Source of the DNA: Promethearchaeia archaeon
Lineage (GTDB): Archaea > Asgardarchaeota > Lokiarchaeia > Sigyniarchaeales > SOKP01
Direction: 5' to 3'
DNA length: 31,840 bases
Assembly (NCBI GenBank): GCA_046497275.1
Contig: JAWOFX010000098.1
Span: 1 to 31,840, forward strand
In this document: in pieces, positions 1 through 31,840 of the stretch
How the letters are laid out: each line of letters opens with the position of its first letter
Position numbering within the stretch: the first letter of the stretch is position 1
Notes under the pieces: model-generated
The model's database searches: none
Told to the model about the DNA's origin: nothing
Seen by the model: only the letters and a program-made list of their open reading frames with translations
Program-made: the position numbers and the translations under genes

Positions 1-65
1 ACTAATTGAGTTCCAATAAAGCCCGTACCACCGGTAACTAATATATTCTTCTGATTTTTCGACAT
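1..65 (-). CDS. NAD-dependent epimerase/dehydratase (extended SDR), 5' end only; runs off the window
   Basis: Hand translation from ATG at 65: MSKNQKNILVTGGTGFIGTQLV, the classic Rossmann TGGxGFIG motif. Not in the ORF track. Confidence 0.85.
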   Translation of the reverse strand, partial: MSKNQKNILVTGGTGFIGTQL

Positions 66-407
66 TTTTTTATCCCATATCTTAAAATAAACAGTAGAAA
101 TAGGTTGAGAATTGAAATTATAAGGATTTTATTGTCAAATGCTTTTAAATAATATCCAATAAATAAAACTATCAACAGTTAAAAATCTCAAAAATAGTAA
201 ATTATACTTTCTTAACATTAAAATTATGAAAAATAGGAAAGCCAGAAAAGCCAGTTATTTCAAATAAGAATTGGTTTATTAAATATATTTTTACCTGATT
301 TTATTTTTTTATATATCTTTTTTCACTAGACTGAGGAAAAAAATTATAAAGAGATTAAAAATACTATTTAATGAATTGGAATTTTAATAAAAATCTAGAT
401 CCTGTAA

Positions 408-953
408 ATGAATAGAGATAATATTTATTCTTTCCATTCTCAATTAGCTTTACCATTCTTAGAATCTGATGAAAAAACGTTAGATCATATTTTCAGCATT
501 CTAGAACAGAAATTTCAGCTTACAACAGGATCAAGTCAGAGATTTATTGATCTTGGTTCGGGAAACGGTCAAGTAGTAATTTATTGTGCGTTAAATTATA
601 ATATCCATTCTAAAGGAATTGAAATTAATTCTCATTTAGTGGAAGAATCAGAAGAACGTATTGAAGAACTTAAAAAAGAGAATAGATACGATAAAAAAAG
701 ATTTAAACTTATCCATATTAAAGAAGGAGATCTCTTTGATCAAAATTTAGGAGGATATGATTTTATTTATATTTTTTCTCTCCCCACTATGCAGAAATAT
801 CTCAATCATGTATTTATTACTGCAAAAAAAGGTGTTATTTTTATATCATATAAATATCCGTTAGCAAATTTCGCATTTTTAGAGATTCTTTATACCACTA
901 ATATTAAAATTAAAAAAGACGAAATATTGATATACTTCTACAAAAAAGTATGA
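408..953 (+). CDS. Class I SAM-dependent methyltransferase, FAM173/aKMT/Dot1-like (probable protein-lysine MTase)
   Basis: Motif I FIDLGSGNG, post-I GIEIN, GDLF, YIF, and ISYKYP; N-terminal LPF motif as in FAM173-type enzymes. Confidence 0.8.
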   Translation: MNRDNIYSFHSQLALPFLESDEKTLDHIFSILEQKFQLTTGSSQRFIDLGSGNGQVVIYCALNYNIHSKGIEINSHLVEESEERIEELKKENRYDKKRFKLIHIKEGDLFDQNLGGYDFIYIFSLPTMQKYLNHVFITAKKGVIFISYKYPLANFAFLEILYTTNIKIKKDEILIYFYKKV

Positions 954-1372
954 TATTATTTGATATTTTGAAGTTTTATCCTTTTTAAATATAATATTCA
1001 TCGAATATTTCTAATCGGCAATTTCAATAACAAGAGTATTCATTCTTTTTAATTTTATTATTTTTTGCCATTTTGTAAATAATTGTTGGAATATTATATC
1101 TCATAAAATTTCGTTTTTTAATTGAAGTTAGTTTTTTTCCCCGACGAAAAGTATCTAAGAATGATGAAATTATAAGTATAAATAGATGTGAGTATAAACT
1201 ATTAAGTTATTAATATTATCATTTTATATTTGGCGATAATCAAGTTATCTGTAAATTAATTATAAAAATAAGAGAATAGTGAAGCAAGTTAAATTTCAGA
1301 AATATTATACAGCCCCTCTTTTTAAATATCACTAAATAATCTAATAAAACATCAAGATCTATGTGATGAAAA

Positions 1373-1840
1373 ATGGCCTCGAATGTCAAAATTTTAGAAC
1401 CAGCACATATCGAAAGGTTTTTTCAAAGAGATCTTGATAATCTTTCAATAAGTTCGGAAGAATTAAATTTTCATGAGCAAAAATTTAATTTTATATCCGA
1501 ACTTTTGACTTTTTTATATTCACACCTCAATAAAGGATCAATTTATAATATAGAAAATTTAATTAACATTCTAATTGAGATCCCTAATAAAAAATTTGAG
1601 AGAAATATTTTTAATGAATTTGATCCTTCATTGACCGAAGTTGGAGAATATCATATAACTTTTTCCCTTACTGAAAGGAAGAATTATAAGATCGAAGATT
1701 ATTTACGAATGCTAAATAAAGTCCGGGAACTAATAAAATCCTGCCAAGAGTTAAATTTGAATGAAAAAGCGGAATTATGTAAATTAGAGAGATGTTTTAT
1801 GAAGAGTTATCTTAAAAAGATGAAAACCCAACTAAGTTAA
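1373..1840 (+). CDS. Hypothetical protein (155 aa)
   Basis: ATG-started ORF with host-like composition and no competing ORF; no recognisable motif. Confidence 0.65.
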   Translation: MASNVKILEPAHIERFFQRDLDNLSISSEELNFHEQKFNFISELLTFLYSHLNKGSIYNIENLINILIEIPNKKFERNIFNEFDPSLTEVGEYHITFSLTERKNYKIEDYLRMLNKVRELIKSCQELNLNEKAELCKLERCFMKSYLKKMKTQLS

Positions 1841-1910
1841 TCTTTATATTGTTAGCATTAATTTAATTAAACATTATCTTTTTATTGCTTTTGCATTTTT
1901 CCTATTTGAA

Positions 1911-3086
1911 ATGTCTCAATTTTGTTTTAATTACGAAAATCGAATAAATAAAACTAGAGAATTATTACAGAAATTCGAGTTGGATTTTATCATCATAACT
2001 AATATCCAAAATCTCTATTGGCTAAGCGGAACTGCTCAATATGGGGTTTTATTATTATCTGAGAAAGAGAAGCCCACATTATTTGTGAGAAGAAATTATT
2101 TTAAAGCTAAAGAGGAAACCTATTTAGAAAATCTGGTAGAACTTGAAAAAACTTCACAGATAAAAGATTTTATTTTAAACTCGAAAAATAGTCTAGATAA
2201 CCTAACTATTGGGATGGAGCTCGATTCGCTTCCTACTTCATTTTACCTATATTACAAAAATATGTTAAAAGGAGCAAGTATTAAAAATATTGAACTCGAT
2301 TTACGGAAATTACGTATGATAAAGGATAAAAAAGAGTTGGAATTATTTAGAGAAGCAGGAAAAATCGCTCAGAAAGCACAAGAGAGAATCCCAGAGATTT
2401 TAAGACCTGGAATTAAAGAATATGAGGTCGTTGCTGAGGTAGTATATGAAGCTATGAAAAATAAATCAGTTCATTTTAGTAATGTAAATAGCACTTTTGG
2501 AAAAAATTGGTTAATTTTAGCGAGTGGAGAGAATTTATGGACTCCAAGTTATTTTCCTATTCTCTCAGGCAAAGGTCTTTCGAATGCAATTCCGTATGGT
2601 TATTCTGAGAGAGAAATTAAGCAAGGAGACATAATTATGTGTGATTATGCTATAAATTATAGGGGATATCATGCAGATCATGCCAGAACATATTTTTTGG
2701 AATCATATCCAGATGGATTTAAAGAAAAGTACTTAATTTTGAAACAGATCTATGAGGAAATTAAAAAGGATTATTTAAAAGTAGGAATTCCTGTATGCAA
2801 GATCTATAATAGAATGAAGGAATTATTAGATAAAGAAGGGCTCGGAGAGTTCTTTCAAGGAAATGGATATTATTATCAAGGGCTTGGGCATGGGATAGGC
2901 TTAGAACTGGATGAACCTCCAGCGATACTTCCGAATAGTGATATAAAATTAGAAGAAAATATGGTTATTGCTTTAGAGCCGAAAATAATTATTCCAGAAT
3001 GGGGAGCAATAGATTTAGAGGATGATTTTATAATCAAAAAAAATGATGCCGAACAAATTACGAAAACAGCTTATTTATTTGAATAA
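1911..3086 (+). CDS. Xaa-Pro aminopeptidase, M24B family (creatinase-N + pita-bread domain)
   Basis: All five metal ligands are visible: IMCD, YHADH, GLGHGIGL, IALEP, DLEDD. Confidence 0.93.
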   Translation: MSQFCFNYENRINKTRELLQKFELDFIIITNIQNLYWLSGTAQYGVLLLSEKEKPTLFVRRNYFKAKEETYLENLVELEKTSQIKDFILNSKNSLDNLTIGMELDSLPTSFYLYYKNMLKGASIKNIELDLRKLRMIKDKKELELFREAGKIAQKAQERIPEILRPGIKEYEVVAEVVYEAMKNKSVHFSNVNSTFGKNWLILASGENLWTPSYFPILSGKGLSNAIPYGYSEREIKQGDIIMCDYAINYRGYHADHARTYFLESYPDGFKEKYLILKQIYEEIKKDYLKVGIPVCKIYNRMKELLDKEGLGEFFQGNGYYYQGLGHGIGLELDEPPAILPNSDIKLEENMVIALEPKIIIPEWGAIDLEDDFIIKKNDAEQITKTAYLFE

Positions 3087-3201
3087 TAAAGTTTATTGCG
3101 AAATTTTCTAATTTCTCTCTTCAATCTTAGATAATAGGATTAACATTTAATTAATAATTGTAGACTAAAATTTAAAATAGAAACTTACTTTACTTTAATC
3201 C

Positions 3202-4389
3202 ATGCTAAATCATCGTCTAATAGATCCCCCGAAAAAACCAGATGAATTCGTTAAGGCAGCCGTTAATTTCTTAAAAAAACATGCAAAAGATAAGAAAGTT
3301 TTCTGTGCCTTATCTGGCGGAATTGATAGTTCAACTGTTTATTTATTATTAAAAGAAGCGAAAATTGACACTCTTCCTATATTCATTGACCATGGGCTTA
3401 TGAGAATCATTCGAGGGGTTGAAGAAAGAGAATATATCAAAAATCTGTTTCCAGATGTAAAAATTGTTGATATTAGAAATGAGTTTTTACCCCAAATATT
3501 TGGTGAGGGAGATGCGGAAAAAAAGCGGCAATTATTCAAAGATGCCTATTCGAAAATTATTAGTGAAGTTATTAAAGAAGAGAATTGTGATCTATTAGCA
3601 GATGGAACAATACTTCCGGATATAGAAGAAAGTTTTGGGGTTAAAATAGGAGATCTTAAAGAAATTATGAGTTTAGAAGAAGAAAAACGGCTGATGGAAA
3701 AAAATAAAGAAGGATTTGTAAAAAGCCAGCATAATTTAGATATAGCATATGATGTTGATGCTACCATCCAACCAGTTGCGAGTTTGACGAAGGATGGAGT
3801 GCGAGAAATATTAAAATATTTTAAAATGCCTTCAGAATTAGTTTATCGGAAAGCATTTCCCGGGCCTGCATTAGCCGCCAGAATTATCGGTCCAGTAACA
3901 AAAGAAAATTTACCTTTTGAGAAAAAAGTTCATGATATTGTGGAGAGTTCAATAGAGAATTATTATGAGAAGAGATATGGAAAATATATGATAATAAATG
4001 ATAAAGGAGAGCAAGAACCCTTCCAATCATTCGCTGCAATTGGGAAAAACATAATAGAAAGTAAAGTTACTGGAATAATTGATGCAATGCGTTCTTATGG
4101 ATATCCATTAATAGTGGAAGCTAAATGGAATTTTAAAAAATTAGTAGAAACAGCGTCTAATCTTAAGAATTATACACGCCTTCTCTTTAAGTTAGGAAAT
4201 AACAATAGAGGTAAATTTGATATTATAATACGGAGTGTAAACAGTATTGATGCAAGAACTGCATCTGTTACGGAATTGCCCTTAGATTACTTAAAAGGCC
4301 TTTCGAGAGAATTATTAAAATTTAAGGAGACTAAAAATATTTATTTTGATATGACCTCAAAACCCCCTGGTACAATTGAGTATGTATGA
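3202..4389 (+). CDS. guaAB: GMP synthase subunit B (ATP pyrophosphatase subunit), with insertions
   Basis: PP-loop ALSGGIDSS, DGTILPD, KSQHN, RKAFPGPALAARI, C-terminal DMTSKPPGTIEY; no glutaminase domain. Confidence 0.92.
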   Translation: MLNHRLIDPPKKPDEFVKAAVNFLKKHAKDKKVFCALSGGIDSSTVYLLLKEAKIDTLPIFIDHGLMRIIRGVEEREYIKNLFPDVKIVDIRNEFLPQIFGEGDAEKKRQLFKDAYSKIISEVIKEENCDLLADGTILPDIEESFGVKIGDLKEIMSLEEEKRLMEKNKEGFVKSQHNLDIAYDVDATIQPVASLTKDGVREILKYFKMPSELVYRKAFPGPALAARIIGPVTKENLPFEKKVHDIVESSIENYYEKRYGKYMIINDKGEQEPFQSFAAIGKNIIESKVTGIIDAMRSYGYPLIVEAKWNFKKLVETASNLKNYTRLLFKLGNNNRGKFDIIIRSVNSIDARTASVTELPLDYLKGLSRELLKFKETKNIYFDMTSKPPGTIEYV

Positions 4390-4431
4390 AATGAGGAAAA
4401 TAAAAATTAAAGAATGTAAAAAAAGTCAGTT

Positions 4432-4998
4432 CTATTGTATCTTTGAACCACAACTTTCACAGAAATTCGCATTTGGTCGAAGTTGATGGCCACAATAGGG
4501 ACAATAATTTTTCTCACCAGACCTAACCTCTTCAACAGGTTTTTCCGGTTTCTCTTGAAATTCTTCAGCGGGTTCATATTCCACTTTTTCACCCAACACA
4601 ATCTCGCCTGTTGCTGGATTAAATTTGTATCGAATTTCTCCATTTTGTCTTAAGTCCAATAAAACCCTTAATACATCGGAAGGTTTAATACCTACTTCTA
4701 AGGCTATGTTTTCCAGTTTATGTGTGCCTTGAAAATTTCGCTCGGCTATAGCAACTTTTACAGCCTTTTTATATTTATAATTCGTATATAATTGCTCAAA
4801 TCCACCAATGAAAATGAAAAATGCTGGAATGAATAACCAATAACCCCACGAACTTAACCCAATAAACTCAATGTTAAGGGCCAAAAACACTAAAGAGAGG
4901 ATTGCGACAAATAAAAAGACTATACCAGTTGCGAATGTTCCTATTGCTGCCTCATATTTTTGTTTTTGATATTCTCTTTTATAAGAAGTGTCGTTCAT
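4432..4998 (-). CDS. Membrane protein: 2 TM helices + winged helix + C-terminal zinc ribbon
   Basis: Two hydrophobic stretches (aa ~18-42 and ~52-68), HTH-like KLENIALEVGIKPSDVLRVLLDL, and CPYCG...FCESCG. Confidence 0.88.
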   Translation of the reverse strand: MNDTSYKREYQKQKYEAAIGTFATGIVFLFVAILSLVFLALNIEFIGLSSWGYWLFIPAFFIFIGGFEQLYTNYKYKKAVKVAIAERNFQGTHKLENIALEVGIKPSDVLRVLLDLRQNGEIRYKFNPATGEIVLGEKVEYEPAEEFQEKPEKPVEEVRSGEKNYCPYCGHQLRPNANFCESCGSKIQ

Positions 4999-5213
4999 TT
5001 TTTATCTACTTCATTATTATTTTATTAATTTAAATAATTGAGATTCCTATTTAAGATATTTATAATCCAATTTTTCATATAAAGTTCTTCATAAGTCTTC
5101 TTAAAATCATTTTTGAATCTTTCTAAAATGAACTCGAGGAGAGCTATAGATAAGCTATAAAAAATTCTAAGATTGTATTAGGAGAGAAAAAAATATAATA
5201 GATTATATAAATC

Positions 5214-5624
5214 TCAAAAATTGTAAATTATTGTTTCGATTTCTAAAATAATATTTGCTATTTCTGTTGATAAATAATTCGCTGTTTCGTATCCGATTTT
5301 ACTTTTTAAATATAAGCAATTTACTGTTGAATTTGCCATTTCAAGAATAATGATCGTATGCCCTAAGGTGCAGGTGATGTTAAGATCCATTGATAATTCG
5401 AAAATAGACATTTCAAGTAATATAGCGGAGAACAAGAGTAAATATTTTAGATCTCGCCCTATAAAATTAATCTCTGTTTCACAATAATCCTTTAAATTAA
5501 GAGTTCGTACTTCAATTTGAGCAATATCATATCCTAAGCTGGTTTCTTTGATATAATCAACAGAATGCCCCATTAATAAAACGATAAAATTACGTATTTC
5601 ATGTAATTTAGATTTGATCATCAA
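5214..5624 (-). CDS. Hypothetical protein, possibly a degenerate roadblock/profilin-like alpha-beta fold; start uncertain
   Basis: Fills an otherwise empty 400-bp gap; the C-terminal half shows a helix-strand-strand-strand-helix pattern. The called start overlaps the divergent gene's start by 11 bp. Confidence 0.4.
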   Translation of the reverse strand: MMIKSKLHEIRNFIVLLMGHSVDYIKETSLGYDIAQIEVRTLNLKDYCETEINFIGRDLKYLLLFSAILLEMSIFELSMDLNITCTLGHTIIILEMANSTVNCLYLKSKIGYETANYLSTEIANIILEIETIIYNF

Positions 5625-7881
5625 TGAAAAGTATATATTTTTGAAATATCATAATAAAATTATGATTAAATGGTTAAACGCATTATTTTATTTTCTTAAT
5701 ATTGAAGGTTTTACAACATTACAACAAATTCTTTTGACGAATCTTATTCTATTGCTAATAAGTCGATTGATCCTTATCATTTCTTATTATTTACGATACA
5801 GAGAACTATTTGAAGGAAAAGGGAGGCCATTTAAGGTGTTCTTTCCTAATAATTATGTAATTTATTTTATTCTTAAGGAAATCTCCGTTATATTATTAGG
5901 AATCCTGTATTTTCCTCTCGCTGTTGCAGTAGCTATTTTTTCCCTTATGCTGTCTGGAGACTATATTAGAAATATTGGGGAGGAAAAGAATTCGAAACTC
6001 TTATCAATACTTGGAAAAATTATAAAAATTTTCACACCCTTCATAGGTGTTGTATATTTCATTCTTGACGCGAATTATCTTGTTTTGGCAGGTATAGCTC
6101 TCAGCCTATTAGTCTATATTGTGCTAGGTCAAAAAAGAGTGTCTTATAGCATTGCTCAAATAAAAGAACGATTAACAAATAGTCGATTCAATAAAACAAA
6201 AGTAGGAAAAGTAGTCCATGCGATCTTATTGATTATTATCGTAGGTTCTTCTCTGTTTATCATTACGGGCGTTGGCGTGTTTAGTCCTCCAGAAAGGATA
6301 ACAGAATATGTGAGTATGAGGGACGGTGTTAAGTTAGCCACGGATGTGTATTATAGTCCTGGATCATTTGGTGCGCCACGACCTGTTATCCTAGTAAGGA
6401 CTCCTTATGGAAAAACAGGATGGGCAACAGATTTATATTCTCTCTTCTATTTTACTCAAGACTACCATATGGTTGTGCAGGACCTTCGAGGCACATATGA
6501 TTCCGAAGGTGGACAGAATTTTCTACTCTTTACTAAATCCTATTTAGATGGTGTTGACACTGTTGATTGGATTATGAATCAATCCTGGTGTAATGGAAAA
6601 ATTGCAAGTGTGGGAGTTTCTGCTCTCTGTATTAATCAATATTTCTATGCTGGAATGAATCCTAATGGATTAGAAGCCCAATCCCTATGGTTTGGTACAC
6701 CCGAGTTATTTGATCATGCTATTTATCAGGGTTCGTATCATAAATCCTCTGTCGAGACATGGATCGAAAGTACTGCACCAGAGAACTATGATTTTCAGAT
6801 AAATACGATTTTTGATTATTTTCCCAAGAATGAAACGATGTATAACTCAACTTCATTAAAAATTCCGATTGGACCTACGTATTCTAATATTTCTACAAGG
6901 GCATTGCACGTAGGAGGTTGGTATGACCACTTCCTTCAAGGAACTATAGATGGGTATATAGGATATGATGATAATGGAGCTGCGCGAGCCAAAGGTCACC
7001 AGAGATTAATTATGGGGCCGTGGACTCATGGATCCGTCTATGGAGGGAAACAAGGACAACTCACATACCCAGGAAATTCGAATGGATTTAATTTAATCTT
7101 TCAATGGGAACAAGAAATATTCGATGAATCACTAAGGGGAATTCCAGCCGATTGGAGTGGACCTCGAGTTGCATATTATCTAATGGGAGATGTGGATACT
7201 TCTGGAGATTGGAATTATTGGAGATATGTAGATGATTGGCCTTTGGATCATATAGATACAGTGTGGTATTTCCATCATAATAAAAGTTTAATTAAAGATA
7301 TTGTCCCAACAAAACTAGGCAACTTTTCCTATCTTTATGATCCACGCGATCCAGTGAAAAATCTTGGAGGACAAAATCAGCCGTTCGATTTAAATGGCCC
7401 TTATGATCAGAGACCAATAGAAGACAGATCCGATGTGTTGCTCTTTGAAAGTGATGTGCTAACAGAGCCATATGAAACCGTCGGAAGGATATGGGGGCAC
7501 CTTTTTGTTACTTCAAATTGTACAGATACCGATTTCACTGTGAAACTCACTGATGTATATCCTGATAATCGATCAATGCTTATAACGGATGGTTCCCTTA
7601 CAGTAAGAAGTAGAAATGGGTATACAGTTGAAGATTTCATGACAGGAAATCAAATCAACGTCTATGAGCTTTGGGTGGATTGCTGGAGTACAGCATATAC
7701 ATTTGCTCCAGGACATAAAATTAGAGTGGCTATTTCAAGTTCTAACTATCCTAGATATGGACTTAACCCAAATACAAACGCATCGTTAGCTGAAAGCTAT
7801 TTAAATTACAATATTGCCAATAATACATTATGTACTGGACCTATCTATAATTCCTCTATAATTTTGCCTCAACTTGTATAA
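5614..7881 (+). CDS. Membrane-anchored CocE/NonD (X-Pro dipeptidyl-peptidase-like, S15) hydrolase; true start may be ATG at 5662
   Basis: MRDGVKLATDVY, PVILVRTPYGK, QDLRG, nucleophile GVS, GGWYD, GPWTH, C-terminal jelly-roll RVAISSSNYPRY; ~200-aa hydrophobic N-terminus. Confidence 0.92.
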   Translation: MIINEKYIFLKYHNKIMIKWLNALFYFLNIEGFTTLQQILLTNLILLLISRLILIISYYLRYRELFEGKGRPFKVFFPNNYVIYFILKEISVILLGILYFPLAVAVAIFSLMLSGDYIRNIGEEKNSKLLSILGKIIKIFTPFIGVVYFILDANYLVLAGIALSLLVYIVLGQKRVSYSIAQIKERLTNSRFNKTKVGKVVHAILLIIIVGSSLFIITGVGVFSPPERITEYVSMRDGVKLATDVYYSPGSFGAPRPVILVRTPYGKTGWATDLYSLFYFTQDYHMVVQDLRGTYDSEGGQNFLLFTKSYLDGVDTVDWIMNQSWCNGKIASVGVSALCINQYFYAGMNPNGLEAQSLWFGTPELFDHAIYQGSYHKSSVETWIESTAPENYDFQINTIFDYFPKNETMYNSTSLKIPIGPTYSNISTRALHVGGWYDHFLQGTIDGYIGYDDNGAARAKGHQRLIMGPWTHGSVYGGKQGQLTYPGNSNGFNLIFQWEQEIFDESLRGIPADWSGPRVAYYLMGDVDTSGDWNYWRYVDDWPLDHIDTVWYFHHNKSLIKDIVPTKLGNFSYLYDPRDPVKNLGGQNQPFDLNGPYDQRPIEDRSDVLLFESDVLTEPYETVGRIWGHLFVTSNCTDTDFTVKLTDVYPDNRSMLITDGSLTVRSRNGYTVEDFMTGNQINVYELWVDCWSTAYTFAPGHKIRVAISSSNYPRYGLNPNTNASLAESYLNYNIANNTLCTGPIYNSSIILPQLV

Positions 7882-7904
7882 AAACAAAAACTTCTCAAAT
7901 AAAT

Positions 7905-7942
7905 TAATTAATTTTTTTTATTTTATTTACCTAAAAAAAAAT
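7905..7942. terminator. Possible bidirectional oligo-T terminator between convergent genes
   Basis: T-run on + (~7912-7925) and A-run (~7934-7941, T-run on -) between the stops at 7881 and 7944. Oligo-T tracts are the known archaeal terminator type. Confidence 0.4.
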
Positions 7943-7943
7943 T

Positions 7944-8354
7944 CTAAGGATTGGGATGTCCTAATCGTTTTCTTAATTTTTTTGAAATCCCTCGCAAATT
8001 TCGAATGTCAATCGCAATAAAATCAAGAATATCTTTCGGTGCTCGATTCAGGTCATATATAAGATTAGCCCATTCTTCAATCATAGATGCATTTAGTTCT
8101 TCATCTTGTAAAACTTCTCGAACTGCTTGAATTTTTTGAGTTGGAGGGATTCGAGATTCTAACATTGATGCAACCGCCCACATATTGATAATTGCTTCCA
8201 GATTTTCATTTTCCCCGACGATTTTAAAAGCTTCTCGGAAGATTATACGCTTATCTTCGATTGGAGCCTTTTGTCTTGTTATTGCCCTTCCAAATGCCAT
8301 AACTGTTTTTACAGAAGGACTTTCCTTAAATTCTACAAATTCTTGAGAATTCAT
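7944..8354 (-). CDS. Hypothetical alpha-helical protein (136 aa)
   Basis: Protein-like ORF 6 bp downstream of the nucleotidyltransferase, with a ggtga SD-like element upstream. Confidence 0.8.
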   Translation of the reverse strand: MNSQEFVEFKESPSVKTVMAFGRAITRQKAPIEDKRIIFREAFKIVGENENLEAIINMWAVASMLESRIPPTQKIQAVREVLQDEELNASMIEEWANLIYDLNRAPKDILDFIAIDIRNLRGISKKLRKRLGHPNP

Positions 8355-8360
8355 TATTTA

Positions 8361-9116
8361 TCACCCAAAATTCTTATTTTTTAACTCTTTAATCCATGAA
8401 TTTTTATTTTTAAGCTCCTCATACACATCCAAATCACCGAAATCTGCCCTGAATTGGTCTTTTTCCATTTTTATTAAGCGAACCTTCCAGTCTCTGGTTT
8501 CAATCCCATAGCTTATAGCATCAGGAATTTCGAGTTCTCCTCGTTCAGAGGGCTTTATTTCTCTTAAAACTTCAAATATTTCAGTTGAAAGGATGAATAT
8601 TCCACAATTATTCAGATTCGTTCCTTTTATATTTGCTGGGGGCTTTTCCACCATTTTAGTACAATATTTATCACTACAAAATATCGCACATCCTTTTTGG
8701 AGATTCTCCAAGTAATTTGTAACAAGAATAAAGTCTTCATCCTCATTTTTGAATATTTGATATACTTCTCGATAAATCTCATATGGGACGATTATATCTC
8801 CCCATGTTAGAAAAAAATGTTTTTTATCAATATTTTCTTCACATAGAAGGACCGCGCCCCCTGTTCCATTCAAATTTTTCTGCTCCACATATTCAATACT
8901 TATATCCCATTTTTTTCCTTCTTGGAAATACTCAATTATTTGTTCTTTTAGGTATCCAACTACTAATATAAACTCAGAAAAACCAGCATATTTTAAACCT
9001 TCTAAAAGATATTCCAATATAGGTTTTCCTTTTACGGGTAGCATGGTCTTTTGATATTTTTCTGTATAAGGGTGCATCCTTGTTCCATACCCAGCGCATA
9101 AAATAATTGCTTTCAT
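8361..9116 (-). CDS. Sugar-phosphate nucleotidyltransferase (RmlA/GlmU-N family)
   Basis: MKAIILCAGYGTRMHPYT, KTMLPVKGKP, GTGGAV, WGD, EKP, SERGELEIPDAI. Confidence 0.95.
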   Translation of the reverse strand: MKAIILCAGYGTRMHPYTEKYQKTMLPVKGKPILEYLLEGLKYAGFSEFILVVGYLKEQIIEYFQEGKKWDISIEYVEQKNLNGTGGAVLLCEENIDKKHFFLTWGDIIVPYEIYREVYQIFKNEDEDFILVTNYLENLQKGCAIFCSDKYCTKMVEKPPANIKGTNLNNCGIFILSTEIFEVLREIKPSERGELEIPDAISYGIETRDWKVRLIKMEKDQFRADFGDLDVYEELKNKNSWIKELKNKNFG

Positions 9117-9284
9117 AGAATTTAAAAGACGTGATTAAATCTAAAATTGTTGGATATTAAATAATATATCCATATTATAAAATTTTTTACATAATACTTT
9201 TCTTTAATCTATTTGTTCAATTGAATAAATTTTCTGCATTCAGTTTTTTGGATTAAGTATTAAAAACAGAGTATTGATCTAAGA

Positions 9285-10052
9285 ATGATCAGAGATGTAT
9301 TAATCATTAAAGACGGATTACCTATGTTTTCAAGAAATTTCACAGACAGAAGAAATTTTATCTCTGATCAGAATAATTTAATCTTAGTTTCAGGTTTCTT
9401 ATCAGCTCTAAACTCTTTCTCAGAGGAATTTGATGATCTTGGGTCTATAAAAGAATTGAAACTTTCAAATTCAAATTTCAGATTAGCTTTTTTAAAAAAT
9501 AATACGATTCCTAACCTTATATTCTTAGCCTCTTTTGACGAAGAAACAAATAGTGTGAATGTCCAAAGATTTCTAAAAAAAATGTCCTACACTTTCTTAA
9601 AGAAATATAATCTCAGTAAAATCATTGATTGGGATGGACGATCTAATATTTTTGACTCATTTACTGAGATTGTAAGAAAATATATTCAGGATGAAGAAAA
9701 AGAGGATGATATAGATTTTAAATATAAAGTTGTTGATTTATTTAAAGAAATTCAAGAAAAAATTGAGGAAAAACCAGAAATCAAATCAGATATGGCAGAT
9801 AATAATAGCTATAGTAAAAAAAAACAGAAAAATTCTAAATTTCGAAAAGTCATCCCAGTATTAAAGATTCCAAAAAATTTTAATCCAGATTTTTATTTAA
9901 GTGGAAATTTATCTAAAAAATTATTGAATCAGATTAATGGAAATAAAACAATATGTGATTTGGCTGAAGACCTTAATATATCAGAAGAGAACGTACATAA
10001 AATCTGTAAGAATTTGATCAAAATGGGATTTATTAAATTAGAAGAGAGATAA
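9285..10052 (+). CDS. Longin-domain protein with C-terminal winged helix (NPRL2-like architecture)
   Basis: Longin pattern IRDVLIIKDGLPMFSRNF...LVSGFLSALNSFSEEF...LIFLASFD...FLKKY; C-terminal QINGNKTICDLAEDLNISEENVHKICKNLIKMGFI. Confidence 0.8.
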   Translation: MIRDVLIIKDGLPMFSRNFTDRRNFISDQNNLILVSGFLSALNSFSEEFDDLGSIKELKLSNSNFRLAFLKNNTIPNLIFLASFDEETNSVNVQRFLKKMSYTFLKKYNLSKIIDWDGRSNIFDSFTEIVRKYIQDEEKEDDIDFKYKVVDLFKEIQEKIEEKPEIKSDMADNNSYSKKKQKNSKFRKVIPVLKIPKNFNPDFYLSGNLSKKLLNQINGNKTICDLAEDLNISEENVHKICKNLIKMGFIKLEER

Positions 10053-10098
10053 TATCTTTCAAGAATTTGATTAAGAGATAGTTTAATTCTTGTTGAAT

Positions 10099-10374
10099 CT
10101 ACTTTTTCTTCTTTTTTTTCTCTATTTCTTTTTTGAGTTCGTCTATTTCACTTTTTTCTGGCGCACTAAATTTAAATTCTCCTCTTATTTTACTCTCTTC
10201 TTTTTCTCCCGATTTAGAGATTTTTTCGAAATAAAATTGTACGGGTTTATCTTGGTTCATGCAAAGATTTACAAAATTTATAAATCCAATATGCTGGGAT
10301 GGCGCTAAATTGAATTTAATTGCAAGGTCGTTTCCTTTCTTCGTAGTTGTCTTCAATACTAATCGTAATTTCAT
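10099..10374 (-). CDS. Small basic hypothetical protein with Lys-rich tail
   Basis: ATG start; beta-rich, globular-looking sequence ending EIEKKKKKK. More protein-like than the overlapping + strand ORF. Confidence 0.75.
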   Translation of the reverse strand: MKLRLVLKTTTKKGNDLAIKFNLAPSQHIGFINFVNLCMNQDKPVQFYFEKISKSGEKEESKIRGEFKFSAPEKSEIDELKKEIEKKKKKK

Positions 10375-10493
10375 AGTTTCTTTATTTATTTTTTGATTTA
10401 TTCGTTAATCTAAATTATTCATAATAAAAAAAGTATAGTATATATCAACTTGGGAAATAAAAATAAAAAATTAAAAAATAGAAAAAAACTCAA

Positions 10494-11222
10494 TTATTTT
10501 ATGAAAAAATTTTTAAGCCATTCAGGAGGCATAAAACCAAAATAGAACTCTAAAGAAGCTGAAATCAATATAAGTCTGGTGATAATGACTAAATATGCTT
10601 CTCTTGGAATGATTGAATCAAGAATAGCACCAATAGCAAAAGAGATAAAAGCAATTATTAGAAATTTACCCTTTAGATTAATTTCTTTATCCTCAGATTT
10701 TAACGATTCTTTTCCAAACAGAATTCCTGTTATCATAAAAACCAGGATAAATACAAGTAAAAAGATTTCAAAAACAGGATGATATACTATCTGAAATGGA
10801 GAAACTGGAAAAGATCCAATTAAAGATGGGGCAAGGATCAAGGAAATAATAAAATAAATTTCAAAAATTATCCCAATTATAAAAAAAATTATCAAGAGAA
10901 TTTTCTGTTTATCCTTATAGAGTAAATCTGTGAATGCTTTTACCCAGATTATTGCAACTACGGGTAAGAAACTATTTCCAATTATTAAATTCAATCTTAA
11001 CGGAAGCGGAGTTGTAAAAAACACCAAAATAAAATTGATAGAATCAGGAAACCATGGAGATGCCAAACCTATCCAAGTAAGACCCACTAGAAGTAATTGT
11101 AAATTCTCATATTGAAAGTATTTCATAATGAATATTAAACCAATCACAATAGAAACCATTACAAAAATTAGACTAAAACCACCCTGAACGTAATCTACTA
11201 TAGTAAAGGAAATTTTATTCAC
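10494..11222 (-). CDS. Stand-alone 7-TM membrane protein (HisKA_7TM-like sensor domain without output domain)
   Basis: Seven hydrophobic segments, with a basic loop (KESLKSEDKEINLKGK) before TM6. GTG start. Confidence 0.75.
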   Translation of the reverse strand: MNKISFTIVDYVQGGFSLIFVMVSIVIGLIFIMKYFQYENLQLLLVGLTWIGLASPWFPDSINFILVFFTTPLPLRLNLIIGNSFLPVVAIIWVKAFTDLLYKDKQKILLIIFFIIGIIFEIYFIISLILAPSLIGSFPVSPFQIVYHPVFEIFLLVFILVFMITGILFGKESLKSEDKEINLKGKFLIIAFISFAIGAILDSIIPREAYLVIITRLILISASLEFYFGFMPPEWLKNFFIK

Positions 11223-11449
11223 CTTTTTTCTTTATAATTTTTTAATATTTATTAACAAAATATTTATGGTTGATCTGATATTTATTTTTAGCGAATATCT
11301 TAGTTCTTATTAAAATTATAAGAGTATATAGAGATAATATTCTTTATTCTCTATACTAAATTTAAAACTTTTAGTTCATTGTTTAATATAATTTTAATAG
11401 CTTAAGTTTAAATTAAACCATATTTAATATCAAGTAATATCTCAGAATT

Positions 11450-12070
11450 ATGCCATCTAAATATCGATTGCGTTATATCTTTAGACCACTTATTCAAATA
11501 TTAGCTCGTGCATTGGTAAAAATAAAAGTAAATGCTAATATGGCAACTGGGATGATGCTTTTTTGTTCAATTATTAGTTTTATTTTTTTAGTTTTCTTTC
11601 GAAACCTTCTAATTTTTAGTATATTTGTTTTTTTAACAGGAATATTTGATGGATTAGATGGAGCAATAGCTCGTTTAAACAATAAAACTGATGGTTTTGG
11701 CAGTTTTTTAGATTCCTTTATGGATAGAATATCAGAATTTATAATATTTCTTGCCCTTCTTATTTACTTTTGGGATAGAATTTTATGGAAGATCATAGAT
11801 ATGCGGTTAATAATATTTATTTCATTGGTTTCATCTATGATGATTAGTTATTCCAGAGGTAGAGCTGAAACCATAATCGATGCGGATTTCGATATTGGAT
11901 TAATGGCACGTTCTGAGAGACTGTTCTATATTTTTATTACAATGATAATATCTTTTTTTATTGGATATGAAGAACATTTTATCTTCATTTTTATGTTATT
12001 AGTTGTAATAACAGCATTATATAGAGGCATAAAAATATATTATATTATTAAAAAAGAGAAACCAAATTAA
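11450..12070 (+). CDS. CDP-alcohol phosphatidyltransferase (archaetidylinositol-phosphate synthase-like)
   Basis: Signature DGLDGAIAR-x7-GSFLDSFMDR; SYSRGRAE and RSER as in archaeal AIP synthases. Confidence 0.93.
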   Translation: MPSKYRLRYIFRPLIQILARALVKIKVNANMATGMMLFCSIISFIFLVFFRNLLIFSIFVFLTGIFDGLDGAIARLNNKTDGFGSFLDSFMDRISEFIIFLALLIYFWDRILWKIIDMRLIIFISLVSSMMISYSRGRAETIIDADFDIGLMARSERLFYIFITMIISFFIGYEEHFIFIFMLLVVITALYRGIKIYYIIKKEKPN

Positions 12071-12091
12071 GGAGTTATCCTTAATGTAAAT

Positions 12092-12805
12092 TTAACTCTG
12101 ATTGATTCTATTTAGTTTTATTACCAATTTATCCCCATCCGAAAGATTGAAATATTCCCGTAAGTAGGGCCTTGCGAGTATTTCAATAATATTTTCTTTA
12201 TGATGAGTTCTTTTTATATCTAAAATTGCGGCTTTTCTTTTCTTATCCCTGTTAAATAAGGGAGAAACATATACATCATAACAATCAACTGGGCCATATT
12301 CTCTTTCTAAAGTCTTAAAACCTTCAATAACAACGGGTTCGATTTGATTCATGAGCTCTCTTAAGATTTTATTATCAGTCTCATTTAATTTTAAATTAAG
12401 AGTTCCTTTGTAAGGCTCAAACCCTAGTTTTTCCTTAAATTGTCTATAATATCCTTTGATAGAAACATAATATCCTCCCTCTCCCATTCCTTCTACTACT
12501 TCTCCCACTATAAGTATTTTTTCAAGGATATCCTTCAAGTTATCATACATCTTAAACAATTCATTAATACCGAGATCTGTTATGGAGATAAATTGACCTT
12601 TTACTCCAACTTTTCTTTTTATCCATTTTAATTTTTCTAAATCATTAAGACGACGACTGGCTGTCTGTTGACTAACATTCAATAGCTTTCCTAAATCGTT
12701 ACTGCTTAACTCTATAGAAAGAGTATCTTCTGCATATTTAGTTAACATATACAACGCAAACCAATTAGAATAATTTTCCGGATTAATTTCTTCTTTATTC
12801 GACAT
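12092..12805 (-). CDS. ribK: CTP-dependent riboflavin kinase with N-terminal HTH (RbkR-type)
   Basis: HTH LGKLLNVSQQTASRRL; kinase motifs GMGEGGYY, GFEPYKGTLN, RTHH, LNDGD-like LSDGD. Confidence 0.93.
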   Translation of the reverse strand: MSNKEEINPENYSNWFALYMLTKYAEDTLSIELSSNDLGKLLNVSQQTASRRLNDLEKLKWIKRKVGVKGQFISITDLGINELFKMYDNLKDILEKILIVGEVVEGMGEGGYYVSIKGYYRQFKEKLGFEPYKGTLNLKLNETDNKILRELMNQIEPVVIEGFKTLEREYGPVDCYDVYVSPLFNRDKKRKAAILDIKRTHHKENIIEILARPYLREYFNLSDGDKLVIKLNRINQS

Positions 12806-12815
12806 GATTATTAGG

Positions 12816-13259
12816 TTATTTGCTATTATAGTACTTTTTTATTTTTTGTTTTATTTTACTTGAACTATGCAATTCATATTTGTCGTAATATTCATTTAAA
12901 CGTTTAACAATTATATTTCCAAGTCCCATTTTTTCCAAACCTTCTTTAAGTTCTTTAATATCATATTTCTGATCTGGTCCAAGCAAGATGATATCCGGAT
13001 CGATTTCTTTTACCGTTCTAAGTGTATTGTTGTCTTCACGACCCAATCGTGCTTCTTTCACATTTTTAATATGCTTTATCACTTCTAATCTCTGTTTTTC
13101 TGGAATTATTGGAGGTTTTCCAGAATATTTCTCTCTATTTTTGTCTGTAGCTACTACTACATAAACTTCACCCATTTTTGCTGCCTCATTTATTAAGAAA
13201 ATATGCCCAGGATGAATAATATCAAATGTACCCGCTATCATAACTCGTTTTTTATTCAT
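12816..13259 (-). CDS. ribL: Archaeal FAD synthase (cytidylyltransferase family)
   Basis: AGTFDIIHPGH, PDIILLGPDQ, SSSKIK; adjacent to ribK. Confidence 0.9.
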   Translation of the reverse strand: MNKKRVMIAGTFDIIHPGHIFLINEAAKMGEVYVVVATDKNREKYSGKPPIIPEKQRLEVIKHIKNVKEARLGREDNNTLRTVKEIDPDIILLGPDQKYDIKELKEGLEKMGLGNIIVKRLNEYYDKYELHSSSKIKQKIKKYYNSK

Positions 13260-13272
13260 AATTCCTTTTTAC

Positions 13273-14838
13273 TCATACTTCGTTTTTTACTTTAAATGAA
13301 AGACCTAAGAATACAGGTCCTCTAATATCAATTTTTTTTTGATTGGAATGGATATATTCCATAAAAATATCATCAACTTCAATATTCACTTCAGAAGCTC
13401 TATAAACCATTTTAACTCGATGATTATAGGATGTCTTATTTTGATCAAGGAGAATTTCTATATTATATGCCATTTCATTTGCTATACCTTCAATATAAGT
13501 CTTTCTTGTAAATATTGCATCTTCTGGAGTTTTATCGGGAGAAAATCCAATTACATTTCCATCTTTTACCCATATCTTATTCAAAGTTGCAGGTCCTAAT
13601 AGTGATACCCCTTCATCATGTTCCCAGATATGAACTTCAATAAATTTTCCTTTCAAATTTCCCTCCCAAACGATTAAATCAATTGGTGAAGGCTTTTCCT
13701 TATTTTCCAATGCACGATTAATGACAGAATTCTTAATTTCAATTCCTTTCTCCGTCGAAGGAACATATTTATATTTAATACCCTTTGCAATCTCCTCATC
13801 AGAAAAAGAAATTTCTTCATAGAAATAGGGATAAACTAGCTTTCTTATATCTTCTATTCCCGTTTTAATCATACTTATTCTTTCAATGCCAAATCCTAAA
13901 TTGAATACAGGATAATCAATATCATATTTTGCCAAACTAACTGGACTGTAAAATCCTCCGTCACCAATTTCAATCCATTGCTTTGTTTTGGGGTGTTCAA
14001 CGAAAATTTCAAATTCCGTTTGTGGAGCATAATATTTTGAGGTTGCCGTTTTAATCTCTGATTTACTATTAGAAAAACCCAATAACTCGCAAATCTCCAT
14101 AGCAATATTTTGACAATCTTCTAAAGATATCTTTTCTGCCATCACGACCAACGAGAGGGTATAGGAATCATATAAATGTGTTGTATCAATTTTTTGCTCT
14201 CTCCTGAATTTTTTAGCAACAGAAAAATATTGTAGAGGTAAAGGCCTTTTCTTTCTGAGTTCACTAAGTACTTTAAACCATAAAGCAGTTGTATGACTTC
14301 GAAGTGTAGTTTTTGTGGGGATTGGTTTTAGTTCTTTTAATTCAGGAAAAATATTCTCGATAATTTGAGTGGCTTCATTCTCTTTTATTCCTAATTGATT
14401 AATAAATTCCTCAATTAAATCATCGGCCTCGATATTTCCTTTTTTATAATCTCTAAATATTTGCTGTAATTGCTCAAATTTATTAAAATTAGGAATAATT
14501 TTCTTAATATTTTCGATTTTATCATTTGAAATTCCAATATCAGGACGAGGAAGCCCTGCTAAATAAAATAGTCGATCTAAAATTAATACAGCCTCTGGTC
14601 CGTATTGTTTGTAAATTTCCTCTTCTTCTACAAACATAGGCAGGATTAGTTCTTCAAAACCTAAATTAATAAATTTTTCCCGCGCTTCAAAAACGAATTC
14701 TTGGATTGGATGACCCTTTCCCTTTTTTTGGAGGGTAAAATAATGTCCCTCTATATCTAACAGATTTCTGGACTCTAACCAGGCTTTCTCATAATCAAGC
14801 TTGGCTTTTCTTTTTATATCATCAATATCAAAGGACAT
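13273..14838 (-). CDS. sepS: O-phosphoseryl-tRNA(Cys) synthetase
   Basis: GKGHPI, YKQYGPEA...LDRLFYLAGLPRPDIG, TLRSH, FRREQ, SKYY, YSPVSLAKYDIDYPVFNLGFGIER, LLGPA, RGPVF. Confidence 0.95.
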   Translation of the reverse strand: MSFDIDDIKRKAKLDYEKAWLESRNLLDIEGHYFTLQKKGKGHPIQEFVFEAREKFINLGFEELILPMFVEEEEIYKQYGPEAVLILDRLFYLAGLPRPDIGISNDKIENIKKIIPNFNKFEQLQQIFRDYKKGNIEADDLIEEFINQLGIKENEATQIIENIFPELKELKPIPTKTTLRSHTTALWFKVLSELRKKRPLPLQYFSVAKKFRREQKIDTTHLYDSYTLSLVVMAEKISLEDCQNIAMEICELLGFSNSKSEIKTATSKYYAPQTEFEIFVEHPKTKQWIEIGDGGFYSPVSLAKYDIDYPVFNLGFGIERISMIKTGIEDIRKLVYPYFYEEISFSDEEIAKGIKYKYVPSTEKGIEIKNSVINRALENKEKPSPIDLIVWEGNLKGKFIEVHIWEHDEGVSLLGPATLNKIWVKDGNVIGFSPDKTPEDAIFTRKTYIEGIANEMAYNIEILLDQNKTSYNHRVKMVYRASEVNIEVDDIFMEYIHSNQKKIDIRGPVFLGLSFKVKNEV

Positions 14839-14986
14839 AGCAAATCCTATTCAAATTAATTTATTTAATTTGTTTAATTATTCTAATTTCTTTAATTTTT
14901 TTATAAGAGTTGCAAATAAAAATGAGAGAACTTCTTGATCTTTTTTATATTCTTGATTCTGTGAAATAGAAAGTTTTCCATGAAAA

Positions 14987-15601
14987 TTAGTTTTCTTCAT
15001 TTTTATTTTTTAATAGAGACGATAAAGTATTCATTTGAACGGACAAGCTAACGTCTGCGCGAGTTTTTTCGATTAAATTTCTTGCAGTATCAGTCTTGTG
15101 TCGTAAATCCTTGGTTAATCCACTTGGATAATCCAATGAAAATAAATGTGAATAAATTTCATCCATTTTTTCCAAAATTTCATCTATGTCCTCAACGTTG
15201 GAATTTCTAATATTATCCAAAACATATCTTCTCAGTTCTCCTACAACATCCGCTAAACCAAGTGCATAATTTAATGCATCTACTTTTAATTCTGTATGGT
15301 AAGGGATTTCTTTATTATTAATTAATGAATAAAGAACAATCGCTTCAGTATATTCTTGTTCAGGAGTTTTAAGATATTTATAAAAATAGCCTGGACTCTT
15401 ATTTACCAGATTTCTCATTATATCCAAGTTTTGTTCAATCTTCTCTATCTTCTCACTATACTTATCAAATTGGGCTCTATGTATCATTTTTATTGCATCA
15501 CTACATTCTCTAATAATTTTTCGCGATATTCTCAAAATTTCTTCTCTATCCTCATCTAATTCATCTAGATCATCTGTGACCTTCTCAAAATTCTTTTCCA
15601 C
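14987..15601 (-). CDS. Translin/TRAX (C3PO) family RNase
   Basis: QEYTEA, YALGLADVVGELRRY, LRHKTD; acidic catalytic residues retained. GTG start. Confidence 0.9.
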   Translation of the reverse strand: MEKNFEKVTDDLDELDEDREEILRISRKIIRECSDAIKMIHRAQFDKYSEKIEKIEQNLDIMRNLVNKSPGYFYKYLKTPEQEYTEAIVLYSLINNKEIPYHTELKVDALNYALGLADVVGELRRYVLDNIRNSNVEDIDEILEKMDEIYSHLFSLDYPSGLTKDLRHKTDTARNLIEKTRADVSLSVQMNTLSSLLKNKNEEN

Positions 15602-15725
15602 TTTTCTTCACTATAATTTATTTCTGAGTATATATTTTTTTTAGTAATTCTTCATAATAATTAATTACTCTAGAAATTTTTGAAAATTATTGCGCTATAT
15701 ATACATTTAAAACTGGTTTATCATA

Positions 15726-17786
15726 ATGAAAATATTATTAATTCATTCAAACGGCGTGGAGGTTCACAAAAATAAAGAGGCCACAACGAATCCACAAAAG
15801 TTTGAAAAAGATATTATTAAATTGGAAGGACTAGTGCTTGTGGCATATGTATCAGTAGAAGATCAAGATACTTATGATATTGATGTGATTGCTAAACAAG
15901 GAGCCGACGTCATAGAAAATGCGATTCTTTCAATTACTGGATTTCCCGAGAAAATTAGGCAAAAAAATGAGGAACTTAGAGAGTATAATAGAAAAATAGA
16001 AGAGGGGAAACTGAAGGGGAAAAAACGTGAGACTAAGGAATTGATTTTAGATCATGCTCAATACCGTGTCGATAAAGTCTTAGTATATCCTTGGGCACAT
16101 TTAAGCAAATTTCTCAGTAACGATCCTAAAGCGATGGATGTTTGTCCTCGTATCTCAGAATTACTTAAGGAAAGGGGGATAGAAGCAGATTATTCACCAT
16201 TTGGATGGTATAAATCTTTTAAAATCGATTGCTTAGGACATGAATTAGCAGAAATGTATAGAGATGTCAAACTATTTATCCAACCAGAAGAACATTCAGA
16301 AACTGCCAAATTTAAGATAATAACACCAGATAAGGAGATTTTTGATATCAAATTCAATTCACAAGGAAATTATTTAGGAGTTCCAGAAATCCAAGATGAA
16401 AATTTTGATTTATTCTTGCGTTCTGAATTAGGCTCAAGGGAAGTGAAAAAAGAGGGGGAGGAACCACCTCATATTAAATCAATGAAGGAATTCGAGTTAA
16501 TAGATTTTGAACCTAATTCAGATTCTGGAAACCTTAGATGGTACACTAAAGGAGTAATTATGAAAAATTTGATTAAACAATATTTAGAGGATTCTCTTAT
16601 TGACTTTGGAGCTATCTTAGTTGATACGCCTATAATGTATACGGTCAAAAATGATAAACTAACCGCTCAAACTGCCAGATTTCCGGCAAGAACTTATTGG
16701 GTAGAATCAGGACGGAATAGATTTTTATTGCGTTTTGCTGGGGATTTCTTACAGTTTGATATGTTTAGTGAAATGAATTTACGACTCGAATATTTCCCAC
16801 TCCGAGTTTATGAATGGGAACAATATGATTTTCGTAGAGAACAAGAGGGAGAATTAACTGGATTACGAAGATTAAGAGGATTTGTTATGCCAGATTTTCA
16901 TACATTATGTAAGGATTTACCTTCTTCAATAGATGAGTTTAAGAAACAATATGATTTGGATAAATCATTAATGGAAGATTTAGGGATAAAGTCTTTTATC
17001 ATATTCAGAACTACAGATGATTTTTTCAAAGAAAATAAAGAATGGATAATGGAATTAGTAAAAAAGGAAAATCAACCCGCTCTTTTAGAATTATGGGAGG
17101 ATCGATATTATTACTTTATATTGAAATTTGAACGAACTGTTCTTTCCACTCAAAATAAAAGTGCTACTTTAGCAACCATTCAAATAGATGTAGAAAGTGC
17201 TTTAGAATATATCGAACAAGATGGAAAAAAACGGCAAAAATACAATATTTCTTATGAAGATAAAGATGGAACGATTAAACATCCTATAATTTTGCATAAT
17301 TCTCCAGCGGGAGGTTTGGAAAGGATCATATGGGGATTACTTGAGACTGCAGAGCGAGAAATCGATAAAGTCGTACCTGGATTTAAAACATGGTTATCTC
17401 CAGTTCAAGTAAGAATCTTGACTATTAGCGAAGGTCAAAACTCATATGCAGAAGGTATACTAGAGGAATTAAATGAGAAGGGATTTCGAACAGATTTTGA
17501 TGATAGGGATGAGACCTTAGGGAAGAAGATCAGAAAAGCTGAAATTGATTGGATTCCCTTTACAATTATTATAGGTGATAAAGAACAGCAAAATAATACT
17601 GTCTCCATCAGAAAAAGACTTATTGGTGAAAAATTCGATTCCAAGAAAAATACTTCCAAGCAAATCAATAATATTAAACTAAAGGAATTAATAAATATGT
17701 TGGAGCTTAAGATGAAAAATTATCCAAAATACAAGCTTCCAAAGCCATTCAGGAAGTTCTCTACAAAAGTTTATTTCCGAAAATAG
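15726..17786 (+). CDS. thrS: Archaeal-type threonyl-tRNA synthetase with N-terminal DTD-like editing domain
   Basis: MKILLIHS, YPWAHLS, PFGWYKSF, FRREQEGEL, MPDFH, GGLER, anticodon domain LSPVQV...LGKKIRKAE. Confidence 0.96.
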   Translation: MKILLIHSNGVEVHKNKEATTNPQKFEKDIIKLEGLVLVAYVSVEDQDTYDIDVIAKQGADVIENAILSITGFPEKIRQKNEELREYNRKIEEGKLKGKKRETKELILDHAQYRVDKVLVYPWAHLSKFLSNDPKAMDVCPRISELLKERGIEADYSPFGWYKSFKIDCLGHELAEMYRDVKLFIQPEEHSETAKFKIITPDKEIFDIKFNSQGNYLGVPEIQDENFDLFLRSELGSREVKKEGEEPPHIKSMKEFELIDFEPNSDSGNLRWYTKGVIMKNLIKQYLEDSLIDFGAILVDTPIMYTVKNDKLTAQTARFPARTYWVESGRNRFLLRFAGDFLQFDMFSEMNLRLEYFPLRVYEWEQYDFRREQEGELTGLRRLRGFVMPDFHTLCKDLPSSIDEFKKQYDLDKSLMEDLGIKSFIIFRTTDDFFKENKEWIMELVKKENQPALLELWEDRYYYFILKFERTVLSTQNKSATLATIQIDVESALEYIEQDGKKRQKYNISYEDKDGTIKHPIILHNSPAGGLERIIWGLLETAEREIDKVVPGFKTWLSPVQVRILTISEGQNSYAEGILEELNEKGFRTDFDDRDETLGKKIRKAEIDWIPFTIIIGDKEQQNNTVSIRKRLIGEKFDSKKNTSKQINNIKLKELINMLELKMKNYPKYKLPKPFRKFSTKVYFRK

Positions 17787-17803
17787 CTAAAAGGTATATT
17801 TAT

Positions 17804-18430
17804 ATGAGTATAAAAGTTTTACTGTTCGATTTAGGAGGAGTATTCTTAGAATTAGATTTTTCCAATTTTTATGAACGGGTGATTTCTCCTAGCCCTCTTA
17901 ATAAACCGCAAACTCCTTTAATGCTTAGGTTTTTTAGACAATCAGATATTTATCACGAGGGACTTATGAGTGATGAAGAGTTTTACAATTTAGCTTGTGA
18001 TATTTTGCAAGCGGACAAAGAAAATCTTGATCAAGAAGAATTCTTTAAAGCCTTTAATACGATTATTTCTAAAGTAAATAGAGAAATGGTAGAGTTATTA
18101 AAAAAACTAAAAATGAAAAGGAAATTCAAATTACTGGCAATATCTAACATTAATTCAAGTCATTGGGAGTTTTTACAGAATCAAAAATGGGATTTTTTTG
18201 AATATTTTGATGATCTAATTCTATCTCATGAAGTTCATGTAACTAAACCAGATCATGAGATTTTTGAAATGGCTATTGAAAAAGCAAATTGTAAACCGGA
18301 AGAAATTTTGTTTATTGATGACGGATTGAATAATATAAAATCAGCGGAAAAACTAGGAATTATTGGAATAAATTTTAGTAATACTCAAGATCTGATTAAT
18401 AGATTTAAAGAATTAGGAATTGATTTATGA
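17804..18430 (+). CDS. HAD-IA phosphatase (YihX-like)
   Basis: FDLGGV, ISN, KPDHEIF, FIDD. Confidence 0.92.
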   Translation: MSIKVLLFDLGGVFLELDFSNFYERVISPSPLNKPQTPLMLRFFRQSDIYHEGLMSDEEFYNLACDILQADKENLDQEEFFKAFNTIISKVNREMVELLKKLKMKRKFKLLAISNINSSHWEFLQNQKWDFFEYFDDLILSHEVHVTKPDHEIFEMAIEKANCKPEEILFIDDGLNNIKSAEKLGIIGINFSNTQDLINRFKELGIDL

Positions 18431-18433
18431 TTT

Positions 18434-18955
18434 TTAGATATTTTTAAAACTTTCTAAACAAGATCTCGCAATATTTTGAAACGCTTTTTCAACATTTTCG
18501 CCTGTCTTGGCAGATGTTTCCATATATTCACATTTCAAACGATCTGCTAAATCTCTAGCCTCAGATTCATCTATTTTTCTTTCCAAATCTATCTTATTTC
18601 CTAGAAGAATCATTGGAATATTTTTTTTCACGGATTTTTTTATTGAAGAGACCCATCCAGGTATTTTTAGTAATGATTGTGGTTCAGTAACATCATAAAC
18701 TCCCAAAGCTCCGTTACTTCCTTTAAAATAAATTGATCTTAATTTCTGAAATGCTGTCTGTCCGGCTATATCCCAAATTAATAATCTAATATCATTTCCT
18801 TCAATTATTAAATCTTTTATCAGAAAATTAGAGCCGATAGTCTTTTTTAGATCGGCTGTAAAAGTATCTTTGATGAATCTTAATAGAAGGGAAGTTTTCC
18901 CGACAAATGAACTTCCGAACAATGTAATTTTAAATTTGTAGCTTTTTTTCGAAAT
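18434..18955 (-). CDS. Rab-like small GTPase; start extended upstream of the tracked TTG (18922) to a probable ATT/ATA
   Basis: G1 GSSFVGKTS, G2 TIGSNF, G3 WDIAGQ, G4 NKID, G5 TSAK. The upstream in-frame sequence reads ISKKSYKFKITL (beta1 strand). Confidence 0.93.
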   Translation of the reverse strand: MSKKSYKFKITLFGSSFVGKTSLLLRFIKDTFTADLKKTIGSNFLIKDLIIEGNDIRLLIWDIAGQTAFQKLRSIYFKGSNGALGVYDVTEPQSLLKIPGWVSSIKKSVKKNIPMILLGNKIDLERKIDESEARDLADRLKCEYMETSAKTGENVEKAFQNIARSCLESFKNI

Positions 18956-19077
18956 TTTTATAACCCTTTTAATTTATTGAATTACTCGAATAATTTACAC
19001 ATTATATTTCTTATATATAACTAACAAATATTTATATATTTTTAAAAAATTTGAAAGTTTCTATACTAATCTAATTA

Positions 19078-20457
19078 TTATGATACTGAGTCTTTTTTAT
19101 TTTTTTTATGCTTTCCTTTTATAAATTCTTCAGTTTTTTGAATTCCTTCTTTTGTCTTCTTATAGACTTTTTTAGAGGTTTTTGTGATCTCTTCATCTGT
19201 TTTTTGTGTGATTTTTCCGATTTGAATCATTAACCACTCAGGTGACCCAACACCATTGAAATACTTAATCCATACGTACATTAAGAATCCAAGAAAGCCA
19301 GTAAAAGCAATATATGTAAATGCAAAAAACCATATTTCAAATGCTCTATAGAAAAGGCCAAGAAATACAAATAATATTAAAAACAGAGATAAAGATATCT
19401 TACCATAAAATATGACCATTTTGATGAATAAGTTATCTTTCTTTTTAATATCGATATAATAGAGAGCGATCCCCATGATAAATATGGCAAATCCAATATT
19501 ATACCATAAATTTGATGAATAAGCACGAATTAAAAACGCGGGCATTCCGGGATAACGTCCAAGAGGGATAAATGGATTTGTATTCGCACTTGTAAATAAT
19601 CCAACATGAGGATAAAGAGCTGGATCTACAGTATAAGGGGTTTCTAATCTAAATCCAAAAAAGATTCCCGCACATATTAAAAAAATACCTGAATAGAAAA
19701 ACATTTTAAATAATTTTCTAAGGGCTTCATCAGTCCCGATGATCATGGCTTCATAAAGATATTCTCCAAAGATAGTTGATATAAAACATATCGAGATATA
19801 GGGAAGAACCGGTAATTGAGGAACTGGTGAATTGATGATGAAATCAATAATTGAATAAAAAATATTATCTCCTCGATTATAATAAAAAAATTCACGTATA
19901 TTAGGTCCATATTGAAGGAGGATAACACCTATAATCACTCGGGGGATTTTTCCAACTTTCAATGCGTAATAAGAAAAGATTTGTGAAAATCCAATAAAAA
20001 AGAGTATATTCCATCCCCAAAAATTTAGAGGAAAAATAGTTCCCCCGCCATAGAAGAGAATATTGAAAACCCCCCCAATTAATATTATTGAGAGTCCTCT
20101 CGAAAAAATTCGATCACGAATTGCGTTTTGAGAGAGTTGATTTTCTTTTCTTTTAATGGTAAAAATAACAGAGAGAGCAGAAAGAAAAACGAACATAGTT
20201 GGTCCTAAAATATCTAAAAATGCGAACACTATCCCCCAAAGAAAAAGCCAATCTGTATTAAACCATGGTTCTGCATAATGTGCTAAAATAATAAAAATTA
20301 TAGAAAATCCTTTAACAAAATCGATTGAATTTAGTCTTTTTGGAGATTCGATATTTTTTATTTCATCTATTGTTATTTCTTCTCTCAAATAATTAAGCAA
20401 ATCGGGAGATTCTATATCTTTCTTTTCTATTACTATAGTATCTTCTCTATTAGCCAT
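19078..20457 (-). CDS. DUF1624 / HGSNAT-like polytopic membrane acyltransferase
   Basis: RLNSIDFVKGFSIIFIILAH N-terminal motif; ~10-11 TM segments; charged Lys-rich tail. Confidence 0.8.
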   Translation of the reverse strand: MANREDTIVIEKKDIESPDLLNYLREEITIDEIKNIESPKRLNSIDFVKGFSIIFIILAHYAEPWFNTDWLFLWGIVFAFLDILGPTMFVFLSALSVIFTIKRKENQLSQNAIRDRIFSRGLSIILIGGVFNILFYGGGTIFPLNFWGWNILFFIGFSQIFSYYALKVGKIPRVIIGVILLQYGPNIREFFYYNRGDNIFYSIIDFIINSPVPQLPVLPYISICFISTIFGEYLYEAMIIGTDEALRKLFKMFFYSGIFLICAGIFFGFRLETPYTVDPALYPHVGLFTSANTNPFIPLGRYPGMPAFLIRAYSSNLWYNIGFAIFIMGIALYYIDIKKKDNLFIKMVIFYGKISLSLFLILFVFLGLFYRAFEIWFFAFTYIAFTGFLGFLMYVWIKYFNGVGSPEWLMIQIGKITQKTDEEITKTSKKVYKKTKEGIQKTEEFIKGKHKKNKKDSVS

Positions 20458-20573
20458 TTTACGTTTATCCTTGTTTTTTCAAAAAATAAAAATTTATTAT
20501 TACTATATAGTATATTTTAATTGATGTTTTATTTGAATTTTTTTATTTAAAATTAGTACTATATCATATTGCT

Positions 20574-20972
20574 ATGAATGATAAAAAATACCAAAATTTT
20601 AATATCTTAGGGATTATTGGTTCTATATTAATAATTATTTCAGAATTTATACCTTGGTTTTCATCTATATCTCTTTTTGAATACTACCTCATAACTATTT
20701 ATTCTGCTCTCCAAGATGCTTTTTTATATCTTTTTCCTCTTATGAGTGGAATTATATGTCTTGCTGGCAATATTTTAATGTTTTTTGACCCCAAGCATCG
20801 GTTAAGATTTGGTATATTGAATATAATTGGATTAGGGTTCCTTTTTATATTCTTATTACAATTCATTCCCATACATCCATTATCATATATAATAAACCAT
20901 ATAGGGATTTATATCTTTTTTACCGGCTTTATCTTAGTAATTTTAAATCTAATTAATAAATTAATAATATAA
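20574..20972 (+). CDS. Small membrane protein (~4 TM)
   Basis: Four hydrophobic stretches; followed by the next gene on the same strand after 21 bp. Confidence 0.8.
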   Translation: MNDKKYQNFNILGIIGSILIIISEFIPWFSSISLFEYYLITIYSALQDAFLYLFPLMSGIICLAGNILMFFDPKHRLRFGILNIIGLGFLFIFLLQFIPIHPLSYIINHIGIYIFFTGFILVILNLINKLII

Positions 20973-20993
20973 ACGTATAATTTTGATGTATAA

Positions 20994-21884
20994 TTGAAAA
21001 ATAGAGATAAAGAGAACGGAGTTTCAGTAGAAAACGGAGATATGAATAACATCGAATCAGATTTCTATTATGCTTTAGGTCATGATATACGTAGAAGTAT
21101 AATAGAAATCATTGGAAATTCTGGATTTACATCGTTTACGAAACTTAAAAAGGAACTTCAAGTTTCCACAGGTACAATTTATCATCATCTTGATACATTA
21201 TCCAAACTAATTAAACAAAAAAAGAATAAAAAATATTATTTGACAGATTTAGGAGAATTAGCATATTCTTCTTTAGAAAATAATAAAAGAGAATTTGAAT
21301 TGTCCGAAAATTCTAATAAAGGATATAAATTTCCAATTATCACAATTATTTCTTCATTTTTTTCTAAAATAATTGACCCAGAAAAAAAAATTAATACTAT
21401 ATATATCAGTATTTTTTCGATCCTAATTCTGATTCTTGGTATTATTTTTAGTGAAATAAATCAATTTTATTCTATACTTCTTTTCTTTAGACAAATTGGT
21501 TCCATAACTCTGCCCTTTTTACCTAGTTTGACCTATATTTTGAACTTTATTATATTCTTTTTTTTGACTGAATTGTTATCGAGATTATTTTATAGAAAGA
21601 AAAAAAATATTATCCCTCTATTATTAACTTTTCCTGTAGTCTTATTGCCTATGGACTTTTATCTAATAATTCATTCTATATTTACATTCCTTGGGATTAC
21701 AGAATTAGCTTTGATCTATTTTATTGATAAAATATTGTTGGTTTTTTTTCAAGCTATTTCAATTTTATTCCTAACCTATATTTTAGGGGAGATCAAGGAA
21801 TTAAGATTGGAAAATGGATTTATAATCTCTTTATTAATCCATCTTACTGGCTTTACGATCTTGATTCTTTTTATTTCATTTTAA
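20994..21884 (+). CDS. ArsR-type wHTH fused to a multi-TM (Yip1-like) domain
   Basis: YYALGHDIRRSII...SFTKLKKELQVSTGTIYHHLDTL...KYYLTDLGE, followed by ~5 TM helices. Confidence 0.8.
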   Translation: MKNRDKENGVSVENGDMNNIESDFYYALGHDIRRSIIEIIGNSGFTSFTKLKKELQVSTGTIYHHLDTLSKLIKQKKNKKYYLTDLGELAYSSLENNKREFELSENSNKGYKFPIITIISSFFSKIIDPEKKINTIYISIFSILILILGIIFSEINQFYSILLFFRQIGSITLPFLPSLTYILNFIIFFFLTELLSRLFYRKKKNIIPLLLTFPVVLLPMDFYLIIHSIFTFLGITELALIYFIDKILLVFFQAISILFLTYILGEIKELRLENGFIISLLIHLTGFTILILFISF

Positions 21885-23176
21885 TTTGATTTTATTATAA
21901 AATCTTTTTTTTGTAAATAAGATTTGATAGAAGCTATCTTTTCTCTTGATTTAGTCAAGCTTTTTTCTTTAGTAGCTACAAAACATGAATATTGGTTTCG
22001 GTTATCATCAAAAGCGATTGGAGGTGTAATAAATTCAGGAAATTTTTTTTCCATTTCAGGGATTAGTTCTTCTTTCAACTTTTTTTCAAAGAGTGGTCCA
22101 CTATAAATCAATTCTATTCTTGTAAATATAGAGGTACCTATTATCCTCACTTTATAATTTTGATTAAAACCACTCAAATTCATTAAAAACTTTACGGGAT
22201 TTTTAGTTAAGATCTTTCTAATTCCAATGTAAGAAGTGGTCAGGCGTGGATTGATTTCAAGAAAAAAAATTTCTGTATCTTTTAGGATGAAATCGATTCC
22301 GTATAGACCTCCAAATTCGGTAAATTTTACTTTTTTTAGTATCTTCTCTAGCAATCGTTTTTTTTCTTCAAATTTTTCAATCGGAGTTTCTCCGCCAAGA
22401 TATTCAGAGGCTTTATTGGTTTCATTAATTTGTATATTTTGGGTATTAATTGATAATATAATAGGTTTTATTCTTTTCTCTTTTTTAATCGAATTTAATA
22501 ATGATATACTTGAATTTTTTCCCCTAATAAACTTTTGAATTATGTAATTTCTTCCTTTTTCAAAACTTGATTCAAAATTATCTAGTAATCTATTTAATTC
22601 AGATTCGTTTTCTATTTTAATAATAGATTCTGCTCCCACACCATCATCAGGTTTAATGATTATTGGGGCTCCTATTTGTTTAAATTTATCTATGATATAT
22701 TTTTTTAAGGGGTATTCATTTTTCAGAGGAATTAAATAGGTTTCAGGGGTTTTTAAGTGATGGGATAAAAAATACTTATACGTTTTGTATTTAGAAGAAG
22801 CTATCTCTATTCCTTTTAAATTAACACTTAATAATTTCTTATTGTTTTTAATTACTATTTGGCTTAATTCCGATAAAATATTTGAAAATTCTGGTGCAAT
22901 AATAAAACAATACTCACTTTCTTTTACTCGAGATAAAAATTCTTTTTTATAATCATCCTCAGATTCAACATATTTGATTGAATCTATGTCTAATATTTCT
23001 GATAAGAATCTTATCCGATTATCTAAAAGGGAGATAACTTCAAGATCCAAATATTTGAAATCATCTACAATTGAACGCAACATTCCAAAACCTTCACAAA
23101 AAAGTGAAGATGGAATTTTAATATTATTAAAACCTCCACCAGAAATGAATTCATAAACAAATATTTTACTACACAT
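21881..23176 (-). CDS. ATP-grasp ligase, MfnD (tyramine-glutamate ligase)/COG1821-like, with C-terminal extension
   Basis: KIFVYEFISGGG, EGFGML, IIAPE, IIKPDDGVGA, QKFIRG, YLGGETP, YGIDF, EINPRLTTSYIG. Start set at the first ATG (23176). Confidence 0.85.
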   Translation of the reverse strand: MCSKIFVYEFISGGGFNNIKIPSSLFCEGFGMLRSIVDDFKYLDLEVISLLDNRIRFLSEILDIDSIKYVESEDDYKKEFLSRVKESEYCFIIAPEFSNILSELSQIVIKNNKKLLSVNLKGIEIASSKYKTYKYFLSHHLKTPETYLIPLKNEYPLKKYIIDKFKQIGAPIIIKPDDGVGAESIIKIENESELNRLLDNFESSFEKGRNYIIQKFIRGKNSSISLLNSIKKEKRIKPIILSINTQNIQINETNKASEYLGGETPIEKFEEKKRLLEKILKKVKFTEFGGLYGIDFILKDTEIFFLEINPRLTTSYIGIRKILTKNPVKFLMNLSGFNQNYKVRIIGTSIFTRIELIYSGPLFEKKLKEELIPEMEKKFPEFITPPIAFDDNRNQYSCFVATKEKSLTKSREKIASIKSYLQKKDFIIKSN

Positions 23177-23281
23177 AAGTAATCCAATATTTCTCAATAG
23201 ACATTAATAACAAAAATTAATGAATGATGAATTAATTACTTAACTTAATTTACTTAAAAAACAATTAATTGTGAATAAAAA

Positions 23282-24520
23282 ATGGAATACTTTCCTAATG
23301 AAGAAATTCTCCAAAGAATTCGCTATTTACATTTTAAAATAAAGCATTTGGAGGAGAATCTTGAAAAATACGAGGAAGAAGTCGATCTAGATTCTTTGAA
23401 TTATATATTAGAATATACTCGAATATTAAATATAAATTATGGTAATGATATGCATAAGCCTATCCTTGAGAAGCTTGATATAACTCAAACATTCTACGAC
23501 CCAGAATTTAATGAGGAGATAGAAATAAAAGATATAATCTTTGAATGTGCAAGAGTGTTATGGGTATTAGCGCGAGCTTATTCTTATTTATCTGAATCCT
23601 ATGAGGAGGAAGAGGAATGGCAGAATGCTATTGTCTCTATGGTTGAATGTAGTAAAATGTATAAAGCTTCTGCATATTTCAGTGCTGCTTCAATCTTTCA
23701 AGATAAAACCGGAGAAGTTTTATCTTCCGAGAATCTAGAATTAAAATCAGAAGAAGCACGTATTATTGCTCAAGGAATAGCAGCTACTAGAGAAGAAAAT
23801 AAAAATAATATTTATTTTGCTTCTAAATTATATGCAGGTCTCTCAGCACTTTCTAAAAGATTATTTTATTTAAAAAAACATGAAGAGAAAAGAAAACAAC
23901 AAATCAGAGCACAATTTCATTATGATATGGGTAGGGCATGTTTCTTAAAGGCAAAAGCATCGGTTGAATCATCAATAACGCCAATAAATGAAGAAAAAGT
24001 ATTAAAATTGCAACAAAAAGCTAATTTCTACTATAATAAGGCAGAAGAGATTTGGAAGAGTATGATTAATAATTTAAAGGATATCTCTCCTGAGGAAAAA
24101 GAAACAATCGAAAATAATTTGATGGTTGTCAGAGAAAATATAAAAGAAAATGATGTGGATACCTTGGAATATGAAGAGATCAAAAGAATTCAGGATCCTG
24201 AACCCGTAGTAATCATTCCAGAAAACTTGGCCCCCTTTGTTCCTAAATCAACAGTGTATCTAACAAAATTTGTCCCTAAAGATGTAAATGATAAAAGATT
24301 TAGAAAATTTAAAAAGAAAAAATTAGAAAAAAAGATACCATATTCTAGGAAGGAAAAACTTTTAGATAAGAAAGCAGGGATATTAAGGACAATAAATGAA
24401 CTCAAAGTTTTGAAAGAGGCTAATGAAATAGACTTAGAAAAATTCGCAGACTTGATGGAAAGATATTCTACTAAGATACAGATGATAAATACAGCTATAG
24501 AAAAGCTAGGGAAGAAATAA
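23282..24520 (+). CDS. Helical-repeat protein; candidate BRO1-like domain + C-terminal steadiness-box-like hairpin
   Basis: Clearly coding (412 aa). TFYD-x10-DIIFECARVLWVLA resembles the BRO1 core; C-terminal TINEL-x8-IDLEKF resembles the Vps23/TSG101 SB. The domain calls are inference. Confidence 0.6.
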   Translation: MEYFPNEEILQRIRYLHFKIKHLEENLEKYEEEVDLDSLNYILEYTRILNINYGNDMHKPILEKLDITQTFYDPEFNEEIEIKDIIFECARVLWVLARAYSYLSESYEEEEEWQNAIVSMVECSKMYKASAYFSAASIFQDKTGEVLSSENLELKSEEARIIAQGIAATREENKNNIYFASKLYAGLSALSKRLFYLKKHEEKRKQQIRAQFHYDMGRACFLKAKASVESSITPINEEKVLKLQQKANFYYNKAEEIWKSMINNLKDISPEEKETIENNLMVVRENIKENDVDTLEYEEIKRIQDPEPVVIIPENLAPFVPKSTVYLTKFVPKDVNDKRFRKFKKKKLEKKIPYSRKEKLLDKKAGILRTINELKVLKEANEIDLEKFADLMERYSTKIQMINTAIEKLGKK

Positions 24521-24545
24521 ATTGCTAAAAATACAATACCTTCTA

Positions 24546-25016
24546 CTATTTTAGATATTTATTTCGATTTTTATTTATATTTGCATTTCTTTTATCCTCC
24601 TCTACAAAGAGAATGTCATAAACTTGACTTAAAACTGTGTAAATAAGAAGCAATTCAAAGAGCAAAAGTACAAATGAAATTAATTTTTCTAAAAGAGCCA
24701 TCTCCAAAAAGAGAAAGAAAATAAGAAATCCAGGTTGAGGTAAATAAATTAAGACTAAGATTCCCCAAATTTTTGTATATTTTATAATATAAACAAGTTC
24801 TAATTTAAAGATTTTCTTTACTCTAAGACCTTCTAAAAGAAAAATTGGGGCAATAATTAAATTCATAATACATAATCCTAAGATAAAACTTATTTCAAGT
24901 TGTTCTAATGAGAGAAAGGGTCTTGCAATAAAGGATCCTATAAGGATACCTAGAGATAAAAATATTATAAAAAAACTAAGTGAAATCAGTCCCTCTTGAA
25001 ATTCTTTAAGATCCAT
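24546..25016 (-). CDS. Membrane protein (~4 TM)
   Basis: Hydrophobic ORF with an ATG start; no motif recognised. Confidence 0.75.
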   Translation of the reverse strand: MDLKEFQEGLISLSFFIIFLSLGILIGSFIARPFLSLEQLEISFILGLCIMNLIIAPIFLLEGLRVKKIFKLELVYIIKYTKIWGILVLIYLPQPGFLIFFLFLEMALLEKLISFVLLLFELLLIYTVLSQVYDILFVEEDKRNANINKNRNKYLK

Positions 25017-25074
25017 TATCAGTTATCCATTTTAGAAAAGATAATTAAGTAATATAAAACTAATTTATAATACA

Positions 25075-25341
25075 ATGTCAGATACATTATCGTTATTAAT
25101 ATACCTTAAAAATATGCTTTCTGATTTAACTTATATCAATGGTGTAATTGCAACAGAATTGATGAAAGTAACTGAAAACTTAGCAGCGATGCGTCATGGT
25201 GAGGATTTCTTAAAAAATAGTAATTGCATCCCAGAACATGAAAAATTAAATCAAAAAATTATCGAAATAATCAAAAAATATAAAATAAGTCCCGAGGATA
25301 ATGAAATTCTCGAGAAACATGTTTTGAAACATAATGATTAA
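25075..25341 (+). CDS. Small helical hypothetical protein (88 aa)
   Basis: ATG start, protein-like composition, same strand as the downstream IscU-like gene. Confidence 0.8.
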   Translation: MSDTLSLLIYLKNMLSDLTYINGVIATELMKVTENLAAMRHGEDFLKNSNCIPEHEKLNQKIIEIIKKYKISPEDNEILEKHVLKHND

Positions 25342-25450
25342 ACCACTTCTGTAAGACGGCATATTTTAGTTAATAATAGAAAATTTTTATTTGATTTTCT
25401 GATTAAAAAGCTTACTATTTATATGAAAAGATAAGGGGAATTGTTGAAAA

Positions 25451-25894
25451 ATGGATAAAAATAGTTTCGATGATTTTGTGGACAAACTTCAACAAGAGAT
25501 TATCGATGAAGAGCTTAAAGAATACAATGAATATATTGTAAATTTATTTCATAACCCCAAAAACTGGGGAAAGCCAAAAGATGCAGAATTCACAGTAGAT
25601 AAATCATATCTCGGTCCTTGTGGTGATACTATGCAGTTCTTTTTAAAAATAGATGATGAAGGAATTATTAGAAAAGCTAATTTCATCACGGACGGTTGTG
25701 GGGCTTCTGTGGCAACAGGAAGTCAAACAACTCTCATGATTGAAGGAAAATCGTTTGAAGAAGCAAAAAAATTAACTGCTAAAGAAATAGATAATGCGTT
25801 AAATGGACTTCCTGACGATCATAAACATTGTGCTGAATTGGCAGTCCAAACGTTGAGAAAAACTATTGAAAAGTATAAAAAAGATAAAATTTAA
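25451..25894 (+). CDS. iscU: IscU/NifU-N Fe-S scaffold protein
   Basis: FHNPKNWG, PCGDTM, DGCG, KHCAELA: three conserved Cys plus Asp and His. Confidence 0.92.
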   Translation: MDKNSFDDFVDKLQQEIIDEELKEYNEYIVNLFHNPKNWGKPKDAEFTVDKSYLGPCGDTMQFFLKIDDEGIIRKANFITDGCGASVATGSQTTLMIEGKSFEEAKKLTAKEIDNALNGLPDDHKHCAELAVQTLRKTIEKYKKDKI

Positions 25895-25903
25895 ACTCTT
25901 TAT

Positions 25904-26623
25904 ATGGAAGATATTTCAGTTGAAGATATTGATATTCCAATTGAAGGAGAGGATTTAGTTCTAAAAGGTAGTATTTACTTTTCTTCTAAAACTCCTTCCG
26001 AGGGATCTTGGATAATTAATATGCCTGGTCTATTAGATCATAGAGAGAGTTACTTTGTGAAATTATATTCAGAAAAGTTTACAACGGAGGGGTTTTATGT
26101 CCTTTCCTATGATTATCGTGCTCATGGTGAAACGGCTAAACAAACTGGTAAGAATTGGCTTAAAAATCTTTCAGCAATATTCTCAGATTTTAATTATGTG
26201 ATAGATTGGCTTTTTAAAACCCAAAAAAAAAGACTAAATACGAATAAAGTATATTTATTTGGCAGAAGTTTAGGAGGTGCAATTATTCTGACCCGAGGAT
26301 TTAGAGATGAGAGAATAAAAAAATTAATCGCATTATGTACCCGATATGATTATCATAGCGTTGCAAATATCTCATTTCCAGAGGAGATAATTAAAGAAGT
26401 AAGCCCAATTTATTATCTTGAGGAAAGAAAATCAAATATAAACCGAATACTATTATCTCATTGCGAGGATGATCCACGTATACCATTTAAAAATCTTTCA
26501 TTCATAAAAAATCATTTAAATCTTCCGGATTCTAATGTTATTATCTATAAAGATGGTGGACATTCTTTTAAGAACCATCGTGATGATCTTTTTGAAAAAT
26601 GTTTAGAATTCTTAAAAAATTAA
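25904..26623 (+). CDS. Alpha/beta hydrolase
   Basis: YDYRAHGET, GRSLGG nucleophile elbow, EDDPRIP, GGHSF. Confidence 0.9.
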   Translation: MEDISVEDIDIPIEGEDLVLKGSIYFSSKTPSEGSWIINMPGLLDHRESYFVKLYSEKFTTEGFYVLSYDYRAHGETAKQTGKNWLKNLSAIFSDFNYVIDWLFKTQKKRLNTNKVYLFGRSLGGAIILTRGFRDERIKKLIALCTRYDYHSVANISFPEEIIKEVSPIYYLEERKSNINRILLSHCEDDPRIPFKNLSFIKNHLNLPDSNVIIYKDGGHSFKNHRDDLFEKCLEFLKN

Positions 26624-26678
26624 TTTTAAAGTAATTATTACATAATTATTATTAAATAATCTTATTTGAGGAATTAAT

Positions 26679-27581
26679 ATGCTGAAATATCTCATTGTTG
26701 GTCCGGCGTCTCAAATGCTTGGAATTAAAATCGCTAATGAATTAGGGATCCCTCATATAAACACAGAATTCAAAAAATTTCCAGATGGAGAAAATTATTT
26801 ACGTCTAAATTTAGAAGATGAGACAATATTAGAGGGAAAAGAAATAATTATTGTACAATCAACGGGTCCCAGCGCTAGTAGAGATCAAAATGCTCGATTA
26901 ATTGAACTATTTATTATGATTGATGCTGTGAAACGCATTGGAGTGGCAAAAATAATTTTGGTGGTTCCTTATCTTGCCTATGCGAGACAAGATAAGATAT
27001 TTAGACCAGGAGAATCTGAATTTGCTAAGGTTGTTTTGCAAATGATCGATTCAATGGAAATCGATGAACTTTTTGTAGTCGATATTCACAATCCTACTGT
27101 TCTTGAGGAATTAACTTGTAAAGCAGTGAATATAGATTCAATGAAAATTCTTGCTGATTATATAAAATCTTTAGGTGCAAAAGATATTGTTGTTGTCTCT
27201 CCCGATAAGGGTGCTATTGAGAGATCTAAAGCTTTTGCAAAGCATTTTGGTGAGGATGTTACCGTGGATTTTTTTGAAAAAAAAAGAGATGTAAAAACTG
27301 GTGATATAACTATGTCTGGAAAATTAAGCTTAAAAAATAAGGATGTAGTTATCGCAGATGATATAATTGCTACGGGTGGTACAATGTCGAAGGCTATTAA
27401 ACTATCGAAGGAGAATGGTGCCAATAAGGTGTATGCAGCAGCTACTCATGCTCTGATGCTTCAGAATGCAAAATATCGTATCTTAGCAGCAGGCGGAGAT
27501 GAAATAATAGGAACAGATTCAATTGATAATGAGGTGAGTAAAGTTTCTTTAGCGAAGGTTATTAGTGATTATCTAAAATAA
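26679..27581 (+). CDS. prs: Ribose-phosphate pyrophosphokinase (archaeal class III)
   Basis: KFPDGE, PYLAYARQDK, VSPDKGA, FEKKR, DDIIATGGT. Confidence 0.96.
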   Translation: MLKYLIVGPASQMLGIKIANELGIPHINTEFKKFPDGENYLRLNLEDETILEGKEIIIVQSTGPSASRDQNARLIELFIMIDAVKRIGVAKIILVVPYLAYARQDKIFRPGESEFAKVVLQMIDSMEIDELFVVDIHNPTVLEELTCKAVNIDSMKILADYIKSLGAKDIVVVSPDKGAIERSKAFAKHFGEDVTVDFFEKKRDVKTGDITMSGKLSLKNKDVVIADDIIATGGTMSKAIKLSKENGANKVYAAATHALMLQNAKYRILAAGGDEIIGTDSIDNEVSKVSLAKVISDYLK

Positions 27582-27582
27582 G

Positions 27583-28146
27583 TTAATTATCTTTTTTTTC
27601 TATAATCTTTTTCACTATTTTTATGGTTTTTTGTTTTAAAATTTCTTTTGTGGAAGAATTTCTAATTTTATAATCTGCTTTTCTAATAACATCCTTGAGA
27701 CCTAATTCAATTTCTCGTTTTTCCCTTCTCTTAAGCTCCTTTAAGGTTTTGGGATCATCCTTTCTATTTCGTTTGCTAATGATCTTAAATCTTTTTCTGA
27801 TATTAGTTTTTATCGCAATAATAGGGAATTCCCACCTTTCACGAAATACTTCCACCTCTTCCCATGATCTCAGCCCGTCAATAAAAATTATATTATTATC
27901 AGATTTTTGGATTAAATCAACACATTTTTTTGCTAATATCCCTTTTCCTTCTCTTTCTCTTATAAGTCTAGAAATTTTTCCTAAGTTTTCATCAGTTTCA
28001 GGTATGTTCAATTTTTTAGCTTCTTTTCTTACTAAATCGCCCATATTTATCACTGTACCAAATGTCTTTATTGCTTTAATTGCAGTTGATTTTCCGGATC
28101 CCGGTAATCCGCAGAAACCAATAACTATTTGTTTGCTATTATTCAT
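27583..28146 (-). CDS. P-loop nucleotide kinase, UPF0200/COG0237 (dephospho-CoA-kinase-like) family
   Basis: GLPGSGKST, MGDLVR, IDGLRS, RxDD, RE...LGL...KADY. Confidence 0.85.
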   Translation of the reverse strand: MNNSKQIVIGFCGLPGSGKSTAIKAIKTFGTVINMGDLVRKEAKKLNIPETDENLGKISRLIREREGKGILAKKCVDLIQKSDNNIIFIDGLRSWEEVEVFRERWEFPIIAIKTNIRKRFKIISKRNRKDDPKTLKELKRREKREIELGLKDVIRKADYKIRNSSTKEILKQKTIKIVKKIIEKKDN

Positions 28147-28280
28147 TCATTTCCCTTAATTTCTACTTGTTAAATAATAAATCTCGGTGATTATCTATAT
28201 ATAAGTTAAAAATATAAAGTATTATAATAGTTTCTTGTTAAAATGGAAAAATTATATTATTATATAAATTACTAATTAAT

Positions 28281-28286
28281 AGGAGA
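28281..28286 (+). promoter_or_regulatory. Shine-Dalgarno-like element for the MPN gene
   Basis: aggaga ending 3 nt before the ATG at 28290, preceded by a TATA-like tatataaa at 28261-28268. Confidence 0.4.
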
Positions 28287-28289
28287 GAA

Positions 28290-29471
28290 ATGCCCAAACT
28301 TAAAAACAAGCATAATAATAAGAAGACATCTTATTATGAAAAATCATTAGAAAAACCCGAACTCTTGCAGTTCCTCAAAGGAAAAGAAAAGAAAAAAAAA
28401 TCCAATGGTATAAAATTAATTCTTAAGTGGAAAGCATATAAAAGAATAATAGGATATAGCTATCGATATGCAAATAATAGATTAAGCGAAACTAAATGGA
28501 GAGAAGTATATGGAATATTAATAGGTTCTATTGATGATAATAAGGAGATTATAAAAGATGCAGTACCTATGGTTGTAGGAGACCGAGCGGGAGTTCAATA
28601 TGAAAGTAAACAATATGTCGATATGGCCCAGATTGATGCATCAACTCATGAAAGAGCCATTAGAGATAAAAAAAATGATTTTATTATTGGATGGTGGCAT
28701 ACTCATCCTGGTTTTGGTTTTTTCTTCTCCCCAATTGATTGTCTCACGCAATTAGGATATCAAATTCCCAATTCTAGAGCAATTGGTTTAGTTTTTGACC
28801 ATACTAAGAAAAAAGAAAAAAATCTCGGAATTGCTGCAATACAACTCAGGGAACCTGATAAAGGGATACGTTCCGCTTATGATATAGTTGAATTAGATTA
28901 TGAACTGAAAATCGAAGAAATGGAAGAAAAAAGTAATAAAATAATTGAAAAAATAAAACAAAATATGGAGGAAATTGAAGGAAGACTAAGTTACTGTAAA
29001 AATGTTATAGGACAAAAAGCAATTACTAAATTACAAGAAAGATTCGGCTTAATTCCTGCTTTTGATGATGATTTTGCAAAGATTAATGAGGAGGATAAAC
29101 CATATATTTGGGATGATCTTTCCGAGACAAAAGAAGCTAAATTTCCAGAATTTCGACAAGAAATTGAAAATCAAATAAAAACCAATACAGAAGTTCTAAA
29201 GAAACTCAAAGCAAAAGAAGAGATGGAGGAATTTAATAAACAACAGGAAAAATTCAAGAAAAAAATACTTAAACAATTAGAAGAACCAAAAAAATTTATA
29301 GAAGCAATATTAGAAGATTTTAAAGATCAATTAAAAGTAGTTTTCCCATATTATGATTATCTTGATACCAGTGAAAGAAAATTACTTGAGTTTATTGATC
29401 AGAAAATTCATCAATATCATGATATATTAGACATGCTTGAATCTAAGGCTCAATTTGAAATAGAAGATTAA
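28290..29471 (+). CDS. MPN+/JAMM metalloprotease, Rpn11/CSN5-like, with long C-terminal helical region
   Basis: Catalytic E in WREVYGILIG; intact H-x-H-x7-S-x2-D in GWWHTHPGFGFFFSPID, followed by TQ and RAIGLVFD. Confidence 0.9.
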   Translation: MPKLKNKHNNKKTSYYEKSLEKPELLQFLKGKEKKKKSNGIKLILKWKAYKRIIGYSYRYANNRLSETKWREVYGILIGSIDDNKEIIKDAVPMVVGDRAGVQYESKQYVDMAQIDASTHERAIRDKKNDFIIGWWHTHPGFGFFFSPIDCLTQLGYQIPNSRAIGLVFDHTKKKEKNLGIAAIQLREPDKGIRSAYDIVELDYELKIEEMEEKSNKIIEKIKQNMEEIEGRLSYCKNVIGQKAITKLQERFGLIPAFDDDFAKINEEDKPYIWDDLSETKEAKFPEFRQEIENQIKTNTEVLKKLKAKEEMEEFNKQQEKFKKKILKQLEEPKKFIEAILEDFKDQLKVVFPYYDYLDTSERKLLEFIDQKIHQYHDILDMLESKAQFEIED

Positions 29472-29489
29472 TACTCCTTTTATTAACAG

Positions 29490-29750
29490 AAAAAAATAAA
29501 AAAGATATATATTACATTACGCATATGCATTTTTAAGAGCGCACATCTCTGTAACCAACAACACGTTCGTGAATGCGGTATTAGATAAAACTACTAACAA
29601 ACTTTACACATAAGCAGCACGACTCATTTTCAAAAATTTACTTGGACTCATTTGATGCCGCTGTGGTTTGATGTTACTTATTCCCACTTTATGATTCAAC
29701 TTTAATTCTTTGGTGGGAATTCCGTTTGAAGGGCAAAACCTAATCGGCGG
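29490..29750 (-). ncRNA. Candidate omega-RNA/reRNA of the TnpB-like nuclease (boundaries approximate)
   Basis: Locally GC-richer, hairpin-forming 3' flank (29518-29580) followed by a T-run on the - strand. TnpB guide RNAs are known to overlap the gene 3' end and the transposon right end. Confidence 0.4.
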
Positions 29751-31718
29751 GGTGGTGATAAATTTGTTAACCCTCTGCTTTGCTTGATTGGGTAGGGATC
29801 GGCGAGGATCGGAAATTAAGCGTAAATTGTAGGCGATGGCTTTATGGGAAAAGAGCTTTGGATGTTTTTTTCTGCCGATATTAGCCGCATCGTTGATATC
29901 TCCGTGAATGATTTTTCCGTTCCTTGTCCGAAACAGTCCATTATGTTTTACTCCGTTCTGGGTAAATCTGCGTAATCCAGCATACTCTCCGCTTGGTTTT
30001 TTCCCAATTGATTCATCGTCGATATATGAGCATTTGCTGGTATACCATTCGGGTGTATAGTCCACATTTATCCCAAAATAAATCGCTTCTTGCTGAATTC
30101 TCTCGAACATTTGGTTAAATGGCAATGAAACGAATAAATCTCTGGTTAATTTGTTGAGTTTAACAGTATCGCTCTGCCATCCCTTGTTATAACCGAACGT
30201 AATTGTCCCTACTCCATAGTATAGGCAATAATACATTAACTTTTTGGCAATCTTGTTAATAGCGTCCCGCTTTACTCTGTTATATTTGTCCCATAATTCA
30301 TCAATCTTTAATTTGACAGATGCTAAGTATTTCCGTAAATCCCGAACTGACCATCCAGAAATTGTTTCCAAAATCCTAATCTTACGATCTCTTTTACTCT
30401 GTAAATAGCGAAAATACTTATGCAAGAGAGAATTCTTTTCACGTGGGGCAATCTCCATCAAGATAATCTTTCTGAGCTTATTGAAAATGCCTTTATAGAC
30501 TCTTTTTCCATCCCTTTCAGCAAGTTTCTTGAAATTGTCCCAATTCATATTTTTTGCCACCCTAAAAAATGATTTGGAACGAAAACATTTATGAAAAAAA
30601 TCCTTTTCTGTTAGTCCCGCTTTATTCACCTTAGAAAGTTCAAAAATTCTTTTAAAAATATACAAAACCATTCTTCTCAAATTCTCAAATTCGTCGTGAT
30701 GGGTGTGAATTCGAGATTCGATAATTGATTCTAATGGTTGAATAAATTTATTTTTTTCATATCGTTCTAGCATATCGGCAATTACATCAGCCCGACGCTG
30801 TAGTGGGGGAACTTCATTATTTATTCTGTAATTAAACTTCTTCAACACTGAGCCGTTAAATATGGGAAATCTCGCACCAAAATTGTTGAAAATTGTGAGG
30901 AAATTATTTACTCCGAAGTCGATAGAAATGGCTCTGTTAGGGTTCTGCTCGTATCTATTGAGATCAAGACCATATTCTCTGGCTCGTTGTGGTTTCGTTT
31001 TGATATAATGGATGTTAAAAGAGTAATTTTTCCCTTTTGGTATGATCTCCACAAACCCACCGTTCTTGAACAATTGAGATAGCACTTTTGTTCTGACTCG
31101 TATTGGGGGGATCAAATGATCGTGTGAGGGTGGCACATACATATAACACGTACACCGATTATTGTTAATCGCGTTTCTAAGGCTCTCTATATTTTTCCTA
31201 TGTTCAAGTTTCTGCTTTGTATAGATTAATTTCCATTTCCCTTGTCGCTCTCCCTTTATTTTTTTACCAATGTAGCGGGGTAGACCAGGTCGTGATGGTT
31301 TTTGTCTGCGTCGATTTTCGGCAGCGTCCTTCCATTTTTCAAGGTCTTGATAATATTTTTTTATTAAACCAAAATGACTCAAAAAATTCTCGCAAACAGC
31401 TAAAACTATCTGTTGAGCACAAGGAGAATATCCTATGTCCTTGTAAGATTCCATAAATTTTATTATCGTTGGAACAGTACTACCTAAGGCTCGTAATCCA
31501 TTTTCAAAAATTCCGTTCAAAATCTCTACAGCGGCGTTCTTTGTGTCAGTTGGATAATCGGATTCTTTTATGGTTTTGTGATATTTACCCGCTATACTTT
31601 TTCGATATAGGTTTTTTTTCAATGTCGTTAGTAGTATGATAAAAGTAATATTGCCGCAAAAAGTACAAAGTATCATTCGCGAGTGCTCGAGAGCGGTTAG
31701 CAAGACGATCCAACCCAT
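29604..31718 (-). CDS. tnpB: Large TnpB/Cas12-like RuvC nuclease, main frame (the first ~30 tracked aa are probably not real)
   Basis: RuvC-I ISIDFGVNN (D267), RuvC-II ITFGYNKGWQ with alternative E in PEWYTSKCS (E557), RuvC-III IHGDINDAANI (D607). Confidence 0.88.
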   Translation of the reverse strand: MGWIVLLTALEHSRMILCTFCGNITFIILLTTLKKNLYRKSIAGKYHKTIKESDYPTDTKNAAVEILNGIFENGLRALGSTVPTIIKFMESYKDIGYSPCAQQIVLAVCENFLSHFGLIKKYYQDLEKWKDAAENRRRQKPSRPGLPRYIGKKIKGERQGKWKLIYTKQKLEHRKNIESLRNAINNNRCTCYMYVPPSHDHLIPPIRVRTKVLSQLFKNGGFVEIIPKGKNYSFNIHYIKTKPQRAREYGLDLNRYEQNPNRAISIDFGVNNFLTIFNNFGARFPIFNGSVLKKFNYRINNEVPPLQRRADVIADMLERYEKNKFIQPLESIIESRIHTHHDEFENLRRMVLYIFKRIFELSKVNKAGLTEKDFFHKCFRSKSFFRVAKNMNWDNFKKLAERDGKRVYKGIFNKLRKIILMEIAPREKNSLLHKYFRYLQSKRDRKIRILETISGWSVRDLRKYLASVKLKIDELWDKYNRVKRDAINKIAKKLMYYCLYYGVGTITFGYNKGWQSDTVKLNKLTRDLFVSLPFNQMFERIQQEAIYFGINVDYTPEWYTSKCSYIDDESIGKKPSGEYAGLRRFTQNGVKHNGLFRTRNGKIIHGDINDAANIGRKKHPKLFSHKAIAYNLRLISDPRRSLPNQAKQRVNKFITTPPIRFCPSNGIPTKELKLNHKVGISNIKPQRHQMSPSKFLKMSRAAYV

Positions 31719-31794
31719 TTAAAGCAAATCTTGACCGAGAAATCCGTATCGATTCGGCGGAATAACGCCCGCGTTCCTCAATCATCGATTCCAT
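31585..31794 (-). CDS. tnpB: N-terminal segment of the same TnpB in a different frame (frameshifted gene)
   Basis: YSAESIRI...LDRLANRSRALANDTLYFLRQYYF matches the TnpB N-terminal pattern (E-x-I...LdxLxxxSKnLyNxaLYxxRQxyF). The frame is open to the window edge. Confidence 0.75.
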   Translation of the reverse strand: MESMIEERGRYSAESIRISRSRFALNGLDRLANRSRALANDTLYFLRQYYFYHTTNDIEKKPISKKYSG

Positions 31795-31840
31795 CTCCGT
31801 AATGCGTTTCCGTTTTATAATGAAAACACTATCATCTCTA

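Follow-up and report, generated by a model that had tools for sequence, protein, structure and literature searches.

In eukaryotes, ESCRT-III is entered by two routes, one of which is provided by the BRO1 proteins (Bro1, ALIX and HD-PTP), and binding ESCRT-III is overwhelmingly what the BRO1 fold does there. BRO1 has so far been counted among the ESCRT parts that are without a convincing archaeal ancestor. The steadiness box (SB), a helical hairpin of 55-60 residues, is found in ESCRT-I (yeast Vps23/Stp22, human TSG101 headpiece) and in the Asgard UEV-CC-SB and Znr_CC_PH_SB proteins (PMC10936438). In ESCRT-I it assembles with Vps28 and a third subunit to form a headpiece of three hairpins.

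For the Asgard archaea, Makarova et al. 2024, whose survey is the most thorough, reported that orthologues of Bro1/Alix were not identifiable (PMC10936438); the same study describes SB-containing multidomain proteins with TPR repeats, and the BRO1-SB family presented here may have been hidden under that label. Homologues of Bro1 were described by Eme et al. 2023 for Hod-, Njord- and Thorarchaeia (PMC10307638, Supplementary section 4.4.8). These are best-Pfam-domain calls on four short proteins, which come from Heimdall-, Njord- and Thorarchaeia and are listed under PF18097; two of the four are shown with full sequences of approximately 75-85 aa (PMC10307638); none of the set is Lokiarchaeial, and none falls in the BRO1-SB family. 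No description of this family was found in the literature searched.

The window (the whole stretch of DNA that was analysed, 31,840 nucleotides) is AT-rich, with a GC content of approximately 24-37%, and belongs to a 3.85-Mb genome that is 98.9% complete. At coordinates 23282-24520 on the plus strand it carries a complete ORF of 412 aa plus stop codon, encoding the BRO1-SB protein P0001, which is subdivided as follows.

23282..24520, plus strand: BRO1-SB gene P0001 (ORF; at least 671 homologues; 54/54 genomes of the family)
23282..24229, plus strand: BRO1-fold domain, aa 1-316 (AF2 pLDDT mostly 80-96, VIA, Foldseek, ESM Atlas)
23489..23524, plus strand: beta-hairpin, aa 70-81, with strands 70-73 and 78-81 (DSSP on the AF2 model)
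23618..23872, plus strand: helices H5-H7, aa 113-197, with the top conservation of the family; candidate ligand-binding face
24188..24247, plus strand: extended motif IQDPEPxxxxPENLAPFVPK, aa 303-322, near-invariant, at the end of, or just past, the BRO1 domain
24248..24337, plus strand: basic linker, aa 323-352, predicted to be disordered (pLDDT, Lys/Arg-rich sequence)
24338..24514, plus strand: C-terminal helical hairpin, probably of the SB type, aa 353-411 (hhalign, SB profile, VIA)

A template-free AF2 model, for which a 30-sequence family alignment served as input, has a pLDDT of 83.8 and a pTM of 0.71. It is helical throughout, except for the beta-hairpin 70-73/78-81 and a disordered stretch (320-353, with the linker region showing pLDDT <50), and ends in a terminal hairpin (356-411). 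When this model was compared with the PDB using Foldseek, matches 1 to 21 were all BRO1 chains (E 3e-6 to 5e-4), with Bro1 (1zb1) in first place at E 3e-6, followed by HD-PTP, BROX and ALIX; designed repeat proteins ranked below all 21 of them. The comparison was repeated independently of Foldseek with VIA-align on 48,161 chains, and ranks 1-5 were again occupied by the BRO1 representatives 1zb1 (Bro1), 3rau (HD-PTP), 2oew/2xs1 (ALIX) and 3um3 (BROX), with Z values for the five chains of 21.7, 21.4, 21.1, 21.0 and 20.4. These alignments comprise 268-289 residues at an rmsd of 3.4-4.7 A, and on the model they run from residue 1/5 to residue 315/316. A shape search of the ESM Atlas resulted in a TM of 0.67 to a eukaryotic cluster of ALIX-like BRO1+V-domain proteins and of 0.54/0.60 to a plant BRO1 cluster, and the nearest named clusters by language-model features were eukaryotic BRO1 and PalC (score 0.85), which we take as a lead only.

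At the sequence level, P0001 gives no match to PF03097 in Pfam even at E<=10 and no match in NCBIfam, and no BRO1 chain was returned by PDB sequence searches with P0001, with the profiles A1, A2 and A4, or with the orthologue P0151. Two sub-threshold Pfam matches of P0001 were rejected: one to Profilin (E 0.0017), which is spurious, the stretch being all-helical, and one to MIT (E 0.27), which reflects TPR-like helical hairpins. P0151, which is found by tblastn with P0001 (E 4e-18, 25% identical, same gene order) and matches the family profile with E 2.9e-32, does match PF03097, with E 3.2e-8 and 33.3 bits, i.e. 1.8 bits short of the cut-off of 35.1; the match spans aa 9-182 on profile positions 33-208, and P0151 is labelled PF03097 in precomputed tables. 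P0151 is considered an orthologue from a deeply separated lineage because its neighbourhood is shared while the flanking genes have diverged, the housekeeping genes flanking its locus being only 26-67% identical to those of the window. The match of P0180 to PF03097 (E 0.0015) is probably register-shifted and was not relied upon, and a search of 5.8 billion proteins with the A4 profile, built on a distant clade, returned only four members and no eukaryote.

From these combined results, the protein is very likely a homologue of BRO1. The preliminary description, made from the letters of the sequence, had proposed a BRO1 domain here on the basis of several strings, all of which are present at the places it gave (TFYDPEF...VLWVLA at aa 70-97, nt 23489-23572; ARAYSYLS at 97-104; YKASAYF at 127-133; IIAQG at 161-165; ASKLY at 180-184). 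The domain itself is borne out by the five BRO1 chains at the top of the VIA ranking, the 21 at the top of the Foldseek ranking, the beta-hairpin and the PF03097 match of the orthologue; the contrary outcome it had named, a generic TPR/SNAP solenoid without hairpin or profile match, was not seen. The likeness to HD-PTP that was read by eye from aa 70-97 does not rise above chance in the raw sequence. In the model this segment opens with the hairpin, followed by the long helix, and the domain does start at aa 1 but extends to approximately aa 316 (nt 24229), slightly past the end proposed at 24170.

Similar to the eukaryotic BRO1 domains (1ZB1; ALIX 2OEW, 2XS1 and 3C3O; HD-PTP 3RAU and 5CRU; BROX 3R9M, 3UM3 and 3ZXP), the modelled archaeal domain is a boomerang-shaped, TPR-like solenoid that superposes on these solved structures, and both have a beta-hairpin early on and an extended segment at the C-terminus. 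In BRO1 domains the hairpin stands before the long helix that bears the conserved Glu; the hairpin at aa 70-81 of the model, which we take to be at this canonical position, is followed by a helix at aa 85-109 (DSSP), with D84 and E88 invariant. The archaeal domain is only 10-15% identical to eukaryotic BRO1 and is shorter, with ~316 aa against ~360-390, and judging from the VIA ranges it is without roughly the first 20-35 residues of the eukaryotic domain. Also, the V domain, proline-rich region, PTP and CAAX modules of eukaryotic BRO1 proteins are absent, and an SB hairpin is found instead; an architecture in which BRO1 is joined to SB is not known in eukaryotes.

As in eukaryotic BRO1, conservation in the archaeal family is highest in the central helices: maxima in the family alignment A2 lie at aa 120-134, 150-164 and 180-194, on H5-H7, and the invariant residues of these helices include F133, E157, R160, Q164, G186, L187 and R193. 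Going by the VIA ranges only, H5-H7 face the middle of ALIX and would match in position its CHMP4 pocket, the concave hydrophobic site at which BRO1 domains bind the C-terminal helix of Snf7/CHMP4-type ESCRT-III. The extended motif IQDPEPxxxxPENLAPFVPK is invariant across 30 aligned Lokiarchaeial sequences, and P308, P313, E314 and P321 of this Pro-rich motif are unchanged even in orthologues that are 23% identical.

The C-terminal hairpin was compared separately. When genomes across the phylum were scanned, the C-terminal 60-70 residues on their own matched the C-termini of other Asgard proteins (E ~1e-6), namely Vps23-like UEV-coiled-coil-SB proteins encoded next to Vps28-like genes, Znr_PH_CC_SB proteins, of which two are encoded next to ESCRT-III genes, and one CDC48N-SB-zinc-ribbon protein; the hairpin aligns with these SB proteins without gaps. 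Compared by hhalign with the steadiness boxes of the Asgard Vps23-like and Znr_PH_CC_SB proteins, it scores 98.5% (E 1.7e-15, 57 columns), and an SB profile built without BRO1 proteins matches nt 24344-24511 of the window (E 2.5e-5). On the structural side, aa 350-412 superpose on the SB of yeast Vps23 (2caz/2f66/2p22) with a VIA Z of 9.6 and an rmsd of 1.2-1.9 A, CdvA also being among the fold matches, and the orthologue profile gives a sub-threshold sequence match to 2f66_A (E 0.6). The archaeal hairpin has the heptad pattern and the G/N-x-I turn in common with the ESCRT-I and Asgard SBs, from which it differs in being attached to BRO1, without the UEV or the long stalk coiled coil of Vps23. 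This is a helical hairpin of ~60 residues homologous to the SB of the Vps23/TSG101 type, and we assign the C-terminus to the SB type with good confidence. The same SB profile also matches three unrelated proteins encoded in this genome, one of them OST1-like, and family members give weak SHOCT-like matches, so the hairpin may be a broader, general oligomerisation module.

In a word-indexed search, at least 671 matches were obtained among 8,000 candidates scored; the 120 matches listed share 67-99% identity along their whole length, and each of them comes from a Lokiarchaeota/Promethearchaeota MAG and is annotated as 'hypothetical protein'. In the ESM Atlas, the archaeal cluster to which the protein belongs has been labelled automatically as 'putative BRO1 domain-containing protein'. 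Thirty relatives align almost gap-free with a mean column identity of 75%. When 1.84 billion representatives were searched exhaustively with the family profile, only 59 relatives were returned, comprising the 412-aa form, longer forms (510-770 aa) that have a helix-hairpin-helix (PF14520) at the N-terminus and a linker rich in Lys and Ser, the full-length proteins P0149, P0151 and P0153 (~400 aa, 23-24% identity), and the P0180 group (501 aa). The window's own genome (G000) encodes a second member, an HhH-BRO1-SB paralogue of 533 aa on contig C109 (L004:1432-3033, minus strand), which has 45% identity in its BRO1, motif and SB parts and differs by its N-terminal helix-hairpin-helix (PF14520) and long Lys/Ser-rich linker; only some genomes of the family carry this paralogue. 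One other Asgard family (4/5 genomes) encodes a relative of 511 aa whose C-terminus is different and rich in beta structure; the AF2 model of this relative has a pLDDT of 52.6.

As the preliminary description had supposed, the gene is located apart from any ESCRT operon: no ESCRT gene is present within the window, and ESCRT-IIIA with Vps4, ESCRT-IIIB and Vps28 are encoded on other contigs. ESCRT-IIIA adjoins Vps4. ESCRT-IIIB matches the PDB chain 9fn1_U ('Vps20/32/60-like', E 6e-83), and Znr_CC_PH_SB (L068:1429-3123) is located two genes away from it; the Vps28-like protein is encoded at L060:6437-7081. A canonical UEV-CC-SB Vps23 was not found in the genome with a UEV profile derived from Asgard Vps23-like proteins, which matched nothing but E2-like proteins and a zinc-finger protein that has three UEVs and no SB. 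Possible partners of the BRO1-SB protein in this genome are ESCRT-IIIB, ESCRT-IIIA with Vps4, the Vps28-like protein and Znr_CC_PH_SB. The tail of ESCRT-IIIB is conserved in an MPxVP segment, a DDLQYI segment and a terminal amphipathic helix; the DDLQYI segment differs in the sister family, in which BRO1-SB was not found, a comparison of two lineages that serves as a lead only. When BRO1 aa 1-325 were co-folded with the last 70 residues of ESCRT-IIIB, the score was 0.01, the mark being 0.32; this result counts neither way.

The comparisons presented above demonstrate the fold, the homology of both modules and the distribution of the family, and the reading that we favour, with moderate confidence, is that of an archaeal member of the BRO1 superfamily with an SB that would act as an ESCRT adaptor. 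By homology, the BRO1 domain may recruit ESCRT-III of the Snf7/CHMP4 type. Under the proposed mechanism, H5-H7 would bind an element in the C-terminal tail of ESCRT-IIIB (Snf7/CHMP4-type), or of ESCRT-IIIA, and the SB hairpin would dock into a hairpin bundle with the Vps28-like protein, Znr_CC_PH_SB and the HhH-BRO1-SB paralogue, by which an ESCRT-I-like recognition complex would be coupled directly to ESCRT-III nucleation. We put this bridging role forward tentatively, its chances being slightly short of even.

A BRO1 domain that is universally conserved in one Lokiarchaeial family would place the origin of this module before eukaryogenesis, and its fusion to an ESCRT-I assembly hairpin suggests how ESCRT-I and ALIX could originally have formed a single route. 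A further-reaching and rather doubtful version is that BRO1 is a built-in subunit of an ESCRT-I-like complex (Vps28-like protein, Znr_CC_PH_SB and BRO1-SB) that would recognise membrane or ubiquitin cargo and nucleate ESCRT-IIIB, with the HhH paralogue tethering it to DNA as CdvA does; if true, the eukaryotic ALIX/Bro1 and ESCRT-I routes would descend from one ancestral archaeal complex, and BRO1 would predate eukaryogenesis. The protein should be of interest to those working on ESCRT and on eukaryogenesis. In-vitro Asgard ESCRT-III systems exist already (PMC11804906, PMC9192718), and the BRO1-SB protein is a concrete reagent for asking what nucleates ESCRT-IIIB in vitro.

Rhophilins are BRO1-containing Rho effectors, and the surroundings of the gene bear on a role of this kind, in which a true BRO1 fold would act outside ESCRT as scaffold or effector of its neighbours (the Ras-like GTPase or the ATP-grasp ligase) and the hairpin would self-associate. 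The gene order Ras-like GTPase, small protein, wHTH, ATP-grasp (minus strand), BRO1-SB (plus strand) is conserved, and this block is kept around orthologues that are only 25% identical, including P0151. The gene for the MfnD-like ATP-grasp ligase is divergent from BRO1-SB in 72/76 genomes, i.e. in 72/72 of those in which it was detected, and this partner gene is also found beside distant BRO1-SB orthologues. A role outside ESCRT is also favoured by the SB-like hairpins on non-ESCRT proteins of the genome, by the distance to the ESCRT genes, and by the distribution: BRO1-SB was found neither in the five genomes sampled from the order's sister family (0/5) nor in most other sampled Asgard families, and ESCRT-IIIB is present in four checked genomes from two Asgard families in which BRO1-SB was not found. 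Against it stand the overwhelming use of the eukaryotic BRO1 fold for ESCRT-III binding and the specific likeness of the hairpin to the SBs of Vps23-like and Znr_PH_CC_SB proteins that are encoded beside Vps28 or ESCRT-III genes; moreover, the synteny may mirror no more than a conserved gene order, since the remaining neighbours are housekeeping genes. We consider a function outside ESCRT unlikely on balance. Two of the conserved neighbours were checked for likeness to ESCRT-II: a 296-aa protein was ruled out, being a widespread archaeal ArsR/DUF7347 wHTH protein, and a conserved 132-aa protein gave no clear relatives.

Homology to BRO1, on which the ESCRT-adaptor reading is built, has to be weighed against convergence, i.e. 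a generic TPR-like alpha-solenoid that resembles BRO1 in shape without being related to it. Such a solenoid would agree with the failure of P0001 to match BRO1 directly in Pfam or among PDB sequences, with the weak TPR and MIT matches seen among family members, and with the Z of approximately 14 that, according to the note of the VIA tool, helical repeat models often reach by chance. Since chance matches of helical repeats reach only this level, the gap between the five BRO1 chains (Z ~21) and the best other fold, NatC at Z 12.2, is meaningful, and the ESM Atlas shape search displays a similar gap between BRO1 (TM 0.67) and the best TPR cluster (TM 0.42). With the beta-hairpin, the PF03097 match of the orthologue (E 3e-8) and the BRO1 neighbours in language-model space added, convergence becomes very improbable.

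Least credible of all is a recent horizontal acquisition from a eukaryote in place of an archaeal BRO1 lineage, which would fit the narrow Asgard range (one Lokiarchaeial family, one family with the 511-aa form and four rare sequences) but conflicts with a sequence too diverged for a direct match to eukaryotic BRO1, with an archaeal architecture (Asgard-type SB, HhH paralogue), and with orthologues at 25% identity in the same neighbourhood, which argue for old vertical descent. Within its own range the family is constant, being encoded by every one of the 54 genomes sampled from the GTDB family to which the window belongs and, by pattern scan, in 122 species-level genomes. The BRO1-SB protein is under strong purifying selection: it is 67-69% identical between genome pairs whose ESCRT-IIIB is 64-78% identical.

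The BRO1-SB gene, which encodes a BRO1 domain followed by a PEN motif and a steadiness box (SB), and the gene of a predicted ATP-grasp ligase are transcribed divergently from a common intergenic region of 84 nt in the window. This divergent pair is found in 72 of the 76 species genomes, and the ATP-grasp gene is also the divergent neighbour of BRO1-SB orthologues at 25% identity. The closest NCBIfam model to the ATP-grasp protein is the MfnD tyramine-glutamate ligase, which it matches at 118 bits, below the model's cut-off of 400. Upstream of the pair lies a block (18434-22000) comprised of genes for a GTPase, a 132-aa protein and a winged helix-turn-helix (wHTH) protein, which is retained in deeply diverged Asgard lineages (loci L061 and L062).

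Genes of the window (coordinates, strand, product)
408-953, +, DOT1-like methyltransferase domain protein, eukaryote-signature type
14987-15601, -, Translin-family protein, eukaryote-signature type
18434-18922, -, Ras-family small GTPase, member of the conserved block
19078-20457, -, 459-aa ORF outside the conserved block, no match in a family search
20574-20972, +, 132-aa protein, member of the conserved block
20994-21884, +, ArsR/DUF7347 wHTH protein of 296 aa, member of the conserved block
21881-23197, -, predicted ATP-grasp ligase of 438 aa (PF02655 and PF18301)
28290-29471, +, JAB/MPN protein of 393 aa (PF01398)
29604-31718, -, TnpB-type protein of 704 aa, by domain content (OrfB_IS605 / Cas12f-like TNB domain)

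The JAB/MPN domain has a eukaryote-type deubiquitinase fold, and the protein carrying it has no NCBIfam name; the TnpB-type gene marks a mobile element at the end of the window.

Further BRO1-type and ESCRT-related proteins are encoded on other contigs of the source genome and in other Asgard genomes.

Genes outside the window (local coordinates, strand, product)
L004:1432-3033, -, HhH-BRO1-SB paralogue of 533 aa on contig C109 of the source genome, 45% identical to the BRO1-SB of the window
L024:404-1939 and L025:440-1972, both +, 511-aa protein of another Asgard family, matching the profile over its BRO1 part (E ~1e-20, aa 7-309)
L157:2958-4694, +, UEV/E2-like zinc-finger protein of 578 aa on contig C45 of the source genome, by domain detection
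L071:124-1695, +; L070:142-1680, +; L072:1483-2880, -, proteins with a C-terminal SB/SHOCT-like hairpin

In the paralogue, the BRO1 domain, PEN motif and SB are preceded by an N-terminal HhH module (PF14520-type) and a linker; many genomes of the family encode one or two relatives of 510-770 aa. At the C-terminus of the 511-aa protein, a beta-rich domain takes the place of the SB; with a pLDDT of 52.6, the AF2 model of this protein is too poor for fold comparison. The Asgard 'Bro1' entries in Eme et al. 2023 (PMC10307638, supplementary file 5) carry the accession PF18097, not PF03097, and the two sequences shown in full comprise ~75-85 residues; among the remaining ones, one resembles a Roadblock/LC7-type sequence by eye.

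In a comparison covering L026-L055 (ESCRT-IIIB tails) and L063-L065, the tail of ESCRT-IIIB, a proposed ligand of BRO1, shows conservation in three places: a MIM2-like MPxVP, then DDLQYI(S/P)E, and at the end a LxxEIEKLRKEL helix. The sister family, in which no BRO1-SB was found, has other residues in place of DDLQYI(S/P)E. On contig C41 of the source genome (L002:1429-1530), the conserved ESCRT-IIIB N-terminus lacks a canonical start codon: the reading frame begins directly after a TAA, and the conserved residues start at an ATC codon (L002:1435), ~30 codons upstream of the first TTG/ATG.

A canonical UEV-CC-SB Vps23 was not found in the source genome with the queries used. The 578-aa protein lacks an SB and ends in a Cys/His zinc finger; two UEV/E2-like domains are detected in it, one N-terminal and one around aa 430-505, and visual inspection suggests a possible third between them. 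C-terminal SB-like or SHOCT-like hairpins are not confined to BRO1-SB, since three other proteins end in one: a membrane protein resembling OST1/ribophorin, a long protein rich in Lys, Glu and Pro, and a protein of 466 aa whose linker is acidic.

Follow-up and report, generated by a model that had tools for sequence, protein, structure and literature searches.

The window, the whole 31,840-nucleotide stretch of DNA analysed here, encodes on its reverse strand a RuvC-II-rearranged (Ealt, TnpB2, RIIr-type), zinc-finger-less TnpB; this is an assignment to a type and names no RIIr branch. A very large branch of TnpBs, described in 2023, normally shows this shifted glutamate and lacks the zinc finger, and the feature is ordinary, because it is present in all 114 aligned relatives and in an IS607-family TnpB of Campylobacter coli. 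The original prediction had counted the protein among the alternative-glutamate TnpBs, and the G509/E557 layout matches this type. Its statement that an alternative Glu about 45-50 residues downstream of RuvC-II is known, and that enzymes with it are active, agrees with the literature, in which TvTnpB and ApmFz2 are active (PMC10530073, PMC11832414). The restriction to one prokaryotic subclade fails: Altae-Tran et al. 2023 (PMC10691335) describe the RuvC-II rearrangement from two major clades and eight large branches, and it is also present in 114 of our 114 relatives.

All four residues at the centre of the prediction (D267, G509, E557 and D607) were recovered in the translated 704-aa ORF (Table 1). 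Residues are numbered in the window ORF from the ATG at 31718; because the first ~35 residues are out of frame, these numbers are arbitrary, whereas the nucleotide coordinates are right. Profile and pairwise alignments put G509 at the canonical RuvC-II Glu position, as had been proposed: the family sequence GTIVIG/GTVVIG falls on GTIQME of AsCas12f, and the Glu of E-x-YTSK, 48 residues downstream of G509, falls on the Pro of AsCas12f DPQYTSQ. The RuvC-I motif was ISIDFG in translation, so that the reading of DFG rather than DPG was also borne out. Between E557 and D607 the translated ORF contained no CxxC, and the only Cys in this region was C563, as had been seen. C563, H593 and H606, which are conserved in the Lokiarchaeal family to which the gene belongs (hereafter the Loki family), were considered as a remnant metal site. 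Such a site is speculative: it offers three candidate ligands only, and they are not conserved in the wider clade, where the 114-sequence alignment has Cys/Ala at Ealt+6 and Ala/Ser/Gly before the RuvC-III Asp.

Table 1. Positions of the TnpB gene, its motifs and its 3′ region in the window
Feature	Positions	Strand	Basis or remark
Main TnpB reading frame, 704-aa ORF	29604..31718	(-)	Stop codon 29604-29606; translation and profile matches
True N-terminal part of the TnpB gene, other frame	31585..31839	(-)	Open at contig end
2-nt deletion site in the TnpB gene	31620..31621	(-)	Comparison with eight paralogs; adjoins A8 run (31612-31619)
RuvC-I motif IDFG (within ISIDFG), catalytic D267 at 30918-30920	30912..30923	(-)	D267 ends strand beta-1
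RuvC-I Asp to RuvC-II Gly stretch, 242 residues	30195..30917	(-)	Mostly long helices, REC2-like insertion
RuvC-II motif GYNKGW (within TITFGYNKGW), G509 at 30192-30194	30177..30194	(-)	G509 at canonical Glu position, end of beta-4
Alternative-glutamate motif EWYTSK (within TPEWYTSK), E557 at 30048-30050	30033..30050	(-)	Two residues past beta-5
Zinc-finger-less TNB segment, residues 563-606	29901..30032	(-)	One Cys (C563), invariant Arg, modelled beta-hairpin
RuvC-III motif DINDAANI, catalytic D607 at 29898-29900 (within IIHGDINDAANI)	29877..29900	(-)	Translation and alignment
Conserved non-coding 3′ tail: candidate omega-RNA scaffold end and right end	29525..29603	(-)	Ends ...CTCTTAAAAATGCAT (29539-29525)
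Copy-specific flank past the right end: candidate guide segment	29505..29524	(-)	Length assumed by analogy with other TnpBs

The window ORF passed the cut-offs of PF01385 (45.4 bits; cut-off 30.5) and TIGR01766 (36.4 bits; cut-off 32) and scored 81 bits with NF040570 (guided_TnpB), under the 100-bit cut-off. The zinc-finger-less TNB segment scored 20.4 bits with PF07282, also under the cut-off (26.3). A search of a representative library returned 1968 relatives at E<=1e-3, and those inspected carried iGYNxGWKQ, EESYTSK(C/A)S and NADvNG and had no CxxC. In the alignment of 114 relatives, with identity down to about 25%, the D, G, E and D columns were invariant (114/114), the Gly-to-Glu spacing was 46-53, and CxxC between the alternative Glu and the RuvC-III Asp was found in none (0/114). 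This D/Gly/Glu/D pattern is far beyond chance. The closest relatives of the Loki family were small prokaryotic TnpBs, IS607-type among them. Size is the sole unusual point of the Loki family: its members have about 725-770 aa, the excess of ~145 residues sits between RuvC-I and RuvC-II, and the spacing of these two motifs is 236-245 compared with a median of 94 in the relatives.

The predicted structure was made with AlphaFold2 from an intact paralog, P0002, rather than from the window copy. The model (pLDDT 88.6, pTM 0.83) had RuvC/RNase H topology, with beta-1 at residues 285-294, beta-4 at 523-529, beta-5 at 571-575, a hairpin at 602-617 and a helix at 626-638. D267, E557 and D607 of the window ORF correspond to D293, E577 and D627 in P0002 numbering. 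The Gly lies at the end of beta-4, the Glu after beta-5 and the last Asp at the start of the next helix; in the RNase H sheet of this model beta-5 neighbours beta-4, and a beta-hairpin occupies the place of the zinc finger. Over residues of about 1-640, the model matched Cas12p, ApmFz2, ISDra2 TnpB, Cas12f and ISFba1 TnpB with Z of 14-16, and the matches that covered all three motifs included Cas12p (Z 15.9), ApmFz2 (9b0l, Z 14.6) and ISDra2 TnpB (Z 14.5). The model thus supports a WED-REC-RuvC-TNB fold in which the RuvC domain is split. The window protein alone, searched against PDB sequences, gave nothing relevant, and a profile of the 114 sequences was needed for PDB matches. The best of these were canonical TnpB and Cas12f (E 3.5e-18 to 1.5e-11). 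No Fanzor was reached at E<=1, and the solved structures matched by sequence included none from the zinc-finger-less Ealt group.

The prediction had also read the locus as a competent nuclease gene in an Asgard host. The Ealt type, the DFG motif and the host stood, and the ThrRS neighbours identify the last as Lokiarchaeota/Promethearchaeota, but the window gene is frameshifted and truncated by the contig end. Genuine coding in the 704-aa ORF runs from about 31619 downward, and codons 1-35 are out-of-frame read-through. The other frame carries the conserved MESM...RSRALAN...LRQYY, which is in frame in all paralogs; relative to eight of them, a 2-nt deletion has split the window gene into two frames. 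A programmed frameshift at 31620/31621 was rejected, because all eight paralogs read in frame. The window gene is therefore a slightly damaged copy, not an intact one.

Whether this copy is a dead pseudogene, so that no functional nuclease would come from the locus whatever the family does, is a close question, and we put the chance somewhat below even. The deletion breaks the ORF relative to all eight paralogs, and its RuvC-III motif has D610 where 15 other family members all have Gly (G610D). Copies of the family do decay: five in-frame stops interrupt one paralog (C133), and two further contigs (C115 and C185) carry fragments. Yet the window copy departs from only 3 of 214 family-invariant columns, no more than intact members do (2-13), and its dN/dS against the paralogs is 0.19-0.26, like that of intact pairs. 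An assembly or consensus error at the deletion is also possible, since the site adjoins the A8 run and lies <220 nt from a repeat-induced contig end, the first 190 nt of which are identical to contig C30.

The window gene belongs to a set of at least nine diverged paralogs in the genome. They are old, with dS of 0.34-1.0 rather than the values of a recent burst, and dN/dS among them was 0.19-0.27 (about 0.2); purifying selection acts on the paralogs, which are intact, the C30 and C71 copies among them. In eight copies the 3′ tail stops sharply at ...AAAATGCAT, and the flanks beyond it are unrelated among the eight. An omega-RNA scaffold plus guide would be expected to have such a sharp end followed by copy-specific DNA, and the tail is a candidate for that scaffold. 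Its single-sequence RNA fold did not surpass those of shuffled sequences (z = +1.0), and the consensus fold of the eight copies had no compensatory pairs and no covariation, because the copies are too similar. The upstream limits of the element in blastn against the genome varied by copy (about q411, 445, 626 and 675), with many copies ending at contig ends, and no TAM was called from this search. Neither a Y1 (PF01797) nor a serine-recombinase (PF00239) transposase was detected in the 98.9%-complete genome. Solo TnpBs often lack a TnpA partner.

Taken together, these data indicate that the protein has the nuclease core of a RuvC-II-rearranged, zinc-finger-less TnpB and is probably an RNA-guided DNA endonuclease. 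From the conservation and the purifying selection we infer that the family is catalytically competent. The RuvC fold is intact, with Gly in place of the acidic residue that normally ends beta-4. In the proposed mechanism, the Glu after beta-5, two residues before YTSK, would substitute for the canonical one. As experiments have shown for ApmFz2 and TvTnpB, this Glu would join the Asp residues of RuvC-I (DFG) and RuvC-III (HGD) in binding Mg2+ and cutting DNA. A metal-free beta-hairpin module would take the place of the C4 zinc finger that otherwise separates the Glu from the last Asp, and in each paralog the conserved 3′ tail with its sharp stop and the copy-specific DNA beyond could supply scaffold and guide. 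Direct biochemical data on exactly the zinc-finger-less Ealt subgroup were not located in the literature.

The missing canonical Glu could instead be a true catalytic loss, the family being an exapted, nuclease-inactive TnpB derivative that acts like TldR as an RNA-guided regulator. The lack of a transposase in the genome and the age of the paralogs would fit such a role. We consider it unlikely, as the substitute Glu and both Asp residues are invariant across the relatives, and we rejected it on this ground. The RuvC-III region is also complete, and the gene resembles a mobile element in having several copies, flanks that are unrelated and a right end that is sharp. Moreover, the same arrangement is active in ApmFz2 and TvTnpB (PMC10530073) and coordinates Mg2+ in 9b0l (PMC11832414). 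Less probable still is a Fanzor-proximal (pro-Fanzor) identity, which would bear on whether eukaryotic Fanzors arose in Asgard archaea, even though the protein shares the alternative-Glu arrangement, an Asgard host, a size like that of Fanzor1 and a helical insertion between RuvC-I and RuvC-II. The Fanzor fingerprint is DPG plus Ealt (Yoon et al. 2023, PMC10711439), and DFG at RuvC-I places the Loki family outside the Fanzor-proximal DPG group. The C4 zinc finger (E-x6-CxxC...CxxC) that Fanzors keep (PMC10711439, PMC11832414) is missing here and in every aligned relative. At E<=1 the profile reached Cas12f and TnpB structures rather than Fanzors, structural Z was tied among Fanzor2, TnpB, Cas12f and Cas12p, and the nearest relatives are small prokaryotic TnpBs. 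The context, a Lokiarchaeota/Promethearchaeota host in which no recombinase was found, is not that of a eukaryote, a giant virus or a cyanobacterial IS607 element. A Fanzor ancestor was rejected on the DFG motif, the absent zinc finger and the tied structural scores.

The shifted Glu and the absent zinc finger very likely mark the Asgard nuclease as a working enzyme of the type described in 2023, neither a dead relic nor a Fanzor ancestor. This settles how the shifted Glu is to be read and adds little that is new. Nucleases with a shifted-Glu active site reportedly lack collateral ssDNA cleavage. As a tentative further reading, the Loki family may have grown independently to about 770 aa as a zinc-finger-less Ealt TnpB that is still an active RNA-guided nuclease, kept as a set of old and diverged paralogs without a transposase. 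If so, a small IS607-type TnpB would have gained a REC2-like domain by an Asgard-specific route, a gain also made by Cas12 and Fanzor1, perhaps once domesticated or with the help of a mobilising partner. The zinc-free, shifted-glutamate core tolerates a doubled protein size, and an intact paralog may therefore be a useful comparison for the growth of TnpB towards Cas12-like or Fanzor-like sizes.

Among known systems, ISDra2 TnpB (8exa/8h1j) and AsCas12f (8j12) share the WED-REC-RuvC-TNB architecture with the Loki family, with structural Z of about 14. In canonical TnpB and Cas12f, by contrast, the Glu ends beta-4 (GTIQME), a Pro (DPQYTSQ) stands at the site of the Loki Glu, and a CxxC...CxxC zinc finger is present. 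In ApmFz2 (Fanzor2 of Acanthamoeba polyphaga mimivirus, PDB 9b0l) the triad consists of D324, D501 and the alternative Glu, E467, and E467A abolishes activity (PMC10530073, PMC11832414). Guided DNA cleavage that requires the alternative Glu is known for ApmFz2 and TvTnpB only (PMC10530073). The fold of ApmFz2 aligns with the P0002 model over 376 residues (model 1-641), and no sequence-level match to the Loki family was found at E<=1. DPG at RuvC-I, a zinc finger, an N-terminal RuvC-R/NLS extension and a eukaryotic virus source set ApmFz2 apart from the Loki family.

The RuvC-II-rearranged comparison set comprised TnpB2, e.g. Thermoplasma volcanium TvTnpB (Jiang et al. 2023, PMC10530073), RIIr clades, e.g. 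RIIr-5 (PMC10691335), and the Ealt + D-Phi-G clade (PMC10711439). The Loki family differs from this set in its length (the others have about 400 aa), in its RuvC-I to RuvC-II spacing, in HGD rather than NAD before the RuvC-III Asp, and in a genome without a detected transposase. It shares with the set the Gly at the canonical RuvC-II site, the conserved Glu that directly precedes YTS[KQ] at a distance of about 47-48 residues from this Gly, the D-hydrophobic-G form of RuvC-I, and a conserved RNA-like 3′ tail with a sharp right end. The IS607-family TnpB WP_002846150.1, encoded beside an IS607 family transposase on Campylobacter coli plasmid p9572 (NZ_OQ553937.1), is bacterial, has 411 aa and is paired with a serine-recombinase TnpA, whereas the Loki proteins are nearly twice as long and have a recombinase neither nearby nor elsewhere in the genome. 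The two have in common the Gly at RuvC-II (IGKNKEWKQ in the Campylobacter protein), the alternative Glu (EESHTSKC), the loss of the CxxC pair and the RuvC-III motif (NADLNG).

The window ORF matched PF01385 (OrfB_IS605; 45.4 bits, cut-off 30.5) and TIGR01766 (36.4, cut-off 32) and, weakly and under the cut-offs, NF040570 (guided_TnpB; 81 bits, cut-off 100) and PF07282 (Cas12f1-like TNB domain; 20.4, cut-off 26.3). A script reproduced the originally noted positions of the four active-site residues and the single Cys; the interval between E557 and D607 contained only C563 and no CxxC.

Features of the window gene, of the predicted structure of the intact paralog P0002 and of a recurrent motif in the same genome (G000)
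Feature	Location	Strand	Motif or remark	Basis
ORF, 704 aa	29604-31718	(-)		translation of window
N-terminal segment of window gene	frame of 31585-31839	(-)		comparison with eight paralogs
RuvC-I D267	30918-30920	(-)	ISIDFG	scripted coordinate check
RuvC-II G509	30192-30194	(-)	TITFGYNKGW	scripted coordinate check
Alternative Glu E557	30048-30050	(-)	TPEWYTSK	scripted coordinate check
RuvC-III D607	29898-29900	(-)	IIHGDINDAANI	scripted coordinate check
β1	P0002 285-294		Asp at its end	DSSP on AlphaFold2 model
β2	P0002 298-304			DSSP on AlphaFold2 model
β3	P0002 311-314			DSSP on AlphaFold2 model
Long helices	P0002 316-520			DSSP on AlphaFold2 model
β4	P0002 523-529		Gly is final residue	DSSP on AlphaFold2 model
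Helices	P0002 543-567			DSSP on AlphaFold2 model
β5	P0002 571-575		Glu two residues past it	DSSP on AlphaFold2 model
β-hairpin	P0002 602-617		occupies expected zinc-finger place	DSSP on AlphaFold2 model
Helix	P0002 626-638		starts at RuvC-III Asp	DSSP on AlphaFold2 model
(A)TGTGAAAG-A-AAGTCCAAAA sites	G000 contigs C71 ~41050-41290, C168 ~14590, C18 ~10117, C108 ~7500			

When 1.84 billion representatives were scanned by HMMER with an intact paralog as the query, 1968 relatives were found at E≤1e-3, and nearly all matches inspected contained iGYNxGWKQ followed by EESYTSK(C/A)SflD and NADvNGaxNI. In an alignment of 114 relatives, the sole invariant columns were the D and G of RuvC-I, the RuvC-II Gly, the Glu before YTSK, one Arg and the RuvC-III Asp. 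The Gly and Glu were separated by 46-53 residues, and the interval from the Glu to the last Asp was free of CxxC in all 114. At Glu+6, 74 relatives had Cys and 36 had Ala, indicating that the lone Cys is no remnant of a zinc finger. The alignment profile matched solved structures of Cas12f and of ISDra2 TnpB (E 3.5e-18 to 1.5e-11), with GTIVIG of the family aligned on GTIQME of AsCas12f; the Gly therefore sits at the canonical Glu position. The Glu of E-x-YTSK aligned on the Pro of AsCas12f DPQYTSQ and coincided exactly with the published position of the alternative Glu, a few residues upstream of the expected first zinc-finger Cys (PMC10711439). The predicted substitution of a downstream Glu for the RuvC-II residue was well supported, with D-G-E-D present in 114/114. 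Six small relatives (P0045, P0065, P0117, P0119, P0135 and P0157) paired the alternative Glu with a DPG motif in RuvC-I and lacked a zinc finger, departing from the DPG, alternative Glu and C4 fingerprint that defines pro-Fanzors in the literature.

AlphaFold2, run on this alignment with the intact, 84% identical paralog P0002 as the first sequence, gave a model (pLDDT 88.6, pTM 0.83) with the strand and helix order of RuvC/RNase H. In the RNase H sheet, β4 and β5 are parallel neighbors, so that a residue right after β5 lies beside the β4 end; by this topology the substitute Glu is predicted to be placed there. This agrees with Altae-Tran et al., who described a Glu shifted from β4 to β5, as in RuvX (PMC10691335).

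The N-terminal segment MESM...RSRALAN...LRQYY was in frame with the remainder in 8/8 paralogs compared, but in the window the lack of two bases at 31620/31621, next to an A8 run, puts it in another frame. This deletion is possibly an assembly error. The window contig (C128), which the window covers in full, terminates inside the TnpB gene, at the same element position as C30, and the first 190 nt of both are identical; the ends of C116 and C18 lie 83 nt upstream of this point. All four ends are breaks that repeats induced in the assembly, and C116 or C18 probably holds the continuation of the window contig. The window copy also deviates at 3 of 214 family-invariant columns (I86, F295 and D610); D610 (codon 29889-29891) changes the RuvC-III motif from DINGAANI to DINDAANI at a Gly invariant in 15 other members. 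Of the original prediction of a competent nuclease, the reading as a rearranged yet complete triad has good support for the family, but the window copy, as read from its sequence, is broken.

The genome contains at least nine paralogs plus fragments, the intact ones with open frames of 730-880 aa. Pairwise dN/dS was 0.19-0.27 at dS 0.34-1.0, the window copy falling within the same range, indicating that this Loki family is old and under purifying selection. A conserved tail 3′ of the stop codon ends abruptly at ...CTCTTAAAAATGCAT (window 29539-29525), beyond which the flanks of eight copies are unrelated. Tail plus copy-specific flank is the layout of a candidate ω-RNA scaffold plus guide; folding and covariation of the tail, with eight copies in the consensus, gave no independent support for such a scaffold. 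No Y1 or serine-recombinase transposase was detected in the 98.9%-complete genome.

Several other features accompany these elements. Paralogs L003 (C25, 3673-4077 (-)) and L005 (C108) carry in-frame N-terminal extensions of ~120-135 aa with no Pfam match, and P0037, a distant relative of 1806 aa with a C-terminal TnpB part, has a weak sub-threshold gag-type aspartyl protease match at residues 871-901 (PF13975, E 0.008). Five or more copies (C71, C92, C134, C133 and C116/C18) have a small conserved ORF of 61-71 aa, without a Pfam match, in divergent orientation ~200 nt upstream of where TnpB starts (loci L013, 4855-5040 (+); L014, 7379-7594 (-)). The (A)TGTGAAAG-A-AAGTCCAAAA motif, followed by an A-rich run, recurs in several copies close to their upstream limits, which vary, and may represent either an end motif or a small repeat of its own. 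In the window, a convergent JAB/MPN (JAMM) gene (28290-29471 (+); PF01398, E 5e-9), whose product carries a long helical C-terminal extension, stops 54 nt before the right end of the element.

The Asgard host was corroborated by the window's threonyl-tRNA synthetase, whose named neighbors were all Asgard MAGs, the closest (up to 79% identity) from Lokiarchaeota/Promethearchaeota. Nuclease homologs with >65% identity came from Lokiarchaeota/Promethearchaeota MAGs or metagenome contigs. Among 201 genomes of the phylum, 42 contained TnpBs with the alternative Glu at E≤1e-20, but the large Loki family was confined to the genus of the window genome (G000 and G183); the sole other large match (G125; 843-aa frame, 34% identity) was from a different genus of the same taxonomic family. 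A quick tree placed the Loki proteins in a compact clade (support 100) with a long stem; the group around it, made up of other large (580-1018 aa) zinc-finger-less members with the alternative Glu, had weak support. In the Loki family, the RuvC-I to RuvC-II spacing was 236-245 residues, versus a median of 94 in the alignment.

Jiang et al. (2023) described Pro/Gly at RuvC-II, with a Glu ~45 residues on, in Fanzors and a TnpB subset (TnpB2); ApmFz2 E467A was dead, TvTnpB was an active TAM-dependent nuclease, and collateral cleavage was absent from these enzymes (PMC10530073). In the ApmFz2 structure, D324/E467/D501 hold Mg2+ (PMC11832414). The original assignment to one prokaryotic TnpB subclade was right as to the rearranged type but too narrow, as Altae-Tran et al. 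(2023) found RuvC-II to be rearranged across two major clades and eight large branches; in RIIr-5, the largest of them, Gly replaces Glu, and some large branches have lost the zinc finger (PMC10691335). Yoon et al. (2023) separated Fanzors and cyanobacterial pro-Fanzors, with the alternative Glu and DPG, from TnpBs with the alternative Glu and D-hydrophobic-G (PMC10711439); the window protein, as originally noted, has DFG rather than DPG. By Foldseek and VIA-align, the P0002 model matched the entire TnpB/Cas12 superfamily, with effectively tied Z-scores (Cas12p, 15.9; ApmFz2 (9b0l), 14.6; ISDra2 TnpB, 14.5; Cas12f, 14.3; ISFba1 TnpB, 14.2), indicating no special Fanzor affinity in the fold. 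A Fanzor link was rejected on these grounds and for the missing zinc finger. In the annotated plasmids examined, small relatives adjoin IS607 family transposases, and a Campylobacter coli IS607-family TnpB has IGKNKEWKQ, EESHTSKC and NADLNG without CxxC. A shifted Glu with no zinc finger is therefore normal for a group that is widespread and has long been known, and the arrangement is known, common and unconnected to Fanzors.
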